Source: an uncultured Chloroflexia bacterium
Lineage (GTDB): Bacteria > Chloroflexota > Limnocylindria > Limnocylindrales > CSP1-4
Assembly (NCBI GenBank): GCA_963707215.1
Contig: CAVPPB010000003.1
Coordinates: 128,001-192,000, forward strand
Reading direction: 5' to 3'
Length of the DNA: 64,000 nt
Below are positions 1 through 64,000 of this stretch, one piece after another. The notes below the pieces were generated by a model. The model did no database searches, was not told where the DNA came from, and was given only the letters and a program-made list of their open reading frames with translations. The position numbers and the translations under genes are program-made. The stretch's first letter is position 1, and each line of letters starts with the position of its first letter.

Positions 1-175
1 CGGGGCCGATCTCGCTCGTGCGCCGGGTGGAGGCACGGCCCGACGCCTGACGGTCAAAGCGCGGACACCGCCCGGGCGTGGTCGTCGCGGAGCTCCTCGT
101 GCGAGTCGCGGCTCCCAGCGTCGACAGGGGCTCGGTGGCCAGCCGGGCCGCCGGCCCGACCGTCGCCGAGGTCGG

Positions 176-847
176 TCAGGGAGCTGGCGTTTCCTTCTTC
201 AGCTGACCGGGCGCGCCATCACGGCCATGGCCCCTGCCGGGCTTGCCGTCGGCCATCCAGTCCTTCCAGCCCGGATGCGTCGAGCCAACGACCCAGGGCC
301 CGCCAGCCCAGGGCGGCTTCCCAGGCGCGCGAAGGGCCGTGCCATCGACCGCCTCGACGTCGATCTCGGACGAATCCGTACGCGTCGTGCCGGCGACCGT
401 GACCGACTTCCCCACGTAGGCGTTCAGGGGGTTCGCGTCACCCCAGAACCACGGCGGCCCGGCCGAAAGATCCCAGGTCTTCCCTTCGACGGCCATCGTG
501 TAGGTGACCCGGCCATCGTCTTCGACGGCCTTCCGGACGGTGCCCGTGAGCGACATGGCGGTCTCCGGGCCCTTGTCGGGCTTGGCCGTCCTGCCGGGCT
601 TCGCCGTCGCATCGGGCGTGACCGGCACGGCTGTCGGATCGGCCGACGCGACTGCCGATGCGGCGGGCGCGGGCGACGTCGTAGGCGAGGCGGAGGCGTC
701 GACCGTCGGGGATGGAGCCGAAGATGGCGCCGGCGAGGCCGTGGACGGCGACGCGGACGGTGCCGGTGACGCCGCCAGCACCGGGATGCCGATCGCCAGG
801 AGAGCGATCCCCGCCGCAACGGCGGTGCCGTGTCTCGATGCCTTCAT
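176..847 (-). CDS. Secreted hypothetical protein with Pro/Ser/Ala-rich linker and small C-terminal OB-fold-like domain
   Basis: Signal-peptide-like N-terminus (AVAAGIALLAIGIPVLAAS), low-complexity linker, globular C-terminus (LSAGPPWFWG...VGKSVTVAG). Confidence 0.7.
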   Translation of the reverse strand: MKASRHGTAVAAGIALLAIGIPVLAASPAPSASPSTASPAPSSAPSPTVDASASPTTSPAPAASAVASADPTAVPVTPDATAKPGRTAKPDKGPETAMSLTGTVRKAVEDDGRVTYTMAVEGKTWDLSAGPPWFWGDANPLNAYVGKSVTVAGTTRTDSSEIDVEAVDGTALRAPGKPPWAGGPWVVGSTHPGWKDWMADGKPGRGHGRDGAPGQLKKETPAP

Positions 848-1052
848 GCTCGCATCATTCACCGCGAACCTTGCAGCTGACAGGGCGAGAGCGCTCGAAG
901 GGCGCGATCGGTGGTGCGTGCCGGCACCAGGCCTCCTCCGGCTTCACCGGACATCCAACGACGTGTCCGCGCAGTCGTCCGCCCTGGAGGCGCTGCCCAG
1001 GAAGCCCCACCCGTCGGCGGCGCTGGGGGTCGGCCGGGGTCGTCCCTGAAGC

Positions 1053-1451
1053 CTATGCGCCACCGGCCCGCCGAATGCGCTCGAGCTCGCGCCGCAGGCG
1101 CTTGCTCGGCCGGCCCTCGCCCCGCACGGCCATGATCCCCGGCCGGACTTCCCTCACCACCGGCGGCGGGCTGTGATCCACGTAGCAGGTCACCGCGACC
1201 GGTGCCCCGACCCGCGATTCGATCGGCCGCACGACCTCCACGATGCGCTCGCGGCCGCCGATCAGCGCGGCGACCCGGTCGCCGGGCTGGACCTTCGTCG
1301 ACGGCTTCGCGGCGTTCCCGTTCACGAGGACGTGGCCGGCGTCACACAGCTGCGTGGCCGCCGGGCGCGTCTTGACGAGGCGTACCGCGCACAGCCAGCG
1401 GTCGATGCGGGTCTCGTCCTTCCCTGCGGAACCAGCCACGCCCCCAAGCAT
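1053..1451 (-). CDS. RNA-binding S4 domain protein (Hsp15/HslR-like)
   Basis: RIDRWLCAVRLVKTR...GHVLVNG...KPS S4 motif; C-terminal GRPSKRLRR typical of Hsp15. Confidence 0.9.
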   Translation of the reverse strand: MLGGVAGSAGKDETRIDRWLCAVRLVKTRPAATQLCDAGHVLVNGNAAKPSTKVQPGDRVAALIGGRERIVEVVRPIESRVGAPVAVTCYVDHSPPPVVREVRPGIMAVRGEGRPSKRLRRELERIRRAGGA

Positions 1452-1595
1452 CGCACGGGTCGAGGTAGGTTGCGGGGGCTCGGCGGAGGCTCAAGGACCG
1501 CCAAGCACTCCCCTGCGGTGGGCTCGCTCGATCGCGGGGCTCGGCCGAACCAAAGGCAGCACGGCCGTCCTGCGCAGACGCAGATGATCTGCTTC

Positions 1596-1671
1596 TGGCG
1601 CCCCCGGACGGACTCGAACCGCCGACGCGCACCTTAGGACGGTGCCGCTCTATCCACTGAGCTACGGGGGC
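1596..1671 (-). tRNA. tRNA-Arg (anticodon CCT)
   Basis: Reverse complement GCCCCCGTAGCTCAGTGGATAGAGC-GGCACC-GTCCTAA-GGTGC...GGTTCGAGTCC...GGGGGCGCCA: cloverleaf, T-loop, encoded CCA. Confidence 0.96.
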
Positions 1672-1836
1672 CCACGGCCATGGTACCGCGGGCACAGCGG
1701 CCACCGGGGCGCAGGCCAGGCAGCCCGACCCACTTCAGCGTTCGGCCTCGATCCGGTGACGTTGGCCGGTCCCCGCAGACACGCTGACGGCACGCCGGCG
1801 CAGCCGCGACGCCGGTTCGCGGTAGCATCGACCCTG

Positions 1837-2166
1837 ATGACCGACCTTCAGCCCGCGAAGGCGCTCCTTCTGTACAGCCGGGACGGCTGCCACCTGTGCG
1901 AGGACGCGCACGCCGTCTTGGAGGCACTCCTGGAGCGACGGGGCGCAGCAGGCCTGTCCGCGCCGCCGGTCCGGATCGTCGATATCGACCTGGACGCAGC
2001 CGCCCACGATGCCTTCCACGACGTCATCCCGGTGATCGCCTGGGGCGAGCAGCGGCTCGAGCTGGCGACCTCGGCCGCGGCGATCGGACGCTTCCTGACG
2101 GCGACGCTGGACGCCCTCGGCCCTGCCTTCGGCGGGCAGGTCCCATCGAGCGAGGCCGGCGCATGA
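1837..2166 (+). CDS. Glutaredoxin-like protein (DUF836 type)
   Basis: LLYSRDGCHLCEDA CxxC motif, VDID and IPV motifs. Confidence 0.85.
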   Translation: MTDLQPAKALLLYSRDGCHLCEDAHAVLEALLERRGAAGLSAPPVRIVDIDLDAAAHDAFHDVIPVIAWGEQRLELATSAAAIGRFLTATLDALGPAFGGQVPSSEAGA

Positions 2167-2975
2167 GCGGCGACATCACGATCGCCGTCGCATTCTTCGC
2201 CGGCGTCATCAGCTTCCTCTCGCCCTGCGTACTGCCCCTCGTGCCCGCGTACCTCGGGCAGCTCACCGCGATCGCCGTCCGCGCCCACGAGGATGGGCGG
2301 CCACCATCGCGCTGGCTGGCGATGCGTCACGCGGCCGCATTCGTCCTCGGCTTCGGGGCCGTCTTCACGGTCCTCGGGGTGACGGCCACGTTCGCCGCCG
2401 GCCCGCTGGTCGACTACCTGCCGTGGCTCCGGCGGATCGGCGGGCTCGTCCTGATCCTCCTCGGCCTGAGCCTCGCCGGCCTGATCAAGATCCCGGTCCT
2501 GGAGCGCACCTGGCGACCACTCGACGCCGGCGCCCAGGCCTCGCTCGCTTCGGCGTCGGGGACGATGGCGCTGGCCGGGACCGGCGGCGGCTCCTCGACC
2601 CTCGACCGCGTCGGCGGCAGGCTGGTCGGGGGCAGCGGCTTCCTCGCCTCGTTCGGGCTGGGCGCCATCTTCGCCGTCGGCTGGACACCCTGTATCGGCG
2701 TCATCCTCGGCGGCATCCTGACGCTGGCGGCCAGCTCGGGCACGGTTCTCCAGGGCGGCCTCCTCCTCGTCACCTACACCCTGGGCCTGGGCATCCCCTT
2801 CCTCCTCATGGGCCTCCTCTACGACCGGGCACCCGCCCTGATGCGCCCGCTCATCCGGCACGGCCGGATCGTCTCGCTCATCGGCGGCCTGCTCGTGGTC
2901 GCCATCGGTGTGGCGATGCTCTTCGACTGGCTCGCGCTCCTGCCTCGCTACATCCCGTTCAACACCTCGATCTGA
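2163..2975 (+). CDS. ccdA: Cytochrome c biogenesis protein CcdA
   Basis: SFLSPCVLPLVPAY and GWTPCIG motifs, multiple TM helices; ATGA overlap with upstream gene. Confidence 0.93.
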   Translation: MSGDITIAVAFFAGVISFLSPCVLPLVPAYLGQLTAIAVRAHEDGRPPSRWLAMRHAAAFVLGFGAVFTVLGVTATFAAGPLVDYLPWLRRIGGLVLILLGLSLAGLIKIPVLERTWRPLDAGAQASLASASGTMALAGTGGGSSTLDRVGGRLVGGSGFLASFGLGAIFAVGWTPCIGVILGGILTLAASSGTVLQGGLLLVTYTLGLGIPFLLMGLLYDRAPALMRPLIRHGRIVSLIGGLLVVAIGVAMLFDWLALLPRYIPFNTSI

Positions 2976-2976
2976 G

Positions 2977-3711
2977 GTGACTGAGGAGCGTCCCGCGGAC
3001 GGATCCGCGCCCGGACCGGGCGCGCCTATCGAGCCGGCACCGTCGGCCCCGGAACCGACCGCCCCGCTTCCCGCTCGGCGTCGCGGCCTGGTCGGGCCGT
3101 TCAGCGGCCGCCAGATCGCGTCGGCTGCCGCTGCGGTGCTGGCCGTCGCGGTGATCGTCCTGGTCGCCACCGCGCCGATCGCCCCGGCTGGAGCCGACCC
3201 GACTGCGGTCGACCCCCGGGCGACGCCGTATCTCCTCGCTTCCCCGCCGACCGAGGGCGTCCGCCCAGGCTCCCTGGCCCCGGAGCTCGAGGTCATCGGC
3301 CCGGACGGGGCGCCCATGCCCATCACCGACCTCGACGGGCAGCCGGTCCGCCTCGCCGAGCTTGCCGGTCGGCTGGTCTGGCTGAACTTCTGGGCCAGCT
3401 GGTGCCCACCCTGCCAGGCCGAGACCCCGGTCCTGCGCGAGATGGCCCAACGCTACGGCGACCAGGGCCTCAGCGTCGTTGGGATCAGCGTCCAGGAGAC
3501 CTCCGAGGACGACGTCCGGGCCTACGCCTCGCGCTACGACCTGGACTACACGATCGCCGCCGACCTGGCGGGCGACGTCTTCCGGACCTACAAGGTCTTC
3601 GCCCTGCCGACCCAGTTCTTCATCGGAGCCGACGGCCGGGTCGTCGAGGTCGTGAATGGGCCGCTGGAGACGGAGTCGGCGGCGGCGCTGATCGAGTCGC
3701 TGCTTCCCTGA
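2977..3711 (+). CDS. Membrane-anchored TlpA/ResA-family thiol-disulfide oxidoreductase
   Basis: LNFWASWCPPCQAE motif, N-terminal TM helix, follows ccdA. Confidence 0.92.
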   Translation: MTEERPADGSAPGPGAPIEPAPSAPEPTAPLPARRRGLVGPFSGRQIASAAAAVLAVAVIVLVATAPIAPAGADPTAVDPRATPYLLASPPTEGVRPGSLAPELEVIGPDGAPMPITDLDGQPVRLAELAGRLVWLNFWASWCPPCQAETPVLREMAQRYGDQGLSVVGISVQETSEDDVRAYASRYDLDYTIAADLAGDVFRTYKVFALPTQFFIGADGRVVEVVNGPLETESAAALIESLLP

Positions 3712-3748
3712 CGGCGGCCGGCCGACCCGTCGAAGCGGCCCTGCAGCC

Positions 3749-4606
3749 CTACTCGGCCTCGAAGCGGAAGCGGTCGCGGTCCGCCACGAGGCGCCCGATC
3801 GGCTGGCGCGGCTCGTGCGAGAGGACCACGGTCCAGCCGCCCTCCGCGGCCATCCCGAAGGCCCGGCTCTTCCACTCGACCGAGTCGAGCGGGAAGTCGT
3901 CGAAGGACGCGACCCAGCGCGGGTGGGCCGACCAGGGTCGCATCGCCAGGTCGCCGAAGAAGGCCACGGTCTCGCGGGCGCCCCGGACGACGATGGCCTG
4001 GTGGCCGGCCGAGTGGCCGCCCGACGGCATGACCGAGACGCCCGGCAGCAGCTCGCGCTCCCCCTCGACCCAGCCCTCGGCCCCCCAGTCGCGGGCCAGG
4101 GCCAGCTCGGGCTGGTCGTAGCTGGCCACGATCCGGCTGTTGTCGCTGAAGGCGATCTCCCATTCGGCCCGCTGGGCGACGATCCTGGCCCGCGGGAACG
4201 CCCGCGATCCGTCGGCCAGCAGCAGCCCACCCGCGTGATCGAAGTGGAGGTGGCTGAGCAGGACAAGGTCGACCGTGACCGGGTCGAAGCCGGCCGCCCG
4301 CAGCGCGGGCGCCACGGGCTTGCCCTCGTAGCCGCGCATCGCCCGGGACTTGTCGCTGAGCCGCTCGCCGATGCCGGTCTCGACGAGGACCCGGCCGGCG
4401 GGCGTCTCCACGAGCAGGCAGTTGAGGGCCTGGGTCAGGCGATGATCGTGGTCGATCTCATCGGCGACGAGGCGATCCCAGAGCAGCCGCGGCACCGGCC
4501 CGAAGACGGCCCCGGCGTCGGTCCGGAAGACCCCGGCCTGGACGAGGGCGACCGTCGTGCCCCCGCCGAGGTCGCGCCGCCAGTCTACGGATGCGCTGAT
4601 GCCCAT
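3749..4606 (-). CDS. MBL-fold metallo-hydrolase (YtnP-like)
   Basis: SHLHFDHAGG motif, GHSAGH, DAGAVFGPVPR. Confidence 0.9.
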   Translation of the reverse strand: MGISASVDWRRDLGGGTTVALVQAGVFRTDAGAVFGPVPRLLWDRLVADEIDHDHRLTQALNCLLVETPAGRVLVETGIGERLSDKSRAMRGYEGKPVAPALRAAGFDPVTVDLVLLSHLHFDHAGGLLLADGSRAFPRARIVAQRAEWEIAFSDNSRIVASYDQPELALARDWGAEGWVEGERELLPGVSVMPSGGHSAGHQAIVVRGARETVAFFGDLAMRPWSAHPRWVASFDDFPLDSVEWKSRAFGMAAEGGWTVVLSHEPRQPIGRLVADRDRFRFEAE

Positions 4607-4614
4607 CGGTCGGC

Positions 4615-5214
4615 TCAGCCCTCCTTCCCGGGTTCGGGCCGGGGGCCTGCGTCGAAGTCCCTGTGGAAGGCCGACGCGGTCGGCTCGGCCTGGCCCTGGT
4701 AGCGCGACCGCAGCTCCGGGCTGCCATAGGGCCGCTCGACCGGGCTGCTCATCCGGAAGAAGCTGATCTGGCCGATCCGCATCCCGTGGTAGAGGGCGAT
4801 CGGCAGGTTGGCGACGTTCGAGAGCTCGAGCGTCAGGTTGCCCTTCCAGCCCGGGTCGACGTAGCCGGCCGTGGAGTGGATGAGGAGGCCGAGGCGCCCC
4901 AGACTCGACTTCCCTTCGAGCCTCGCCACGAGATCGTCCGGCAGCTCCACCCACTCGAGCGTCTGGCCGAGGACGAACTCCCCGGGATGGAGCACGAAGG
5001 GCTCGTCGTCGGCGATCGTCAGCAGCTCGGTGAGGTCCGGCTGGGGCTGGCGGACGTCGATGTATGCGTAGCGGTTGTTGCGGAAGACCCGGAAGCTGCG
5101 GTCGAGATGCAGGTCGACCGACGACGGCTGGAGATCGGCCGGCTGATAGGGGCGGATGACCACCCGGCCGGCCTCGAGCTCGGCCCGGATGTCGCGGTCG
5201 GCGAGGACGCTCAC
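4615..5214 (-). CDS. dcd: dCTP deaminase
   Basis: [42 protein letters not shown] motifs. Confidence 0.96.
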
Positions 5215-5239
5215 CGGCGCTTCCCCTGCCGCGCGCTCA

Positions 5240-5713
5240 CTAGACGCGCGCTCCGGCGCCTCGCTCCTCGAACAGGGAGTCGACCTCGCGCTTGAGGTCC
5301 TCGAGGTCCTCGAAGCTCTGGTAGACGCTGGCGAACCGGATGTAGGCGATCTGGTCGAGATCGCGCAGCCGGGCCTGGGCAAGCTCGCCGATCCGGGAGC
5401 TGGGCACCTCGGACACGCCGGCGCTGCGGAGCTCGGCCTCGATGTCGTCGGCGGCCCGCTCGGCGGCGTCCTCGGGCACCGGCCGCCGGGTCAGCGCCTT
5501 GCGGAGACCTGCCGCCAGCTTGTCCCGGTCGAACTCCTGGCGGACGCCGTCCCGCTTCACCACGACCAGCCGGGCCGCCTCGACCCGCTCGTAGGTCGTG
5601 TATCGCGTGCCGCAGACCGTGCACTCGCGGCGGCGTCGCACGGTCGCGGCATCGTCGAGGTCCCGGGAGTCGACGACCCGGCTGTCCCGGGCGTCACACT
5701 GTGGGCATCGCAT
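5240..5713 (-). CDS. nrdR: Transcriptional repressor NrdR
   Basis: MRCPQC...VVDSR...[17 protein letters not shown] zinc ribbon plus ATP-cone, AYIRFASVY. Confidence 0.97.
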
Positions 5714-5732
5714 CGCGCTCGTCGCTCCTCGA

Positions 5733-5779
5733 CCACTACACCTTGTGGTGCGCCACTAGGCTACCACGACATGTAGGGG
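5733..5779. promoter_or_regulatory. Tandem NrdR boxes
   Basis: CCACTACACCTTGTGG (5733-5748) and CCACGACATGTAGGGG (5764-5779) resemble acaCwAtATaTwGtgt and start 31 bp apart, directly upstream of nrdR. Confidence 0.85.
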
Positions 5780-5800
5780 TGCGCGACGCTTCCCAAGCGA

Positions 5801-6343
5801 TCAGCGACGGCGTGATTCCTCGGGACTCCGCCAGGCGACCGCCCGGGCGGCCGCCTCGCCGATGGCCTCGCGGGCGTGGAGGAGATTGAGGTACCCCCGC
5901 TTCACCGACGTACCGGCCTCCAACTCTCGACCCCGGACCCGGGCCGAGGTCAGGATGGTACGGCCGTGCTCGGCCATGGACATGGCTCGCTGCGACCGGC
6001 CGAGCTCCTCGCGGATGATGCCGAGCACCGGCATGAGGCCGTCAGGGACCCTCAGCTCCCCGGCCTCGGCATCGAGACCCGCCAGCTCCTCGGCAACGCC
6101 CTCGAGGTCCGTGTCGATCGCCTGTGCCTCCACGAGGCCGCGCCTGACCCGGTCGATCGGACCGATCGCCCGTGCAAGGGCGTCATCCGCGCGGGCGGCG
6201 AGATCGGCAACGACCCGCCGACCGGCGTCGGCCTCCCTGGTGGCGAGCACGATCTCGCGAGCCCGGCGGACGAACAGGAAGACGGCCGCAGCGAGGGCGG
6301 CCGCCAGGGCGATCGGTAGCGCCAGGAGCCCCGCCTCCAGCAC
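5801..6343 (-). CDS. Hypothetical membrane-anchored helical protein
   Basis: N-terminal TM helix, helical body, lies in the minus-strand run between etfA and nrdR. Confidence 0.7.
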   Translation of the reverse strand: MLEAGLLALPIALAAALAAAVFLFVRRAREIVLATREADAGRRVVADLAARADDALARAIGPIDRVRRGLVEAQAIDTDLEGVAEELAGLDAEAGELRVPDGLMPVLGIIREELGRSQRAMSMAEHGRTILTSARVRGRELEAGTSVKRGYLNLLHAREAIGEAAARAVAWRSPEESRRR

Positions 6344-6356
6344 CGCCGGTCGCCCG

Positions 6357-7337
6357 TCAGCCCTTCCGGGCCCGAAGCTCGTCGAGAAGCGCCGGCCCGA
6401 CCTCGAACAGGTCGCCGATGACCACGAGGTCGGCGAACTCGGCGATCGGCGCGTCTGAGTCGCGGTTCACCGCCACGATCGTCTCCGACGTCTGCATCCC
6501 CACCTTGTGCTGGATCGCCCCGGAGATGCCCAGCGCGAGGTACAGGCTCGGCTTCACGATCTTGCCCGTCTGGCCGATCTGCTGGGCGAAGGCGATCCAG
6601 CCGGAGTCGACGGCCGCCCGGCTTGCGCCGACCGCGCCACCAAGCTCCGCCGCCAGCTCCCGCACGAGGCCGAAGCCCTCCGGCCCGCCGACGCCCCGGC
6701 CGCCGGCGACGATGACGCGGGCCTCCTCGATCGGCACCTCGTCGCCCACCTCGGCCACCCGGTCGCCGACGGGCACGACCGGCAGCGCGAGCGGTGCCTC
6801 GACGCTCGCCGCCTCGACCGTACCGGCCGAGCCGCTGGGTGCGGCCGTCACCGCGTTCTGCCGGACCGTGACGATCCCGCGATCGGACGTGAGCGAGCTC
6901 GTCGTGAGGACCGACCCGCCCAGGATGGCCGAGCCGACCTGGAGGCCATCGAGACCCCAGGCAGCCTCGAGGGCATTGACGAGGACGCCCCAACCGAGCC
7001 GCACCGAGAGGATGCCGGCGACATCGCGACCGTCCGGGCTTGCCCCGATCAGGAGGTGCGACGGCTCGTCCGGATCCACCAGGGCCGCGACCCGCTCGGC
7101 GACGGGGACAGCGACGGCGTGCTCAGCAGCCAGCGGCTCGGTGCCCTGGATGACTCGTGGCAGGTACTCGGCAAGCTCCGTTGCCGCTCGACCAGGGTCC
7201 GCCCCCACGACCACGCCGACGGCCTCGCGCCCGGAGGCCTCCGAGAGCGTTCGGGCGAGGGTGGCGACCTCGGTGGAGATACGGGCCAGCGATCCGTCGG
7301 CCGCGATCTCGCCGACGACGATGAAGCGACCGCCCAT
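6357..7337 (-). CDS. etfA: Electron transfer flavoprotein alpha subunit
   Basis: IVAGGRGVG, GASRAAVDSGW, QIGQTGKIVKP, GISGAIQH, AVNRDSDAPI. Confidence 0.96.
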   Translation of the reverse strand: MGGRFIVVGEIAADGSLARISTEVATLARTLSEASGREAVGVVVGADPGRAATELAEYLPRVIQGTEPLAAEHAVAVPVAERVAALVDPDEPSHLLIGASPDGRDVAGILSVRLGWGVLVNALEAAWGLDGLQVGSAILGGSVLTTSSLTSDRGIVTVRQNAVTAAPSGSAGTVEAASVEAPLALPVVPVGDRVAEVGDEVPIEEARVIVAGGRGVGGPEGFGLVRELAAELGGAVGASRAAVDSGWIAFAQQIGQTGKIVKPSLYLALGISGAIQHKVGMQTSETIVAVNRDSDAPIAEFADLVVIGDLFEVGPALLDELRARKG

Positions 7338-8125
7338 CAGATGACCCTCCGCTCGACCAGCAGGTCGACGATCGCCTTGGCCGCCTCCTGTGGTGGACCC
7401 TCGAAGACCATGGTCTCGCCGCGCGACTCGGGCGGCCGGGCGTCGTCGAGCCGGGTCGTCGCCACGGCGCCGCCGACCGGGACGCCGCCGAGGTCCAGGT
7501 CGGCCAGGGAGAGGGTCCTGATCTCCTTGGAGCGGGCGCCCATGATCCCCTTCAACGACGGATAGCGGGGCTCGCCCAGGACCTGGGTACAGCCGACGAA
7601 GGCCGGCCACGGCGCCTCCAGCAGGTCGTAGCCGACCGGCGAGAGCCGGCGGACCCGGACGCGCCGGGCGTCTGGATCGGGCTCGATGCGACCGGCGTAG
7701 CTGAGGTACGGGAGGCCGAGCAGCGTAGCGATCCCTGCCGCGACGACGCCGCCGTTGCCGTCGGACGTGTCGATGCCGGCGAAGATCATGTCGTACTCGA
7801 TCGTCCGGAGCGCGGCGGCCAGGACCCGGGTCGTCGTCACGATGCACGATCCCTCGAGCGCCGGGTCGGTGACCAGCACGGCACGGTGGGCACCCATCGC
7901 GAGGCCCTTGCGGAGCGTCTCCGGCGCCGTCGTCGGGGCCATGGCCAGCAAGGTGACCTCCCCGCCCTGGGCCTCGGTCAGCTTGAGGGCCGCCTCGAGC
8001 GCGTACTCGTCGTTGCCGTTGATGACGGTCGGTAGCCCGGCTCGGACGAGTCGGCCGTCGGGACCCAGGCGCTCTCCCCCCGACGCCGGGTCGGGGACCG
8101 GCTTGGTCAGGACCACGATTCGCAC
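7337..8125 (-). CDS. etfB: Electron transfer flavoprotein beta subunit
   Basis: MRIVVLTKPVPD, DEYALEAAL, LAMGA, EPRYPSLKGIM. Confidence 0.96.
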   Translation of the reverse strand: MRIVVLTKPVPDPASGGERLGPDGRLVRAGLPTVINGNDEYALEAALKLTEAQGGEVTLLAMAPTTAPETLRKGLAMGAHRAVLVTDPALEGSCIVTTTRVLAAALRTIEYDMIFAGIDTSDGNGGVVAAGIATLLGLPYLSYAGRIEPDPDARRVRVRRLSPVGYDLLEAPWPAFVGCTQVLGEPRYPSLKGIMGARSKEIRTLSLADLDLGGVPVGGAVATTRLDDARPPESRGETMVFEGPPQEAAKAIVDLLVERRVI

Positions 8126-8162
8126 GCCGGACGTACCTCCTGCTGTTCGCTCGCCGGTCGCC

Positions 8163-9324
8163 TCAGCCGCGTCCCAGGAGGGCGCGGGCCACGACCAGCC
8201 GTTGGATCTGCTGGGTGCCCTCGTAGAGCTGGGTGATCTTGGCGTCGCGCATCATCCGCTCGACGGGATATTCGTCGATGTAGCCGTAGCCGCCAAGGAC
8301 CTGGACCGCGTCCGTGGTCACGCGCATCGCCGCATCGCCCGCCACGAGCTTGCACAGCGCCGACCAGCGGCTGGCATCGCGCTCGCCGGTGTCGATGGCC
8401 ACGCACGCCGCGTAGAGGAGCTGTCGAGCGGCCTCCGTGGCCGCGTCCATGTCGGCCAGCATCGCCTGGATCATCTGGAACTCGCCGATCGGGCGGCCGA
8501 ACTGGCGCCGCTCGCGAGCATATGCCGCGGCAGCGTCCAGGGCACCCTGGGCGATGCCCGACGGCCTGGGCCGCGATGCCGGGCCGCGACCGGTCGAGGG
8601 TCCGCATCGCGAGCGAGAACCCTTCGCCCTCGGCTCCGATCCGGTTCGCGGTCGGGACGCGGACGCCGTCGAAGGCAAGCTCGGCCGTCGGGCTCCCCCG
8701 GATGCCCATCTTGTGCTCGGTCCGCAGCACCGCGAAGCCGGGTCGGTCGGTCTCGACGATGAAGCACGAGATCCGGGCGTGCCGCTCGGCGCCAGGGTCG
8801 GTGACGGCGAACACCGTCACCAGGTCGGCCACCGACCCGTGGCTGATGAAGCGCTTCGTCCCGGTGATCACGTACTCCTCGCCCTCGGCGACGGCCCGGG
8901 TCCGGATGGCCGCGGCGTCGGAGCCAGCCTCGGCCTCGGTGAGGGCGAAGGCGATGAGCTTGCGGCCGGTCGCCAGGTCGGGGAACCAACGAGCACGCTG
9001 CTCCTCCTCGCCGGCCAGCAGGAGGGGCAGCGCCCCGAGCTCCTGGACCGCCAGGATGAGCCCGGTGGTGGCACAGGCCCGGCTGAGCTGCTCGATCGCC
9101 AGGCAGACGGTGAGGAGGTCCGCCCCCACGCCGCCGTGGGATTCGGGGAACGGCAGGCCCAGGATCTCGTATTCCGCGAGAAGGTCCTTGAGGTCCGCCG
9201 GGAACTCGCCCGCCCGGTCCACCTCGGCGGCCCGAGGGGCGACCCGCTCGTCAGCCAGGGCGGCGACGGTGTCACGCAGGAGCCGCTGCTCCTCGGTCAG
9301 CCGATAGGGCCCGCTCGCCTCCAC
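8163..9324 (-). CDS. Acyl-CoA dehydrogenase with one frameshift near 8558 (probably a sequencing error)
   Basis: N-part [20 protein letters not shown] in ORF 8107..9324; C-part GIAQGALD...[27 protein letters not shown] in ORF 8163..8678; switch at a G-run. Confidence 0.9.
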
Positions 9325-9436
9325 GAGCAGAATCGTAGCACCCGGTACTGGCCGGCCGGCCGCGGGCCCGCTACCCTCCGGATAGACGGAGGTCCCGGGC
9401 GCGGCGACTCGCGACCCCGGCTATCGGGGAGAGCGC

Positions 9437-9658
9437 ATGGACCAGACCCTCATCCTGATCCTGGTCGGGGCCGCGGTCGTCGGGATCGTCGCCATCGTCC
9501 TGATGCTCGAGCGGTCACGCCGGCAGGCTGGGGAGGCGCAGCGGGCGGACCGCTTCGCGGCGAGCTCCGAGGGCGAGAAGCGCTGCGCCAGCTGCGGGAT
9601 GGGCAACCTCTGGACCGAGGACCGCTGCGTCGCCTGCGGAGCGAAGCTCCCCGGCTGA
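9437..9658 (+). CDS. Small membrane protein with C-terminal zinc ribbon
   Basis: TM helix followed by CASC...CVAC; purine-rich RBS upstream. Confidence 0.8.
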   Translation: MDQTLILILVGAAVVGIVAIVLMLERSRRQAGEAQRADRFAASSEGEKRCASCGMGNLWTEDRCVACGAKLPG

Positions 9659-9690
9659 GCGGCCCTCGCACCGGCCCTGCCCGAAGCCGC

Positions 9691-11820
9691 CTAGACGACC
9701 GGCAGCTGGCGGTCGGCCCCGGCGGCAATCCGCTCGGCGAGGATCTCGCTGACGTCCATGGAGACGACCCGGCCGTCGCCGTCCTGGGCCGCATCGAGGC
9801 CGTCCTTCATCATCACCATGCAGAAGGGACAGGCCGTGGCGACCGTCGTGGCCCCCGTGGCGAGAGCCTGGCGGGTCCGCTCGGCATTGATCCGGGTCCC
9901 GCTCGTCTCCTCCATCCACATCCGGCCACCGCCGGCCCCGCAGCAGAACGTCTGGCGCCCGGACCGCTCCATCTCGACGACCGGCACCCCGGCCGCGCCG
10001 AGGATCGATCGCGGCGCGCCCACGATCCCGTTGTAGCGGGCGAGGTAGCAGCTGTCGTGGACGGTGACGGTGCCCGGGGCATGGTCGCCGTTCGACCGTC
10101 CGGCCTCCGCATCGGCCGGGATCGTCCGGAGGCGACCGGACCGGAGCAGGCCGGCGAGGTAGGCCGAGTGGTGGACCACCCGGTAGCGGCCGCCGAACTC
10201 CGCGTACTCGTTGCCGAGGCTGTTGAAGCAGTGGGGGCAGGCGGTCACGATCGTCCTGGCCGGGGCCCCGTAGCGGTCGAGCGTCTCGACGTTGGCCATC
10301 GCCAGCATCTGGAAGACGTACTCGTTGCCCATCCGGCGGGCCGGATCGCCGGTGCAGGACTCCTCCTGGCCGAGCACGGCGAAGCGGACGCCGGCCGCAT
10401 GGAGGCAGGTCGCGACGGCGCGGGCGACCTTGCGGTTGCGCTGGTCGAAGGCGGCCGCGCAGCCGACCCAGTAGATGACCTCGAGATCGTCGAGCCGACC
10501 CTCGGCGGCCACCTCGGCAGCGATCGGGACGGCGAACGGCAAGCCCTTCGCCCAGTCGAGGCGGGCCGATGCCGGCTGGCCCCACGGATTGCCCTGGACC
10601 TCCATCCCCCGGAAGGCGGCGGTCACCTCGGTCGGGAAGCGGCTGTCCTCGAGGACGAGGTTGCGGCGCAGCCCGACGATCTTGTCGACGTGCTCGATGA
10701 GGACCGGGCACGCTTCGACGCAGGCGCCGCAGGTGACGCAGTCCCAGACGCCCTCGTACGGGATCGCGTCGTCCACGATCGGGGCGGCCATCCGGGTCGG
10801 GTCCGGCCGGCGATCGTCGACCCCTCGGAGCAGCCGGACATCGGGGCCATCGGGGATGAGGTCGACGCCACGCTCGGCATCCTCGGACATCCGCCGCAGG
10901 CCCATGATCATCGACCGCGGGTCGAGGACCTTGCCGGTCCGGTTGGCCGGGCAGGCGTCGGTGCAGCGGCCGCACTCGGTGCAGGTGAAGCCGTCGAGGA
11001 CGTCCTTCCAGGACAGGTCCTCGAGGGTCCTGACCCCGAAGGTCGCGTCCTCGCGCTCCAGATCGAGCGACGGCAGGCGACCGCGCGGCGCGAGCTTGCG
11101 GAGGTAGACGTTGACGAACGACGTGTAGACGTGGAAGTGCTTGTTGAAGGGGATGTAGACGAGGAAGGCCGACAGGAAGAGCACGTGGGCCCACCAGAGG
11201 ACGGCGAAGGCCGTCTCGCTCACCGCGGGGTCCAGCGTCCCGAGCGGCACCGCGAGCGCGTTGGCGACGATCGCGCCCGGGATCTCGCCGTAGGCGGCGG
11301 CCTCGAAGGCCTGGGCGACGAGCTCGGTCGCGACGACGGCGAAGATGAAGGCGAGGATCAGGTAGGAGGTCCGGGTCGTGTGGAGCCGGGCCGGTCGGCG
11401 GACGATCCGCCGGGCGGTCGCCCAGATCACCGCCCCGAGGACGAGGACGGCGAGCACGTTCTGGACGGCCAGGAGGGCGGCCCAGAGGACCCCGTCGAGC
11501 GGCCAGCCGACGATCGCCCGGGGCAGCCCACCGGTGACGATGTCGATGTTGCCGATGAGCAGGAGCGTCGAGCCCAGGAAGAGGGTGTAGTGCATGACCC
11601 CCGTGCGGGGGTCCTGGAACATCCGGCTCTGGACGATCGCGTAGCGGATGACACCGCCGGCCCGCCGGGGGATCTGGGCGATGGCGCTGGGGCCCTCCGC
11701 CCGCGCCTGGGCGAAGATCCGCAGGTGCCGGGCGACGACGAGCGCAAAGAGCACGAAGGCGCCCCAGAAGACCGGGAAGACGAGCGGGTAGGCGGGGACC
11801 TCAGCGTAGGCCTCGAGCAT
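9691..11820 (-). CDS. Membrane Fe-S oxidoreductase (FadF/EtfD-like, probable ETF:quinone oxidoreductase)
   Basis: N-terminal TM domain with His ligands, two CxxCxxCxxxCP ferredoxin motifs, two CCG domains; adjacent to acyl-CoA dehydrogenase and ETF genes. Confidence 0.9.
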   Translation of the reverse strand: MLEAYAEVPAYPLVFPVFWGAFVLFALVVARHLRIFAQARAEGPSAIAQIPRRAGGVIRYAIVQSRMFQDPRTGVMHYTLFLGSTLLLIGNIDIVTGGLPRAIVGWPLDGVLWAALLAVQNVLAVLVLGAVIWATARRIVRRPARLHTTRTSYLILAFIFAVVATELVAQAFEAAAYGEIPGAIVANALAVPLGTLDPAVSETAFAVLWWAHVLFLSAFLVYIPFNKHFHVYTSFVNVYLRKLAPRGRLPSLDLEREDATFGVRTLEDLSWKDVLDGFTCTECGRCTDACPANRTGKVLDPRSMIMGLRRMSEDAERGVDLIPDGPDVRLLRGVDDRRPDPTRMAAPIVDDAIPYEGVWDCVTCGACVEACPVLIEHVDKIVGLRRNLVLEDSRFPTEVTAAFRGMEVQGNPWGQPASARLDWAKGLPFAVPIAAEVAAEGRLDDLEVIYWVGCAAAFDQRNRKVARAVATCLHAAGVRFAVLGQEESCTGDPARRMGNEYVFQMLAMANVETLDRYGAPARTIVTACPHCFNSLGNEYAEFGGRYRVVHHSAYLAGLLRSGRLRTIPADAEAGRSNGDHAPGTVTVHDSCYLARYNGIVGAPRSILGAAGVPVVEMERSGRQTFCCGAGGGRMWMEETSGTRINAERTRQALATGATTVATACPFCMVMMKDGLDAAQDGDGRVVSMDVSEILAERIAAGADRQLPVV

Positions 11821-11825
11821 CCTGG

Positions 11826-12326
11826 CTACCCTCCTTCTACGCCGGCGTGGTCGAACGGCCCGGCCAGGGTCTCGAGCGCGTGGTCGAGGAGCGCCTCGAT
11901 GGCCGCCAGCGACTCGAGCGCCCCGCGTGGGCTCCCGGGCAGGTTCACGACGAGGCTGCGGCCGCAGACGCCGGCCACCCCGCGTGACAGGTCGGCCATC
12001 GGAGTGCTGCGCCGGCCCTCGGCCCGGATGGCCTCGGCGAGCCCTGGGACCTCGTAGGCAAGTACCGTCATCGTCGCCTGGGGGGTGACGTCCCGCGGCG
12101 TGAGCCCGGTCCCGCCTGTCGTGAGGACGAGACCGTGCCGGGACGCGGCCCCGACGATCGCCGCTGCGATCGCCTCGGCCTCGTCGGGGACGACCCCGCG
12201 CTCCACGTGGAAGCCGAGTTCAGCGAGTCGTCGAGCGAGCGAGGCGCCGGACTCGTCATCGCGAACGCCGGCCGCGACTCCGTCGCTGCAGGTCAGGACG
12301 AAGGCGGACCGGGCAGTCGCTGTCAC
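11826..12326 (-). CDS. MogA/MoaB molybdopterin adenylyltransferase
   Basis: TTGGTGLTPRDVTPQAT, NLPGSP. Confidence 0.93.
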   Translation of the reverse strand: MTATARSAFVLTCSDGVAAGVRDDESGASLARRLAELGFHVERGVVPDEAEAIAAAIVGAASRHGLVLTTGGTGLTPRDVTPQATMTVLAYEVPGLAEAIRAEGRRSTPMADLSRGVAGVCGRSLVVNLPGSPRGALESLAAIEALLDHALETLAGPFDHAGVEGG

Positions 12327-12340
12327 CGACCCGACCCTCC

Positions 12341-12961
12341 TCAGCTCCGCCGCTGCGATCGGATCCGGCCAGCGGCGCGACCGCCCTTGCTACGGCGCGC
12401 GTCATGGTCAGGCGGCCCGTCGGGCGGCCGGGTCCACTCCCCGCTCTTGCCGCCGGTCTTCGAGACCAGGCGGACGCTCCGGATCTCCACCCCGCGCTCG
12501 ACACCCTTGACCATGTCGTACACGGTCAGGGCGGCCACGGATGCTGCTGTGAGCGCCTCCATCTCGACACCGGTCGGCGCCGTGGTGGCCGCCTCGGCCC
12601 GGATCCGGAGCACGCCCGCCGACCGGTCCGGGGTGATCTGGACGAGCAGATCGGTAAGCGGCAGTGGGTGACACAGCGGGATCAGCTCCGCCGTCCGCTT
12701 GGCGGCCATGACCCCTGCCAGCTCGGCTACGGTGAGGACATCGCCCTTGGGCCCCGTGCCGTCGATGACGAGGCTCAGCGTCTCCGGCTCCACCGTGACC
12801 AGGGCCTCCGCGACCGCCCGGCGGGCTGAGGCCAGCTTCTCCGACACGTCGACCATGCGGGGTCGCCCGCTTCGGTCGACGTGGGTGAGGCGACGCCGCT
12901 CGCGACGCGTCGCCCCATCGGCGGGTGGTCGGTCCATCGATCGTCCCTCGTCCGCGCTCAT
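12341..12961 (-). CDS. moaC: Cyclic pyranopterin monophosphate synthase MoaC
   Basis: LTHVD...MVDVSEK, KGDVL, LIPLCHP, TGVEMEAL, YDMVK, KTGGKSG. Confidence 0.96.
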   Translation of the reverse strand: MSADEGRSMDRPPADGATRRERRRLTHVDRSGRPRMVDVSEKLASARRAVAEALVTVEPETLSLVIDGTGPKGDVLTVAELAGVMAAKRTAELIPLCHPLPLTDLLVQITPDRSAGVLRIRAEAATTAPTGVEMEALTAASVAALTVYDMVKGVERGVEIRSVRLVSKTGGKSGEWTRPPDGPPDHDARRSKGGRAAGRIRSQRRS

Positions 12962-14289
12962 CGTTCGATCCAGCGAAGCTCGACGGGTGTCCCGGCTTCG
13001 ACCCGGTCGACGTCCTCCGGGATGACAGCGTAGCCATCCGCGAGAGCGAGTGCCGAGAGGACATGACTGCCCTGCCCCCCGGCGAGACGGACCCGGACCC
13101 GACCGGCCTCGTCGCGGACGATCCCGCCGTCGTTGTGCCGCTCGGCCACGACACGGAGGAAGGCCCGGCGTGCGGCGCCCTTCGAGGCCGCGTCGAGGAG
13201 CACCGCCCGGTCCGCCGGCTCCACGACGTCTCGACGGCCGGCGAGTCGTCGGATGGCCGGGCGGACGAACAGGTCGAAGGTCACGAAGCCGGAGACCGGG
13301 TTGCCCGGCAACCCGAAGAGCAGGACGGATCGGGAGCGCCCGGCGACCGCATCGGAGCGTGGCACGATCCCGAAGGCGAAGGGCTTGCCCGGCTGCACGG
13401 CGACCCGCCACAGCTCGACCCGTCCGAGCTCGGCGAAGGCATCCCGGACGACGTCGTACGGACCGACCGACACCCCGCCCGAGACGACGACGGCATCGAC
13501 CGCCGACAGCACGCTCGCGATCCGATCCAGGACGACATCGAGACGGTCCGGGGCGATCCCGAGGTCGACCGGCTCTGCGCCCATCGTCGCCACCAGGGCG
13601 CGGATGCCCGGCCCGTTGGCGTCGGGGATGCCGGCCGGCCCGAGTGGTTCGCCGGCGGGGACCACCTCGTCGCCGGTCGCCAGGACCGCGACCCTGGGCC
13701 GGACGTGGACGTCGAGCTGGGCGACGCCAGCTCCAGCCGCGACCGCGATCCCGGCCGGTCCGAGCACCATCCCCGCATCCAGGATCGTGCTGCCGGCCCG
13801 CAGGTCGTCGCCTCGCGATCGGATGTTCGCGCCTCGTGCGACGGCAGCGTGGACGAGACAGGCGTCCGGCAGCGGGCCCGTGGCGTCCCGGCCGCGCGGG
13901 CCGCTCGGCCGGGACGACGCGTCGAGCGGGGTCGTCAGCTCCACCGGCACCACCGCGTCCGACCCGGCCGGGATCGGCGCACCGGTGGCGATCCGGATGG
14001 CCGTTCCCGGCTCCAGAGCCCGCCCAGGCGCGGTACCCGCCGCGACCTCGCCCACGACGGGCAGGGCGATCGGCTGCTCCTCCTCGGCCCCGGCGATGTC
14101 GGTCGCCCGGACGGCGTAGCCGTCCATGGCGCTGTTGTCCCATGGCGGCAGGTCGGTGGTCGCGAGCACCGGGCGCGCCAGGACCCGGCCGAGTCCGCTG
14201 GCGACCGGCACGGACTCGGGCGGCAGCGGGCCCTCCACTGCCGCCAGCACGGCATCCCGGGCGGCCTCGACCGACAGGAGGCTGGTCAC
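12958..14289 (-). CDS. moeA: Molybdopterin molybdotransferase MoeA
   Basis: PPWDNSAMDGYA, IATGAPIP, ATGDE, SGGVSVG, QPGKP, GLPGNPVS. Confidence 0.96.
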   Translation of the reverse strand: MTSLLSVEAARDAVLAAVEGPLPPESVPVASGLGRVLARPVLATTDLPPWDNSAMDGYAVRATDIAGAEEEQPIALPVVGEVAAGTAPGRALEPGTAIRIATGAPIPAGSDAVVPVELTTPLDASSRPSGPRGRDATGPLPDACLVHAAVARGANIRSRGDDLRAGSTILDAGMVLGPAGIAVAAGAGVAQLDVHVRPRVAVLATGDEVVPAGEPLGPAGIPDANGPGIRALVATMGAEPVDLGIAPDRLDVVLDRIASVLSAVDAVVVSGGVSVGPYDVVRDAFAELGRVELWRVAVQPGKPFAFGIVPRSDAVAGRSRSVLLFGLPGNPVSGFVTFDLFVRPAIRRLAGRRDVVEPADRAVLLDAASKGAARRAFLRVVAERHNDGGIVRDEAGRVRVRLAGGQGSHVLSALALADGYAVIPEDVDRVEAGTPVELRWIER

Positions 14290-15017
14290 CGTTCGGTCGC
14301 CAGGGGGTCCTGGGACGTCGCTGGCGGGACCGCCGTCCCGAGCGCGACCCGTCGACCACGTCGCTCGGCCAGGATCAGGGTAAGGGCCCCGAGGACGACA
14401 AGGACCACCCCGAGCGCGATCGATGTTTCGAACCAGAACTGCATGGGGAACAGCTGCACGAGTCGCTCCGTCGCCGGGTCGAACGCGTACGTACCGGAAG
14501 CGAAGAAGATCCGGTGGAAGATCTCGAACACGGTCTCGAAGGCGACGACCGACAGGATCCCGAGGGCCACCACTCCGGCGATGAGCGCGGTCGCCCCGAC
14601 CCGGATCCCCCGCCAGGTCGGGGACGATCCCGTCAGCCGCCAGGCGACGACGATGGACGCCGCCGCGACCGCCACGGCGACCGCGAAGGCGATCAGGACG
14701 GCCCGAACGTCCTGGAGGTGGCCGACCTCGCGTTCGTTGAAGACCGGCTCCCCATCGACGACCTGGTCGAAATCGGGCGGGCCCAGGATGAGGTCCACGA
14801 GGACCGAATCGGTCACCTCGTGGACCGTGGCCATCGTCCAGCCGGTCCAGGCGTCGGCCTCAGCGCGCTCCTGGCCGAAGCCGACCCAGATCGGGTTCAG
14901 GAAGGGAAGCAGCGCCAGGGCGACGAGCAGGACGATCGTCGCGACCGCGACGATCCCGCTGGCGACCCATCCACCGAGGCCACCGGAGGACGGCCCGACG
15001 GCGGCGCCGGAGGCCAC
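14286..15017 (-). CDS. Integral membrane protein (DUF1461/TIGR01906-like)
   Basis: E..HLQDV, FEIFHRIFF, W/Y.FDP...LVQLFP..FW motifs. Confidence 0.85.
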   Translation of the reverse strand: MASGAAVGPSSGGLGGWVASGIVAVATIVLLVALALLPFLNPIWVGFGQERAEADAWTGWTMATVHEVTDSVLVDLILGPPDFDQVVDGEPVFNEREVGHLQDVRAVLIAFAVAVAVAAASIVVAWRLTGSSPTWRGIRVGATALIAGVVALGILSVVAFETVFEIFHRIFFASGTYAFDPATERLVQLFPMQFWFETSIALGVVLVVLGALTLILAERRGRRVALGTAVPPATSQDPLATER

Positions 15018-15021
15018 GCCC

Positions 15022-15411
15022 CTACTCTTCCTCGAGGGTCTTGGCCTGGTCCCACCAGCCCTGCACGGCGAGGTCGCTCGGCGGTCCGTCCCCGAGCTCG
15101 CCGGCCGCTTGCGCGAGCCGTGCCCGGAAGTCGTCGAGGGAGAGCCCGATCACGTCGCGGACGCCGTCGATGCCGGCCTGGATGAAGAGCCGGTGCTCCT
15201 CCGGGCCGAAGCCGGCGAGGTTCAGCAGGAGCGCCTCGTCGCGCCACACGGCGACGTCGTTCGTGGAGGCATCGACGTGGTCGGCAAGGGACTGCCGGCG
15301 GGTCGGGGTCTCGGACACCTCGAGGAGGATGCCGGTGGTGAAGACGCCCTGCTTCTCGAGGCGATCGAGGTGGACCGGCTCGATGCGGGTCAGCTCGCTG
15401 ATCGGGGGCAC
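15022..15411 (-). CDS. DUF4332-like HhH protein
   Basis: LEKQGVFTT..LL, tandem HhH-like repeats, PS...V.GW..QAK C-terminus; GAGGAGG RBS. Confidence 0.8.
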   Translation of the reverse strand: MPPISELTRIEPVHLDRLEKQGVFTTGILLEVSETPTRRQSLADHVDASTNDVAVWRDEALLLNLAGFGPEEHRLFIQAGIDGVRDVIGLSLDDFRARLAQAAGELGDGPPSDLAVQGWWDQAKTLEEE

Positions 15412-15557
15412 GCGATGGGGTCCTCCTCGTGGCGGCGCTCACCACGATCGGTGGCGGCCCCGATGATGCCACGCCGGGACCGCGTGTGGCGGCCCGGCGA
15501 GCCGGCAGGGTGCTCCCGGCCCCGACGCCGAAGCGTCGGGGCCGGGCGTGGTCGTCG

Positions 15558-16346
15558 TCAGGCGCCGGGGCTGCCCTGCGGCGGGCCACCGCCGGACGCG
15601 GCGCCACCCTGGGCCCCGCCGGATGGCGCGGCGGTCGGGGCCGCCGGCGCGTCGGATGCTTCGCCGATCCGCGCAGCCATGTCGCCGGTCCTGCTGTACC
15701 AGTTCCGGGCGATCTCGGCCGCGACCTCACGCCCACCGAGCCCGAAAGCGAGCCCGATGGCGAGAGCCATGGCGCCGACCACGCCGATGAACAGGATGTT
15801 CACCAGGTCGGAGGCGATGCCGACCTGGTAGAGGGCGACGATGACGCCGAAGGCCACCACGGCGAACTCCGCCAACCGACCGAGGAAGGTAGTGTTCGAC
15901 AGCCCAAGGCCGCCGCCCGATGCCTCGATCGCCGTCCGCAGGAGTCGCCCCAGGACCGGCGCCGCGAGGACGATGATGATCGCGACGATCAGGTTGGGCA
16001 GCCAGGCCAGGAAGTCGTTGATGAGGATGCTGACCTGGCTCCAGCCGAGGAAGTTGGCCGCCGCCAGGAAGAACACCAGGTAGATCAGCCAGCGGGCCAG
16101 GATGCCGATGTACTGGCTGGGCTTGGTCTTGCCGGGCTCCTCACCGTAGATCGAGCCCGCGTATCGCGCGAACAAGTGGTCAGCGTTGGCGGTCGCGAGC
16201 AGACGCGTCACCAGGCCGCCGACGATGCGGCCCACGATCCAGCCGATCAGCAGGATGAGCAGCGCACCGATGACCGTCGGCAACGCGTTGACGAGATCCC
16301 CGAGCGCCTCGTTGAAGGCTTCGACGAGCGTATCCCACAGGTCCAT
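15558..16346 (-). CDS. TM-helix repeat protein (CmpX / MscS-associated family)
   Basis: LP.VIGALLILLIGW and WLPNLIVA repeats; ALAIGLAFGLGGRE motif. Confidence 0.88.
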   Translation of the reverse strand: MDLWDTLVEAFNEALGDLVNALPTVIGALLILLIGWIVGRIVGGLVTRLLATANADHLFARYAGSIYGEEPGKTKPSQYIGILARWLIYLVFFLAAANFLGWSQVSILINDFLAWLPNLIVAIIIVLAAPVLGRLLRTAIEASGGGLGLSNTTFLGRLAEFAVVAFGVIVALYQVGIASDLVNILFIGVVGAMALAIGLAFGLGGREVAAEIARNWYSRTGDMAARIGEASDAPAAPTAAPSGGAQGGAASGGGPPQGSPGA

Positions 16347-16529
16347 TCGGTCCTCCCTTGCTTGGGGCGCGGCCGCCGCTGGGGTCACGGCCAGGCCCGG
16401 TCAGTGACGGACGCCCGGTGTCTGGGCGCACCGCCTTGACCTCCCCACCCTACCGGCACGATGCAACCTCGCGTCCCGCCTGTCAGCGGTGGCGGCCGTG
16501 ACCCCCTCGTCGGCGTGAAGCTCCGTGGA

Positions 16530-16555
16530 TGCAACGACACGGCCACTGCGGCGTC
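16530..16555 (+). promoter_or_regulatory. Candidate ECF-sigma promoter TGCAAC-N16-CGTC
   Basis: Same bipartite motif and spacing also seen at 53131 and 54439. Confidence 0.45.
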
Positions 16556-16639
16556 CCCGGCGACGACCGCGACCATCGCGCCGATCCCGGGGATCCGTGC
16601 GGGCTCCCTGCCCTCCACCCGTCGTAGCATCGAGGGGCA

Positions 16640-17080
16640 ATGCTGACTCGGTCGATCGCCCATCGGTGGATCACCCTGGTCGTGACGGCGGTCCTCGCCG
16701 TCGTGGCCTGCGGTGTGCCCGGGACTCCCCCATCCCCGGAGCCCGAGGCAACCGCTCAGGCGCCGGATCAGCGCTTCCCGGACGTCCTGGACGTCCGGCT
16801 CGTTTCGCGTGGCGAGCGCGTCTTCGACGTCGCGGTCACGATCTCCTCGCCGTACGACACGCCAGGGCGATACGCGGACGGTTGGCGTGTGCTCGGGCCG
16901 GACGGGACCGTGCTGGGGTCGCACGAGCTTCTCCACGACCATGCCGGTGAACAGCCGTTCACCCGGACCCAGACGGGCCTCACCATCCCCGAAGGGATCA
17001 CGGAGGTGACGATCGAGGCTCGCGACCTCGTCCACGGCTTCGGGGGCGCCCGGCTCACGGTCCCCGTGCCGGAGGGCTGA
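16640..17080 (+). CDS. Hypothetical lipoprotein
   Basis: Lipobox VVAC; YADGWRV and LLHDHAGEQPFTR motifs. Confidence 0.8.
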   Translation: MLTRSIAHRWITLVVTAVLAVVACGVPGTPPSPEPEATAQAPDQRFPDVLDVRLVSRGERVFDVAVTISSPYDTPGRYADGWRVLGPDGTVLGSHELLHDHAGEQPFTRTQTGLTIPEGITEVTIEARDLVHGFGGARLTVPVPEG

Positions 17081-17239
17081 CCGGCGAGCGGGGCCGAATG
17101 GGCCATGGGTCACTGGCACCCGCGGACGTGGCGTCAGCCCATCCCGGTAGCGAATCGTCGTCGCCGCTTGACGGCCCACTCGACGACGTCGGGGCGCCCG
17201 GCTCGGCACGGGGCCGCCGGCGAGCGTACGATCGGAACG

Positions 17240-18103
17240 ATGACCTCGGACGCGGTAGCCCATCGACCGGATCTCGTCGTCGCGGTGCACGATGGCGAGA
17301 CCCTGTCCGCCGACGCCTGGTTGCCGGTGGGCGCCGCCCGACCGCCGGCCCTGATCCTCCTCCATGGCGGCGCCTGGACGAAGGGATCGAGGCACGCCTA
17401 CGCTGAGTGGGGCCGCTATCTGGCCGGGCGGGGCATCGCCGCGGTCGCCATCGACTACCGGTTGGCCACCCCGGGACGTTCGGCGTTCCCGGAGAGCCTC
17501 TGGGACGTGAAGGGCGCGATCCAGGCTCTCCGGGCGGGACACCTCGGATTCGAGGTCGACGGGAACCGCATCGGGATGCTCGGCGGATCAGCCGGTGCGC
17601 ACCTGGCCGCCCTCGCAGCACTGACCGCCGGCGATCCCGTCTGGCGCAACCCGTACCCTGACCCGTTCGCTGACGTCTCGGCCGCCGCCCCGGTCGTGAT
17701 CGGGCTCGCGGGAACGTACGACATGATCGAGCGTTGGGTGCACGACCGCCTCGATCGGACGCCCGACGACAGCTCCGCCGAGCTGCTGCTCGGCGGGACG
17801 CCGATGTCGCAGCGACGGCGCTACTACGAGGCGTCGCCCGTGTTCCATGCCTCCGAGGCCAACGCCCGAGGCACGCGATGGCTCCTCGCCTGGGGGACCG
17901 AGGATGACGTGACGCCACCCGAGACGCAGTCGCTCGCGCTGTCTCGGCACCTGAAGCTCGCGGGAGCCGTCGTCCGCCACGCTCCGATCGTGGGGGCGCC
18001 GCACTACTGGTACTTCGAGACCGAGCCCGATGCGCCGGGCTCCTTCAACGCCCGCTTCGCGGAGCGACTGCACGTCTTCCTGGAGCGCTGGGCCGGCTGG
18101 TAG
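17240..18103 (+). CDS. Alpha/beta hydrolase (esterase/lipase)
   Basis: LHGGAW, GGSAGAHLA nucleophile elbow, GTEDD, late His. Confidence 0.9.
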   Translation: MTSDAVAHRPDLVVAVHDGETLSADAWLPVGAARPPALILLHGGAWTKGSRHAYAEWGRYLAGRGIAAVAIDYRLATPGRSAFPESLWDVKGAIQALRAGHLGFEVDGNRIGMLGGSAGAHLAALAALTAGDPVWRNPYPDPFADVSAAAPVVIGLAGTYDMIERWVHDRLDRTPDDSSAELLLGGTPMSQRRRYYEASPVFHASEANARGTRWLLAWGTEDDVTPPETQSLALSRHLKLAGAVVRHAPIVGAPHYWYFETEPDAPGSFNARFAERLHVFLERWAGW

Positions 18104-18163
18104 GCCGCGTCGGCGATCCCGGACCCTCGGCGGGGGAGCATACCGGTCTGGGGGTGGCCGGCC

Positions 18164-19111
18164 TCAGGAAGTGGCCCGGATCTCAGTGACGAGATCCTGC
18201 AGCCCGGCGTCGAGATCGAACCGGGGCTCCCAGCCGAGATCCTCTCGCGCCCGGGCGAGATCGAAGGGGAACCGCCGCGGGAACGGGTCCGGCCGGGTCG
18301 TGATCCCCGCCTCGAGGCGGAAGCCTCGCACGAGTCGAGCGATGGCGGCGGCCACCTCCTCGGGTGTGACGAGCACGCCCGATCCGACGTTGTACGTGTC
18401 GTACCGGAGCTCCTTCACGGAGCAGGCGGCGACCACGGCCGCGGCGACGTCCTTCACGTGGACGAGCTCGTAGGGTGATGGCATCCCGCCGCTGGAGGTG
18501 CCCGGTCGTCCCGCCAGGGCGGCGCGGATCCAGCCATCGATCTCGGTGCCGACCCCGGAGCCTCCTGCGAAGTGGCCCAGGCCGTACACGCCCGCGAAAC
18601 GGAGCATGGCCAGCTGGAGACCGTAGGCTCGCGCCGACGCCCGGAGGACCTGCTCGGCGGCAACCTTCGAGGCCCCGTAGACGCGTCCGCCGGAGCCGAG
18701 CGGGAACCGCTCGTCGATCGGGCCAACCTGCGGCTGGGAGAGGTCGTTCGTGCCGAGCGTGCTCGCATGGACGATCCGTGGGATGTCGGCCAGCCGGGCG
18801 GTCTCGACGACGTTGATCGTGCCGACGACGTTGACCTGGAAGCCTCGGTACGGGGCCGCCTGCGCCGCCCCACCGATGAGTGCCGCTGTGTGGACGATGA
18901 CGTCGGCGCCATGGTCGCGGCCCGCCGCCGCGAGGACCGGGAGGTCCAGGATGTCGCCACGGTAGACCGGGGTCGCGGCGCCGGCGACGCGGGTCACGTA
19001 CTCGGTTCGCGGGTCTGCGTCGAACAGCGCGGGGTGGTGTCCCGCGTCGGTCAGGGCTCGGGCCGCATGACAGCCGACCATCCCGGCCCCGGTGATGAGG
19101 ATGCGTGCCAT
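18164..19111 (-). CDS. NAD-dependent epimerase/dehydratase
   Basis: ITGAGMVG, YGASK, LRFAGVYG, YNVGSG. Confidence 0.92.
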   Translation of the reverse strand: MARILITGAGMVGCHAARALTDAGHHPALFDADPRTEYVTRVAGAATPVYRGDILDLPVLAAAGRDHGADVIVHTAALIGGAAQAAPYRGFQVNVVGTINVVETARLADIPRIVHASTLGTNDLSQPQVGPIDERFPLGSGGRVYGASKVAAEQVLRASARAYGLQLAMLRFAGVYGLGHFAGGSGVGTEIDGWIRAALAGRPGTSSGGMPSPYELVHVKDVAAAVVAACSVKELRYDTYNVGSGVLVTPEEVAAAIARLVRGFRLEAGITTRPDPFPRRFPFDLARAREDLGWEPRFDLDAGLQDLVTEIRATS

Positions 19112-19296
19112 CGACGACCTCCCGCAGCTGGGCAGGCGCGTGGTGCGCTGCCCGATGCATCGATGGTACCGACCGGGTCACGGGAGCACGGAGCGCGCCC
19201 CCCGCCCGGATCCCGGACCGGGATCCGGACTCCTACGTCGCGACGCTCGGAGGTCGACCGGGTGCCTGGGCTCTACCATCCGCTACGGAGATCATC

Positions 19297-19591
19297 ATGC
19301 GATCGAGGGCGCTGGTCCGGGGCGTGGCCCTGGCCGTGGGTGCCTGCTCGTCAGGGGTCGAGCCGACCGAGCGCCCGGAGTCGACCCCGGGCCGGCGGCG
19401 CCAGCTTCACGGTCTTCGCCTTCGGCTCGGCGGAGGCCGTCGACGGCCCGTATGACCGAGGCCAGCTCTACTGGCACGACGGCGGCACGATCTCCGCACG
19501 GGTCTGTACGGCCATCGACGTGATCGAGGCGAGCGACGGGAGCTTCGAGTCCCGCTCCGAAGAGGCGGAGTCCACCTTCCCGAACCGGTAA
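19297..19591 (+). pseudogene. Possible frameshifted small lipoprotein remnant
   Basis: MRSRALVRGVALAVGAC lipobox in one frame; plausible globular sequence (FTVFAFGSAEAVDGPYDRGQLYWH) continues in another frame. Confidence 0.35.
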
Positions 19592-19663
19592 CCCGGCCCA
19601 GCGACAACCGTCCTGGCAGCATCGCTGGCAGCGATGGAGGCGGACAGAGGCGGACACACGGAA

Positions 19664-19693
19664 GGCGATCAGCCCGCGGCCGGGACGGGGGCC
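19664..19693 (-). repeat. Inverted copy of the 33-bp inter-cassette repeat
   Basis: GGCGATCAGCCCGCGGCCGGG--ACGGGGGCC versus reverse-complement consensus GGCGACCAGCCCACGGCCGGGCGACGGGGGCC. Confidence 0.7.
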
Positions 19694-19912
19694 TGTTCCT
19701 GTCAAGGTCGTCATCCGTATCACTCGATAACCGTCTAGCAGCATTGCGACGACGTCGAAGCAAGTCGATGCTCCGAACCGGGCGGAAACCGCGACCCAGC
19801 CACCCGAGAGCCCGCCCTGGGATCCTCGGGGCGAGGCTCAACCGTGTGCAGAACCGCAAGCAACGCCCCGCCGGGAGACCCAGCGGGCGCGTGATCGTGC
19901 GTGGACGGCGAC

Positions 19913-21439
19913 CTACTCCGCCTTCGCGTCTCCGAAGATCGTGTAGTGCCAGGGCTTCTCGGCCTCGCCGGTGAGCTCGATCATCACGTGCTTGACCTGG
20001 GTGTACTCCTCGAACGAGTACATCGACATGTCCTTGCCGAAGCCCGACTGCTTGAAGCCGCCGTGGGGCATCTCCGAGGCGACCATCAGGTGGTCATTGA
20101 CGAGGACATGACCGAAGTTGAGCTGCCGGGCGACGTTCATCGCGGTGAACACGTTCGTCGTCCAGACCGAGCTGGCCAGGCCGTAGATCGTGTCGTTGGC
20201 CATCTCGATCGCCTCGTCCATGGTGTCGAACGGCACGACGACCAGGACCGGCCCGAACACCTCGCGCTGGACGATCTCGCTGTCCTGGGCGGCGCCGGTG
20301 ATGAGCGTCGGCCGGTAGAACGCCCCGCCGTCGAAGCCCGGCACCGACGGCCGCTCGCCCCCACAGGCGATCGTCGCGCCGGCCTCGCGGGCCCGCTGGA
20401 CGAAGCCGTCGACCCGCTCGACCTGGGCGGTGCTGATGAGCGTGCCCAGGTCGGTGTCGGGCGCCATCGGGTCACCCACCCGGACCGACCCGAAGAGCTC
20501 GACCATCCGGGCCACCAGGCGATCGTGAACGGACCGCTCCACGTAGACCCGGGTGGCGGCCGTGCAGTCCTGGCCGCCGTTGATGAGGGCGCCGGCGGTG
20601 GCGCCACGGGCGGCGGCCTCCAGGTCGGCGTCGGAGAAGACGAGGAGCGGGGCCTTGCCACCGAGCTCGAGGTGGACCCGCTTGAGGTTCGCCGAGGCGA
20701 GGGCCATGATCCGCCGCCCGGTCTCCGAGTCGCCGGTCAGCGAGACGAGGTCGATGTCGCGATGGGCGGCGATGGCGGCCCCAACCACGTCACCACGGCC
20801 CGTGACGACGTTGAAGACGCCGTCGGGGAGGCCCGCCTCCTTCGCCAGCTCGGCGACACGGATGGCCGTCAGCGGGGTCGCCGTCGCCGGCTTCAGGACG
20901 ACCGAGTTGCCGGCCGCCAGCGCCGGCCCGATCTTCCAGGCGGTCATCCAGACCGGGTAGTTCCACGGAGCGACCTGGCCGACGACACCGATCGGTTCGC
21001 GGCGGACCATCGAGGTATGGCTGCCGCTGTACTCGGCGGCCGCCTTGCCCTCGAGATGGCGGACGGCGGTGGCGAAGAAGCGCAGGTTGTCGATGGTGAA
21101 CGGCAGGTCGCTCTCGCGGCGCAGCTTGAAGGCGGTCCCGGTCTGGGCCGTCTCGAGGGTCGCCAGCTCGTCGGCGTTCGCCTCGAGGAGATCGGCCAGC
21201 CTCAGAAGGACCGCGCTGCGCTCGGAGAGGAGCGCCCGGCTCCAGCTCCCGTCACCGAAGCTCCGACGGGCCGCCAGGACGGCCCGGTCCACGTCCGCCT
21301 CGGTCCCCGCCGGCGCCCGCCCGACGACCTGGCCCGAGGCCGGGCTGCGGACCTCGATCCACTTCCCGGACGACGCCTCCAGGGACCGGCCGTCGATGAA
21401 CATCCGCAGGTCGGGGCCGCTTCCGATCGCCATCGTCAT
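19913..21439 (-). CDS. Aldehyde dehydrogenase, aminobutyraldehyde dehydrogenase-like
   Basis: PWNYP, LELGGKAP, GQDCTA, EVFGPV, SEMPHGGFKQSGFGKDMS; GAGGAGG RBS. Confidence 0.92.
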   Translation of the reverse strand: MTMAIGSGPDLRMFIDGRSLEASSGKWIEVRSPASGQVVGRAPAGTEADVDRAVLAARRSFGDGSWSRALLSERSAVLLRLADLLEANADELATLETAQTGTAFKLRRESDLPFTIDNLRFFATAVRHLEGKAAAEYSGSHTSMVRREPIGVVGQVAPWNYPVWMTAWKIGPALAAGNSVVLKPATATPLTAIRVAELAKEAGLPDGVFNVVTGRGDVVGAAIAAHRDIDLVSLTGDSETGRRIMALASANLKRVHLELGGKAPLLVFSDADLEAAARGATAGALINGGQDCTAATRVYVERSVHDRLVARMVELFGSVRVGDPMAPDTDLGTLISTAQVERVDGFVQRAREAGATIACGGERPSVPGFDGGAFYRPTLITGAAQDSEIVQREVFGPVLVVVPFDTMDEAIEMANDTIYGLASSVWTTNVFTAMNVARQLNFGHVLVNDHLMVASEMPHGGFKQSGFGKDMSMYSFEEYTQVKHVMIELTGEAEKPWHYTIFGDAKAE

Positions 21440-21483
21440 GGTCCTCCTCGTGTGGTTCGCCGAGTCTAGGTAGCCCCCCGTCG

Positions 21484-21840
21484 TCAGCCCAGGGGGCGGG
21501 GCTCCAGCGGCACGTCCCAGTGCGCCTCCAGGAGCTCGAACCGGCGCCGCTCCTCGGCCGCGTAGCGCTCCTGGTCGGGGAAGAGCCGGCGGGCGATGTC
21601 GCCGTCGCTGTGCTCCTCCAGGGCCGCCCAGTCGCGATAGGTGATCGAGACCAGGACGTCCCAGGCCGCCTCCCCGGCACCGTGGAAGCGCGGCGTCCAC
21701 ATCTCCACCGCCGTGAAGCGACCAGCCTCCAGCTGCTCCTGGAGGACCGGCCAGTGGTTGCGCCGGAACAGCTCCACGAACTCGTCGTGGCCGCCCCAGC
21801 AGGTCCGGTAGAAGTAGAGCACCTCGACTGGCCGGTCCAT
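21484..21840 (-). CDS. Hypothetical protein (probable dimeric alpha-beta barrel fold)
   Basis: AGGAGG RBS; YFYR..WG..DEF.ELF..NH.P and WD motifs; in operon. Confidence 0.75.
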   Translation of the reverse strand: MDRPVEVLYFYRTCWGGHDEFVELFRRNHWPVLQEQLEAGRFTAVEMWTPRFHGAGEAAWDVLVSITYRDWAALEEHSDGDIARRLFPDQERYAAEERRRFELLEAHWDVPLEPRPLG

Positions 21841-21862
21841 CTCGTTCCTCCTGCCTGATCGC

Positions 21863-23086
21863 TCAGTCGTCGGCGCGCTCGCGCTCCAGCAAGGTCGCCG
21901 CGAACCCGGCCAGGGCGACGTCCTCCAGGGGCGGGTTGACGAGACCCGCGCGAGCATCACGGAATGCCCGCTCAAGGGGCCCGGCCAGGAAGCCCGGCCC
22001 GCCGGCGATCCGGAGCGCCTCGTCGGTCGCCTCGACGGCCGCACGCGTGGCGACCAGCTTCGCGAGCTGGACGTCGGCCAGCAAGGACGGGCGCGCGGCC
22101 GGCTCGGCCTCGTCCCAACGGCGGGCGACGTCGAGCAGGACCACGCGGGCCGCGCGCAACGTGGCATCCAGCCGGCCGAGGCGGAAGCGCACCGAGGGCA
22201 CGTCGGCGACGGCCGTCGAGCCGTCGCCCGGCCGACGCTCCAGCGCCCAGCGCGCTACGGCGCGCCTGGCTCCCTCCCCCACCCCGAGATACGCGGCTCC
22301 GGCGCACAGCCCGAACCAGGCCGCAGGATCCGGCCCGCGCGGATCGGGCATCCCGGGCGCTCGCCGCGACACCAGGGCATCGCCCTCGACATCGACGTCG
22401 ACGAGACGCAGGTGCCCCGACGCCGAGGCCCGCATGCCAAGGGACGGGTCGGCAGGGAGCCGCTCGACGCCGGGCGACGTCAGGTCGACGAGCAGGTTCC
22501 CGAGCTCGGGCGCCGAGGCCGGTCCGTCAGCGGGTGCCTCCAGGCGCACCGACACGACGGCCAGCCGGAGCGCGGGCAGCCAGGTCGTCCAGGCCTTCTC
22601 ACCGGTCAGCCGCCAGCCGGCATCGGTGGCCATGGCCGACGTCGCCGGCAGGGCCCCACGGGCGGGTGAGCCCCCGGCCTCCTCGGTCGCCGCGGAGTTG
22701 ACGAGCGCCCCCTCGTCACGGACGAGCCGGACCAGCCGGTCCAGGGCCGCCGGAGCCCAGCCCGCGCCTCCCACCGCCGAGCCGACGACGTGGAGATGCA
22801 TCGCGAAGCCGAGCGCAGCGGAGCCATCCACGGCCCCGATCACCGCCAGGACCCGGGCAGCCAGGGCGACGGTGGGGCCATGCCCGCCGTCCCCGGGGGC
22901 CAGCGGGAGCCGGTGCAGCCCCGCCTCGACCAGGGCCGCCGGGACGGCCGGGTCGAAGGCTTCCGACGCACTGGCGGCCTGGATCCTCGGGAGGGCGCGT
23001 CGCAGCGCTGCCGCGACCTCGGCCGGCAGGTCGGTGGGCACCTGCGGCGGCGCCGGGCGAACGCGCGCCCCGGGGATCTCGCTCAC
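21863..23086 (-). CDS. Acyl-CoA dehydrogenase family protein (monooxygenase-like subgroup)
   Basis: GSPARGALP, GEKAWTT, LGMRASAS, LERAFRDARAG; GTGA overlap with upstream gene. Confidence 0.87.
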   Translation of the reverse strand: MSEIPGARVRPAPPQVPTDLPAEVAAALRRALPRIQAASASEAFDPAVPAALVEAGLHRLPLAPGDGGHGPTVALAARVLAVIGAVDGSAALGFAMHLHVVGSAVGGAGWAPAALDRLVRLVRDEGALVNSAATEEAGGSPARGALPATSAMATDAGWRLTGEKAWTTWLPALRLAVVSVRLEAPADGPASAPELGNLLVDLTSPGVERLPADPSLGMRASASGHLRLVDVDVEGDALVSRRAPGMPDPRGPDPAAWFGLCAGAAYLGVGEGARRAVARWALERRPGDGSTAVADVPSVRFRLGRLDATLRAARVVLLDVARRWDEAEPAARPSLLADVQLAKLVATRAAVEATDEALRIAGGPGFLAGPLERAFRDARAGLVNPPLEDVALAGFAATLLERERADD

Positions 23087-24660
23087 TCGCCGGCTCCACC
23101 GGTGTCCGGTCGCGACCGATCGGACCAGCGCCCCTCGATCTCGTCGATCGCCAACGTGGCGGCGGCCTCGCGCAGCAGCTCCCAGCAGCGCGCCACGTGC
23201 CGCTCCTCGGTCCGCAGGTTGCCGATCGACACGCGGATCGTGAAGCGATCGGCGAGCCGGGTGTGGGACAGGAACACCTCGCCGGTCCGGTTCACCGCGT
23301 CGAGGATGGTCGCGTTCGCCGCGTCGAGCCTCGCTTCGATCCCCGGCTCGTCCTCGCGACCGGCCCACGCGGCCGGCCGCCACCGGAAGCAGGTGGTCGA
23401 GAACGGCGCCGGCGCCAGGAGCTCCCAATCCGGATCCGCGTCAACCCAGGCGGTGAACAGTCGCGACAGCTCCAGATGGTGCCGCAGGCGTCGTCGGATG
23501 CCCTCGAGCCCGAACCAGCGAAGCTGGACCCAGAGTTTCAGCGCCCGGAAGCGGCGACCAAGCTGGGGCGTGTACTCGTTGATGTCCCGGACCGGTGCCT
23601 CGCGGTCGAGGGTCCGCAGGTACTCGGGCACGAGGCTGAAGGCCGCCCGCAGGTCGGGCATCCGGCGGGTCAGCAGGAGGGATGCGTCGAGCGGGGTGAA
23701 GAGCCACTTGTGCGGATTCACCACGATCGAGTGGGCTCGCTCCCAGCCCCTGAAGCTGGCCGCTTCCTCCGGCAGCATCGCCAGGACCCCCGCGTAGGCC
23801 GCATCGACGTGGAGCCACAGGTCCTCGCGGGCCGCCACATCGGCGATCGCGTCCACCGGGTCGACCGACGTCGACGAGGTCGTGCCCAGGGTCGCCACGA
23901 CGGCGATCGGGAGCCGCCCGGCGGCCCGGTCCCGGGCGATGGACTCGTCAAGCAGATCGACCCGGAGGCGATACTCGTCGTCGACCGGGACCCGGACGAC
24001 GGCGTCGCGTCCGAGCCCCAGGGTCATCGCCGCCTTCTCGATCGAGGAATGCGCCTCGGTCGATGCGTAGACCCGGAGCGCTGGCACGTCCGCTCGCCCC
24101 GGCAGGCCCTCGGCCGCGACCGCGAGCCCTGCCGCCTCACGAGCGGCGGCCAGCGCGATCAGGGACGATGTCGACGCCGTGTCGGTGATGAAGCCGTCGA
24201 ATGACGCGGGCAGGTCGAGCGCCTGGCGCAGCCAGCCGACGACGACGATCTCGAGCTCGGTCCCGATCGGCGAGGTCCGCCAGAGCATGGGGTTCTGGCC
24301 GAGGGCGGCGGTCAGCATCTCGCCCAGGATCCCCGGCCCCGAGGCGGTGGTGGCGAAGTAGGCCATGAATCCGGGGTGCTGCCACTGGGTCGCGTTCGGG
24401 GCGACGAGCGACCGGACATCGGCGAGGACGTCCGCAAGGGGTTCGGGAGCCTCGGGCGGTTCGGCCGGGAAGCGCGGGGCCAGGGTGCCTGGCTCGATCG
24501 CCGGGAAGACGGCATACGTCTCGATATCGCGCAGGTAGTCGGCCATCAGGTCGACGACCTCGTGGCCAGCCGAGCGGAACGCCTCGGGGTCCATGTCGAG
24601 CAGTCCGTCGAGCTGCTCCGGGTCGAGTCGGGCGGCGGCCGGATCGCGGTCGTCAAGCAC
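23083..24660 (-). CDS. PLP-dependent group II decarboxylase (aromatic-L-amino-acid decarboxylase-like)
   Basis: WQHPGFMAYF, HVDAAYAG, NPHKWL, LGRRFRALKLW. Confidence 0.93.
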   Translation of the reverse strand: MLDDRDPAAARLDPEQLDGLLDMDPEAFRSAGHEVVDLMADYLRDIETYAVFPAIEPGTLAPRFPAEPPEAPEPLADVLADVRSLVAPNATQWQHPGFMAYFATTASGPGILGEMLTAALGQNPMLWRTSPIGTELEIVVVGWLRQALDLPASFDGFITDTASTSSLIALAAAREAAGLAVAAEGLPGRADVPALRVYASTEAHSSIEKAAMTLGLGRDAVVRVPVDDEYRLRVDLLDESIARDRAAGRLPIAVVATLGTTSSTSVDPVDAIADVAAREDLWLHVDAAYAGVLAMLPEEAASFRGWERAHSIVVNPHKWLFTPLDASLLLTRRMPDLRAAFSLVPEYLRTLDREAPVRDINEYTPQLGRRFRALKLWVQLRWFGLEGIRRRLRHHLELSRLFTAWVDADPDWELLAPAPFSTTCFRWRPAAWAGREDEPGIEARLDAANATILDAVNRTGEVFLSHTRLADRFTIRVSIGNLRTEERHVARCWELLREAAATLAIDEIEGRWSDRSRPDTGGAGE

Positions 24661-24734
24661 GGTCCGAGTCTACGGCCTCTGGGCGTGACGGGACCGCGCG
24701 GGCCCACGGGCCGGCAGGCCGGTCACCGAGCGCG

Positions 24735-24986
24735 TCAGTCCTGATCGGCGTCCTCGACCGAGTGGTGCGGATCGGCCTCCGGGTGGCCGCAGACCGCGCA
24801 GACGTGCGCCTCGTAGGAGCTGTCGTCCATCCAGACCCAGCCCCCGGCCCCACGCCCCGACCGCTGCGTGCCGCCACCGACGAACGGATGGCCGGCGTGC
24901 GGGGCGGTCGGAGTATGGCCGGTGGCAGGGCCGCGATGGAGGATGCGGTCCACGATCCCCGGCTGCGGCGCCTCGGGCTTCGACAT
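24735..24986 (-). CDS. Small His/Cys-rich hypothetical protein
   Basis: GGAGG RBS; HVCAVCGHPEADPHH possible metal site. Confidence 0.6.
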   Translation of the reverse strand: MSKPEAPQPGIVDRILHRGPATGHTPTAPHAGHPFVGGGTQRSGRGAGGWVWMDDSSYEAHVCAVCGHPEADPHHSVEDADQD

Positions 24987-25127
24987 GGTTCAGCCTCCGC
25001 GACGATCGTCGGACCGGGGGCCGCGGACCGATAGAGCCGGTCGGCCGGACCTGCGGTGGGCCGCCCCGGGCGATCCGATCCCGACCTCGAGACGCGACGC
25101 GGCAGGCGGGGACCCTGCCGGACCGGA

Positions 25128-25484
25128 TCAGCCTACGGCGACGACGGCCTCGCTCCACTCCTGCATGGAACGCATCACCCCGCCATCCACGTAGGCGTCC
25201 ACGACGCCGAAGCCCTCGAGACAGATCCCGGCACGAAGCACCAAACTCCTGAACTCCGGTGTCATGCGGAGGCGTCCCAGGCGCTCTGGATCGCCGCGCA
25301 GGAGGGCGAAGCCGCCGAGGTCGCCACCGTGGGCCGACAGGAGGACGAGCTCGAAGCTCTCGATCTCGCCCGCTGCCTGGAGCCCGTTCCAGTAGGCGAC
25401 CCCTTCCTGGAACAACTTGCCAGCTGCCGCTTCCTTGCCGGAGCGCGAGGCGCCCCACCCGATGAAGAGCCCGCTATCTGCCAT
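25128..25484 (-). CDS. Hypothetical protein
   Basis: GGAGG RBS; MADSGLFIGWG...GKE, HGGDLGGF motifs. Confidence 0.8.
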   Translation of the reverse strand: MADSGLFIGWGASRSGKEAAAGKLFQEGVAYWNGLQAAGEIESFELVLLSAHGGDLGGFALLRGDPERLGRLRMTPEFRSLVLRAGICLEGFGVVDAYVDGGVMRSMQEWSEAVVAVG

Positions 25485-25589
25485 GGCGTCCTCCCGGAAC
25501 GGATGTGCGCGGGTCGGTCTCGCCAGTGGCTCGGCACGGTCCGGTTCAGCGGCCGTGGGCTCAGGATCGTGCGTCGATGCCCCCCGCGC

Positions 25590-25650
25590 TAAGGTGGTCA
25601 GGGTGCCGGTAGGCGACGCCTCGCCTGGAGGCCGATGTACCGAACGACCC
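25590..25650 (-). promoter_or_regulatory. Divergent copy of the 63-bp conserved promoter-like element
   Basis: CGTTCGGTACATCGGCCTC...ACCGGCACCCTGACCACCTTA, similar to copies at 26756, 28242 and 56130. Confidence 0.6.
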
Positions 25651-25674
25651 CAGTGGAACGCCCGGGGGGTCGCC

Positions 25675-26211
25675 TCAGGCAGTCGCGGGACGTCGCTGCG
25701 CGAAGACCAGGGTGAGGAAGGTCCATCCGGCGCCGAGCAGGTACAGCACCACCAGCGCGTAGTAGAGCGCTGCCTCGAGCTCCGGCACGACACCCACGAT
25801 GATGACGATCGGCGTGAGCGTCCACAGGGCCATGAGGAGGAGGTAGGCCACCCACACCGTTGCCGCGATCCACCGCGGGCTCGAACCTGCCCGCTCCTCC
25901 ACCGGCTCCTCAGCCCAGACCGCCCGGGACTCGGGCGCCCGGAAGATCGCGGCGAGATTGACGAGCCAGGCGACCAGGACCACGGCACTGCTCAGCGCCC
26001 ACACCTCGTGCTCCGTCAGGTCGAAGCGACCGAAGGCCCCGGGGGTGAGGCCCGCGATGATCGTCAGCATCCCCATCGACACCACGACCCGCATCGGCGC
26101 GACCTCCCGGGGCTCGGTCGGCCCGCCGCTGCGCAGGGCGATGAGCGCCCCGAAGCCGACGAACACGCCGGCGATCTCCGCCAGGGGGATCAACATCTCG
26201 GTGTCCGCCAT
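25675..26211 (-). CDS. Hypothetical integral membrane protein
   Basis: LAEIAGVFVGFGALI N-terminus, about 5 TM helices, GGAGG RBS. Confidence 0.8.
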   Translation of the reverse strand: MADTEMLIPLAEIAGVFVGFGALIALRSGGPTEPREVAPMRVVVSMGMLTIIAGLTPGAFGRFDLTEHEVWALSSAVVLVAWLVNLAAIFRAPESRAVWAEEPVEERAGSSPRWIAATVWVAYLLLMALWTLTPIVIIVGVVPELEAALYYALVVLYLLGAGWTFLTLVFAQRRPATA

Positions 26212-26731
26212 GACCGCACCTCCCGCACCCGTGCTCGACTCGATGGGCGGGAGTGTCGGCCGGTCGGCGGTCCCTCGACCAGATGCGGAGGTCGCGAAGC
26301 GTCCGCCGCCGCCCGCCCTTAGGCTGGTCATCCCCCGGCGCAATCGCCGCCGGGTCGCCCTTGGCCGCCGGGTGGGGTCGCGCCGACCGGCGCGCCGCCG
26401 GGGTCGGCGCCCGATCGTTCCAACCCTTCGGCCGTATCAAGACCGCGGCGTCAACGAGGCGCTGCAATCAGCCGTTGGGGGTTGCCGTGGGATAGGCCGT
26501 TCCAGGCGCAGCTGGGCGAGAGGACAGGCCCGGATGGACGCTGGCCGCCGCACCGCCCGCGACCGCAACGGCTTCGAGGGCATCCTCGTGGCCGGCCACG
26601 TCGGTCCCCATGTGGCCTCCAGGGTGATCCGGAGCTGGGTCGACGAGCCCACCCCGCCCACCGAGAAGGAGTCGGCAGGCGTACTGGCCGAGGAAGCCAC
26701 GACGGCAACCCCGGATCAACCCCACGGTCCT

Positions 26732-26754
26732 GACTAGCCCACGACCGGGCGACG
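26732..26754 (-). repeat. Partial inverted copy of the 33-bp inter-cassette repeat
   Basis: GACTAGCCCACGACCGGGCGACG versus GACCAGCCCACGGCCGGGCGACG (2 mismatches in 23). Confidence 0.65.
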
Positions 26755-26755
26755 C

Positions 26756-26818
26756 CGTCCGTTCAGGCCCTCAGCCTCTTGCCCGGTACGTTCCACGACC
26801 GGCACCCTGACCGCCATG
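26756..26818 (+). promoter_or_regulatory. 63-bp conserved promoter-like element
   Basis: Ungapped match to the elements at 28242-28304(-) and 56130-56192(-). Confidence 0.75.
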
Positions 26819-26886
26819 GCACGGGGGCGCTGCGGTCTCTCCTGACCAGCCCGCCTCGCGACGAGGCGTCCCGGGAGGGACATGAA

Positions 26887-27426
26887 GTGCGCAGGATCGC
26901 GGCGCTTGCAGCAGCGATCGGACTGCTTGCCGGCGTCGCCGGACCTGGCTTGGTGCTGGCCGCACGGTCAACACCGAGCTTCGTCGGTGACTTCGCCGTG
27001 TTCTGGGATACGGGAGGTGTGTCCCATCCGCTTGGTCGGCTCCACGCGCAGCTGTCGGTGCCAGATGAGCGACAACTCGTCCCGGGAACCTATGACCTCA
27101 CGAGGGCTGGGGCCGAGACCCACGCGATCTTCGGGGACGCCGCGTTCTGGCTCGACCCTGACTACAAGGGCGGTGCGAGAGTCGCCTTCGGTGAGGGTGT
27201 CGAATGCCACTTCTGGAGCTTCCCCGGGGGCGCTGCGTCGGAATGTGGCGTCCACGCCGTCATGTTCATCGATGTGCTCGACCCATCGGAGCCAGATGAG
27301 GTCGCCTTCTCCTGGTACTACGACCAGAACGGCTGGTTCTTCGAGTGGAGGAGGGTGGGTTCCGGCTCCTTCCAGATGCTGGGAGACTTCCCGACGGAGT
27401 GCCCGTTCTACACCTGCCCGCTATGA
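26887..27426 (+). CDS. Secreted hypothetical protein
   Basis: Signal peptide VRRIAALAAAIGLLAGVAGPGLVLA; GGAGG RBS; four Cys. Confidence 0.75.
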   Translation: MRRIAALAAAIGLLAGVAGPGLVLAARSTPSFVGDFAVFWDTGGVSHPLGRLHAQLSVPDERQLVPGTYDLTRAGAETHAIFGDAAFWLDPDYKGGARVAFGEGVECHFWSFPGGAASECGVHAVMFIDVLDPSEPDEVAFSWYYDQNGWFFEWRRVGSGSFQMLGDFPTECPFYTCPL

Positions 27427-27660
27427 CTGAGCCTCAAGGCGCTCGTCGCTGAGGGAGCGCCGCTCCTTCGCCCACTCATCCAAGCCTCCCCAGATCGCCG
27501 AGGTCCCGCGCTGACCGCCCTCGGCCTCGGGCTAGCGCCTCCCAGGCTGCCACGGCCTCCTCGCCCGCCTCCGGGGGCAATCCGGGCGACGTCACGGAAC
27601 CGGGCGACCTGGGCCGCTCGATGCCGGCTACGGCCCAGGAGCGGCCAAGGCGCCGATGGT
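27421..27660 (-). pseudogene. Frameshifted paralogue of small protein 57889..58113
   Basis: Fragments HRAAQVARFRD / GLPPEAGEEAVAAWEALA / EAEGGQRGTSAIWGGLDEWAKE align with GRAAHLPRLVD / GYAPGAAEKAMVAWEARA / DAEGRERGEGAFWDGIEAWAAE; left-hand (5') boundary approximate. Confidence 0.6.
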
Positions 27661-27728
27661 GGCGCGGAAGGGCGCTCTGGGCGGGCCCCAGGCGAGTGGG
27701 CGGCTCGGTGTCTTGCCCGGGCCCGTGC

Positions 27729-28244
27729 CTAGTCGGCCGGCAGCGACCGCAAGTAGTCGGCGAGGTCCTCGAGGTCCTGCGAGGACAGCTGCCATCGCGG
27801 CATGTCCGGGTCGAGCGGATCGCCGTCGGGGTGCTGGCCGTCGATGACGGCCCGCCCGAACGTCTCGAGGTCGTACCCCTCGTGGTCAGCCTCGTCGCCG
27901 TGCTCCTCGTCCTCATGGGCGGCGAGCACCGCCCAGCGGATGTCGGGGGCGTCCATCACCTCCATGTGCATCATGTGGATGCCGCCTCGCGCATCGGGGG
28001 CGTGACAGGAGGCGCAGGAGAGGCGCCCAGACATCATCATCCCGCCGATGTCGGGGCCGCCGGTGTAGTCGATCGACCCCGCGCGCTCGCTGGTCCCGGT
28101 GAAGTAGATGCGCTCCCCGTTCGACTCGAACGCCCCGTCGCCCCATGCCGTGCCGGATGGCCCGCAGGCGGCCAGAATCATCAAGGTGGTCGCTACGAGT
28201 CCGACGGCACGAGCGAGATCGCGCGGTCCGGACCTCGTGCGCAT
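27729..28244 (-). CDS. Cytochrome c lipoprotein (monoheme)
   Basis: Lipobox LAAC, CASCH heme motif, MPRW axial Met, DLADYLRSL. Confidence 0.9.
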   Translation of the reverse strand: MRTRSGPRDLARAVGLVATTLMILAACGPSGTAWGDGAFESNGERIYFTGTSERAGSIDYTGGPDIGGMMMSGRLSCASCHAPDARGGIHMMHMEVMDAPDIRWAVLAAHEDEEHGDEADHEGYDLETFGRAVIDGQHPDGDPLDPDMPRWQLSSQDLEDLADYLRSLPAD

Positions 28245-28304
28245 GGGACTCAGGGTGTCGGCCGTGGGACGCACCGGTCCAGAGGCAGAGGGCCCGATCG
28301 GACG
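28242..28304 (-). promoter_or_regulatory. 63-bp conserved promoter-like element ending in the cytochrome c ATG (leaderless)
   Basis: CGTCCGATCGGGCCCTCTGCCTCTGGACCGGTGCGTCCCACGGCCGACACCCTGAGTCCCATG. Confidence 0.75.
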
Positions 28305-28804
28305 CCGTCGCTGGACCGGCGGTCGGTCGGAGCCGGGGCCGTGGGCGAGACGCCAGATGGCCCAGCTCACAGGACGCTGCGCCTGCCAGGCCGCGAGGCC
28401 GAGCGACACATCTCGTGGGTCGCCGGGTCCACGGAGCCCGGCTGCGCGATCGCGCGATGACGAGGAAGCCGTCCAGGGAGTCGCGGAGCTGGTCAAGGTC
28501 ACGAACGGGTAGTCGGCGCGAAGTCGAACCGGGGGGAGAGGGACACTCCTCCCCCATGCGGCCGCGCGTCCAGGATGCTCCCCCTCCCCCGGGGTGGTCG
28601 TTAACCCGGGATCGGCCCCCTCTCTCTGAGAGCTCGAGGATGGCCCAGGACCCCCGCCAGGCGCCACGGAGGTGGTGACTTCTGACGGCCGCGAGACGCC
28701 ACGACTACCGATCCGGACCGTCTGTCACGCTCCCGACGGCTGCCACGGAGCCCCCGACGGGCTGGCCAAGTGGGCCGGAGAGGGCCGTTTCGTGCGTGGA
28801 TCGG

Positions 28805-28881
28805 TGGTCGGGGCGACTGGATTCGAACCAGCGACCTCCTGAACCCCATTCAGGTGCGCTACCAGGCTGCGCCACGCCCCG
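28805..28881 (-). tRNA. tRNA-Pro (anticodon GGG)
   Basis: CGGGGCGTGGCGCAGCCTGGTAGCGCA-CCTGA-ATGGGGT-TCAGG...GGTTCGAATCC...CCCCGACCA; TAGACT -10 box upstream. Confidence 0.96.
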
Positions 28882-29755
28882 ACGGCGGCGAGTCTACCAC
28901 CGGCACCCGCCCCCCACCGACGCCGCCGGGTCTCGACCCCCGGTGGTGGCGACGACCCGGCGATCCCGACCCGTGACGCTCCTCATCGAGGTGGGTGCGG
29001 ATCCGCGACGCCATCGCGTCCTCGACGACGCTGTCGGCATCGCGAAGCCCCTCGACCGCGGCCTGGACCCCAACCAGCGCCGCGTAGAGGGGCGGACAGG
29101 TCGGGCAGGCGGCCAGGTGGGCCTCGACGGCGGCTGCAGCCTCGGGCTCGAGCTCCGTGTCGAGGTACGCCGAGACCTGGCGTCGGGCCTGCCAGCAGCG
29201 CATCGGCTGGGCCAGGCTGGCGCGTCGCTTGGCATCGTCGTGAGCCAGCCCGCTCACAAGCATCATCCGGCCCCGCCGGAGCCGTTGCTTGGCCGCCGGA
29301 AGCCCGATCCCGATCGTCCTGGCGATCTCCGGCGAGGACCATCCGAGGGCATCGTGGAGGACGACGGGCAGGCGGTAGATCGCGGGCAGCCGGGCGATGG
29401 CGTCCTCGAGCTCGTCGCGGAGCTCGGCCCGCTCGACGACCATCTCCGGCTGGACGGTGAAGCTGTCGTCCCGCCACTCGGCCTCGACCGAGTCGATCTC
29501 GACGGTCGGGCGCTCGGCTCGCGACCGGTCGATGACCCGTCGCACCAGGGCGGTCCGGAGCCAGCCGCGCAGGGCGGCCTCGTCGCGCAGCTGATCGCGC
29601 CGACGCCAGGCCGCCACGATCGTCTCCTGGGCCAGGTCCTCGGCCGCATCGGCGTCGCGGACGAGGCGCGTGGCGAGGCGGACGAGCCACGGCAGCTCGT
29701 CACCGAGCCGGGCCGCGAACGCGTCCGCCTGCGCATCGGACGGGGCCAGCGTCAT
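28859..29755 (-). CDS. ECF sigma-70 factor with fused C-terminal zf-HC2 (ZAS-like) domain
   Basis: AEDLAQET region 2, LP..YR...EIA...AAKQRLRRGR region 4, C...VSAYLD.EL...HLAACPTC; annotated 3' end overlaps the tRNA so the true stop is uncertain. Confidence 0.88.
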   Translation of the reverse strand: MTLAPSDAQADAFAARLGDELPWLVRLATRLVRDADAAEDLAQETIVAAWRRRDQLRDEAALRGWLRTALVRRVIDRSRAERPTVEIDSVEAEWRDDSFTVQPEMVVERAELRDELEDAIARLPAIYRLPVVLHDALGWSSPEIARTIGIGLPAAKQRLRRGRMMLVSGLAHDDAKRRASLAQPMRCWQARRQVSAYLDTELEPEAAAAVEAHLAACPTCPPLYAALVGVQAAVEGLRDADSVVEDAMASRIRTHLDEERHGSGSPGRRHHRGSRPGGVGGGRVPVVDSPPSGRGAAW

Positions 29756-29768
29756 CCGTGACCCCGGC

Positions 29769-29981
29769 TCACTTCCGGAGCGGGCAGGTGCTGAGCCCCA
29801 CGAGCGCGTAGATCGGGCAGAAGCCGAGGGCGCCCGTGGCGAGCATGATCGCGCCGAAGCCGAGGGCGAGATAGCCCCAGGGGGCGGCGACCAGGCCGAC
29901 CGCGAAGGCCGCTAGCAGGGCGATCCCGATCGCCAGCCGGGCGATGCGGTCGATCGTGCCGACGTTCTTGGAGAGTGTCAT
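29769..29981 (-). CDS. DUF2892 (YgaP-like) small membrane protein
   Basis: KNVGTIDRIAR...TGALGFCPIYALVGLSTC. Confidence 0.92.
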   Translation of the reverse strand: MTLSKNVGTIDRIARLAIGIALLAAFAVGLVAAPWGYLALGFGAIMLATGALGFCPIYALVGLSTCPLRK

Positions 29982-30219
29982 CTGAGGCCTCCATCCGGTG
30001 CTCGCTGGATGCGACCCGTCGCGCATCCTTCACCTGGAGGACGGAGGTCGGCGCCGAAGCGATACATCGGGTCACGTCGACCCATACGGCCGGGTCGCCC
30101 GGGTGGATCCGATCAAGGGCGGAGACCCGTTGGCCCGTCCTGCGCGTCCCGGCGTCGCCCAGGGGCCGAGGGCGGGCGATGCTCTCTCCGCACGCTCGCG
30201 CCTCGCCGGCGGCCCGCCC

Positions 30220-31347
30220 TCAGGTCGAGCTCACCTCTCGGGCACCGACGCTGCGAACCCAGGCCCGGAAGTCGACCAGCTCGTCCTTCTGCTCCCGCGA
30301 CAGCAGGTCCACGAGGCAGCGCATGACGCTCTTGCCCTCGAACAGGGCGCGATGGACCTCGCGGGCGATCGGCATCTCGACGCCGAGCCGATCGGCCAGG
30401 GCGAGCGCAGCGTCCACCGTGTAGGCACCCTCGGCCACGCCCGGCAGCGACGCCTCGATCTCGGTCCACGAGCGGCCCTTGGCCAGCTCGGCGCCAAGCC
30501 GGTGGTTGCGCGACAGGCTCGAGCCGCAGGTCGCGATGACGTCGCCGATGCCGGCCAGCCCGGCGAAGGTCAGCGGATTGGCCCCGGCGGCGATGCCGAG
30601 GCGCATCATCTCGGCCAGGCCCCGGGTCATCAACCCGGCCTTGCCGTTGTCGCCGAAGCCGACCTCGTCCATGGCCCCGGCGGCGATCGCAACGACGTTC
30701 TTCAGCGCGCCGCAGAGCTCCACCCCGACGATGTCCTCGTTGACGTAGATGCGGAAGCGGCGCCGTCCCAGCCGATGCTGGACGCGGGCCGCCAGCGCCT
30801 CGTCACGGGCGGCCACGACGGCCGAGGCCGGCAGCCCTCGGGCGATCTCGAGCGCGAGGTTGGGGCCCGACAGGGCGGCCACCCGGTCCTCGTCCACGCC
30901 CAAGGCCTCCGCTACGACCTGGCTCATCCGGTCCAGGCTGCCGGGTTCGAGCCCCTTGACGACCGAGAGCAGGTCGGCCGACGCGGCGATGTGCGGCCGG
31001 AGCCGCTCCACGGTCGACCGCAGGTGAGCCGACGGGACCGCAAAGACGATCAGATCGACTGCCGCCTCCAGGGCGGCAGCGTCGGCGGTCGCCCGCACCA
31101 GCGCTGGCAGGGCGACGCCGGGCAGCCGGGCCTCGTTTCGGCCCTCCGCAGCGATCCGGGCAGCCGTCTCCGGCGAGTGGCACCAGAGGGTGACCGGCTC
31201 CCGACGGGCCAGCAGGAGCGCAAGCGTCGTCCCCCAGGCTCCGGATCCCACGACGGCGACGCGTGGCGTCGATCCGCCCGGGGGCATGGGCCGGCTTCCC
31301 GGAGCGTCCTTGCGGACGGTCGACGACGGCTCTGCCACCGGGGTCAT
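30220..31347 (-). CDS. gpsA: NAD(P)H-dependent glycerol-3-phosphate dehydrogenase
   Basis: [40 protein letters not shown]; ATGA overlap with der stop. Confidence 0.96.
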
Positions 31348-32947
31348 CGACGGCTCCGCCCCGCGCGCCCGGACCCCCCACCGCCGACCCGTCGGCGCTT
31401 GCGCGGCAGCTTGACCGAGGTGCGATCGCGGAACACGAGCCGGATCGGCGTGCCATCGAAGCCGTACGCCTCGCGGAGGCGATTCTCGAGGTAGCGCCGG
31501 TAGCTGAAGTGGATGTTCGCCGCGTCGTTCGCGAAGAACACGAAGGTCGGCGGCGCGACACCGACCTGGGTGCCGTAGAAGAGCTTCGGGCGGCGCCCTC
31601 GCACGGCCGGCGGCGCCTGCCGGTCGACGGCATCGGCGAGGAGACGGTTCAGCTCGCCGGTCGGGATGCGCCGGCGCCGCTCGCCCCAGATGTCGATGGC
31701 CAGCTCGAGCGTCTTCGTGACACGCTGGCCGGTCTTGGCGCTGATCGAGACGACCGGAGCGAAGTCGAGGAACGGGACCTGGCGGCGCATCAACATGACG
31801 AAGGCGTCGAAGGTCCGGTCGCTCTTCTCGGTCAGCAGGTCCCACTTGTTCACGGCGATGACGAGCCCCTTGCCCTCCTCCGCGACGTAGCCCGCGACGT
31901 GGGCGTCCTGCGCGGTCAGACCGTCGGCGGCGTCGATGAGCAGCACGGCGACGTCCGCCCGCGAGATGGCGCGCAGGGCGCGCAGGGTGGAGAGCCGTTC
32001 GGCGGCCGGGCCCGGACGCCACCTTGCCGCGACGCCGGATGCCGGCCGTGTCGATGAGCACGATCTCGCTGCGGCCCCACTCGAGCCGCGTATCGATCGC
32101 GTCCCGCGTCGTGCCCGGCACCTCCGAGACGATGACGCGCTCCTCGCCGAGGAGGGCGTTGAGCAGGCTCGACTTGCCGACATTCGGTCGCCCGACCAGG
32201 GCGATCGCGGCCGGTCCCTCGTCGGCCGCCGCGATCTCGGCGTCCCAGCGTCGGGCGGCCGCGTCGACGAGGTCCAGGTCATCGTCCGCCCCGGGCTCGC
32301 CTGCCTCGCGGTCCCCCGCCTCATCCTCGACGACGCAGGATCGGCGCGAGACGACCCGTCCGCGATGTCGTCGGCCCAGACCTCCGCCTCGGCCTGCGCG
32401 CGCCTTGCGCGCCAGCTCCTCGGGGCTCTCCGGCGGCAGGTTCCAGACCAGCACGTCGAGCAGATCGGCGACGCCCCGGCCGTGGACTGGCCGCGATCGG
32501 GTGGGTCTGCTCCCAGCCGAGCTGATGGAACTCGGCCGCCTCGAGCTCCCGCGTCTCGTTGTCGGCCTTGTTCACCGCCACGAGGACCGGCGTGCCCGGG
32601 CCGTCGCAGCAGCTCGGCGGCCTCGTGTCGGCGGGTGTCAGACCAGTCTCGCCGCGTCGACGACGAAGACGATGAGGTTCGCCTCGGCGATGGCCAGTCG
32701 GGCCTGGTCCTGGACCCGCTCTCGATGTCGTCGTCCGGGACGACCTCCAGGCCCCCGGTGTCGACGACGACGAACCGACGTCCGTTCCACTCCGCATCGC
32801 CATAGAGTCGATCGCGGGTCGTCCGCGCCCGATCCTCCACGATGGCGGCGCGCGACCGACGATGCGGTTGAAGAGGGTGCTCTTGCCGACGTTCGGTCGG
32901 CCGACGATGGCGACGACCGGGAGGCCGGTCGGCCCGCCGGCTCTCAC
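31344..32947 (-). CDS. der: Ribosome biogenesis GTPase Der (EngA), broken by several frameshifts
   Basis: Two GRPNVGKS P-loops, DTGG/DTAG, NKAD/NKWD and KH-like tail spread over three ORFs. Confidence 0.9.
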
Positions 32948-33932
32948 GGCCTTAGCCTGCGGCGCGACGGCGACGGCGGCGTCGGGATCGACGTCGTCCG
33001 CCCGGCCGGCGTGGCGGCCAGGGCCAGGGCGGCCTCGGCGAGCTCCAGGGCGTTGGCACGGGCACTCAGGCGTCCCGGCGAGCTCGAGGATCCGCTGGCG
33101 ACGTCCCGCAGGTCCTCGATCGGCGTCGACGTGCCGCCGGTCACGCCGACGATCGGTCGCCGCCCCGAAGCGACCGAGGGATCGGTCAGCTCACGGACCA
33201 GGTCTGGACCTGGACGGACGGGCGTGCCGACGATCTCGCACAGGCGGGTGAGCTCCTTCGTGTTGGCGCTTGAGCGGCCGCCGACCACGACCATGAGACT
33301 CGACCTGTCGGGCCGTCTCCATCGTGTCCTCCTGCCGCCGGATGGTCACCGGGCAGACGGTGTTCACGATCTTGAGTTCGTGGCTGCGACCGACGATGAA
33401 GCGCCGCCAGGCGCTCGAACTTCCAGGGGGGCTGGGTGCTCTGGGAGATCAAGCGCCATCCGCTTCCTGCGCGGGATCCGCTCCCACTCGTCCTCATCGT
33501 CGACGACGATCGCGTCGGGGGCGAAGCCGAGCAGGCCGACGACCTCGGGATGGCTGCCGCGTGCCCAGCAGGACGATGGTGTAGCCCTCCTCGACGAGCC
33601 GGACGAGCTCTCTCTGCTCCTGGATCACCCAGGTGCAGGTCCCGTCGATGACGTCGAGCCCGTTGCGCCTCGGCCCGCTCCATGACCTCGGGCCGCACGC
33701 CGTGGGCGCGGATGACGACGGCCGCACCCTCGGTCACGTCGTCGAGGGTCGCCACGTGTCGGATGCCCAGACCCTCGAGATCACGGATGACGCCCTCGTT
33801 GTGGACGACCTGACCCAGGGTGTGGGTGACCTTGCCCGCCGACCGGGCTTCCTTCGCCTTGTCGATCGCCTCGCGGACGCCGTAGCAGAAGCCGGTCCGC
33901 CGGGCGATCCGAATCTCTCGGATCGTTCCCAT
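32944..33932 (-). CDS. ispH: 4-hydroxy-3-methylbut-2-enyl diphosphate reductase, broken by several frameshifts
   Basis: GFCYGV, VVHN, IRAHG, IDGTC, SQST, NTVC, VGGRSSANT, VGVTGGTSTP spread across frames. Confidence 0.9.
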
Positions 33933-33991
33933 CACGCCGCCGATTATGTCATGCGGCCCGGTCACGGCCGGTCGGCCCGCCGGTGCCTTGC

Positions 33992-34723
33992 TCAGCCCCC
34001 TGCTGAAGGTTCGGCGCCGGGTTCGTCCCGGATCGGTCCGGCGTCGACGTACGCGCCGCGGTAGGCCAGCGGCAGCAGCTCGGCGATCCGATGCATGATG
34101 ACGTCGGTGGCGAGCGCCTTGGCCGCGCGTCGGTCGATCGCCGGGTCGAGCACTTCGCCGATGCGGAACGGCTCCCCGACCGTGACGGTGACATGGCCAC
34201 CGCGCCTGGGCTTGGCGCCGCGCGGCCAGACCTGGCCGGTGCCGACGATGCCGATGGGCAGGATGGACGCGTCCGTCCGCATCGCGAGCAGCGCCAGACC
34301 CTCGCGGGCCCGCTGTAGCGCGCCGTCGGGACTGCGGGTGCCCTCCGGGAAGACGACCAGCGCGTTCCCGTCGCGAAGGATCCGCTCGGCGACCCGGAAG
34401 GCCTCGATGTCGGAGCCGGAGCGCTCGACGGGATGCACGGAGTAGGCCCGGACGAAGTGGCCGAGGATGGGCCACTCCAGCATCTCCCGCTTGCCCAGCC
34501 AATGGATCCGCCGGCCCATCGCGGGAACCAGCCAGCCGGCCAGCATCACGCCGTCGGCATTGGAGACATGGTTGGCGGCGATGATCAGCGGACCCTGCCT
34601 CGGGATCCGGTCGAGCGCACCGACCAGATCGACCCCGGTGAAGATCCTCGACCCGACCCGGGCAGCGAAGCTCATCAGGCGGATGTAGGGCGTGACCCGG
34701 TCCTGGCTGGCGGCGCCGCTCAT
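33992..34723 (-). CDS. plsC: 1-acyl-sn-glycerol-3-phosphate acyltransferase
   Basis: NHVSNAD, FPEGTRS motifs. Confidence 0.92.
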   Translation of the reverse strand: MSGAASQDRVTPYIRLMSFAARVGSRIFTGVDLVGALDRIPRQGPLIIAANHVSNADGVMLAGWLVPAMGRRIHWLGKREMLEWPILGHFVRAYSVHPVERSGSDIEAFRVAERILRDGNALVVFPEGTRSPDGALQRAREGLALLAMRTDASILPIGIVGTGQVWPRGAKPRRGGHVTVTVGEPFRIGEVLDPAIDRRAAKALATDVIMHRIAELLPLAYRGAYVDAGPIRDEPGAEPSAGG

Positions 34724-35418
34724 CCCGGGGCTCCGCCGGTCTCCCGGATCGCCTGCACGACGGCCGCGACCGTCGCCTCGAAGTCGAGGCCGTCGGTGAC
34801 GATGATGACCGCGTCGTCCGGGACCCGGAGCGGGGCGACCTCGCGGCCGCGGTCGATCGCGTCGCGGCGCCGCAGCGACGCCAGGATCTCGGCCGCCTCG
34901 GGTCCGTCTGGATCGAGGTCGCGCTCGAGGGCCCGTCGCCGTGCCCGCTCCTCGGCCGACGCGTCGAGGAAGACCTTGAGGTCCGCGTCGGGGAGCACCA
35001 CGCTGCCGATGTCGCGGCCGGCCATGACGATGTCGCCGGACGCGGCCATGGCCCGCTGGCGCTCGAGGAGGGATGCCCGGACCTCGGGGATCCGGGCGAC
35101 CGAGCTCACCACGGCATCGACCTCGGCCGAGCGCACGGCGTCGGTCACGTCCTCCCCGTCGACGAGGACGCGCGCCAGCCGACCCTGCCGATCAGCTTCG
35201 AGATCGACCGTCGGAACGAGCTTGACGAGGGCCGGCACGTCGCCGAGGTCGACCTCGGCGCGGATGGCGGCCCGGGCCACGGCCCGATAGAGCAGACCCG
35301 TGTCGCAGAAGCGGTAGCCGACAGCCAGTGCCGCCGCTGCCCCGACGCTGCTCTTGCCGGACGACGCGGGACCGTCGATGGCCACCACAAGCGGGCGTGA
35401 CCCGGCCTTGGGCTCCAT
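34720..35418 (-). CDS. cmk: Cytidylate kinase
   Basis: AIDGPASSGKS, DTGLLYR, GRDIG.VVLPDA. Confidence 0.96.
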   Translation of the reverse strand: MEPKAGSRPLVVAIDGPASSGKSSVGAAAALAVGYRFCDTGLLYRAVARAAIRAEVDLGDVPALVKLVPTVDLEADRQGRLARVLVDGEDVTDAVRSAEVDAVVSSVARIPEVRASLLERQRAMAASGDIVMAGRDIGSVVLPDADLKVFLDASAEERARRRALERDLDPDGPEAAEILASLRRRDAIDRGREVAPLRVPDDAVIIVTDGLDFEATVAAVVQAIRETGGAPG

Positions 35419-35461
35419 GGCGCCAGCATACCCGGCACCCGGCCGCCCTCGAGGGGCCGGC

Positions 35462-36235
35462 TCACTCCGGCTCGCCCCCCAGCTCCCGCTTCTCCTCGGC
35501 GGTCAGGGCTCGCACCGCTCCCGAGGGGAGGCCCGCCAGGGTCAGGTTGCCGATCCGGATCCGGACCAGGCGGCGGACCTGGATGCCGACCGCCGAGAAC
35601 ATCCGCCGTGCCTGGCGCTTGCGGCCCTCGCCGAGGACGAGCCGGTACCAGTGCAGGTCGTCGGCCGGTGAAGGCTCCAGCAAGGGGACCAGCGATCGGA
35701 CCGTCGGCCACGATGCCTCCCCCACCTCGATGGCGCGGGCCGGTCCGTCGGCCAGCTCGATCCCGCCGCGCAGCGACCGGACAGCGGCGGGCTCGAGCGG
35801 TCGGTCCGACGCGACGAGGTACTCGCGGTGGACGCCGTGCCGCGGATGGAGGACGCGCTGGGCCCACGGACCGTCGTCGGTCAGCAGGAGAAGGCCCTCC
35901 GAGTCCCGGTCCAGGCGGCCGACCGGGTAGAGCCGCGCTCCGGGCCGGCGGAGCGGTTCGGGCACGAGGTCGATGACAGTGCGCACGGCGTGGGCGTCGC
36001 GGACCGTCGATGTCACGCCGGGCGGCTTGTGCAAGGCCAGGTGCACGCGAGGCCGGCCGACGACGATCGGCCGGCCGTCCACGGCGATCACCGCCGCTGC
36101 CGGGTCCACCCGTTCCCCGATGCGGGCGACGCGACCGTCGATGGTCACCCGTCCCGCTTCGATCAGTGTCTCCGAAGCGCGGCGCGAGGCGACGCCGGCA
36201 CTCGCGAGGACCTTCTGGAGGCGCTCCCCGCTCAC
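35462..36235 (-). CDS. rluB: Pseudouridine synthase (RluB/RsuA family)
   Basis: ERLQKVLA.AGVASRR S4 domain, PVGRLD, EGRKRQ; follows scpB. Confidence 0.9.
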   Translation of the reverse strand: MSGERLQKVLASAGVASRRASETLIEAGRVTIDGRVARIGERVDPAAAVIAVDGRPIVVGRPRVHLALHKPPGVTSTVRDAHAVRTVIDLVPEPLRRPGARLYPVGRLDRDSEGLLLLTDDGPWAQRVLHPRHGVHREYLVASDRPLEPAAVRSLRGGIELADGPARAIEVGEASWPTVRSLVPLLEPSPADDLHWYRLVLGEGRKRQARRMFSAVGIQVRRLVRIRIGNLTLAGLPSGAVRALTAEEKRELGGEPE

Positions 36236-36251
36236 CCCGGGCCGGCCTCGC

Positions 36252-37103
36252 TCATTCCGGGCCTGGGTCGCCGGGACCGGGCCCGACCGGGGTCCCCGGC
36301 CCGACCGACGGTCCATCGGCCTCGTCACCGTCGTCGGCCTGGGCGGCGGCGCCCTCGGTCCCATCGGGCTCGTCCGTCGGATCGACCGTGGCGATCGGGA
36401 TCCCGGCCCCCTCCTCGACGAGCCTGGCGGCGATCTCCGCCGGCAGCGGCGGCAGCTGCTCCAGGCTCGTCAGGCCGAACCGCTCCAGGAAGTCGAGGCC
36501 GGTCCCGTAGAGGAAGGGCCGGCCCGGCGTCTCGGCCCGGCCAAGCTCGACGACCAGGCGCCGGTGCAGGAGGGTGCGGACCGTGTAGTCGCTGTCGACG
36601 CCGCGGATGCGCTCGATGGCGGCCCGCGTCACGGGCTGCCGATAGGCCACGATGGCCAGCGTCTCGAGAGCCGCCGGGGACAGCCGGACCGCGTCGGCAC
36701 CGACGTACCGGCCGATGAGGGGACCAGCCTCCGGGGCGGTCGCGAGGGCCACCCGGTCGCCATCCAGGAGGAGCCGGATCCCCCGCTCGGCGAGGGCGAC
36801 CTCCAGGTCGCCGAGACGGTCGTCGACGACCGCTCGGTCGACACCGGCGATCGTCGCGAGCTCGCGCCGAGCAAGCGGTCGCTCCGCGACGAACAGCAAT
36901 GCCTCGAGCTGCTGCTCGCTGAGCTGGCCGCCCTCGTCCGGCGGATCCGGTGCCGTGGGGGCGGTGACGCTCTCGCCGGCTGCATCCGGCGGGGCTGCGG
37001 CTGGATCCGCCACGGGGCCGCTCGGTCCTCCAGCGCCCGCGCCCAAGCCCGGCCCGACCGCGACGCCCGGTCCCTCCGGCCTCTCCCTGCGTTCGCCGGT
37101 CAC
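36252..37103 (-). CDS. scpB: SMC-Scp complex subunit ScpB
   Basis: LEALLF, LS.AALETLAIVAYRQPVTR, IRGV, GRPFLYGT. Confidence 0.95.
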   Translation of the reverse strand: MTGERRERPEGPGVAVGPGLGAGAGGPSGPVADPAAAPPDAAGESVTAPTAPDPPDEGGQLSEQQLEALLFVAERPLARRELATIAGVDRAVVDDRLGDLEVALAERGIRLLLDGDRVALATAPEAGPLIGRYVGADAVRLSPAALETLAIVAYRQPVTRAAIERIRGVDSDYTVRTLLHRRLVVELGRAETPGRPFLYGTGLDFLERFGLTSLEQLPPLPAEIAARLVEEGAGIPIATVDPTDEPDGTEGAAAQADDGDEADGPSVGPGTPVGPGPGDPGPE

Positions 37104-37990
37104 GCGAAGTCCGCCAGCGATTCGTCGAGCGCGGCGGCTTCGTCGACGGGGACGCCGGCCGCTCGGCGCTCCGCCTCGGACGTGCGGCGGGCCGCGATCG
37201 GACCCCAGGGGCGCTCCTGCTCCACGACGATCTCGCGCCGCTTCATCAGCTCGAGCATGGCCAGGAACGTGACGGCGGCGACGGCCCGATCGCGGACCCC
37301 CCGGAGCAGCTCCTGGAGGACGACGACGTCCGTGTCACGCAGGGCCGCCCGGATGATCTCGGCACGCTCGGTCAGGGTCACCGTCCGCGGGATCGTCTCC
37401 GGGGGTGGGGGCGGGGGCGGCACGACCCGCAGGAGCGCCTCCAGGGCATCCATCAACCGCTGCGGGTCGATCGGTTCCGGATCCGGCGCCCGGGCCCCCC
37501 GGAGGGCCGCGGCCGCCGCTGCAGCGGGTTCGCGCCGGAACACGCCGACGCGGTCGGCCGCCCGTTCCTGGAGGACCTGCCCAGCATCACGGAAGGCCCG
37601 GTAGAGGACGAGGCGGGCACGCAGCTCTGCCTCCGGGTCGACCTCCTCATCGAGGCCGATCGGGACAGCCTGCGGCGCCCTCGGCAGCATCGCCCGGCTC
37701 TTGATGAGGATGAGCTGAGAGGCGACCGTGACGAACGCCGCCACGTGCCCCATCCGGTCCTCGTCCAGTTCCGCGAGCGCCTCCAGGTAGGCCTCGGCCA
37801 GCGACCCGAGTGGGACGGTGAGGACGTCGAGCTGGCGAGCCTCGATCAGCGCCAGCAGCAGGCCGAGCGGCCCCTCCCAGCCGGCGACCGATACGTGGGC
37901 TGCCCGGTCCGGCCGGCGATCCGGCTCGAACCGGACGGCCGACGGGCCCGCCTCCAGGGAAGGCAGCGGCAGAGGGCCTACGACGGCCAT
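37100..37990 (-). CDS. scpA: Segregation/condensation protein ScpA
   Basis: WEGPLGLLL.LI, LIKSR.MLP, VTFLAMLEL. Confidence 0.95.
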   Translation of the reverse strand: MAVVGPLPLPSLEAGPSAVRFEPDRRPDRAAHVSVAGWEGPLGLLLALIEARQLDVLTVPLGSLAEAYLEALAELDEDRMGHVAAFVTVASQLILIKSRAMLPRAPQAVPIGLDEEVDPEAELRARLVLYRAFRDAGQVLQERAADRVGVFRREPAAAAAAALRGARAPDPEPIDPQRLMDALEALLRVVPPPPPPPETIPRTVTLTERAEIIRAALRDTDVVVLQELLRGVRDRAVAAVTFLAMLELMKRREIVVEQERPWGPIAARRTSEAERRAAGVPVDEAAALDESLADFA

Positions 37991-38487
37991 CAGCCGGCCT
38001 CGTCGGCGAGCCGGAGAAGCTCGCCGTACTCGGGATCGCGGGGCGCTTCCTGGTAGCGGATCAGGTCCACGGTCCGTGGCGGGCAGCCGACCCCGGCCGC
38101 GAGGGCCGCCGACGTCTCCGCATGGGTGGCCAGCGTCTCGAGATCGCCGGACCAGCCCGGGACGACCCCCCCAAGCCGAACGACCCAGGGGCCGTAGGCC
38201 TGGCCGAGTGAGTGGACGACCCGGGGCAGCACCCCGACCCGGCCCTTGCCGGCATCGTGGAGCAGGCCGGCCAGGAGGACGTCACGATCCTCGACCCCCT
38301 GGGCGCGGAGGGACGCGAGGACATCGAGGCCGTGGCGTCGGTCGGCGACGTGCATCCGGTCGAAGAGGGCCAGCTGCTCGGGCCGGAGCCATGACGCCAC
38401 CGCCGCCCGCTCGTCCGGTCCGACGCGGGCGGTCAGGTGGCCCCGGAACTGGCGGACCCTAGACGCCCACCAGGAAGTACGTGACAT
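37990..38487 (-). CDS. HD-domain protein
   Basis: DRRHG, AGLLHDAGK, H and AD motifs. Confidence 0.85.
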   Translation of the reverse strand: MSRTSWWASRVRQFRGHLTARVGPDERAAVASWLRPEQLALFDRMHVADRRHGLDVLASLRAQGVEDRDVLLAGLLHDAGKGRVGVLPRVVHSLGQAYGPWVVRLGGVVPGWSGDLETLATHAETSAALAAGVGCPPRTVDLIRYQEAPRDPEYGELLRLADEAG

Positions 38488-39097
38488 CCAGCATGAACCT
38501 CACGAGGACGTTCCCGAACAGCAGGACGCCCACGATGATGATGACGAACCCGTATTGGGCGAGCTGTGTCCGGAGCCGCCAGACCGTCGCCGGTGGCAGG
38601 AAGCGGAACAGCAGCTGGGACCCGTCAAGTGGTGGGACGGGAATCATGTTGAAGACGGCGAGCATGACGTTGTAGAGCACGAAGTTGAAGAGGATGATCG
38701 CCGCGATGGCCGGGACCTCGACCTGGAAGCCGAGCAGGGCTCGGATCACGAGGGCCATGACCGAGGCCATGATGAGGTTGGAGGCCGGCCCGGCCACGGC
38801 TACGATCACCTCGCCGTTGCGACGGTCGACGAGGTTCGAGGGGTTGACCGGGGTCGGCTTGGCCCAGCCGAAGACGAACCCTCCGAGGAGGATCGACACG
38901 GTCAGCAGGATCCCCCCGAGGGGATCGAAGTGGCGCCGCGGATCGAGCGTCAGCCGGCCCATGAAGCGGGCGGTGTGATCGCCGAGCCGGTCCGCCGCGT
39001 AGGCATGGGCGAACTCGTGGACCGGGAAACCGACGAGCAGGAAGAAGGCGATCAGGATCCCCGCGCTGAGCAGTCGCTCCGGACTCAGGTCGAACAC
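38459..39097 (-). CDS. Site-2 protease family (M50) metallopeptidase
   Basis: HEFAH, AGPASN, FNMIPVPPLDG. Confidence 0.95.
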   Translation of the reverse strand: MFDLSPERLLSAGILIAFFLLVGFPVHEFAHAYAADRLGDHTARFMGRLTLDPRRHFDPLGGILLTVSILLGGFVFGWAKPTPVNPSNLVDRRNGEVIVAVAGPASNLIMASVMALVIRALLGFQVEVPAIAAIILFNFVLYNVMLAVFNMIPVPPLDGSQLLFRFLPPATVWRLRTQLAQYGFVIIIVGVLLFGNVLVRFMLDVTYFLVGV

Positions 39098-39153
39098 GGA
39101 TACCTCGGTGCGAGCGGGACGACGCGAATCCTAGCCCGCCCGAGCGGAGCCGG

Positions 39154-39924
39154 TCAGATGCGCTCCAGGAGCTCCCGCTTCTTGGCCTCGTACTCCTCGG
39201 GCGTGATGGCGCCCGAATCCCGCAACTCGGCCAACGAGGCGAGTGTCCTCGTCGCGTCGTCCGAGCCGGCTGCCTGCGCAGCAGCGGCGGGTGCTGGCGG
39301 CGGCGGAGCCGCTTCAGCCTGGGTGGGCTGAGGCGGAGCGACAGGAGCCTGGGCCTCGGCCCGGACCGGCGGGGTCGGCGTCCGCGGCGTGTTGATCATG
39401 ACGAGGCGCTCGTCCTTGGCGGTCATCATCGCCTTCTTGAACTCGACCGGGTCGGGCAGCGCCACGAGCTCGTCGACGCCGGTGTCGGCCGGGGTGAGGA
39501 TCCGCAGGTTGCCCCAGCCGAGCACTCGTCCGAGCCACGGGACGTTGATCTGGGCGTCGGTGATGTTCTCGATGGACGAATCGCTCGACTGCTTGTTGAC
39601 GACCCCCCAGACGCGCATCACTCGGCGATCGGTCAGGAGGTACTCCTGTGACCTCCAGATCAGGATCGCCCAGACGAACCCGACGGCAGCGATCGCGAGG
39701 GCGATGACGGTGCCCCAGGTCAGGATCTGGTCGATGAATCCGACGGGCCCCTCGTTGCCCGTCAGCTGGGTGAGCAGGAAGCCGACCACCCCGATGGCGA
39801 AGGCGATGGCGACCCAGCGCCCGGCGACCAGGAACGGGAAGATCCAGTGCTGGCGCTCTCGACGGATGATGGACTCCCCGGGTGCCAGGAGTCCGTCGGC
39901 GTACGTCATCGGCTGCTTCTCCAT
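39154..39924 (-). CDS. Membrane protein with bacterial PH domain and SHOCT domain
   Basis: Two TM helices, YLLTDRR...GRVLGWG; C-terminal LAELRDSGAITPEEYEAKK. Confidence 0.88.
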   Translation of the reverse strand: MEKQPMTYADGLLAPGESIIRRERQHWIFPFLVAGRWVAIAFAIGVVGFLLTQLTGNEGPVGFIDQILTWGTVIALAIAAVGFVWAILIWRSQEYLLTDRRVMRVWGVVNKQSSDSSIENITDAQINVPWLGRVLGWGNLRILTPADTGVDELVALPDPVEFKKAMMTAKDERLVMINTPRTPTPPVRAEAQAPVAPPQPTQAEAAPPPPAPAAAAQAAGSDDATRTLASLAELRDSGAITPEEYEAKKRELLERI

Positions 39925-39927
39925 CCC

Positions 39928-40944
39928 TCAGGCCCGGGGGTGGGCTCGGGCGTACATGTCCCGGATCCGCTCCCCGGAAAGGTGAGTGTACAACTGGGTC
40001 GTGCTGATGCTGGCGTGTCCCAGCAGCTCCTGGACCACCCGCAGATCGGCCCCGCCCTCCAGGAGGTGGGTGGCGAACGAGTGGCGCAGGGTGTGCGGGC
40101 TCACCCGATCGCCGAGGCCGGCCCGGGCGGCCGCGTTCTTGACGGTCGCCCAGGCCTGCTGGCGCGCCAACCGGCGGCCCCTGGCCGTCAGGAACAGCGG
40201 TCCGCCGGCGATGGGATGGACGTGACCCATGGCCAGCCAGGCCGCGCGCGGTCCCTCGATCCACCGCCCCAGCCACTCGAGGGCGACGTCCCCGACCGGC
40301 ACCAGCCGCTCCTTGTCGCCCTTGCCGACCACCCGGACGAAGGCGCCTTCGCGTGACAGGTCGTCGAGATCCAACCCCAGCGCCTCGGAGACCCGGAGGC
40401 CCGCCGCGTAGAGGAGCTCGAGGAGCGCCCGATCCCGGGTCGCCATGGCCGCCCCCGATACGTCGCCCACGGCCTCGCCAGCCGCCTCCAGGAGAGCCTC
40501 GACCTCGTCGACGGTGAGCGTCTCCGGCAGGAGGCGGGACTGCCGGGGCAGCTCCAGACGAGCGGCCACATCCGTCGCGATGAGGGACTCTCCGAAGGCG
40601 AACCGGTAGAACCCCCTGATCGAGGCCGCCCGGCGGCGGAGGCTCGTCGGCGCGAGCCCGGAGCGGCCGTCGAGCCTCCCCGACCCAGGCCGACCACGTC
40701 CAGCGGCCCGCACCAGGTGCGCCTCGGCGGCCTCCGGCCCGACGGCCCAGTCGGGTCCGGCGTCGACCGCGAAGGCCCGCAGGTCGCCGGCATAGGCCCG
40801 CAGCGTCGCTTCCGACAGTCCTCGCTCGACGCGCAGATGGTCGAGGTATCCGGCGACCGCGCGCGAGAAACGCGGGTCGACTGCCGACGGGCCGCCCGAC
40901 GGATCGACGACGCTCGAGCGGCGCGCGCGCGCGACCGGGGTCAC
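39928..40944 (-). CDS. xerD: Tyrosine recombinase XerD
   Basis: ERGLSE.T..AY, LYAAGLRVSE, GKGDKER, SPHTLRHSFATHLL, LLGHASISTTQLY; housekeeping context. Confidence 0.93.
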   Translation of the reverse strand: MTPVARARRSSVVDPSGGPSAVDPRFSRAVAGYLDHLRVERGLSEATLRAYAGDLRAFAVDAGPDWAVGPEAAEAHLVRAAGRGRPGSGRLDGRSGLAPTSLRRRAASIRGFYRFAFGESLIATDVAARLELPRQSRLLPETLTVDEVEALLEAAGEAVGDVSGAAMATRDRALLELLYAAGLRVSEALGLDLDDLSREGAFVRVVGKGDKERLVPVGDVALEWLGRWIEGPRAAWLAMGHVHPIAGGPLFLTARGRRLARQQAWATVKNAAARAGLGDRVSPHTLRHSFATHLLEGGADLRVVQELLGHASISTTQLYTHLSGERIRDMYARAHPRA

Positions 40945-42689
40945 CCTGCCGCCACGAGCCGCTCGCCGCGCCACCCCTCGGCCCGGTCGAGCAGCTCCCG
41001 GGCGCTCGCCCGGGCGGCCTCGCCGCCCGTCGAGCCGGCGAGCATGTGGGCGAGTTCCTCCGTCCGGGCATCGCCGACCAGCGTCCGGACCGTCGTCGAG
41101 GTGCGGCCGCCACGCTCGATCTTCTCGATCCGCAGGTGCGTGTCGGCATACGCCGCGATCTGCGCCAGGTGGGTCACGCAGAGGACCTGGTGGCGCCGGC
41201 CGAGGGCCCACAGGGCGCGTCCGACGGGCTCGGCGCTGCGCCCGCCGATGCCGCTGTCGATCTCGTCGAACACCAGGGTCGGCGTGTCGTCCAGTCCGGC
41301 GAGGACCTCGCGGATCGCCAGAGCCACGCGCGAGAGCTCGCCGCCGGACGCGATCCGGGCCAGCGGCCGGGCCGGCTCACCCGGGTTGGGGGCGAAGCGG
41401 AAGACGACTTCGTCCACGCCGGTCTCGTCGAAGGCCACCGCGTCGCCGCCGAGCTCCACGGCCGGTTCGTTCGGCCCGGCGATCCGACGGCCCAGGCCGA
41501 CCGAGAAGGCGTCGCTGGGGAAGTCGAGGGGCTGGAGGGTCCGACCGACCGCCTCCGCCAGACCCTCGGCCGCCCGGGCCCGCCGTGCGGAGAGCTCGGC
41601 CGCGGCCGTCGCCACGTCCTTCAGCAGGGTCGCCTCGAGCTCGCTGCGACGGGCCCGCTCGGCATCCAGCCCCTTCAGGCGCTCGACCTCGGATCGGCAC
41701 TGCTCGCCATGGGCGATCACGGTCGCCTCGTCGTCGCCATAGCGGCGCTCCAGGGCGTAGATGAGCGACAGGCGCTCCTCCAGTCGAGCCAGCTCGGCTG
41801 GATCGTGGTCGACGACCTCGGCCAGCGCGCGCGCCTCCTCGGCAGCGTCCTCGAGCTCGGCGGCGAGCCCACCCAGGCGCTCGGCGAGCGGAGCGAACCG
41901 CGGATCGAGACGGGCGACCCGCTCGGCCGTCGTCGCTGCCGTGGCCGTCCCATCGCGGGCGCCGCCAGGATCCCCGAGCAAGGTCTCCCGGATCTCCCCC
42001 ACAGCGCGGATCGTGGTCTCGGCGTGTCGGACCGCTGCCAGGCGTCCCTCGATCTCGGTCGCCTCCCCGGGGCGCAGCCGGGCCGCCTCGATCTCCCGAG
42101 CCTCGTGGTCGAGGACCTCCAGCCGTCGGGCGAATTCGCGGGCGTCGGCGGGGAGTCCGGCCAGGACCTCGCGGTTCTGACGCCAGGCCTCGACGGCCAC
42201 GGCCACGGCGGCCCGGTCCCCCTGGTGCTCCCCGAACGCATCGAGGAGGTCGCGCTGGTGGCGATCGTCGAGGAGTCGCTGCTGATCGTGCTGACCGTGG
42301 ATGTCCACGAATTGGCCGACCGTGTCGGCCAGGCGGCCGGCCGTCACGGCCTCGTCGCCGAGCCGAGCCGACGATCGGCCCGCGGCGCTGACTTCGCGGA
42401 CCACGGTCAGATGACCATCGGGTCGCTCGAAGCGGGCCTCGACCCGGGCACCGGGTGCCCCGTGGCGCACGAGGCCCGTGTCCGCCCGGGCACCGAGGAC
42501 CAGGCCCAAGGCATCGATGAGCAGGCTCTTGCCGGCACCGGTCTCGCCGCTCAGGACGATCAGGCCCGCCGAGAGGTCGACGCGGACCCGCTCGAGGAGA
42601 GCGAGACCTTCGACGGCGAGCGAAGCCAGGCTGCCGGAGCCGACCGCGTCCCGGCCTGCCGGATCCTGCCGCTCGGCACCGGCGGTCAC
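40941..42689 (-). CDS. recN: DNA repair protein RecN
   Basis: GETGAGKS, HGQHDQ, ASGGELSR, FDEIDSGIGG, VTHLAQIA. Confidence 0.96.
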   Translation of the reverse strand: MTAGAERQDPAGRDAVGSGSLASLAVEGLALLERVRVDLSAGLIVLSGETGAGKSLLIDALGLVLGARADTGLVRHGAPGARVEARFERPDGHLTVVREVSAAGRSSARLGDEAVTAGRLADTVGQFVDIHGQHDQQRLLDDRHQRDLLDAFGEHQGDRAAVAVAVEAWRQNREVLAGLPADAREFARRLEVLDHEAREIEAARLRPGEATEIEGRLAAVRHAETTIRAVGEIRETLLGDPGGARDGTATAATTAERVARLDPRFAPLAERLGGLAAELEDAAEEARALAEVVDHDPAELARLEERLSLIYALERRYGDDEATVIAHGEQCRSEVERLKGLDAERARRSELEATLLKDVATAAAELSARRARAAEGLAEAVGRTLQPLDFPSDAFSVGLGRRIAGPNEPAVELGGDAVAFDETGVDEVVFRFAPNPGEPARPLARIASGGELSRVALAIREVLAGLDDTPTLVFDEIDSGIGGRSAEPVGRALWALGRRHQVLCVTHLAQIAAYADTHLRIEKIERGGRTSTTVRTLVGDARTEELAHMLAGSTGGEAARASARELLDRAEGWRGERLVAAG

Positions 42690-43531
42690 CGGGGCAGCAG
42701 CTCGACCTTCTCGCGGAGCAGGTCCCAGAAGGGCAGGGCCCCTTCCGGCTCGAGCAGCCGGATGGGCCGCTCGAGCGCCCGGACCTCGACCACGTCGCCG
42801 ACCTCCAGGCTCCGGTCCTGCCAGCCATCGACCGACACGAGGGCCTCATGGGCAGCGACGACGAGGCAGCGGACGACCTGGTCGGGGCTCACGACCACCG
42901 CCCGCAGCGTCGAGAGGTAGGCCGCGATCGGGGTCACGATCAGATTCCGGCTCAGCGGGTCGAGGATCGGGCCGCCGGCCGAGAACGAGTAGCCGGTCGA
43001 TCCCGTCGGCGAGGAGACGACCAGGCCGTCGGCGATGAAGGCGGCCAGGTGGCTCTGGTCGATGGCGACCTCCAGATGGCAGACACGGGCCAGCGAGCCC
43101 CGGGCCACCACGACGTCGTTGAGGGCGACCGTCGGCGGCGTTCCGTCGGGTCGGCCTCCGGGCAGGACGGACGCCTGGAGGAGCATCCGCTCCTCGACCC
43201 GATAGCGACCCTCGTGGAGATGCTCGAAGATCGGCTCCAGGCGATGCCCCTCGGCCTTGGACAGGAAGCCGACCTTGCCGAGGTTGACGCCCAGGATCGG
43301 GACGTCCACGGCCGCGACCGAGGTGGCCGCCCGCAGGAACGTCCCGTCGCCGCCGAGGACCACGAGGACGTCGGAGCCGGGCAGCGCCTCGACGAGGGCC
43401 GGCGTCTCGACCGCCGGCGCCCACCACGTTTCGATCGCGTGCGCCTCGCACCAGGCGGTCGCCCTGCCGAGGAGCTCCAGAGCCGCTGGCTTCGTGGGAT
43501 TGACGGCGAACCCGATCCGACTGAGGGTCAT
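42686..43531 (-). CDS. nadK: NAD kinase
   Basis: LGGDGTFL, NLGKVGFL, ALND, DGLVVSSPTGSTGYSFSAGGP. Confidence 0.96.
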   Translation of the reverse strand: MTLSRIGFAVNPTKPAALELLGRATAWCEAHAIETWWAPAVETPALVEALPGSDVLVVLGGDGTFLRAATSVAAVDVPILGVNLGKVGFLSKAEGHRLEPIFEHLHEGRYRVEERMLLQASVLPGGRPDGTPPTVALNDVVVARGSLARVCHLEVAIDQSHLAAFIADGLVVSSPTGSTGYSFSAGGPILDPLSRNLIVTPIAAYLSTLRAVVVSPDQVVRCLVVAAHEALVSVDGWQDRSLEVGDVVEVRALERPIRLLEPEGALPFWDLLREKVELLPR

Positions 43532-44331
43532 CCGGCCGTGGCCTCCATGATCCGCGCTCCGATCATGTCGTCCGATGGGCCCGGCAGGAAGTGCACCAGG
43601 AACTCGCGGTTCCCCTCGGGGCCCCGGATGGGAGAGGCGATGACACCCCTCGCGCCGAGACCTTGATCGGCGGCCCGTTCGATGACCCGTTCGACCACGG
43701 CCCGATGGACCGCCGGGTCGCGGACCACGCCCTTGCGGACGAGCTCCCGGCCGGCCTCGAACTGGGGCTTCACGAGAGCCACGATCGAGCCATCCCCGGC
43801 CAGGCACGAGGCCACCGGACCGAGCACCAGGTCGAGCGAGATGAAGGCGACGTCGATCACGGCCAGCCCGATCTGCTCGGGGAGCCGCCCGGGCGACAGG
43901 CCCCGGGCATTCGTCCGATCCATCACCACGACCCTGGGGTCGTGGGCGAGTCGCTCGGCCATCTGTCCCCTGCCCACGTCGACAGCGTAGACACGGGATG
44001 CCCCCCGCTGCAACAGGACGTCGGTGAAGCCACCGGTCGAGGCCCCGACGTCCAGGCAGACCAGGCCGCGAGGATCGACCGCGAACGCGTCGAGGGCAGC
44101 GGCCAGCTTGTAGCCCCCACGACTGACGTACGGCTCCGGCTGGACCACCTCGAGCTGGACCGCCGGATCCACAAGGTCGCCGGGCTTGCGATCGATCCGG
44201 CCGGCGTCGCCCATGCCGACTCGCACCTTGCCGGCAAGCAGCAGCGCCTGGGCTCGGGCCCGCGTATCGACGAGGCCGCGCTCAACGAGGAGCTGGTCGA
44301 GGCGAATCCGGCGGGCCGAACCGGCCGCCAC
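43528..44331 (-). CDS. tlyA: TlyA rRNA 2'-O-methyltransferase
   Basis: RLDQLLV, YVSRGG.KL, DVGASTGGFTD, LVKPQFE, GNREF. Confidence 0.96.
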   Translation of the reverse strand: MAAGSARRIRLDQLLVERGLVDTRARAQALLLAGKVRVGMGDAGRIDRKPGDLVDPAVQLEVVQPEPYVSRGGYKLAAALDAFAVDPRGLVCLDVGASTGGFTDVLLQRGASRVYAVDVGRGQMAERLAHDPRVVVMDRTNARGLSPGRLPEQIGLAVIDVAFISLDLVLGPVASCLAGDGSIVALVKPQFEAGRELVRKGVVRDPAVHRAVVERVIERAADQGLGARGVIASPIRGPEGNREFLVHFLPGPSDDMIGARIMEATAG

Positions 44332-44357
44332 GGGGGTCGGGGCGCCGCGCGACCGGC

Positions 44358-46442
44358 TCAGGCCGTCACGCGCTCGGGCCGCCCCGGCGAGGCCTCGAGC
44401 GTCCGCAGTGCCTCGCGGACCTGGGCCTCGATGCCGTCCTCGTCGAGGCGGATGAGACGACGCAGGTCCCCGACGGATCCGTGATCCACGAAGCGGTCGG
44501 CCGGGATCCCGATGGGAATGACCCGGATCTCCCGGTAGGCCGCATCGGCCAGCCGTGCCTCTTCGAGGATCTCGAGGACGGCGCCGCCGAACCCGCCGGT
44601 CACCACGCTCTCCTCGAGCGTCACCACGAGGCGCTTTCCCCGCGCCTCGTCGAGGACGAGCTGACGGTCGACGGGCTTGGCGAACCGGGCGTTGATCACG
44701 CCGACCGACCAGCCATCGGCCTCGAGTCGGCCGGCGACCGCCATTCCGCGAGCGACGATCGGGCCGAAGCCCACGAGCAGGACGTCGTCGCCCTGGCGGA
44801 GGACCTCACCGCGGCCCACGGGCAGCACCTCGGGCTCCCGCTCGGGGACCCCGAACCCCGCATCGCGGGGGTAGTGCAGGGCGAAGGGATGATCCTGCGC
44901 GAGGGCCGTCCGGACCAGTGAGCGGAGCTCCTGCTCGTCCTTCGGGCTGGCGATGACCAGGTACGGCAGCTGGCGCTGGGCCGGCAGCATGAACATGCCC
45001 TGGTGGCTGGTACCGTCCTCTCCCACCAGGCCGGCCCGATCGACGCCGAAGAGGACCGGCATGTCGTTCTGGCAGGCGTCGTGGACGATCTGGTCGAAGG
45101 CTCGCTGAAGGAACGTGGAGTAGATCGCGACGGCCGGCCGGAGCCCGCCCATCGCGATGCCGGTCGCGAGGGCGACGGCATGCTGCTCGGCGATGCCGAC
45201 GTCGATGAAGCGATCCGGGAACTCGGCCCCGAACCTGGCCAGCCCGGTGCCCGTCGGCATCCCCGCGGTGATCGCCACGATCCGTCGGTCGTCGCGAGCG
45301 AGGTCCACGAGCTCGTTGGCGAAGAACTGGGTGTAGTTCGGGGCCTTTGCCGGCTGCTCGGCGGCAGCCTCCGGCGCGACCGCGTCGTCGCCGACGGCCT
45401 CGACCGGCATCGCGGCAAGGTGGTCGTCCTCGGTGGGGCCTTCAGGGCCCTTGCCGTCGGACCTGCCCGACTCCGTGGGGTCGGCCCGATGCCCATCGTC
45501 GGCGTCGGCCACGGGACCCAGCGAGATCGGCGGGAGGGCCGCACCGTGGAAGCTCACCTGGTCGAGCTCGGCCGGATGGTAGCCCTTGCCCTTCTGGGTG
45601 CGGACGTGGACGATCGCCGGTCCCTTGAGGTCGAGGGCCGACCGGAAGTTGTGGACGAGCGCCCGGAGATCGTGGCCGTCGACCACGCCGATGTAGGTGA
45701 TCCCGAGGTCCTCGAAGAGGGTCCCCGGCTGGGCGAAGCTGACGACCGACTTGCGGAACAGGCGCGACAGCTCGACCGCTGTACCTCCGACGAGAGGGAC
45801 CTTCCCGAGCCCGCGGTCGTACGCCGACTTGGTCTGCTGCCAGGCCGGCGACAGCTTGATCTCGGAGAGGTAGTGGCTGAGGGCTCCGACGGTGGGGCTG
45901 ATCGACATCTCGTTGTCGTTCAGGACGATCAGGAGCTGGGTCCGCCGCTGGCCGATGTCGTTGAGCGCCTCCAGCGACAGGCCGCTCATCAGGGCCGCGT
46001 CGCCGACGACGACCGCGATCCGCTCCAGGCCATGCCGGACGTCGCGAGCCGTCGCCAGGCCCTGGGCGATCGACAGGCCCGTGCCGGCGTGCCCGCCATC
46101 GAAGACGTCATGCTCGGACTCGGACCGACGGGGGAACCCACCCATGCCCCCGATCTGGCGCAGGGTCCCGAACCGATCCAGGCGACCCGTGAGGAGCTTG
46201 TGGGCGTAGGCCTGGTGGCCCGTGTCCCAGACGATCCGGTCGTAGGGTGACTCGAGCAGTCGGTGGAGGGCCAGGGTGACCTCGACGACGCCGAGGGACG
46301 ACCCGAGATGGCCGCCGGTCTTGGCGACGGTCCCGACGATCGTCTCGCGGATCTCCTCGGCGAGCTCGGCCAGCTGCTCCTCGGTCAGCCCCCGCAGGTC
46401 GTTCGGGCCCTGGAGGGTCGGCAGGATCGGCACTCGGGACAC
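44358..46442 (-). CDS. dxs: 1-deoxy-D-xylulose-5-phosphate synthase
   Basis: GGHLGSSLG, WDTGHQAY, GDAA...LNDN, DVGIAEQH, DRAGLVGEDG. Confidence 0.97.
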   Translation of the reverse strand: MSRVPILPTLQGPNDLRGLTEEQLAELAEEIRETIVGTVAKTGGHLGSSLGVVEVTLALHRLLESPYDRIVWDTGHQAYAHKLLTGRLDRFGTLRQIGGMGGFPRRSESEHDVFDGGHAGTGLSIAQGLATARDVRHGLERIAVVVGDAALMSGLSLEALNDIGQRRTQLLIVLNDNEMSISPTVGALSHYLSEIKLSPAWQQTKSAYDRGLGKVPLVGGTAVELSRLFRKSVVSFAQPGTLFEDLGITYIGVVDGHDLRALVHNFRSALDLKGPAIVHVRTQKGKGYHPAELDQVSFHGAALPPISLGPVADADDGHRADPTESGRSDGKGPEGPTEDDHLAAMPVEAVGDDAVAPEAAAEQPAKAPNYTQFFANELVDLARDDRRIVAITAGMPTGTGLARFGAEFPDRFIDVGIAEQHAVALATGIAMGGLRPAVAIYSTFLQRAFDQIVHDACQNDMPVLFGVDRAGLVGEDGTSHQGMFMLPAQRQLPYLVIASPKDEQELRSLVRTALAQDHPFALHYPRDAGFGVPEREPEVLPVGRGEVLRQGDDVLLVGFGPIVARGMAVAGRLEADGWSVGVINARFAKPVDRQLVLDEARGKRLVVTLEESVVTGGFGGAVLEILEEARLADAAYREIRVIPIGIPADRFVDHGSVGDLRRLIRLDEDGIEAQVREALRTLEASPGRPERVTA

Positions 46443-46625
46443 CCTCCTGTTCGACGTTGCGACGGGATCAGGCCCGCCCCCGCGGCGCGGGGCACGACCA
46501 TCATGGTTCCGTTCGGGCGACGCGGTCCGGCGGATCGTTCGTCCGGCGAGTCTACTCGCCGGACCAGTGCATGTCAGGCGACACTGCGGATCCGCCGAGG
46601 TCCTCGCGATCCCGACGCGAGGCGC

Positions 46626-46910
46626 TCAGCGGCCTGGCGTCGGGTCGTCGGTGGAGTCCTGGTGGGTGACCGCTTCCAGCTGGCCTCCGCTCCGTTCCAC
46701 GAGCCGCCGGATCCGTGCGTCGGCATCGTCGAGGAGCCGCTCGAGCCGGCCCTGGAGGGCGACGCCACGCTCGTAGGCCGCCAGGGCCTCTTCCAGCGTC
46801 TGGCCTCCCGCCTCCAGCTCGACGACGACCCGCTGCAGCTCGTCCAGGGCCGCGTCGAACCCCAAGGTGTCGATCGGCGGCCCATCCTCGGTCCGGCGCT
46901 CGCTGGTCAC
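46626..46910 (-). CDS. xseB: Exodeoxyribonuclease VII small subunit
   Basis: FDAALDEL..VV.ELE.G..TLEEAL..YERG. Confidence 0.92.
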   Translation of the reverse strand: MTSERRTEDGPPIDTLGFDAALDELQRVVVELEAGGQTLEEALAAYERGVALQGRLERLLDDADARIRRLVERSGGQLEAVTHQDSTDDPTPGR

Positions 46911-47110
46911 TCGCTCCTCTCCCGCGGCATCGGCCGCGCTCCGCTGCCCGCGTCCGCGCCCGTTCGCTCGGGACCGTCCGGCCTGTCGGGGTCATCCTCG
47001 TCCTCCCGGACCATCGCCCGGTCCAGCGGTCGTGCGATGAGGATACCGGCCCCGATCCCGGCCACGCCCACCACGGCGGCGATCGCCACCAGGACGAGCA
47101 CGTCGGTCAT
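46907..47110 (-). CDS. Small single-TM hypothetical protein
   Basis: Overlaps both xseA and xseB by 4 nt (translational coupling); hydrophobic N-terminus. Confidence 0.7.
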   Translation of the reverse strand: MTDVLVLVAIAAVVGVAGIGAGILIARPLDRAMVREDEDDPDRPDGPERTGADAGSGARPMPRERSE

Positions 47111-48609
47111 GGCGCGCCGCCCTCCCGGTGGGCCTCTCGTCGGGCCGGGAACGAGCCTCCGGCCACCCTGACGTCCAGGGCCCCTCCCGGTGGCACGTCG
47201 TTCGGATGGCGGACGACCAGCCCATCGTCCGCGCGTCGGACCACGGCGTAACCGCGCGCGAGGGTCGCCTGCGGTCCGAGGGCGGCCAGGCCGGCCGCTG
47301 CGGCGGCGACCGCCGATCTCCTGGCGGCCAGTCGAGCTGGCAGGAGTGGTGCCAGCCGAAGCGCTGAACGGTCCAGCGTCGACCGATCACGGGCGACCCG
47401 TCCCAGGAGGGCGCGCGAGGCCCGATCGAGGAGATGGCCCACACGCTCGCGATCGGCAGTGAGTGCGGCGCGTGGATCGAGACGCTCGAGGGCCCGCTGC
47501 TCGGCGACCAGTGCGGCGCTCGCCGCCGTCATCCGCCTGGCCACCGCGCTGTCGAGCCGTCGACCCGTCGTCCGGATGCCTCCCAGGACCTCGAGTCGGT
47601 CCGGAACGACGAGCTCGGCAGCGGCCGAAGGCGTTGGGGCCCGGACATCGGCTGCCAGGTCGGCGAGCGTCACGTCGACCTCGTGGCCGACGCCGGTCAC
47701 GACCGGGATCGGGCTACGGACGATCGCCCGGACGACCGCTTCGTCGTTGAACGACCAGAGATCCTCCAGCGAGCCGCCTCCTCGGGCCAGGATGGCCACC
47801 TCGGGGGCGCTCTCCCCCGTCGCCCGTGCCTGGTCGACGAATCGCGCCAGCCGGTCGAGGGCCCCGGCCACGCTGGCGGCCGACCCGTCCCCCTGGACCT
47901 GGCACGGGAGAAGGAGCAGCTGGGCGACTGGCCAACGCCGACGGAGGACCGTCCGGATGTCGTGCCAGACCGCGCCGCTCGGGCTGGTCACGACCGCGAT
48001 GATCGTCGGGCGCCGCGGCACGGCCCGCTTGCGCTCGGTGGCGAAGAGCCCCTCCGCCGCCAGGCGAGCCTTGACCTCTTCGAGGCGGATAGCCAGGTCG
48101 CCGACGCCGGCGGGCTGGAGGGCCTCGACGTAGAGCTGGAGCGCACCCGTCGCCTCGTAGAGGTCGATCCGGCCGTTGGCCACGACGTGCACGCCGGTCC
48201 TGGCCTCGAACGGCGAGGCCAGGCGAGCGTCGCGGAACCAGACGCACTGGAGCTGGTTGCGCTCGTCCTTGAGCGAGAAGTAGGCGTGTCCGGCCGACGA
48301 GATCGTGACGCGGCCCACCTCGCCCTCGACCCAGACGTCACGCAGGCGCTCGTCGGCCGCGACGACCCCACGGATCGTCCGGGTCGCCTCGCTGACGCTC
48401 ATGATCCGCAGCCCGACGATCCCTCGCGGCGCCGTGGCCCGTCGGGCCGCGGGCCCGAGCCCGCTCGACCCGACATCGGGAAGGCGCGGCGCCGGGACAG
48501 CCGGGTCGACGGCGCTTCTGCGGACCTCGTCCGCCTCGTCGTGGCGGACGTCGTCTGCCACATCGTCCCAGGCCGGCAGGGCCCAGTCCGGCGGGTCTCG
48601 GCGGTCCAT
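47107..48609 (-). CDS. xseA: Exodeoxyribonuclease VII large subunit
   Basis: VWVEGEV, GHAYFSLKD, ARGGGSLEDLWSFN, GVGHEVD, RAPTPSAAA; start may lie further downstream. Confidence 0.95.
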   Translation of the reverse strand: MDRRDPPDWALPAWDDVADDVRHDEADEVRRSAVDPAVPAPRLPDVGSSGLGPAARRATAPRGIVGLRIMSVSEATRTIRGVVAADERLRDVWVEGEVGRVTISSAGHAYFSLKDERNQLQCVWFRDARLASPFEARTGVHVVANGRIDLYEATGALQLYVEALQPAGVGDLAIRLEEVKARLAAEGLFATERKRAVPRRPTIIAVVTSPSGAVWHDIRTVLRRRWPVAQLLLLPCQVQGDGSAASVAGALDRLARFVDQARATGESAPEVAILARGGGSLEDLWSFNDEAVVRAIVRSPIPVVTGVGHEVDVTLADLAADVRAPTPSAAAELVVPDRLEVLGGIRTTGRRLDSAVARRMTAASAALVAEQRALERLDPRAALTADRERVGHLLDRASRALLGRVARDRSTLDRSALRLAPLLPARLAARRSAVAAAAAGLAALGPQATLARGYAVVRRADDGLVVRHPNDVPPGGALDVRVAGGSFPARREAHREGGAP

Positions 48610-48623
48610 GGGAACGACCGGGA

Positions 48624-49181
48624 TCAGACCCGGGTCAGGTACTCGCCGGTGCGGGTGTCGACGCGGATCGTGTCGCCCTCGGTCACGAAGAGCGGGACCG
48701 AGACCACCAGGCCTGTCTCGGTCGCGGCCGGCTTCCGGGCGCCCTGGGCCGTGTCGCCGGCGAATCCGGGCTCGGTCTCGACGACCGTGAGGTCGACGGT
48801 GATCGGAAGCTCGACGCCGAGCGTTTCGCCCTGGTACTGGGTCCGGTCGAGGGTCATGCCGTCCTTGAGGTATCGGACGGCCTCGTCGAGCTGGTCGGCC
48901 CGCAGGATGAACTGGTCGTAGGTATCCGTGTCCATGAAGTGGAAGTCGTCGCCGTCGCGGTACAGGAACTGGATCGGGCGGGTCTCCAGCTGGGCGCGCG
49001 GCCAGCGGTCGCCGGCCTGGAACGATCGCTCGACGGTCGAGCCCTTCTTGACGTTCCGGAGCTTGATCCGGACCTGGGCCGAGCCGCGACCCATCTTGAT
49101 GTGGTGGTAGTCGAGGATCTGCCAGAGGTCGCCATCCAGTTCGATGACGACGCCCTTGCGCAGCTCGCCGGTGGAGATCAT
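48624..49181 (-). CDS. efp: Elongation factor P
   Basis: KMGRGSA loop, GDTAQG, VP.F...GD.I.VDTRTGEY. Confidence 0.96.
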   Translation of the reverse strand: MISTGELRKGVVIELDGDLWQILDYHHIKMGRGSAQVRIKLRNVKKGSTVERSFQAGDRWPRAQLETRPIQFLYRDGDDFHFMDTDTYDQFILRADQLDEAVRYLKDGMTLDRTQYQGETLGVELPITVDLTVVETEPGFAGDTAQGARKPAATETGLVVSVPLFVTEGDTIRVDTRTGEYLTRV

Positions 49182-49234
49182 CGGTCGGTCAGCTCCTGGG
49201 GATGGGGTTCGAAGCGGGCCCGGCGGGCCGGCGC

Positions 49235-50899
49235 TCAGGGATGGTAGAAGTCGATCACGATCCGGAGGTTGCCCCCGGAGCTCCAGATCCCCACGCCGGC
49301 GCGGTCGAAAGCGGGGTTCATCATGTTCCGCCAGTGGCCGCCGTTGTAGCCCTTCTCCGATTGGAAGAAGCGGACCAGGTTGATGGCAGCGCGCGACAGG
49401 TTGCTGTAGTACCGGCAACCGAGGTTCTCGGCCCAGCGGTAGCTCGTGTACCCCGCCGCGCGGAGTCGGTCGTCGGGGCCGCCGCCGTAGAAGTGGCTGC
49501 AGACGCCCGCGCTGACCAGCTTCTTGGCGTACGGCCGCGCGACCCGGTCGCTGATGCCGGTGTCGTACTTCAGCGGTCCGGCGGACCCGCCGCCGGGGCT
49601 GGAGCAGCTGCCATCGGTCTCGACCCAGCCACCGCCCCGGGTGCAGTTCATGAGGGCGATCACGTACTTCTCGGCAGCGACCAACGAGCCGGACGGGGGC
49701 TTCGGGACCGGGGCCGGATCCGACGGCGGGCGGGTCGTCGCCCGCGGCGTCGCCCGCGGCGTCGCCTTCGGCGCCGGCGTGGGTGGCGGAGGTGGCTCGG
49801 GCTCGACGCTGAAGGTGGCGCTCGCGCTCGCGCTGATCGGTGCTCCCGTCGCGGATCGGGCTCCGGTCCCCACCTGGAGGACGACCGTCGCCCCGTACGG
49901 GAACGGCTCGGCCGGGTCCACGACCAGGACGGTGTCGTCCTCGGCCCAGCGTGGCTTGCCCTCGAGCGGCTTCCCGTCGATGGTCACGGTGAAGGCCCGG
50001 CGCGTCGTAGCCCGATCCATCGGCGCGGTGAAGCGGACCGACACCTCGGCATCCCGCTCGACCTTCTCGGTCTTGTCCTTCGGCCGGAAGCGGATCACCG
50101 ACGGGGCGCTCTCGGTCTGGAGCGCCATCGACCCCGACGGATCCAGAGGGGCGCCTTCCATGTCGGTAGCCCCAGCGTCGAGCGAGAGCAGGTAGACCGA
50201 ATCGGGTGCCAGGGTCGTGTCGGGCCGGAAGACGAGCCGGGTCACCGGGACGCCGGGCGCCACCGCTTCGAATGATCCGGCGACCGGCGGAACGACGTGG
50301 AAGGAGGCCATCACCGATGGCACGTCGACGGGCCGCTCGAAGTCGAGCACGAACGCCGAGTCCACCCTTACCCGCTCGCCGGCGGTCAGCTCCGGCAGGA
50401 ACGCCATCGCTGTCCGATCGCGGGTCAGGAAGCTGGTCCGAACCGCCGTCGCCAACGGCGCACCGTCGGCGTCACGGGCGGTCGGCCGGACGCTGACCGT
50501 GTAGTAGGTCGCCGGCTGCCACGCGTCCACGGGTCGGACCACGAGCTGGCTGGCATCGTCGTTCCAGGCGAGGGACACCGGTGCCGGAGGCCGGACCTCG
50601 AGGGCCGCAGCGACGCTGGCCGGGTCCATCGGCCCCGTGAACTCGATGGTCAGCGGCGAGTCGATCGCCCGCCCGACCTGGATCGCCCGGAATGCGGTCG
50701 CCGGCGGCCCGCTCGTGTCGCTGGCCGGAGTGGCGGTCGTGGGGCCCGGTCGACCGGCCGTCACGACGACGACGCTGGTCACTCCCAGGACGACGAGCAG
50801 GAGCGAGAGACGCGGGACGCCGACCCGCCGGACGACGGTCCCGAAGTAGAGGCTCAGAAGGGTCGGAACGGCGAGGAAGGCAGACGCGATCTCCCGCAA
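49235..50899 (-). CDS. Membrane-anchored protein with three Ig-like (Big_5-type) domains and a C-terminal CAP/SCP domain
   Basis: Three repeats of F..PMD..S(V)..A; Pro-rich linker; SH...RL.AAGY...AENLG...GH..NMMNP.F...GVG. Confidence 0.85.
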   Translation of the reverse strand: MREIASAFLAVPTLLSLYFGTVVRRVGVPRLSLLLVVLGVTSVVVVTAGRPGPTTATPASDTSGPPATAFRAIQVGRAIDSPLTIEFTGPMDPASVAAALEVRPPAPVSLAWNDDASQLVVRPVDAWQPATYYTVSVRPTARDADGAPLATAVRTSFLTRDRTAMAFLPELTAGERVRVDSAFVLDFERPVDVPSVMASFHVVPPVAGSFEAVAPGVPVTRLVFRPDTTLAPDSVYLLSLDAGATDMEGAPLDPSGSMALQTESAPSVIRFRPKDKTEKVERDAEVSVRFTAPMDRATTRRAFTVTIDGKPLEGKPRWAEDDTVLVVDPAEPFPYGATVVLQVGTGARSATGAPISASASATFSVEPEPPPPPTPAPKATPRATPRATTRPPSDPAPVPKPPSGSLVAAEKYVIALMNCTRGGGWVETDGSCSSPGGGSAGPLKYDTGISDRVARPYAKKLVSAGVCSHFYGGGPDDRLRAAGYTSYRWAENLGCRYYSNLSRAAINLVRFFQSEKGYNGGHWRNMMNPAFDRAGVGIWSSGGNLRIVIDFYHP

Positions 50900-51008
50900 T
50901 CGACAGGCTCCTCGGTGTTCCTGGCTCGGACAGGGGCCGCCCTGGGGTGGCGACCGACCGGCGTCACCCTATCACCGACCTTGTCGGGGCGGCAAACGTC
51001 GTTCCCGG

Positions 51009-52235
51009 TCAGGCCGGGAGGGCGATCACGTCGCGAGGGAACCGGGTGAGCAGGTCGACGCGTCGGGCGCCGCTGTCGACGTGGACGAGGTCCTCGATCC
51101 GGACCCCCGTCCGACCGCCGAGGTAGACGCCCGGCTCGACCGAGAAGACCGTCGGGCTCGGGAGCGGGGTCTCCTGCGCCACCCGCGAGAGGCTCGGCGC
51201 CTCGTGCGTGGCCAGGCCGATCCCGTGGCCGGTCCCGTGGCCGAACCGCTGGCCGTGTCCTGCGGCCGCGATGATCTCGCGAGCGGCCGCGTCGACCGCT
51301 CGGCCCGAGGGCAGCACCCCCTCGCCGACCGACCGCTCCAGCAACCCGATGGCGGCGGCCTGGGCCCGGGCGACCAGGTCGTAGAGCCCGAGATCGCGCA
51401 CCGCGGGCTCGCCGAGGAAGAGGGTCCGAGTCATATCGCTGCGGTAGCCGGCCACCTGCGCGCCGAAGTCGAAGAGCATGACCCGACCGGACCGGAGCCG
51501 CCGAGGGCCCGGCGAGCCGTGCGGAAGGGCGGCCTGTGACCCCGCCAGCGCGGCGACGTCGAAGGCCAGGGCCTCGGCCCCCTGCTCGCGCATGAGGATC
51601 TCGAGACGCCAGGCCAGCTCGCGCTCGGTGGTTCCGACGCGGACGTGCGGCAGCAGCGCCGCCAGGGCTCGATCCGCAACGGACGCGGCAGCCGCGATCC
51701 GCTCCACCTCGGGCGCTTCCTTGACGGCCCTGGCGTCGTCCACCCAGCGGCCGGCCGGGACGAGCTCCACGTCCGGTGCGGCCGCCGCCAGCGCCTCGTA
51801 CAGCCCATGGCTGATGTCGCCGACGGGCACGGCGACCCGCCTGGCCCCGATGGTGCCGACGAGCTCCGGCCAGCTGGCCGGCAGGTCGTACGTCACGGCC
51901 TCCACGCGCGAGCCGGGCGATTCGCGACGGCACTGCAGGGTGTACCTCGTGTCGGCCAGGACGACCACCTCGTCCATCGAGACGAGGAACCGACCCGAGT
52001 GACCCGCGACCTTCTCCTCCCCGTCGCCCAGGACGACGCCGGTGAGGTAGCGGATCTCCTCGCGACGGAGCCCGAAGTAGGCGTCGACCCCGGCCTCGGC
52101 CAACTGCTCGCGCAGGCCGGCCAGCCGCCGTGGACGTGCCTCGCGGTCGGCCTCGGCCCACTGCCGGATCCGGCGAGCCGTCGGCGGGGCTGCGAAGTCG
52201 GCCGGGACGGGCAACCGCCGAGGAGCGCGGCCCAT
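51009..52235 (-). CDS. pepQ: Xaa-Pro aminopeptidase (M24)
   Basis: ALPHG, DFGA...YRSDMTRT, HGTGHGIGL..HEAP, VEPGVY, VRIED. Confidence 0.93.
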   Translation of the reverse strand: MGRAPRRLPVPADFAAPPTARRIRQWAEADREARPRRLAGLREQLAEAGVDAYFGLRREEIRYLTGVVLGDGEEKVAGHSGRFLVSMDEVVVLADTRYTLQCRRESPGSRVEAVTYDLPASWPELVGTIGARRVAVPVGDISHGLYEALAAAAPDVELVPAGRWVDDARAVKEAPEVERIAAAASVADRALAALLPHVRVGTTERELAWRLEILMREQGAEALAFDVAALAGSQAALPHGSPGPRRLRSGRVMLFDFGAQVAGYRSDMTRTLFLGEPAVRDLGLYDLVARAQAAAIGLLERSVGEGVLPSGRAVDAAAREIIAAAGHGQRFGHGTGHGIGLATHEAPSLSRVAQETPLPSPTVFSVEPGVYLGGRTGVRIEDLVHVDSGARRVDLLTRFPRDVIALPA

Positions 52236-52391
52236 CAGAGGTAGCCGTACAGTTGCACGGTAAGCAACACTACCGCGACGGCTCGTGATGAAGGGTTGCC
52301 TCGATCGTGCGCACGGCGCGATGGTAGCGCGGGGGACGGCCCCCGGTCGCCCGCCGCTCCGCTGGCCTGCCGGAGCCGGGCAGGATGGGGG

Positions 52392-52991
52392 TCAGTCGCT
52401 CGAGCAGTGGATCCTTCGCTGCCACGCGCGCTCCCGTCGCTCGTGCTCAGCGTGTTCTGCGGCCGGGGTGTAGACGCGCACCTCGACGGTCGGGCCGACG
52501 AGGACGGAGAGCGCCGTCCGTGTCCGCCGCGACTCGCTGATCCACAGGACCACGCCGACCGTCGGACGCGGGTCGGATCGCCGGACGCGCTCGGCATCGG
52601 ACTCGATCAGGTATCCGGCTTGTTTCACTCCGTCCGCGCTCGTGACGACGATGCCGTCGGGGTCCTCGACCAGGACGATCCGCCGCCCGAGCGCGAACGC
52701 GTCGGCCTGCGCGTCGGGGAGGAGGTCGGTCACCCGTAGCAACTTGGCCCCGGCGGCGAGGAACTCGTCGGGGTAGCCACGGTCGCCCCACGTGAGCATC
52801 TTCCCGTCCGTAGGGTCTGAGAGCGTCACGCCAGAGGTTCGCTCTCGCCCTTCGCTGTAGTTCCAGAAGAGGTGCGCCGGCATGGTCACCGACCCGACGG
52901 TCACCTCGGCGAGCTGATCGTCTCGTCCGGTCGCGCCCTGCTCGAACGGGACCGTGGTGCTACCTCCGAAGAGGTTGCGAAGGAAGCCCAT
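52392..52991 (-). CDS. Hypothetical protein, possible HIRAN-like domain
   Basis: GGAGG RBS; MGFLRNLFGG start; L.EDP...I.V......AGYL pattern. Confidence 0.7.
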   Translation of the reverse strand: MGFLRNLFGGSTTVPFEQGATGRDDQLAEVTVGSVTMPAHLFWNYSEGRERTSGVTLSDPTDGKMLTWGDRGYPDEFLAAGAKLLRVTDLLPDAQADAFALGRRIVLVEDPDGIVVTSADGVKQAGYLIESDAERVRRSDPRPTVGVVLWISESRRTRTALSVLVGPTVEVRVYTPAAEHAEHERRERAWQRRIHCSSD

Positions 52992-53130
52992 CTTCCATGT
53001 CCTCCGGCTGGACCTCGGACCAGCGTACTGCGCCCGCCGGGGATGAGGACCGAAACGGCCCCCGTCGCCCGGCCGTGGGCTGGTCGCCTCCCCCTGGGCG
53101 AGAACGCGCCGACGGGCCGAGGAACGGATC

Positions 53131-53156
53131 TGCAACGCCCTCCCATCTCAGGCGTC
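53131..53156 (+). promoter_or_regulatory. Candidate ECF-sigma promoter TGCAAC-N16-CGTC
   Basis: 8 nt upstream of ATG 53165; same motif at 54439. Confidence 0.6.
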
Positions 53157-53164
53157 ACCTATGC

Positions 53165-53560
53165 ATGGTCGAGAGTCTCCGCGCTCAGCTCCGACGGCAC
53201 ATCTACGTCACTGCCGCGCTCATCGGGCCGCCCGCGATCTTCATCGGGTTCCTGGCCGCCATCCTCGGCTGGGCGTTGTTCCCCGACGTGGGCTGGGTCC
53301 GCCTCGACGAGGATGGAGACGAGATCCCCCTACTCCACATCGCGATCTTCTCGGTCGTCTGGATCTTCGCCCTTTACCTGCTGAGCGCCGCGGTTCTCGG
53401 GAAGCGCATCAGCCTGATGGTCAGCGAGGAGCACCGGGCCTACGCCCCGCCAGGGTCCTTCCCCCGACGGCCGCGGGGCAACGGCTACTGGATGGTCGCG
53501 GCCGGCTCGGGCATCGCCGTGTTCTTCATCGTGGCTGCGGCCATGGGATGGCTCACCTAG
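53165..53560 (+). CDS. Hypothetical membrane protein (3 TM)
   Basis: Three hydrophobic helices; stop codon 5 nt before a repeat copy. Confidence 0.75.
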   Translation: MVESLRAQLRRHIYVTAALIGPPAIFIGFLAAILGWALFPDVGWVRLDEDGDEIPLLHIAIFSVVWIFALYLLSAAVLGKRISLMVSEEHRAYAPPGSFPRRPRGNGYWMVAAGSGIAVFFIVAAAMGWLT

Positions 53561-53706
53561 CAGGCCGGCCCCCGTCGCCCGGCCGTGGGCTGGTCGCCTT
53601 CCCCCTGAGCGGCGAGATCGCGCCGGCCGGCCCGGAGCGGGCGATCTCCGCCGGCTCCGCGGACTACGCCGACTGGCTCGCCTGTCCGGAGTGCGTCACC
53701 TACCGC

Positions 53707-54240
53707 TCAACACTTGGTTTCCTGGTTGGCATGCAGCCGCAGCCGCGCCCGTCTGCTCGCCGCGTACGCGGTCAGGGCGACGAACGCAAGGAGGCACGCG
53801 ACCGCGTACATCAACCCCTGCGCCGCGGGCGTCTCCGGCGCGACCGCCGTGTCCGGGAGTGCGGACACCGTGACGTCCACGGCGCCGGCGCAATCGGCTC
53901 CCGGGACGCTCGCCGTCACCGTCCAAGCGCCCTCCTGGTTCCCCCAAAAAGCATGCACGAAGAGGAAGTCTCCCGCCGCGTCCGCGATCCCCGGCGAGAA
54001 GTCGCCGAACGGGACTCCGTTCCACGTGAAGGTCAGGTCGATCTGCGCGCCGGGCACGAACGAGCCCCAGAACGTGATCTCTTCTAGCTCCACAGTAATG
54101 CTCGTGCTGCCCTCGTCGCCGGGGGCCGGGTCGATCGCAGCGCGGAGCACGCAGTCGCCCGGTGCCGCGGCGACGGGCGGCGCGGCCGCGAGCGTGACCG
54201 CAAGGAGTACAGCGGCAAACGAAACCGAGATGCACCGCAC
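53707..54240 (-). CDS. Secreted protein with C-terminal LPDTA sorting-signal-like motif
   Basis: Signal peptide, Ig-like beta-rich core, LPDTA + TM + RRARLR tail. Confidence 0.75.
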   Translation of the reverse strand: MRCISVSFAAVLLAVTLAAAPPVAAAPGDCVLRAAIDPAPGDEGSTSITVELEEITFWGSFVPGAQIDLTFTWNGVPFGDFSPGIADAAGDFLFVHAFWGNQEGAWTVTASVPGADCAGAVDVTVSALPDTAVAPETPAAQGLMYAVACLLAFVALTAYAASRRARLRLHANQETKC

Positions 54241-54438
54241 AGCAGGACCCTCCCGGGACGCCGCATGCGGGTCGGGTCCGCCAGTGGCTCGACACGGTCC
54301 TAGGCAGCCAGGGTTGGGACCGGGTCTCATCGCCCCCCGCGATGGCGCGGACGATGCGGCCGGCTGCACCGGCAGTCAAGATGCGTCGGTCATCGAACGG
54401 CCCCCGTCGCCCGGCCGCGGGCTGGTCGCCTTTCCCGC

Positions 54439-54464
54439 TGCAACGCCTCGCTGCCTGTGACGTC
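54439..54464 (+). promoter_or_regulatory. Candidate ECF-sigma promoter TGCAAC-N16-CGTC
   Basis: Between repeat 54398-54430 and ATG 54476. Confidence 0.6.
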
Positions 54465-54475
54465 AACCTCTTGAG

Positions 54476-54910
54476 ATGAGATCGCAGGGGATCGGCCCGC
54501 TCACGGACAGCGGTGACGGCGACCGCTGGACGACGGCGGTCGGCGCGGCGCGGGCCTTCGTCATCGGTTCGGTCGGGACGGCGGTCGCCGTAGCCGGCTG
54601 GGTGGCGCTCGTCCAGCTTCCAGCCCTCATCGAGAGCCTCGGCGCGCTGGTGTTCTTCGGCCTGCCGCCCCTGCTGGCCGCCATGGTCGGGGCAGCCACC
54701 GCCCGGTGGGGCGACCGGACGATGGAGGCCGCGATCGCCGGTGCCCTCGGCGGCTGGCTCACCTGTGCCGCCCTTCCGCATGCGCTGACCCTCGTCGGTG
54801 GCCGGGTCGATCCGGTCTTCTACCCCTACTGGCTCATGGCCGCCGGCACGGCCGGGCTCCTCGCCTACGGCGTCGGGTTCGCCGCCGGGTGGTGGTTCTC
54901 GGAGCGCTAG
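54476..54910 (+). CDS. Hypothetical membrane protein (4 TM)
   Basis: Hydrophobic helices; TAG stop 1 nt before a repeat copy. Confidence 0.75.
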   Translation: MRSQGIGPLTDSGDGDRWTTAVGAARAFVIGSVGTAVAVAGWVALVQLPALIESLGALVFFGLPPLLAAMVGAATARWGDRTMEAAIAGALGGWLTCAALPHALTLVGGRVDPVFYPYWLMAAGTAGLLAYGVGFAAGWWFSER

Positions 54911-54992
54911 ACGGCCCCCGTCGCCCGGCCGTGGGCTGGTCGCCCGTAACGCTTCGCCGCCCATGGCGCCCTGGTCACGGGAGGACCGGCCG

Positions 54993-55265
54993 GTGGAGAG
55001 CCGGAATCTCCTCGTGGCCCTCGGCATCTTGCTCGGGGTCGCGATCGGGGCGTTCGTGATGGCGAACCGGTCACGTTCTCGCAGCCCGGGCAGCAGGGGC
55101 CAGCCTGTTGGAGTCGGCTGCCTCTGGGCCCCGGTCCTCGGAGCTCTGTCGCTCGCCGGCGGCTGCAGCGTCCTGGTCGTCAGCGTTGCTCCCCTCGAGA
55201 TGACGTCACGCCGACGGAGATGCTGCGCTCCCGTCACCCGGAACCCCAGGTCGGGTCGTGGCTAG
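54993..55265 (+). CDS. Small hypothetical membrane protein (possibly truncated)
   Basis: GGAGG RBS, GTG start, two hydrophobic segments. Confidence 0.5.
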   Translation: MESRNLLVALGILLGVAIGAFVMANRSRSRSPGSRGQPVGVGCLWAPVLGALSLAGGCSVLVVSVAPLEMTSRRRRCCAPVTRNPRSGRG

Positions 55266-56113
55266 CGGGGTGCGACGACCGGCTCGAGCGACTCGAGCAT
55301 CGACTCGATCGAGGCGGCGACCTCGCGATCAGCTTCGTCGACGTAGGCGGTGATGAACAGGATGTCACCGGCGCCGAGCACCGGGTCCGGAACGCCGATG
55401 ACGGCGCACCAGGTCGCCTCGATCCGGCGGGGATCGCTTGGTCGATCGGCTGATCGCCCCGGCTGGCCCGGGGCGGGCTCGATGACCGCGACCCAGCGGG
55501 CGCGGACCGCCGGACCGAATGGCAGCTCGACGCGGTCGGCGACCGACGCTTCCAGGCCGGTCGCCCTGAAGCCGGGGTAGTCGGTCGCGACGGACCCTTC
55601 GGAGTCGAGGTCCTCCTCCACGAGGGCGAGGATCTCCTCGGCCGTCGCCGGCGCTCCCCAGGAACCGACGTTGACCCGGAGCATCGCGTCAACGCGGTCG
55701 TCGGTCGAGGGGAACCAGGCCAGGAACGCGGCCGGGAACGCGTCGCCGGACGTGGAGGCGATCCACAGCTCGTGCGCGGCCGGATGCGGCTGGAGACCGC
55801 CGAAGCCCGGATGCTCCTCGAGCATCCGCAGCATCGCCGCCTCGTATCCGGGACCGCTGCTGGCGCCATGCCAGCCATCGGGCAGGTCCATCCTGAACGG
55901 AAGGCCCGCGAATGGATCCGGTGTCGGCGGGCCGGCCCGGGTCGTCGTGGGGGCCGGCGTCGGTCTCGGCGTCGATCCAGCCGAGGACGTCGCCACCGAT
56001 CCGGACCCGGGTGTCGCTCCTGGCGCAAGCGTGGGGGTGGTCCCGCATCCGGCCACCAGGAGCGAGCCGAGAGCCAGCGGCGGTAGCGATCGCAGGACCC
56101 GCTTCACGACCAT
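55262..56113 (-). CDS. Hypothetical lipoprotein
   Basis: Lipobox LVAGC, Pro/Thr linker, FRMDLPDGW motif. Confidence 0.8.
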   Translation of the reverse strand: MVVKRVLRSLPPLALGSLLVAGCGTTPTLAPGATPGSGSVATSSAGSTPRPTPAPTTTRAGPPTPDPFAGLPFRMDLPDGWHGASSGPGYEAAMLRMLEEHPGFGGLQPHPAAHELWIASTSGDAFPAAFLAWFPSTDDRVDAMLRVNVGSWGAPATAEEILALVEEDLDSEGSVATDYPGFRATGLEASVADRVELPFGPAVRARWVAVIEPAPGQPGRSADRPSDPRRIEATWCAVIGVPDPVLGAGDILFITAYVDEADREVAASIESMLESLEPVVAPR

Positions 56114-56129
56114 ATCAGTGCCCCCGCGC

Positions 56130-56192
56130 TATGGCGGTCAGGGTGCCGGTCGTGGAACGGACGGGTCTAGAGGCCGAGGGCCTGAACGGACG
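56130..56192 (-). promoter_or_regulatory. 63-bp conserved promoter-like element
   Basis: CGTCCGTTCAGGCCCTCGGCCTCTAGACCCGTCCGTTCCACGACCGGCACCCTGACCGCCATA, nearly identical to 26756-26818. Confidence 0.75.
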
Positions 56193-56323
56193 CGGGGCCA
56201 CGGCAGCGGGCTGACCGCCTTCCCGTCCAGATCCCTGCTGCGACATGTACTACGACAGCCTCTGCGGGGCTACGATGGCCCCGACGCGCGGCGACCCCTC
56301 GGTAGGCACCTGGAGGGCGAACG

Positions 56324-57691
56324 ATGGCAGCGAACCGCTCCGCTCAGGAGCGCCCGGAGGCGCGCTGGCAACGGGCGAGGCTCATCCCGGCGGTCGGCAT
56401 CAAGGGCGATGTCGAGCAGGAGCTGCGTGCGACCTCGGCACTCCTGGCCGTGATGGTCGCGGTGCCGGACTTCGGACGTGAGATCGTGGCTCGCGTCGGA
56501 GCACCGGGAGGCCGGATCTCCACCTTCACCGAAGTTCGCTTCGATCGCGATGACGGCAAGACACTCCGTCCGGACGGGGCCATCCTCGTTGAGCGGGGCA
56601 GCACCCGGTGGACCTGCCTCGTCGAAGTCAAGACTGGGAAGAACGAGTTGCAGACGGCCCAGATCGAGGCGTATCTCGATCTGGCCCGGGCTCACGCCTT
56701 CGACGCCGTCCTGACGATCTCGAACAGCATCGCCTCCGACTCGACCGAGCTGCCCGTGGCGATCGACCAGCGCCGTGCCCGGGGCTTGAAGATCCGTCAC
56801 CTCTCGTGGTGGCGCATCCTCACCACCGCGATCGTCGAGAAGGAGCACCGCGGGATCGACGACCCCGACCAGGCGTGGATCCTGGGCGAGTTGATCCGCT
56901 ATCTCCAGGACGAACGATCGGGTGCGTCGGGCTTCGAGGAGATGGGGCCCAACTGGGTTGCCATTCGCGACGGAGCCATGCGCCAGACGCTCCGCCAGAG
57001 TGACCCGGCGGTGCGGGACATCGCCGACCGGTGGGAGCAGTTCATCGAGTACGTCAGCCTCGATCTCAGGCAGACGCTGGGACGACCAGTCGTGCCGCTC
57101 TGGGCTCGGAAGAGCACCCGCGCCACGCGACTTCAGGAAGCGACGCGGAGTCTCGTCCAGGACGGCACGCTCAGGGGCTCCATCAAGGTCCCGGACACGG
57201 CGGCCCCGCTGGACTTGGAGGCCAATCTGCGGACGCAGCGCCTGACCACGAGCGCCGAGATCGCGGCACCACGGGAGGGTCGGGCGCAGACGCGCATCAA
57301 CTGGATGCTCCGACAGGCGAAGGAGATGCCCGCCGATCTCCGTGTCGAGGTGCGTTACGTCAATGCGCGAGAGCACCCCGCGATGTTGCTCGGGAGCGCC
57401 ATCGACCGGCCTGAGCGGCTCCTGTATGGACCCGACCCGAAGCGGGAACCTCGGTCCTTCCAGCTGGCCCTGACGAAACCGCTCGGCCGGAAGGGCGGGA
57501 AGGGCTCCGGCTCGTTCCTTGGCGACTCGCGCGAGCAACTCTTGTTGTTCTATCGCGAGGTGCTGCAGCAGGTCCGCGCCTGGCAGCCACCTGCGCCGCG
57601 CCTGCCCGAAGCCGCCAAGGCTCCGGATTCCGCGGACTCGGGTCTTCCGAGCGGGGCACCGACCGACGTGGACCCGCTCGCAGGGGACTAA
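56324..57691 (+). CDS. PD-(D/E)XK nuclease-fold protein (family often labelled stress response protein)
   Basis: ARLIP..GI, RATSALLAV, RPDG...LVEVKTG.N.L...Q...Y, VLTISN; GGAGG RBS. Confidence 0.8.
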   Translation: MAANRSAQERPEARWQRARLIPAVGIKGDVEQELRATSALLAVMVAVPDFGREIVARVGAPGGRISTFTEVRFDRDDGKTLRPDGAILVERGSTRWTCLVEVKTGKNELQTAQIEAYLDLARAHAFDAVLTISNSIASDSTELPVAIDQRRARGLKIRHLSWWRILTTAIVEKEHRGIDDPDQAWILGELIRYLQDERSGASGFEEMGPNWVAIRDGAMRQTLRQSDPAVRDIADRWEQFIEYVSLDLRQTLGRPVVPLWARKSTRATRLQEATRSLVQDGTLRGSIKVPDTAAPLDLEANLRTQRLTTSAEIAAPREGRAQTRINWMLRQAKEMPADLRVEVRYVNAREHPAMLLGSAIDRPERLLYGPDPKREPRSFQLALTKPLGRKGGKGSGSFLGDSREQLLLFYREVLQQVRAWQPPAPRLPEAAKAPDSADSGLPSGAPTDVDPLAGD

Positions 57692-57888
57692 GTCTTCCGT
57701 CCCTCCGTCGCCCGGGCCTGGGCTCCGACTGGCCCGGGAAGCTGGCGCTCGGCGCATTGAGCCCAAACTGGCCCCCGTCGCCCCGGCCGTGGGCTGGTCG
57801 CCTCCCCCTGGACGAGATCGCTATCCGGCCACGGAGCCGGGGGCGAGCGACACCCTAGGTGGCGCGGCTCACCGCAGACTTACCAGCC

Positions 57889-58113
57889 ATGCGTCGCCGC
57901 GATCTCGAGCGCCTCCTTCTCGCCGGTCGAGCGGCCCACCTCCCCCGGCTCGTCGATGCTGGATACGCCCCAGGAGCCGCCGAGAAGGCGATGGTGGCGT
58001 GGGAGGCCAGGGCCGACGCCGAGGGCCGAGAGCGCGGCGAGGGGGCGTTCTGGGACGGCATCGAGGCGTGGGCAGCGGAGCAGCGGCCCTGGCGGCGGGA
58101 TGTCCCGCATTGA
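57889..58113 (+). CDS. Small hypothetical protein
   Basis: Follows a repeat copy; a degenerate paralogue at 27421-27660 supports coding status. Confidence 0.65.
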   Translation: MRRRDLERLLLAGRAAHLPRLVDAGYAPGAAEKAMVAWEARADAEGRERGEGAFWDGIEAWAAEQRPWRRDVPH

Positions 58114-58145
58114 CGGCCGCGCCCGACCGGTCCTAGCGTGCAACC

Positions 58146-58280
58146 GTGACCACTCGGCGGAAGACACTCACGGTCCTGCTCGTCGCCCTGCTGGTGGTCG
58201 TTGCCGCCCTCGCGCTGTACGTCGGGGTCCAGGTGTGGCAGATCCTCGAGATGCACTCGGGCGGCATCCCGAGGTTGTAG
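58146..58280 (+). CDS. 44-aa single-TM peptide (leaderless)
   Basis: TAGCGT -10 box 6 nt before GTG; MTTRRKTLTVLLVALLVVVAALALYVGVQVWQILEMHSGGIPRL. Confidence 0.55.
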   Translation: MTTRRKTLTVLLVALLVVVAALALYVGVQVWQILEMHSGGIPRL

Positions 58281-58384
58281 CCGGCTTTGGTGCGGTCCTG
58301 ACCGTCGTCTTGGTCGTCGGCTTCGTCATGGCTGGCGATCCCTTCCCCGTGCCGGACGTCCGGTCGGGGTCAGGGGGTGGGTAG

Positions 58385-58513
58385 ATGAAGCGTTGGCTCG
58401 TGGTGGTCGGGTTGGTCGTGCTTGTAGCCGTGGTCGTGGTCGTGGTTTGGCCTGTCGTGTTTCCGCCAGGCGGGAGGATGGTCGGGTGTGAACTGCTAAC
58501 CGTCTATAGGTAG
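58385..58513 (+). CDS. 42-aa single-TM peptide
   Basis: MKRWLVVVGLVVLVAVVVVVVWPVVFPPGGRMVGCELLTVYR; G-rich RBS; overlaps the mltG end by 10 nt. Confidence 0.4.
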   Translation: MKRWLVVVGLVVLVAVVVVVVWPVVFPPGGRMVGCELLTVYR

Positions 58514-59853
58514 CCGTACTTGCGGAGCTTCTCCTCGTGCTCGGCCAGCGACTTCGAGAAGTCGTGAGCCCCCCCACCGTCGGGGATGGCCACGAAGTAG
58601 ACGTAGCCGTCGTCCTGGTCCGGCGCCAGCGAGGCGTCGATGGAGGCAGCCGTCGGCGACACGATCGGTCCGGGGATGAGCCCGCGGACCCGGTAGGTCT
58701 GGTAGCCGGCCAGCTCGGGAGGGAACTCGACCCCGGCCAGGGGCACGCCGAGGGGCTTCCAGAAGAAGTACTCCTGCCACTGCTCGAACGGCAGCTCGCC
58801 AAGGTTCAGCGTGTCGTTGCCCCAGATCACCGTGGGGTCCGCGTTGAGAAGCGAGCCCGTGTCGAGGCGGTTCTGGTAGACGCCGGCGATGAGCGGGCGC
58901 TCCTCGTCGAGGACCGCCTCTCGCTCCACGATCGAGGCGAGGGTGAGGATCTCGTAGAGGCCGAGGCCGCGCACCTCGGGCACGGCGATCCGATCCGGCC
59001 CGACCTCCTCGTAGAACTCGTCGAGCATCATCCGGACGAGGGCCTCGGCGTCGGTCCGGCCATCGGGATCGGTCCGCAGCCGGTACGTGGACGGGTAGAG
59101 ATAGCCCTCCAGCGTCGCCCCCTCCGGGAGCTCCACCCACGGGTATTCGGCGAGGAGGGCCGGCGGCGGGGCCGTGACGAGGTCGTAGAACGCCTTCGGA
59201 TCGACCCCGGACTCGACCGTCTGGAGCTTGGCCGTCATCTGCTCGAGGCGGATGCCCTCCTTGAAGGTCACATCGGTCGCCGTGACCACGATCCGGTCCT
59301 CCTCGAGCGCGCGCACCACCTCCCGCGGGTCCATGTCCCGGCGGAGGCGGAACGGCCCGGCCTCGAGACGATCGCCCAGCGACGCCTCCCAGGCGGCGTA
59401 ATCGAAGGCCGGCCGCGACAGGATGAGACCGTCCGCGAGCAGCCGGTCACCGACGGTCGTCACCGTGTCGCCGGCTTCGACGACCCAGGCGACCTCGGAC
59501 GGGTCCGACGACGCCGGCGTGGCCAGCTCGTCCGCGAGCGACTCCTCGACGAGCGAGGCGACGAAGGGAAGCCGCCAGGCGCCGGGGTTGTCGATCGCCC
59601 AATCGGCGACGGCCGCGGCGGCGAGGGGCCGGAAGACGGTGACGGCGAGGAACGCCATGACGACGACGATCCCGCCGACGAACAGGAGGAAGCGCAGGAA
59701 GCTCGGCCCGCTACCGCGCCGCGGAGGGCGCCGGCGACCCGGAGCGCCGTTCGGTCGCACCGGCCCGATGCCCGGGTCCACTGTCGGCCCGTTGCCGATC
59801 GGGTGGGCCTGCGACCGACCGCCCCGCGGCGCTCCTCCTCGTCTGACCGTCAT
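58504..59853 (-). CDS. mltG: Endolytic transglycosylase MltG
   Basis: TM anchor, EG.R, LEGYLYP.TY, LASIVEREA, IAGVY.NRL, ADPT, GLIPGPI, YFV. Confidence 0.95.
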   Translation of the reverse strand: MTVRRGGAPRGGRSQAHPIGNGPTVDPGIGPVRPNGAPGRRRPPRRGSGPSFLRFLLFVGGIVVVMAFLAVTVFRPLAAAAVADWAIDNPGAWRLPFVASLVEESLADELATPASSDPSEVAWVVEAGDTVTTVGDRLLADGLILSRPAFDYAAWEASLGDRLEAGPFRLRRDMDPREVVRALEEDRIVVTATDVTFKEGIRLEQMTAKLQTVESGVDPKAFYDLVTAPPPALLAEYPWVELPEGATLEGYLYPSTYRLRTDPDGRTDAEALVRMMLDEFYEEVGPDRIAVPEVRGLGLYEILTLASIVEREAVLDEERPLIAGVYQNRLDTGSLLNADPTVIWGNDTLNLGELPFEQWQEYFFWKPLGVPLAGVEFPPELAGYQTYRVRGLIPGPIVSPTAASIDASLAPDQDDGYVYFVAIPDGGGAHDFSKSLAEHEEKLRKYGYL

Positions 59854-60329
59854 TCGTGCTCGTCCTCCATCCGTTCTCCGGCGGTCGCGCGTGCATCGAG
59901 CTCGTCCTGCAGGATCACCGCCGCAGCCTCCCGGTCGATGAGCGCCCGACGGGCGGCTCGGCGTGTCGGCCCCGGCGGACCACCCGAGCGGCCGCGCGGG
60001 GCGCGTCCGAGGCGCCCTTCGGCGACCTCGCTGCTGAGGCGTTCGTCGCGGAGGACCACCGGGATGGCGAGCAGCGGGCCGATCGCTTCGACCCAGGTCC
60101 GGGTCCGCCGCGCCTGGTCGCCCTCGCCGCCGGACATGTCCAGGGGGAGCCCGACGACTAGCTCACCGACGCCCTGCTCAGCGACGATGTGACGTAGGCG
60201 CTCGGCGTCCGCCGCGACGTCCCGACCTCGACGGATCGTGGCCAGAGGCCGCGCGAGGCCGCCGACCGGATCCCCGACCGCGAGGCCGATCCGGCGCTCC
60301 CCCAGGTCGACCCCCAGCAGCCGCGTCAC
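59850..60329 (-). CDS. ruvX: Holliday junction resolvase-like RuvX (YqgF)
   Basis: LLGVDLGERRIGLA, VVGLP, DERLSS, D..AA..ILQ. Confidence 0.95.
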   Translation of the reverse strand: MTRLLGVDLGERRIGLAVGDPVGGLARPLATIRRGRDVAADAERLRHIVAEQGVGELVVGLPLDMSGGEGDQARRTRTWVEAIGPLLAIPVVLRDERLSSEVAEGRLGRAPRGRSGGPPGPTRRAARRALIDREAAAVILQDELDARATAGERMEDEHE

Positions 60330-62158
60330 GAGCCCGGCGACGACGCCGGTTCCTCGCCGTCCGGGGTCGCCTCGGATCCCTGGCCCACCACGACGACCTC
60401 GACCCGGAAATCGTAGGTGGGGATCGTCGCGGCCCAATCCGGGCTCAGCTCGACCTCCGCCGACCCGTACGGCACCAGAGCGGCGACCGCCTCCTCGGGG
60501 GTCTTGCCGAGAACGAGCAGCTCCAGCTCGGCCGGATCGAGCCGGGCGATCTGCTGGCCCGTCGTGCTCACGGGGAACTCCACCGTCGTACCGGCGACGG
60601 TGGGGGTGCCGACGTCCACGCGGCCTGAGCCCGGCACCAGGTCGTGGCCCGGATCGACGGCATCGGCGAGGCGATCCTCGGCCACGACCTCGACGGCCGA
60701 CTCATCGACGACCGTGACCTCGCCGGTGGCCCGGGCTGCCAGGTCGAAGCTGGCGATCTCCTGGCCCACGAACCCGGCGGGATCGGGTTCGTAGGTCGGC
60801 TCGCCCAGGGTCGCGGTCTCGGCGAAGAGCGTCGTCCCGGCCGGGGCCGTGGCCGGGTCGCCAAGGCTCGTGGCGAAGGCCTCGCCCAGCTTCACGCCGA
60901 GGTCCTCGCGGGCCCGGGTCACGTCGGCCTCGGTCACGACCGGGAAGGACTCCCGGGTGCCGCCGCTGGTCGCCGCCTCGTTGGTCACCTGGATGACGTT
61001 GCTGTTGATGCCCGACGGGACCCGCACGATCGTCCCCGCGGGCACGTTGCCCCCCGGGCCGCCCTCGGCCGCGCGGACCCCGACGTCCCGGGACTGGCAC
61101 TTGATGTCGGGCAGCGGCGTGAAATCGATCTGGGCGACCGGCAGGAACACCTCCTCGACGGTCCTGAAGGCGACCCCGGCGGCCGTCCGGACGACGGTCC
61201 CGGAGGCGATCGTGTACGACTCGGTGGGATCGCAGTTGGTCCACGTCACGGTCCCGCTTGCCGCGGTCTCCTCGACCCGCTGACCGGTCGCTTCGTAGCT
61301 GCCCTGCGCCGTGACCTCGACGGGGATCCGCTGGGCCGGGACCACGCCGGCCTCCACGTCGATGGCAGTGATGCCCGGGTCGGCCCGCACCGTGAACTGG
61401 ACCGGGCCGACCGTCGACACCGCCGGGGTGACGGTGACCGTCGCGGCAGGCAGGAGGAGGTAGCCGGCGACCCCACCGACCACGAGCGCGCCGACGCCCA
61501 GCAGGACGATGACCGCGATGACGGCCACCGTCCGGCCGCCTCGCCGTCGGGCCGCGGCCGGTGCGGCCGGGGTCGCGGCCGCGGAACGGGGGCGGACATC
61601 CGCGGAGGAGGCCGGTGGCGGCAGGCCATCTTGGTCGGCAGTGCCAGCGACGGCGGGGCCTGAGGGTGCCGACCGACCCGACGACGCCGGTCCCGAAGGC
61701 GCCGGGTGTGCAGCCGGGACTCCGACCCCCGCGCCATCCGCCGGGCCCGGAGACGGCCGCCCGGCAGCCGACCCGGCGGCCAGCGCCCCGGCGGCAGCGG
61801 CAGCCGCAGCGGCAGCCGCGACTCCCCCTCCCTTCCTCGGCTCGCCGCCGGATGGCCCGGCCTCGCTCACTTCCGTCGGTGGCGGAGGTGGTCCCTCGAA
61901 CTCCTGGACGGAGGCGAACGTGGTCAGCCCGGCCGAGCCCGCGAGCGCTCGGGAGGCGGCGTCGGGCGCGATGACCGCCAGATCCTTCCCGGCCGAAGCC
62001 GCTTCGCGGGCCAGCAGCCGGAAGTTCATTCGTGAGGTCGCCACCCTCGAGCCCGGCGGGATGACGACCGCGACCCGGCCGGCCTCGTTGGAGCGGATCC
62101 GAGCCGCCGCGGTCGTGATCTCGTCGTCGACGTCGAGGTAGATGATCGGGCCAGCCAT
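60326..62158 (-). CDS. Membrane-anchored baseplate J/gp47-like domain protein
   Basis: Cytoplasmic IIYLDVDDEIT...NFRLL.R domain, Pro/Ala linker, TM helix, then ASGTVT..N, V.A.EGG.GGNV.AGTI, VTN..ATSGG baseplate-J-type motifs. Confidence 0.85.
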   Translation of the reverse strand: MAGPIIYLDVDDEITTAAARIRSNEAGRVAVVIPPGSRVATSRMNFRLLAREAASAGKDLAVIAPDAASRALAGSAGLTTFASVQEFEGPPPPPTEVSEAGPSGGEPRKGGGVAAAAAAAAAAGALAAGSAAGRPSPGPADGAGVGVPAAHPAPSGPASSGRSAPSGPAVAGTADQDGLPPPASSADVRPRSAAATPAAPAAARRRGGRTVAVIAVIVLLGVGALVVGGVAGYLLLPAATVTVTPAVSTVGPVQFTVRADPGITAIDVEAGVVPAQRIPVEVTAQGSYEATGQRVEETAASGTVTWTNCDPTESYTIASGTVVRTAAGVAFRTVEEVFLPVAQIDFTPLPDIKCQSRDVGVRAAEGGPGGNVPAGTIVRVPSGINSNVIQVTNEAATSGGTRESFPVVTEADVTRAREDLGVKLGEAFATSLGDPATAPAGTTLFAETATLGEPTYEPDPAGFVGQEIASFDLAARATGEVTVVDESAVEVVAEDRLADAVDPGHDLVPGSGRVDVGTPTVAGTTVEFPVSTTGQQIARLDPAELELLVLGKTPEEAVAALVPYGSAEVELSPDWAATIPTYDFRVEVVVVGQGSEATPDGEEPASSPGS

Positions 62159-62160
62159 CG

Positions 62161-63438
62161 TCAGACCTTCATCGCCCGGAGGACCTTGCGAAGGGCGGCA
62201 TCCAGGGCACCCTCGTCCGTCTGCAGCTCGATGGCCTGGTAGGCCAGGCCGAGGGGGGTAACGTCCTGCTGGTCCACCAGGAGCTTCGTCGCGTCGGTGA
62301 GCGCCTCGATCTGTCCGGGCTCCATGATGTCGACGACCGGCGGCCGGGCGAACGGCAGCTCCTTCCAGAAGCGCTCGTCGGCCAGAGCTTCGCGGATCTC
62401 CGGCAGCCGTGACCCGCCGCCGCAGAGATGGATCCGGCCCGGCAGCAGCTCGCCTCCCGAGAGCTCCTCGAGGATCAGCTCCACGCCGGCCGTCCAGATC
62501 CGGGTGTCGTCGGCGATGATCGCGGCGACCGCCTCGCGGTCCTCGACCGGCAGCCCGCGGGCGTAGTCGACCTTGAGCTCCTCGGCCCGCGGGAAGGGCA
62601 GGTCGAGGCGGTCGGCCAGCGACTTCGTGAAGGCCCGGCCCCCGAGGGCGAACATCCGGGTCCCCTCGATGCCACCCTGCCGGACCAGGGCCACGTCGGT
62701 CGTCCCGCCGCCCACGTCGATGAAGAGCGCGCCGGCCTGGCGGACCTGCTCCGACCCCAGGACGCGGGCGACCGCATAGGGCTCGGCCACGACCTCAAGC
62801 AGTTCCAGGTCGAGCTGGCTGGCGACGCTCTGGAGCGCCCCGAGATGGACCAGGGGGGCGAAGGCGTTGAAGATGCTGATCGAGACGTGGCGGCCCTGGA
62901 AGCCGACCGGGTTCGTCAGGGCGTAACCGTCGATCGACGCCGCGGTGATCGCGGCATGGACGAGGCGGACGTCGACCTGGGGCAGACCGGTCTCCCAGGT
63001 GATCGATCGCTCCGCCTCCTGAAGCGCCTCTCGCTGGACCCCGTCGATGAGGCGCTGGAGCTCGCCGTCGGTGATCGGCTGGTCCGGGCGGCGCCGCTCC
63101 TGCGAGTGGGTGATCGTGAAGCCCTTCACGAGCTCGCCGGCGATGCCCAGGACGACCTGGCCGGGCCGGAAGCCGGCCATCTCCTCGGCTTCCTGCAGGG
63201 CGACGGCGCAGTTGTCGACGACGGCCGTGATGTCGGCGACCGTCCCGGACTGCATGTGGGAAAGGCCCTGGCGCTTCCTGCCGACGCCGCGGACGGTGCC
63301 GTGACCGTCCGAGTCGATCTCGAAGACGAGGGCCTTGGCGAACTCGGTCCCGATGTCGAGGGCCGTGCAGGCCGTCAGCTCCTCGCCGCTGTCCCGCTGC
63401 CAGATGCGCCGGAAGAACGCCAGCCGGCCGTCCGTCAT
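62161..63438 (-). CDS. FtsA-like actin-fold ATPase
   Basis: ALDIGTEFAK, VAEPYA, IDVGGGTTD, LGGRAFT, CGGGSRL; FtsA 1C-type segment (IDGY..TNPVGFQG); no ftsZ adjacent. Confidence 0.9.
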   Translation of the reverse strand: MTDGRLAFFRRIWQRDSGEELTACTALDIGTEFAKALVFEIDSDGHGTVRGVGRKRQGLSHMQSGTVADITAVVDNCAVALQEAEEMAGFRPGQVVLGIAGELVKGFTITHSQERRRPDQPITDGELQRLIDGVQREALQEAERSITWETGLPQVDVRLVHAAITAASIDGYALTNPVGFQGRHVSISIFNAFAPLVHLGALQSVASQLDLELLEVVAEPYAVARVLGSEQVRQAGALFIDVGGGTTDVALVRQGGIEGTRMFALGGRAFTKSLADRLDLPFPRAEELKVDYARGLPVEDREAVAAIIADDTRIWTAGVELILEELSGGELLPGRIHLCGGGSRLPEIREALADERFWKELPFARPPVVDIMEPGQIEALTDATKLLVDQQDVTPLGLAYQAIELQTDEGALDAALRKVLRAMKV

Positions 63439-64000
63439 CGATCGCCCGCCAGCGCGGACCGGATGACCTCGAGCGCCTCGGCGACGCCCTCGGCACGAGT
63501 CCCCTTCCCCTGCGCCATCTCGGGCCGGCCGCCGCCCTTGCCGTCGATGCGGGTCACGGCCGCTCGCACAAGGTCGCCGGCGGAGACCCCGTCGGCCGCG
63601 AGATCCTCGCTCACGGTCACGAAGAGCTGCGGCTCCTCGGCCTCGAGGGCGAGGGCGATGACGCCCGAGCCGAGCTCGCCGCGGACCTCCCTGGCCAGGC
63701 CCTTGACCGCGTCGATCGACTCGAACGGCCCTGCGAAGGCGACGAGCCGCCGTCCCGGACGGACCTCCTCGACCCGCCGCGCCAGCTCGGCCGACCCGGG
63801 CAGCCCGGAGCCCCCGGCCCGCAGCCGCCGCTTCGCCTCGCGCAGCTCGTCCTGGAGCGCCCGGATGCGGTCCTCCAGCGCCTCCTCCGACGTCGCCCCG
63901 GTCAGCTCGACCGCCCGGTCCAGTCGGGCCAGGCGATCGGCCACGAGCCGCTCCGCCCCGACGCCCGTCACCGCCTCGATCCGCCGCATCCCGGAGCCGA
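63435..64000 (-). CDS. alaS: Alanine--tRNA ligase, C-terminal part (truncated by window edge)
   Basis: GSGMRRIEAVTG, DHHA1 domain GKGGGRPEMAQG; upstream of ruvX. Confidence 0.95.
   Translation of the reverse strand, partial: GSGMRRIEAVTGVGAERLVADRLARLDRAVELTGATSEEALEDRIRALQDELREAKRRLRAGGSGLPGSAELARRVEEVRPGRRLVAFAGPFESIDAVKGLAREVRGELGSGVIALALEAEEPQLFVTVSEDLAADGVSAGDLVRAAVTRIDGKGGGRPEMAQGKGTRAEGVAEALEVIRSALAGDR

Follow-up and report, generated by a model that had tools for sequence, protein, structure and literature searches.

Mosaic intergenic repeats include REP/BIME in enterobacteria and the NIME/dRS3 and Correia elements of Neisseria. REP/BIME consist of palindromic units dispersed in hundreds of copies, together with a Y1 transposase (RAYT). 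MITEs are characterized by terminal inverted repeats, a target-site duplication and a cognate transposase, and the attC sites of integrons by an imperfect palindrome with R''/L'' and L'/R' boxes that folds as a single strand. Tandem stacking at tRNA genes is known from CIME-type accretion. The pdif sites are similar to dif, and their orientation alternates from one to the next. The dif (pdif) modules of Acinetobacter plasmids are described as being moved by the host XerC/XerD at a site of about 28 bp (PMC6449649). Tycheposons are described as small integrative elements that accumulate in tandem at tRNA genes (bioRxiv 10.1101/2020.12.28.424599). CALINs are presented in Cury et al. 2016 (PMC4889954) as integron cassette arrays without an integrase.

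The window analyzed here is a stretch of 64,000 nucleotides on contig C3 of G000, the genome of an uncultured soil bacterium (Ca. Limnocylindrales MAG, Chloroflexota; 85% complete). It was compared with G001, a genome of the sister species and second species of the genus (90% complete). The flanking housekeeping genes of the two genomes share only 77-80% identity. Between pepQ and mltG, the window carries an array of genes separated by a 33-bp repeat. The layout of this array is integron-like, yet it has none of the integron's parts, and the repeat sits at the seams of islets with variable accessory genes.

The left flank of the array is an M24 peptidase gene (PepQ-like; 51009..52235, minus strand; Pfam PF00557 and PF01321), which is conserved and syntenic with contig C77 of G001. 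The right flank is YceG/MltG (58504..59853, minus strand; Pfam PF02618), also conserved and syntenic in the sister species. After a weak degenerate repeat copy recognized by reading (52337..52370, plus), the first array gene is gene B (52392..52991, minus; 199 aa), an ORFan defined by its ORF and start codon, without a Pfam or NCBIfam match. The divergent spacer between genes B and C holds a core repeat (53056-53088) with a partial 3' extension (53056..53107, plus; motif match and nhmmer). Gene C (53165..53560, plus; 131 aa) is a membrane-like ORFan by ORF and Pfam scan, with a TAG stop 5 nt upstream of the following repeat. This repeat (53566..53641, plus) has the full extension of about 50 nt, the "long form", and is located between the convergent genes C and D. 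The translation of gene D (53707..54240, minus; 177 aa), an ORFan secreted protein, showed an N-terminus that is signal-like and, at the C-terminus, an LPDTA-TM-basic tail; no family match was found in Pfam or NCBIfam. The leader of gene D contains a c-di-GMP-II-GCG variant riboswitch aptamer (54260..54346, minus; Rfam RF03170, 53.3 bits vs gathering 47.9). Between this aptamer and the following repeat, a promoter-like module with TTGACT and CATCGT was recognized by reading (54347..54397, minus). Homologues of the module adjoin other repeat copies, and it probably functions as a promoter.

The next core repeat (54398..54430, plus) has one mismatch and precedes gene E (54476..54910, plus; 144 aa by ORF translation), an ORFan membrane gene with a paralogue (71.5% aa) in the tRNA-Leu islet on contig C1 of G000 (C1:103787-104215). 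A core repeat without extension (54912..54944, plus) follows 1 nt past the TAG stop of gene E. The small ORFan gene F (54963..55265, plus; 100 aa) is convergent with the lipoprotein-like ORFan gene G (55262..56113, minus; 283 aa), both assigned by ORF and Pfam scan. Upstream of gene G are module 1, a promoter/leader element of about 75 nt identified from its genome copies (56121..56192, minus), and a decayed core repeat (56197..56224, plus). Gene H (56324..57691, plus; 455 aa by ORF translation) is an ORFan without a homologue in G001, and the nuclease fold once suggested for it found no match in Pfam, NCBIfam or PADLOC. A weak repeat-like stretch (57701..57735, plus) is followed by a core repeat with a 1-nt insertion and a variant extension (57770..57850, plus; nhmmer). 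The last gene is the small ORF I (57859..58113, plus; 74-84 aa), whose family is the sole islet gene family common to several islets and both species; its protein is predicted to have three helices, without a known relative. Elsewhere in the window, an extra repeat copy was found in an islet region near tRNA-Pro (19660..19697, minus; C3:147660-147697, nhmmer E 3.6e-4). An extra decayed copy lies directly after a module-1 copy (26732..26763, minus; nhmmer E 0.085), 2 kb from tRNA-Pro(ggg) at 28805-28881.

The 33-mer was matched with 0 mismatches at 53056, 53566 and 54912 and with one mismatch at 54398, all on the plus strand. No 33-mer match was contained in any of 100 dinucleotide shuffles; the repeat is real and non-random. 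The earlier note had listed five near-perfect copies, and these four stand as listed. The fifth starts at 57770, not 57769, and it was missed by the gapless search because of its 1-base insertion; nhmmer detected it at E 7e-13. Three degenerate copies had been listed as well. The one at 56197 (83% over 24 nt, under the nhmmer threshold) is a homologous relic of the repeat, since it occupies the same junction after module 1 as 6 other genomic copies. The other two held up less well: the 57701 stretch (87% over 23 nt) and the 52337 copy, with a recognizable left half and a poor right half by reading, are weak and were not reported by nhmmer. The better retention of the left half in this leftmost copy is the opposite of a simple "hybrid first junction" prediction.

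The remaining description of the array was reproduced. Every array copy is in the plus orientation by pattern match and nhmmer, against gene strands of -,+,-,+,+,-,+,+, so that co-oriented sites separate unrelated genes of either orientation in a cassette-like layout. In agreement with the ORF map, each interval holds one gene, except 54912-56197 with its convergent pair. Plus-strand genes stop just before a repeat (ORF end 53560, repeat 53566; ORF end 54910, repeat 54912). The extension CCCCTG..CGAGAWCGC was found after the three copies at 53056, 53566 and 57770.

The repeat is a sharp-edged 33-nt block. Every left flank (gene stop, module 1, module 2 or other) pairs with every right flank, which is either the extension of about 50 nt or none. 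The promoter modules on the left flank occur with or without the c-di-GMP-II-variant riboswitch, and gene orientation is independent of repeat orientation. Among 41 copies from at least three genomes, the best-conserved 24 nt are at least 90% invariant. Arrays whose neighbouring DNA is about 75% identical share tracts of 37-55 nt at 100% identity. Module 1 is present in 13 copies in the genome, 7 of them followed directly by a repeat; the reverse-complemented repeat then stands directly upstream of a -35-like box, as it does in module-2 copies. A promoter with that box must drive the riboswitch or leader.

About 20-23 repeat copies were found in G000 by nhmmer (20 at E<0.01), as five co-oriented clusters and three singles. 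All five multi-copy clusters, with 5(+1), 7, 3, 4 and 2 copies, were co-oriented, and so were the two-copy contigs of G001 (8/8); the chance expectation for co-orientation in both genomes is approximately 2^-25. At C1:257-259 kb, every gene is antisense to the repeats. Outside G000, the repeat was found in the second species of the genus only and in 0 of 39 other relatives; it is genus-restricted, with an identical consensus in at least three genomes. The clusters lie in variable islets of ORFan secreted or membrane genes. Islet sites and islet content differ between G000 and G001, including the gene content between pepQ and mltG, and unit genes recur across islets. A scatter of the repeat among housekeeping intergenic regions, named in the earlier note as the contrary outcome, was not seen in the genome-wide search, which returned a few variable islets only. 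G000 and G001 share 29/33 positions of the repeat at the orthologous tRNA-Leu(caa) locus, where the surrounding DNA is otherwise unalignable. This copy has been kept in place since the species split, which could equally reflect a cis-acting function.

Most islets directly follow tRNA genes or tRNA fragments. Of the 7 G000 repeat loci, 4 have a tRNA within 3 kb, compared to a permutation mean of 0.82 (P = 0.005), and 8/11 repeat-bearing G001 contigs carry a tRNA gene or tRNA fragment. The identical repeat follows at least 10 different tRNA genes, and decayed integrases lie beside two arrays. The repeat is not tRNA-derived, as BLAST of all 52 G000 tRNAs against the genome and the loci matched no repeat copy. 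The nearest tRNA to the pepQ-mltG array is 23 kb off, and BLAST of the G000 tRNAs found no tRNA fragment within it. At the tRNA-Val locus of G001, a classical 3-kb island is bounded by the tRNA on one side and on the other by a 48-nt repeat of the tRNA 3' end (100% identity), and the locus in G000 is an empty site. In this island, a right half-repeat abuts the tRNA; 1.2 kb further on, a left half-repeat follows with the same orientation. The halves, the only half-site pair found, bracket two units with a full repeat between them, and both break in the central GGCC. One of the two breaks can be explained by a deletion at GGCC microhomology.

Our preferred reading, held tentatively and at somewhat less than even confidence, is that the repeats are seam sites that remain where gene units were added by recombination. 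The clustering, co-orientation, sharp edges, free mixing of flanks, tRNA/att proximity and species differences described above may point to recombination at the repeat as the process that built the arrays. The 33-bp repeat would be a conserved seam that joins small accessory-gene units, each transcribed independently, and these units would be part of a genus-specific family of genomic islets. A typical unit would consist of a promoter and a single secreted or membrane ORFan gene, in many cases downstream of a c-di-GMP-II-variant riboswitch. Most islets would be integrase-type islands behind tRNA genes, with integrases now decayed or lost, and the pepQ-mltG array is an islet without a neighbouring tRNA. 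Units may have been added by Campbell-type recombination at a pre-existing repeat copy, duplicating the site in direct orientation each time. This recombination could be site-specific, with a putative enzyme that perhaps cuts in the central GGCC, or homology-driven, using 33-85 nt of identity. A bolder version, which we regard as unlikely, is a new Chloroflexota gene-cassette system. In such a system, single-gene units bearing a promoter, and in many cases a cyclic-dinucleotide-type riboswitch, would leave and enter arrays by excision and insertion at a 33-bp double-stranded site that is cut in its central GGCC. An enzyme outside the searched families, or the host Xer proteins, would catalyse these steps, and arrays would grow in tRNA-linked islets and occasionally elsewhere, as at pepQ-mltG.

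The earlier note had proposed both a recombination site and a recombinase acting in trans, and neither gained support from the comparison of the two species or the enzyme search. Homology end points between G001 and G000 lay within 60 nt of a repeat in 5/54 cases vs 3.1 expected (P = 0.20) and within 150 nt in 11/54 vs 6.3 expected (P = 0.04); the repeats show no enrichment of interspecies homology breakpoints. In G001, two islet genes have been inserted between neighbours that are adjacent in G000, and neither junction has a repeat. Among the families searched, no recombinase or transposase co-occurs with the repeat. The G000 recombinases (PF00589) are one XerD-like, one XerC-like and one frameshifted phage-type integrase without a homologue in G001, and nothing more; in G001, two Xer-type genes and one fragment were found. 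Searches of G000 (85% complete) gave no Y1/RAYT (PF01797), serine recombinase or IS110, and an rve transposase was found in neither genome. The host dif search gave a sole dif-like candidate (C3:40313), which is present in 1/25 relatives and unlike the repeat, and GC skew was uninformative. The absence of attC ends and of an integron integrase, already remarked on in the earlier note, was borne out: by reading, the repeat has no R/L boxes (RYYYAAC/GTTRRRY), its single-strand folds are no better than shuffles, and the integron integrase model TIGR02249 gave 113 and 111 bits for the Xer-type genes of G000 and 34 for the integrase fragment, with a cut-off of 265.

It is possible, although we doubt it, that the repeat is a cis-acting islet element (operator, insulator or terminator, with a logic like phage "stoperators") kept by selection, its co-orientation inherited from a polar ancestral element and not made by insertion. 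The strong sequence conservation of the block, the copy conserved at an orthologous position and the place of the repeat directly upstream of the -35-like box are consistent with such a role. The outer long-form bases ACGGCCCCCG ... CGGGGGCCGT also match the arms of GC-rich hairpins after several tRNA genes of the genus. The long-form ends can pair, with 69.8% of cells paired in a 10+9 bp two-helix model vs 29-52% with partners slid. However, covariation in this pairing is absent (78/500 shuffles reach the observed pairing), RNAalifold gave no consensus structure on either strand, and eight single-strand folds of single copies were no better than shuffles (z-scores -0.39 to +1.65). The 3' half required for the hairpin is absent in 22/41 copies, and only 5/16 good riboswitch copies have a repeat upstream. 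Moreover, repeat orientation ignores the direction of the neighbouring genes, unlike that of terminators, promoters and stoperators.

A non-autonomous MITE-like element moved in trans, with a long form of about 85 nt, 9-10-nt inverted termini and truncated short forms, seems improbable. Inverted termini (CGGCCCCCG / CGGGGGCCG) were recognized in roughly half of 19 long forms by reading and a pairing test, and the sharp edges and the genus-restricted, identical consensus would suit such an element. On the other hand, no target-site duplications were seen at repeat copies by reading, and no transposase of the searched families was found (rve in both genomes; IS110 and Y1 in G000). Transposition predicts neither strict co-orientation within clusters nor confinement to few islets, and conservation is highest internally, not at the termini. 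The REP/MITE-like alternative of the earlier note fits poorly, with no RAYT and with copies clustered rather than dispersed. A REP/BIME system with RAYT is not supported: there are 20 clustered copies (E<0.01), the core is non-palindromic and PF01797 was not found in G000 (85% complete).

We give very little credence to the idea that the repeat is transcribed, as a small RNA gene in multiple copies or as an RNA-level element. The conserved sequence, the length of about 85 nt and the C-rich stretches would fit, but half of the copies are just 33 nt, no promoter lies at a fixed distance, and neither strand has a conserved structure or covariation. The Rfam E-value scan of 51500-59000 returned the riboswitch only and the gathering scan of 15 loci returned tRNAs and riboswitches only, neither with a family for the repeat. 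A true integron remnant, in which the repeats are attC sites of a degenerate integron, can be set aside almost entirely: integrons are described from Chloroflexi (PMC4889954) and at least two co-oriented sites lie within 4 kb with mostly single-gene intervals and no integrase nearby, but R/L boxes are absent by reading, folding is shuffle-like with the second palindrome half lacking in 22/41 copies, the recombinases fall far below the integron integrase cut-off, and the genes have their own promoters and lie in both orientations.

If the repeat is a recombination site, the arrays would represent integron-like stockpiling and shuffling of surface-protein genes in a little-studied soil phylum, with a different kind of site, no known enzyme and cassette genes tied to an orphan riboswitch class. 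Even otherwise, they are a compact example of accessory islets built from a small kit of seams, promoters and riboswitches, and the repeat provides a sequence tag for locating such islets in metagenomes of the genus.

Compared to REP/BIME, NIME/dRS3 and Correia elements, the locus shares a modular kit (promoter module, core and extension) freely combined in the intergenic space beside surface-protein genes, conservation between related species and frequent abutment to stop codons. It differs in having about 20 copies in few islets instead of hundreds genome-wide, a core that is not palindromic, no RAYT and strict co-orientation within clusters. Like the pdif modules as described in PMC6449649, the array has a short conserved site on either side of its discrete gene modules and no dedicated recombinase, the only intact recombinases found are XerC-like and XerD-like, and an inner inverted pair, GCCC-N6-GGGC, is present in the repeat. 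Unlike pdif sites, the repeats are all direct within a cluster and have no ATAA/TTAT-type inner arms. Like tycheposons, in the form described in the preprint, and CIMEs, the islets lie behind tRNA genes with content differing among relatives, decayed integrases beside two arrays, and a G001 tRNA-Val islet with 48-nt tRNA-derived direct repeats and a G000 empty site. Here, however, the inter-unit repeat does not derive from a tRNA and is shared by the islets behind at least 10 different tRNA genes, and the pepQ-mltG array has neither a tRNA next to it nor a tRNA fragment. In contrast to CALINs as presented in Cury et al. 2016, the site is a 33-bp sequence-conserved block and not a structure-conserved imperfect palindrome like attC, has no R/L boxes and occurs with IntI in neither genome, and the genes, which face in either direction, have promoters and riboswitches of their own. 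What is shared with CALINs, on the same description, is that co-oriented sites separate mostly single, unrelated and largely uncharacterized genes with no integrase nearby, that content varies among relatives, and that co-oriented genes stop just before the site.

The 33-mer repeat lies on the plus strand of the window without mismatch at 53056, 53566 and 54912 and with one mismatch at 54398. A fifth plus-strand copy starts at 57770 and carries a 1-base insertion. The earlier note had counted five near-perfect copies in a single orientation. Four of these stand, the fifth is less perfect and does not start at 57769, and the shared orientation was confirmed, all matches being on the plus strand. 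No 33-mer match was obtained in 100 dinucleotide shuffles. Among the degenerate copies also claimed, the one at 56197 was retained as a decayed copy (83% over 24 nt) that shares its junction position with other copies; those at 52337 and 57701 resemble the repeat only weakly, and neither is among the nhmmer profile matches. The described ending of plus-strand genes 1-5 nt before a repeat was also reproduced, with ORF ends at 53560 and 54910 preceding a copy by 5 and 1 nt. The array is flanked by an M24 peptidase gene (51009-52235) and a YceG/MltG gene (58504-59853), and none of the eight ORFs between them matched Pfam, NCBIfam or PADLOC.

The source genome (3.26 Mb, 72% G+C, five contigs, 85% complete) was searched with an nhmmer profile built from five good copies. 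At E<0.01 the profile matches 20 copies; three further matches are weaker. A genome-wide search had been proposed earlier, and in it the copies cluster in few places: the window array (5 copies), C3:394-398 kb (7), C1:257-259 kb (3), C1:101-108 kb (4) and a pair near tRNA-Pro at window 19697 and 26763. Single copies were located at C3:339820 and C3:1266148, with a doubtful one on C2. Copy direction is uniform inside each cluster, and both copies are co-oriented in all eight two-copy contigs of another species of the same genus, here called the sister species. A 30-mer of the repeat, allowing up to three mismatches, was found 14 times in the source genome, 8 times in the sister species and in 0 of 39 other relatives. 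Two metagenome contigs carried the repeat, a scan of viral contigs gave none, and BLAST against plasmids and phages gave no match.

Conservation is highest in the block GTCGCCCGGCCGYGGGCTGGTCGC, where every position reaches at least 90%, and is 70-80% at the outer 5' bases. A 3' extension of about 50 nt, giving the long form, is present in 19 of 41 copies and missing in 22. The left flank is the stop of a co-oriented gene (TAG in 4/4 clear cases), either of two promoter-like modules directed away from the repeat, or unrelated DNA, and every combination of left and right flank types was found. Module 1 is about 75 nt long and has 13 copies in the source genome, one of them at window 56121-56192; in seven of the 13 the repeat begins at the identical base after the module. 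This module is a conserved, putative promoter/leader element common to unrelated genes and is abundant in the sister species too. The putative module promoters drive c-di-GMP-II-GCG/GAG variant riboswitches, for which the source genome gave 17 matches at E<=0.01, 13 of them above the score cut-off. Two lie on the minus strand of the window (54260-54346 and 25503-25593) and the others in 15 more places, and the repeat is upstream of 5 of the 16 good riboswitch copies. The family is unusually large and fronts small ORFan genes for secreted or membrane proteins; two riboswitches have no gene behind them (e.g., C1:101968-102055).

No Rfam family matched the repeat, and single copies folded no better than shuffles. 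RNAalifold gave neither a consensus structure nor a compensatory change on either strand. A two-helix model pairing the long-form ends had 69.8% of cells paired versus 29-52% with slid partners; it showed no covariation, and the observed pairing was reached by 78/500 shuffles. A coding role was rejected on reading the copies, because their length differences are not multiples of three.

The arrays are located within islets, variable clusters of small secreted or membrane ORFans, whose G+C of 0.69-0.71 is slightly lower than the genome value of 0.72. A tRNA gene lies within 3 kb at 4/7 source-genome loci, compared with a permutation mean of 0.82 (P = 0.005), at distances from the repeat of 114 nt (Leu-caa), 134 nt (Asn), 2.0 kb (Pro-ggg) and 2.8 kb (Lys-ctt). 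In the sister species, 8/11 repeat-bearing contigs have a tRNA gene (Val, Leu-caa, Leu-taa, Pro, Ser, Arg) or fragment (Asn, Gly, Leu, Arg). Repeat sites behind Val-tac, Ser-tga, Leu-taa and Arg-tct are found there and not in the source genome. At the sister tRNA-Val locus, a textbook island, about 3 kb separates the tRNA from a 48-nt duplicate of the tRNA 3' end (100% identity); the corresponding site in the source genome is empty. A first search of the source genome found no tRNA 3' repeats for Lys, Asn and Leu. The search with all tRNAs recovered displaced fragments from tRNA-Gly(gcc), tRNA-Gly(ccc) and tRNA-Pro(tgg) in other islet regions (C3:1266222-1266251, C1:722394-722424, C3:1275549-1275591 and C3:1300651-1300684), and these are scars of integrative elements. 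Such tRNA fragments form a second kind of repeat, distinct from the 33-mer. The motif TYCACGCACGAAA directly adjoins the ends of several tRNA genes or fragments (C3:401164-401176, C3:156788-156800 and C1:101011-101023; approximately 1110-1122, 1735-1747 and 4700-4712 in the inspected loci L028, L023 and L019). A GC-rich hairpin often comes next, with an arm identical to the repeat's 5' edge; the motif may act as a terminator or as an att-arm element. No tRNA adjoins the window array. The DNA on either side of this array keeps its synteny in the sister species, and the proposed comparison of the pepQ-mltG interval revealed replacement by other DNA: 6.3 kb in the source genome versus 4.0 kb without repeats.

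We tentatively favor, as the best joint explanation of these features, that the repeat copies are seams duplicated on the addition of units, i.e., accessory genes with their own promoters. Each unit would have entered through Campbell-type recombination at a copy already in place, either site-specific or simply homologous, and each addition would duplicate the repeat and leave its copies as seams. This reading is preferred because co-orientation is independent of gene direction, the edges are sharp, the flanks recombine freely, the arrays are close to att sites, and array sites are species-specific. The main rival, which we consider rather unlikely, is a cis-acting element belonging to the islet family (an operator, insulator or terminator). 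Such an element would suit the position of the repeat upstream of module promoters, the tRNA-Leu(caa) copy kept since speciation (29/33 identical in unalignable DNA), and the long-form outer arms, which equal the arms of hairpins behind several tRNA genes; however, it leaves the orientation pattern unexplained.

The placement of unit genes bears on the seam reading in both directions. Paralogues or sister-species homologues are known for few unit genes, and they sit in other islets. A 71.5% paralogue of gene E is present in the tRNA-Leu islet, copies of ORF I, either intact or decayed, occur in four islets and in the sister species, and several sister islet genes match source-genome genes from other islets. 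Two such genes lie in the sister species between neighbors that are adjacent in the source genome, and their repeat-free junctions count against the repeat as an obligatory joint. So do the homology end points between the two species, which are not enriched at repeats (5/54 within 60 nt, P = 0.20; 11/54 within 150 nt, P = 0.04). In favor of such a joint, two units with a full repeat between them are bracketed by half-repeats in the tRNA-Val island. The right half begins 8 nt past the tRNA, and the left half lies 1.2 kb beyond it, fused to the ORF I leader. Both break in the central GGCC, which in this single case matches what a mid-site cut would leave; a deletion at GGCC microhomology could account for one of the two.

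The best public read runs contained only 6-12% of sampled words. The contigs built from four runs were short, of low depth and derived from relatives, with depth peaks on repeated modules. Read joints such as 56185>53570 and 53638>56121 are module orders already present elsewhere in the source genome, and a homology break at 55192, common to three runs, is not at a repeat. Neither a circle nor an empty-site junction was readable in these runs, so they weigh on neither side. Separately, locus L003 (8728-8782, C1:103728-103782) and window 57808-57862 share, in inverted orientation, a 55-nt tract at 100% identity; in L003 the tract is joined to a truncated copy of ORF I behind the gene E paralogue. 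The DNA beside it is about 76% identical. A recent exchange, a local inversion or an assembly artefact could explain the tract.

ORF I (window 57859-58113) has seven relatives, all unnamed, with family members in L023 (3192-3440, minus strand), L041 and L042. The family is conserved, about 70-85 aa long, and found in islets of this genus and a few related genera; several source-genome copies are truncated or contain a stop. Its model has three helices (pLDDT 75.5) and no Foldseek match at E<=0.001, and the family is without a known relative. The C-terminus of gene D (53707-54240, minus strand), read by eye as ALPDTA, a spacer, a hydrophobic helix and a basic tail, resembles a sortase-like sorting signal.

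The suggested co-occurrence with a recombinase or transposase was not borne out for the families searched. The source genome has two Xer-type recombinases, one of them XerD-like (window 39928-41211) and adjoining an ORF named RecN-like by eye from its translation (40941-42689), both on the minus strand. Searches of the source genome for Y1/RAYT, serine recombinase and IS110 were negative, as were those for rve in both species; these genomes are 85% and 90% complete, and therefore enzyme absence is not proven. A phage-type tyrosine integrase with two frameshifts (C3:399876-401216; L001 11876-13216) is situated between the C3:394-398 kb array and tRNA-Lys(ctt), which its end overlaps. It was rejected as the array recombinase: it is frameshifted, it has no homologue in the array-bearing sister species, and its relatives occur in genera without the repeat. 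In the sister species an integrase fragment is flanked by two repeats on one side and by tRNA-Arg on the other. The terminus could not be placed from GC skew, which was too weak. The sole ATAA-N6-TTAT-type sequence of the source genome (C3:40313-40340) has a counterpart with 3 mismatches in a single other genus; this conservation is insufficient for a dif call, and the sequence is a possible dif site.

Compared with known systems, the repeat lacks tested defining features of integrons and CALINs, of REP/RAYT elements and of tRNA-att-repeat families. For a possible MITE origin, about half of the long forms have inverted termini; neither target-site duplications nor a transposase of the families searched (Y1, IS110, rve) were found. 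From Xer/dif modules the repeat differs in site orientation.
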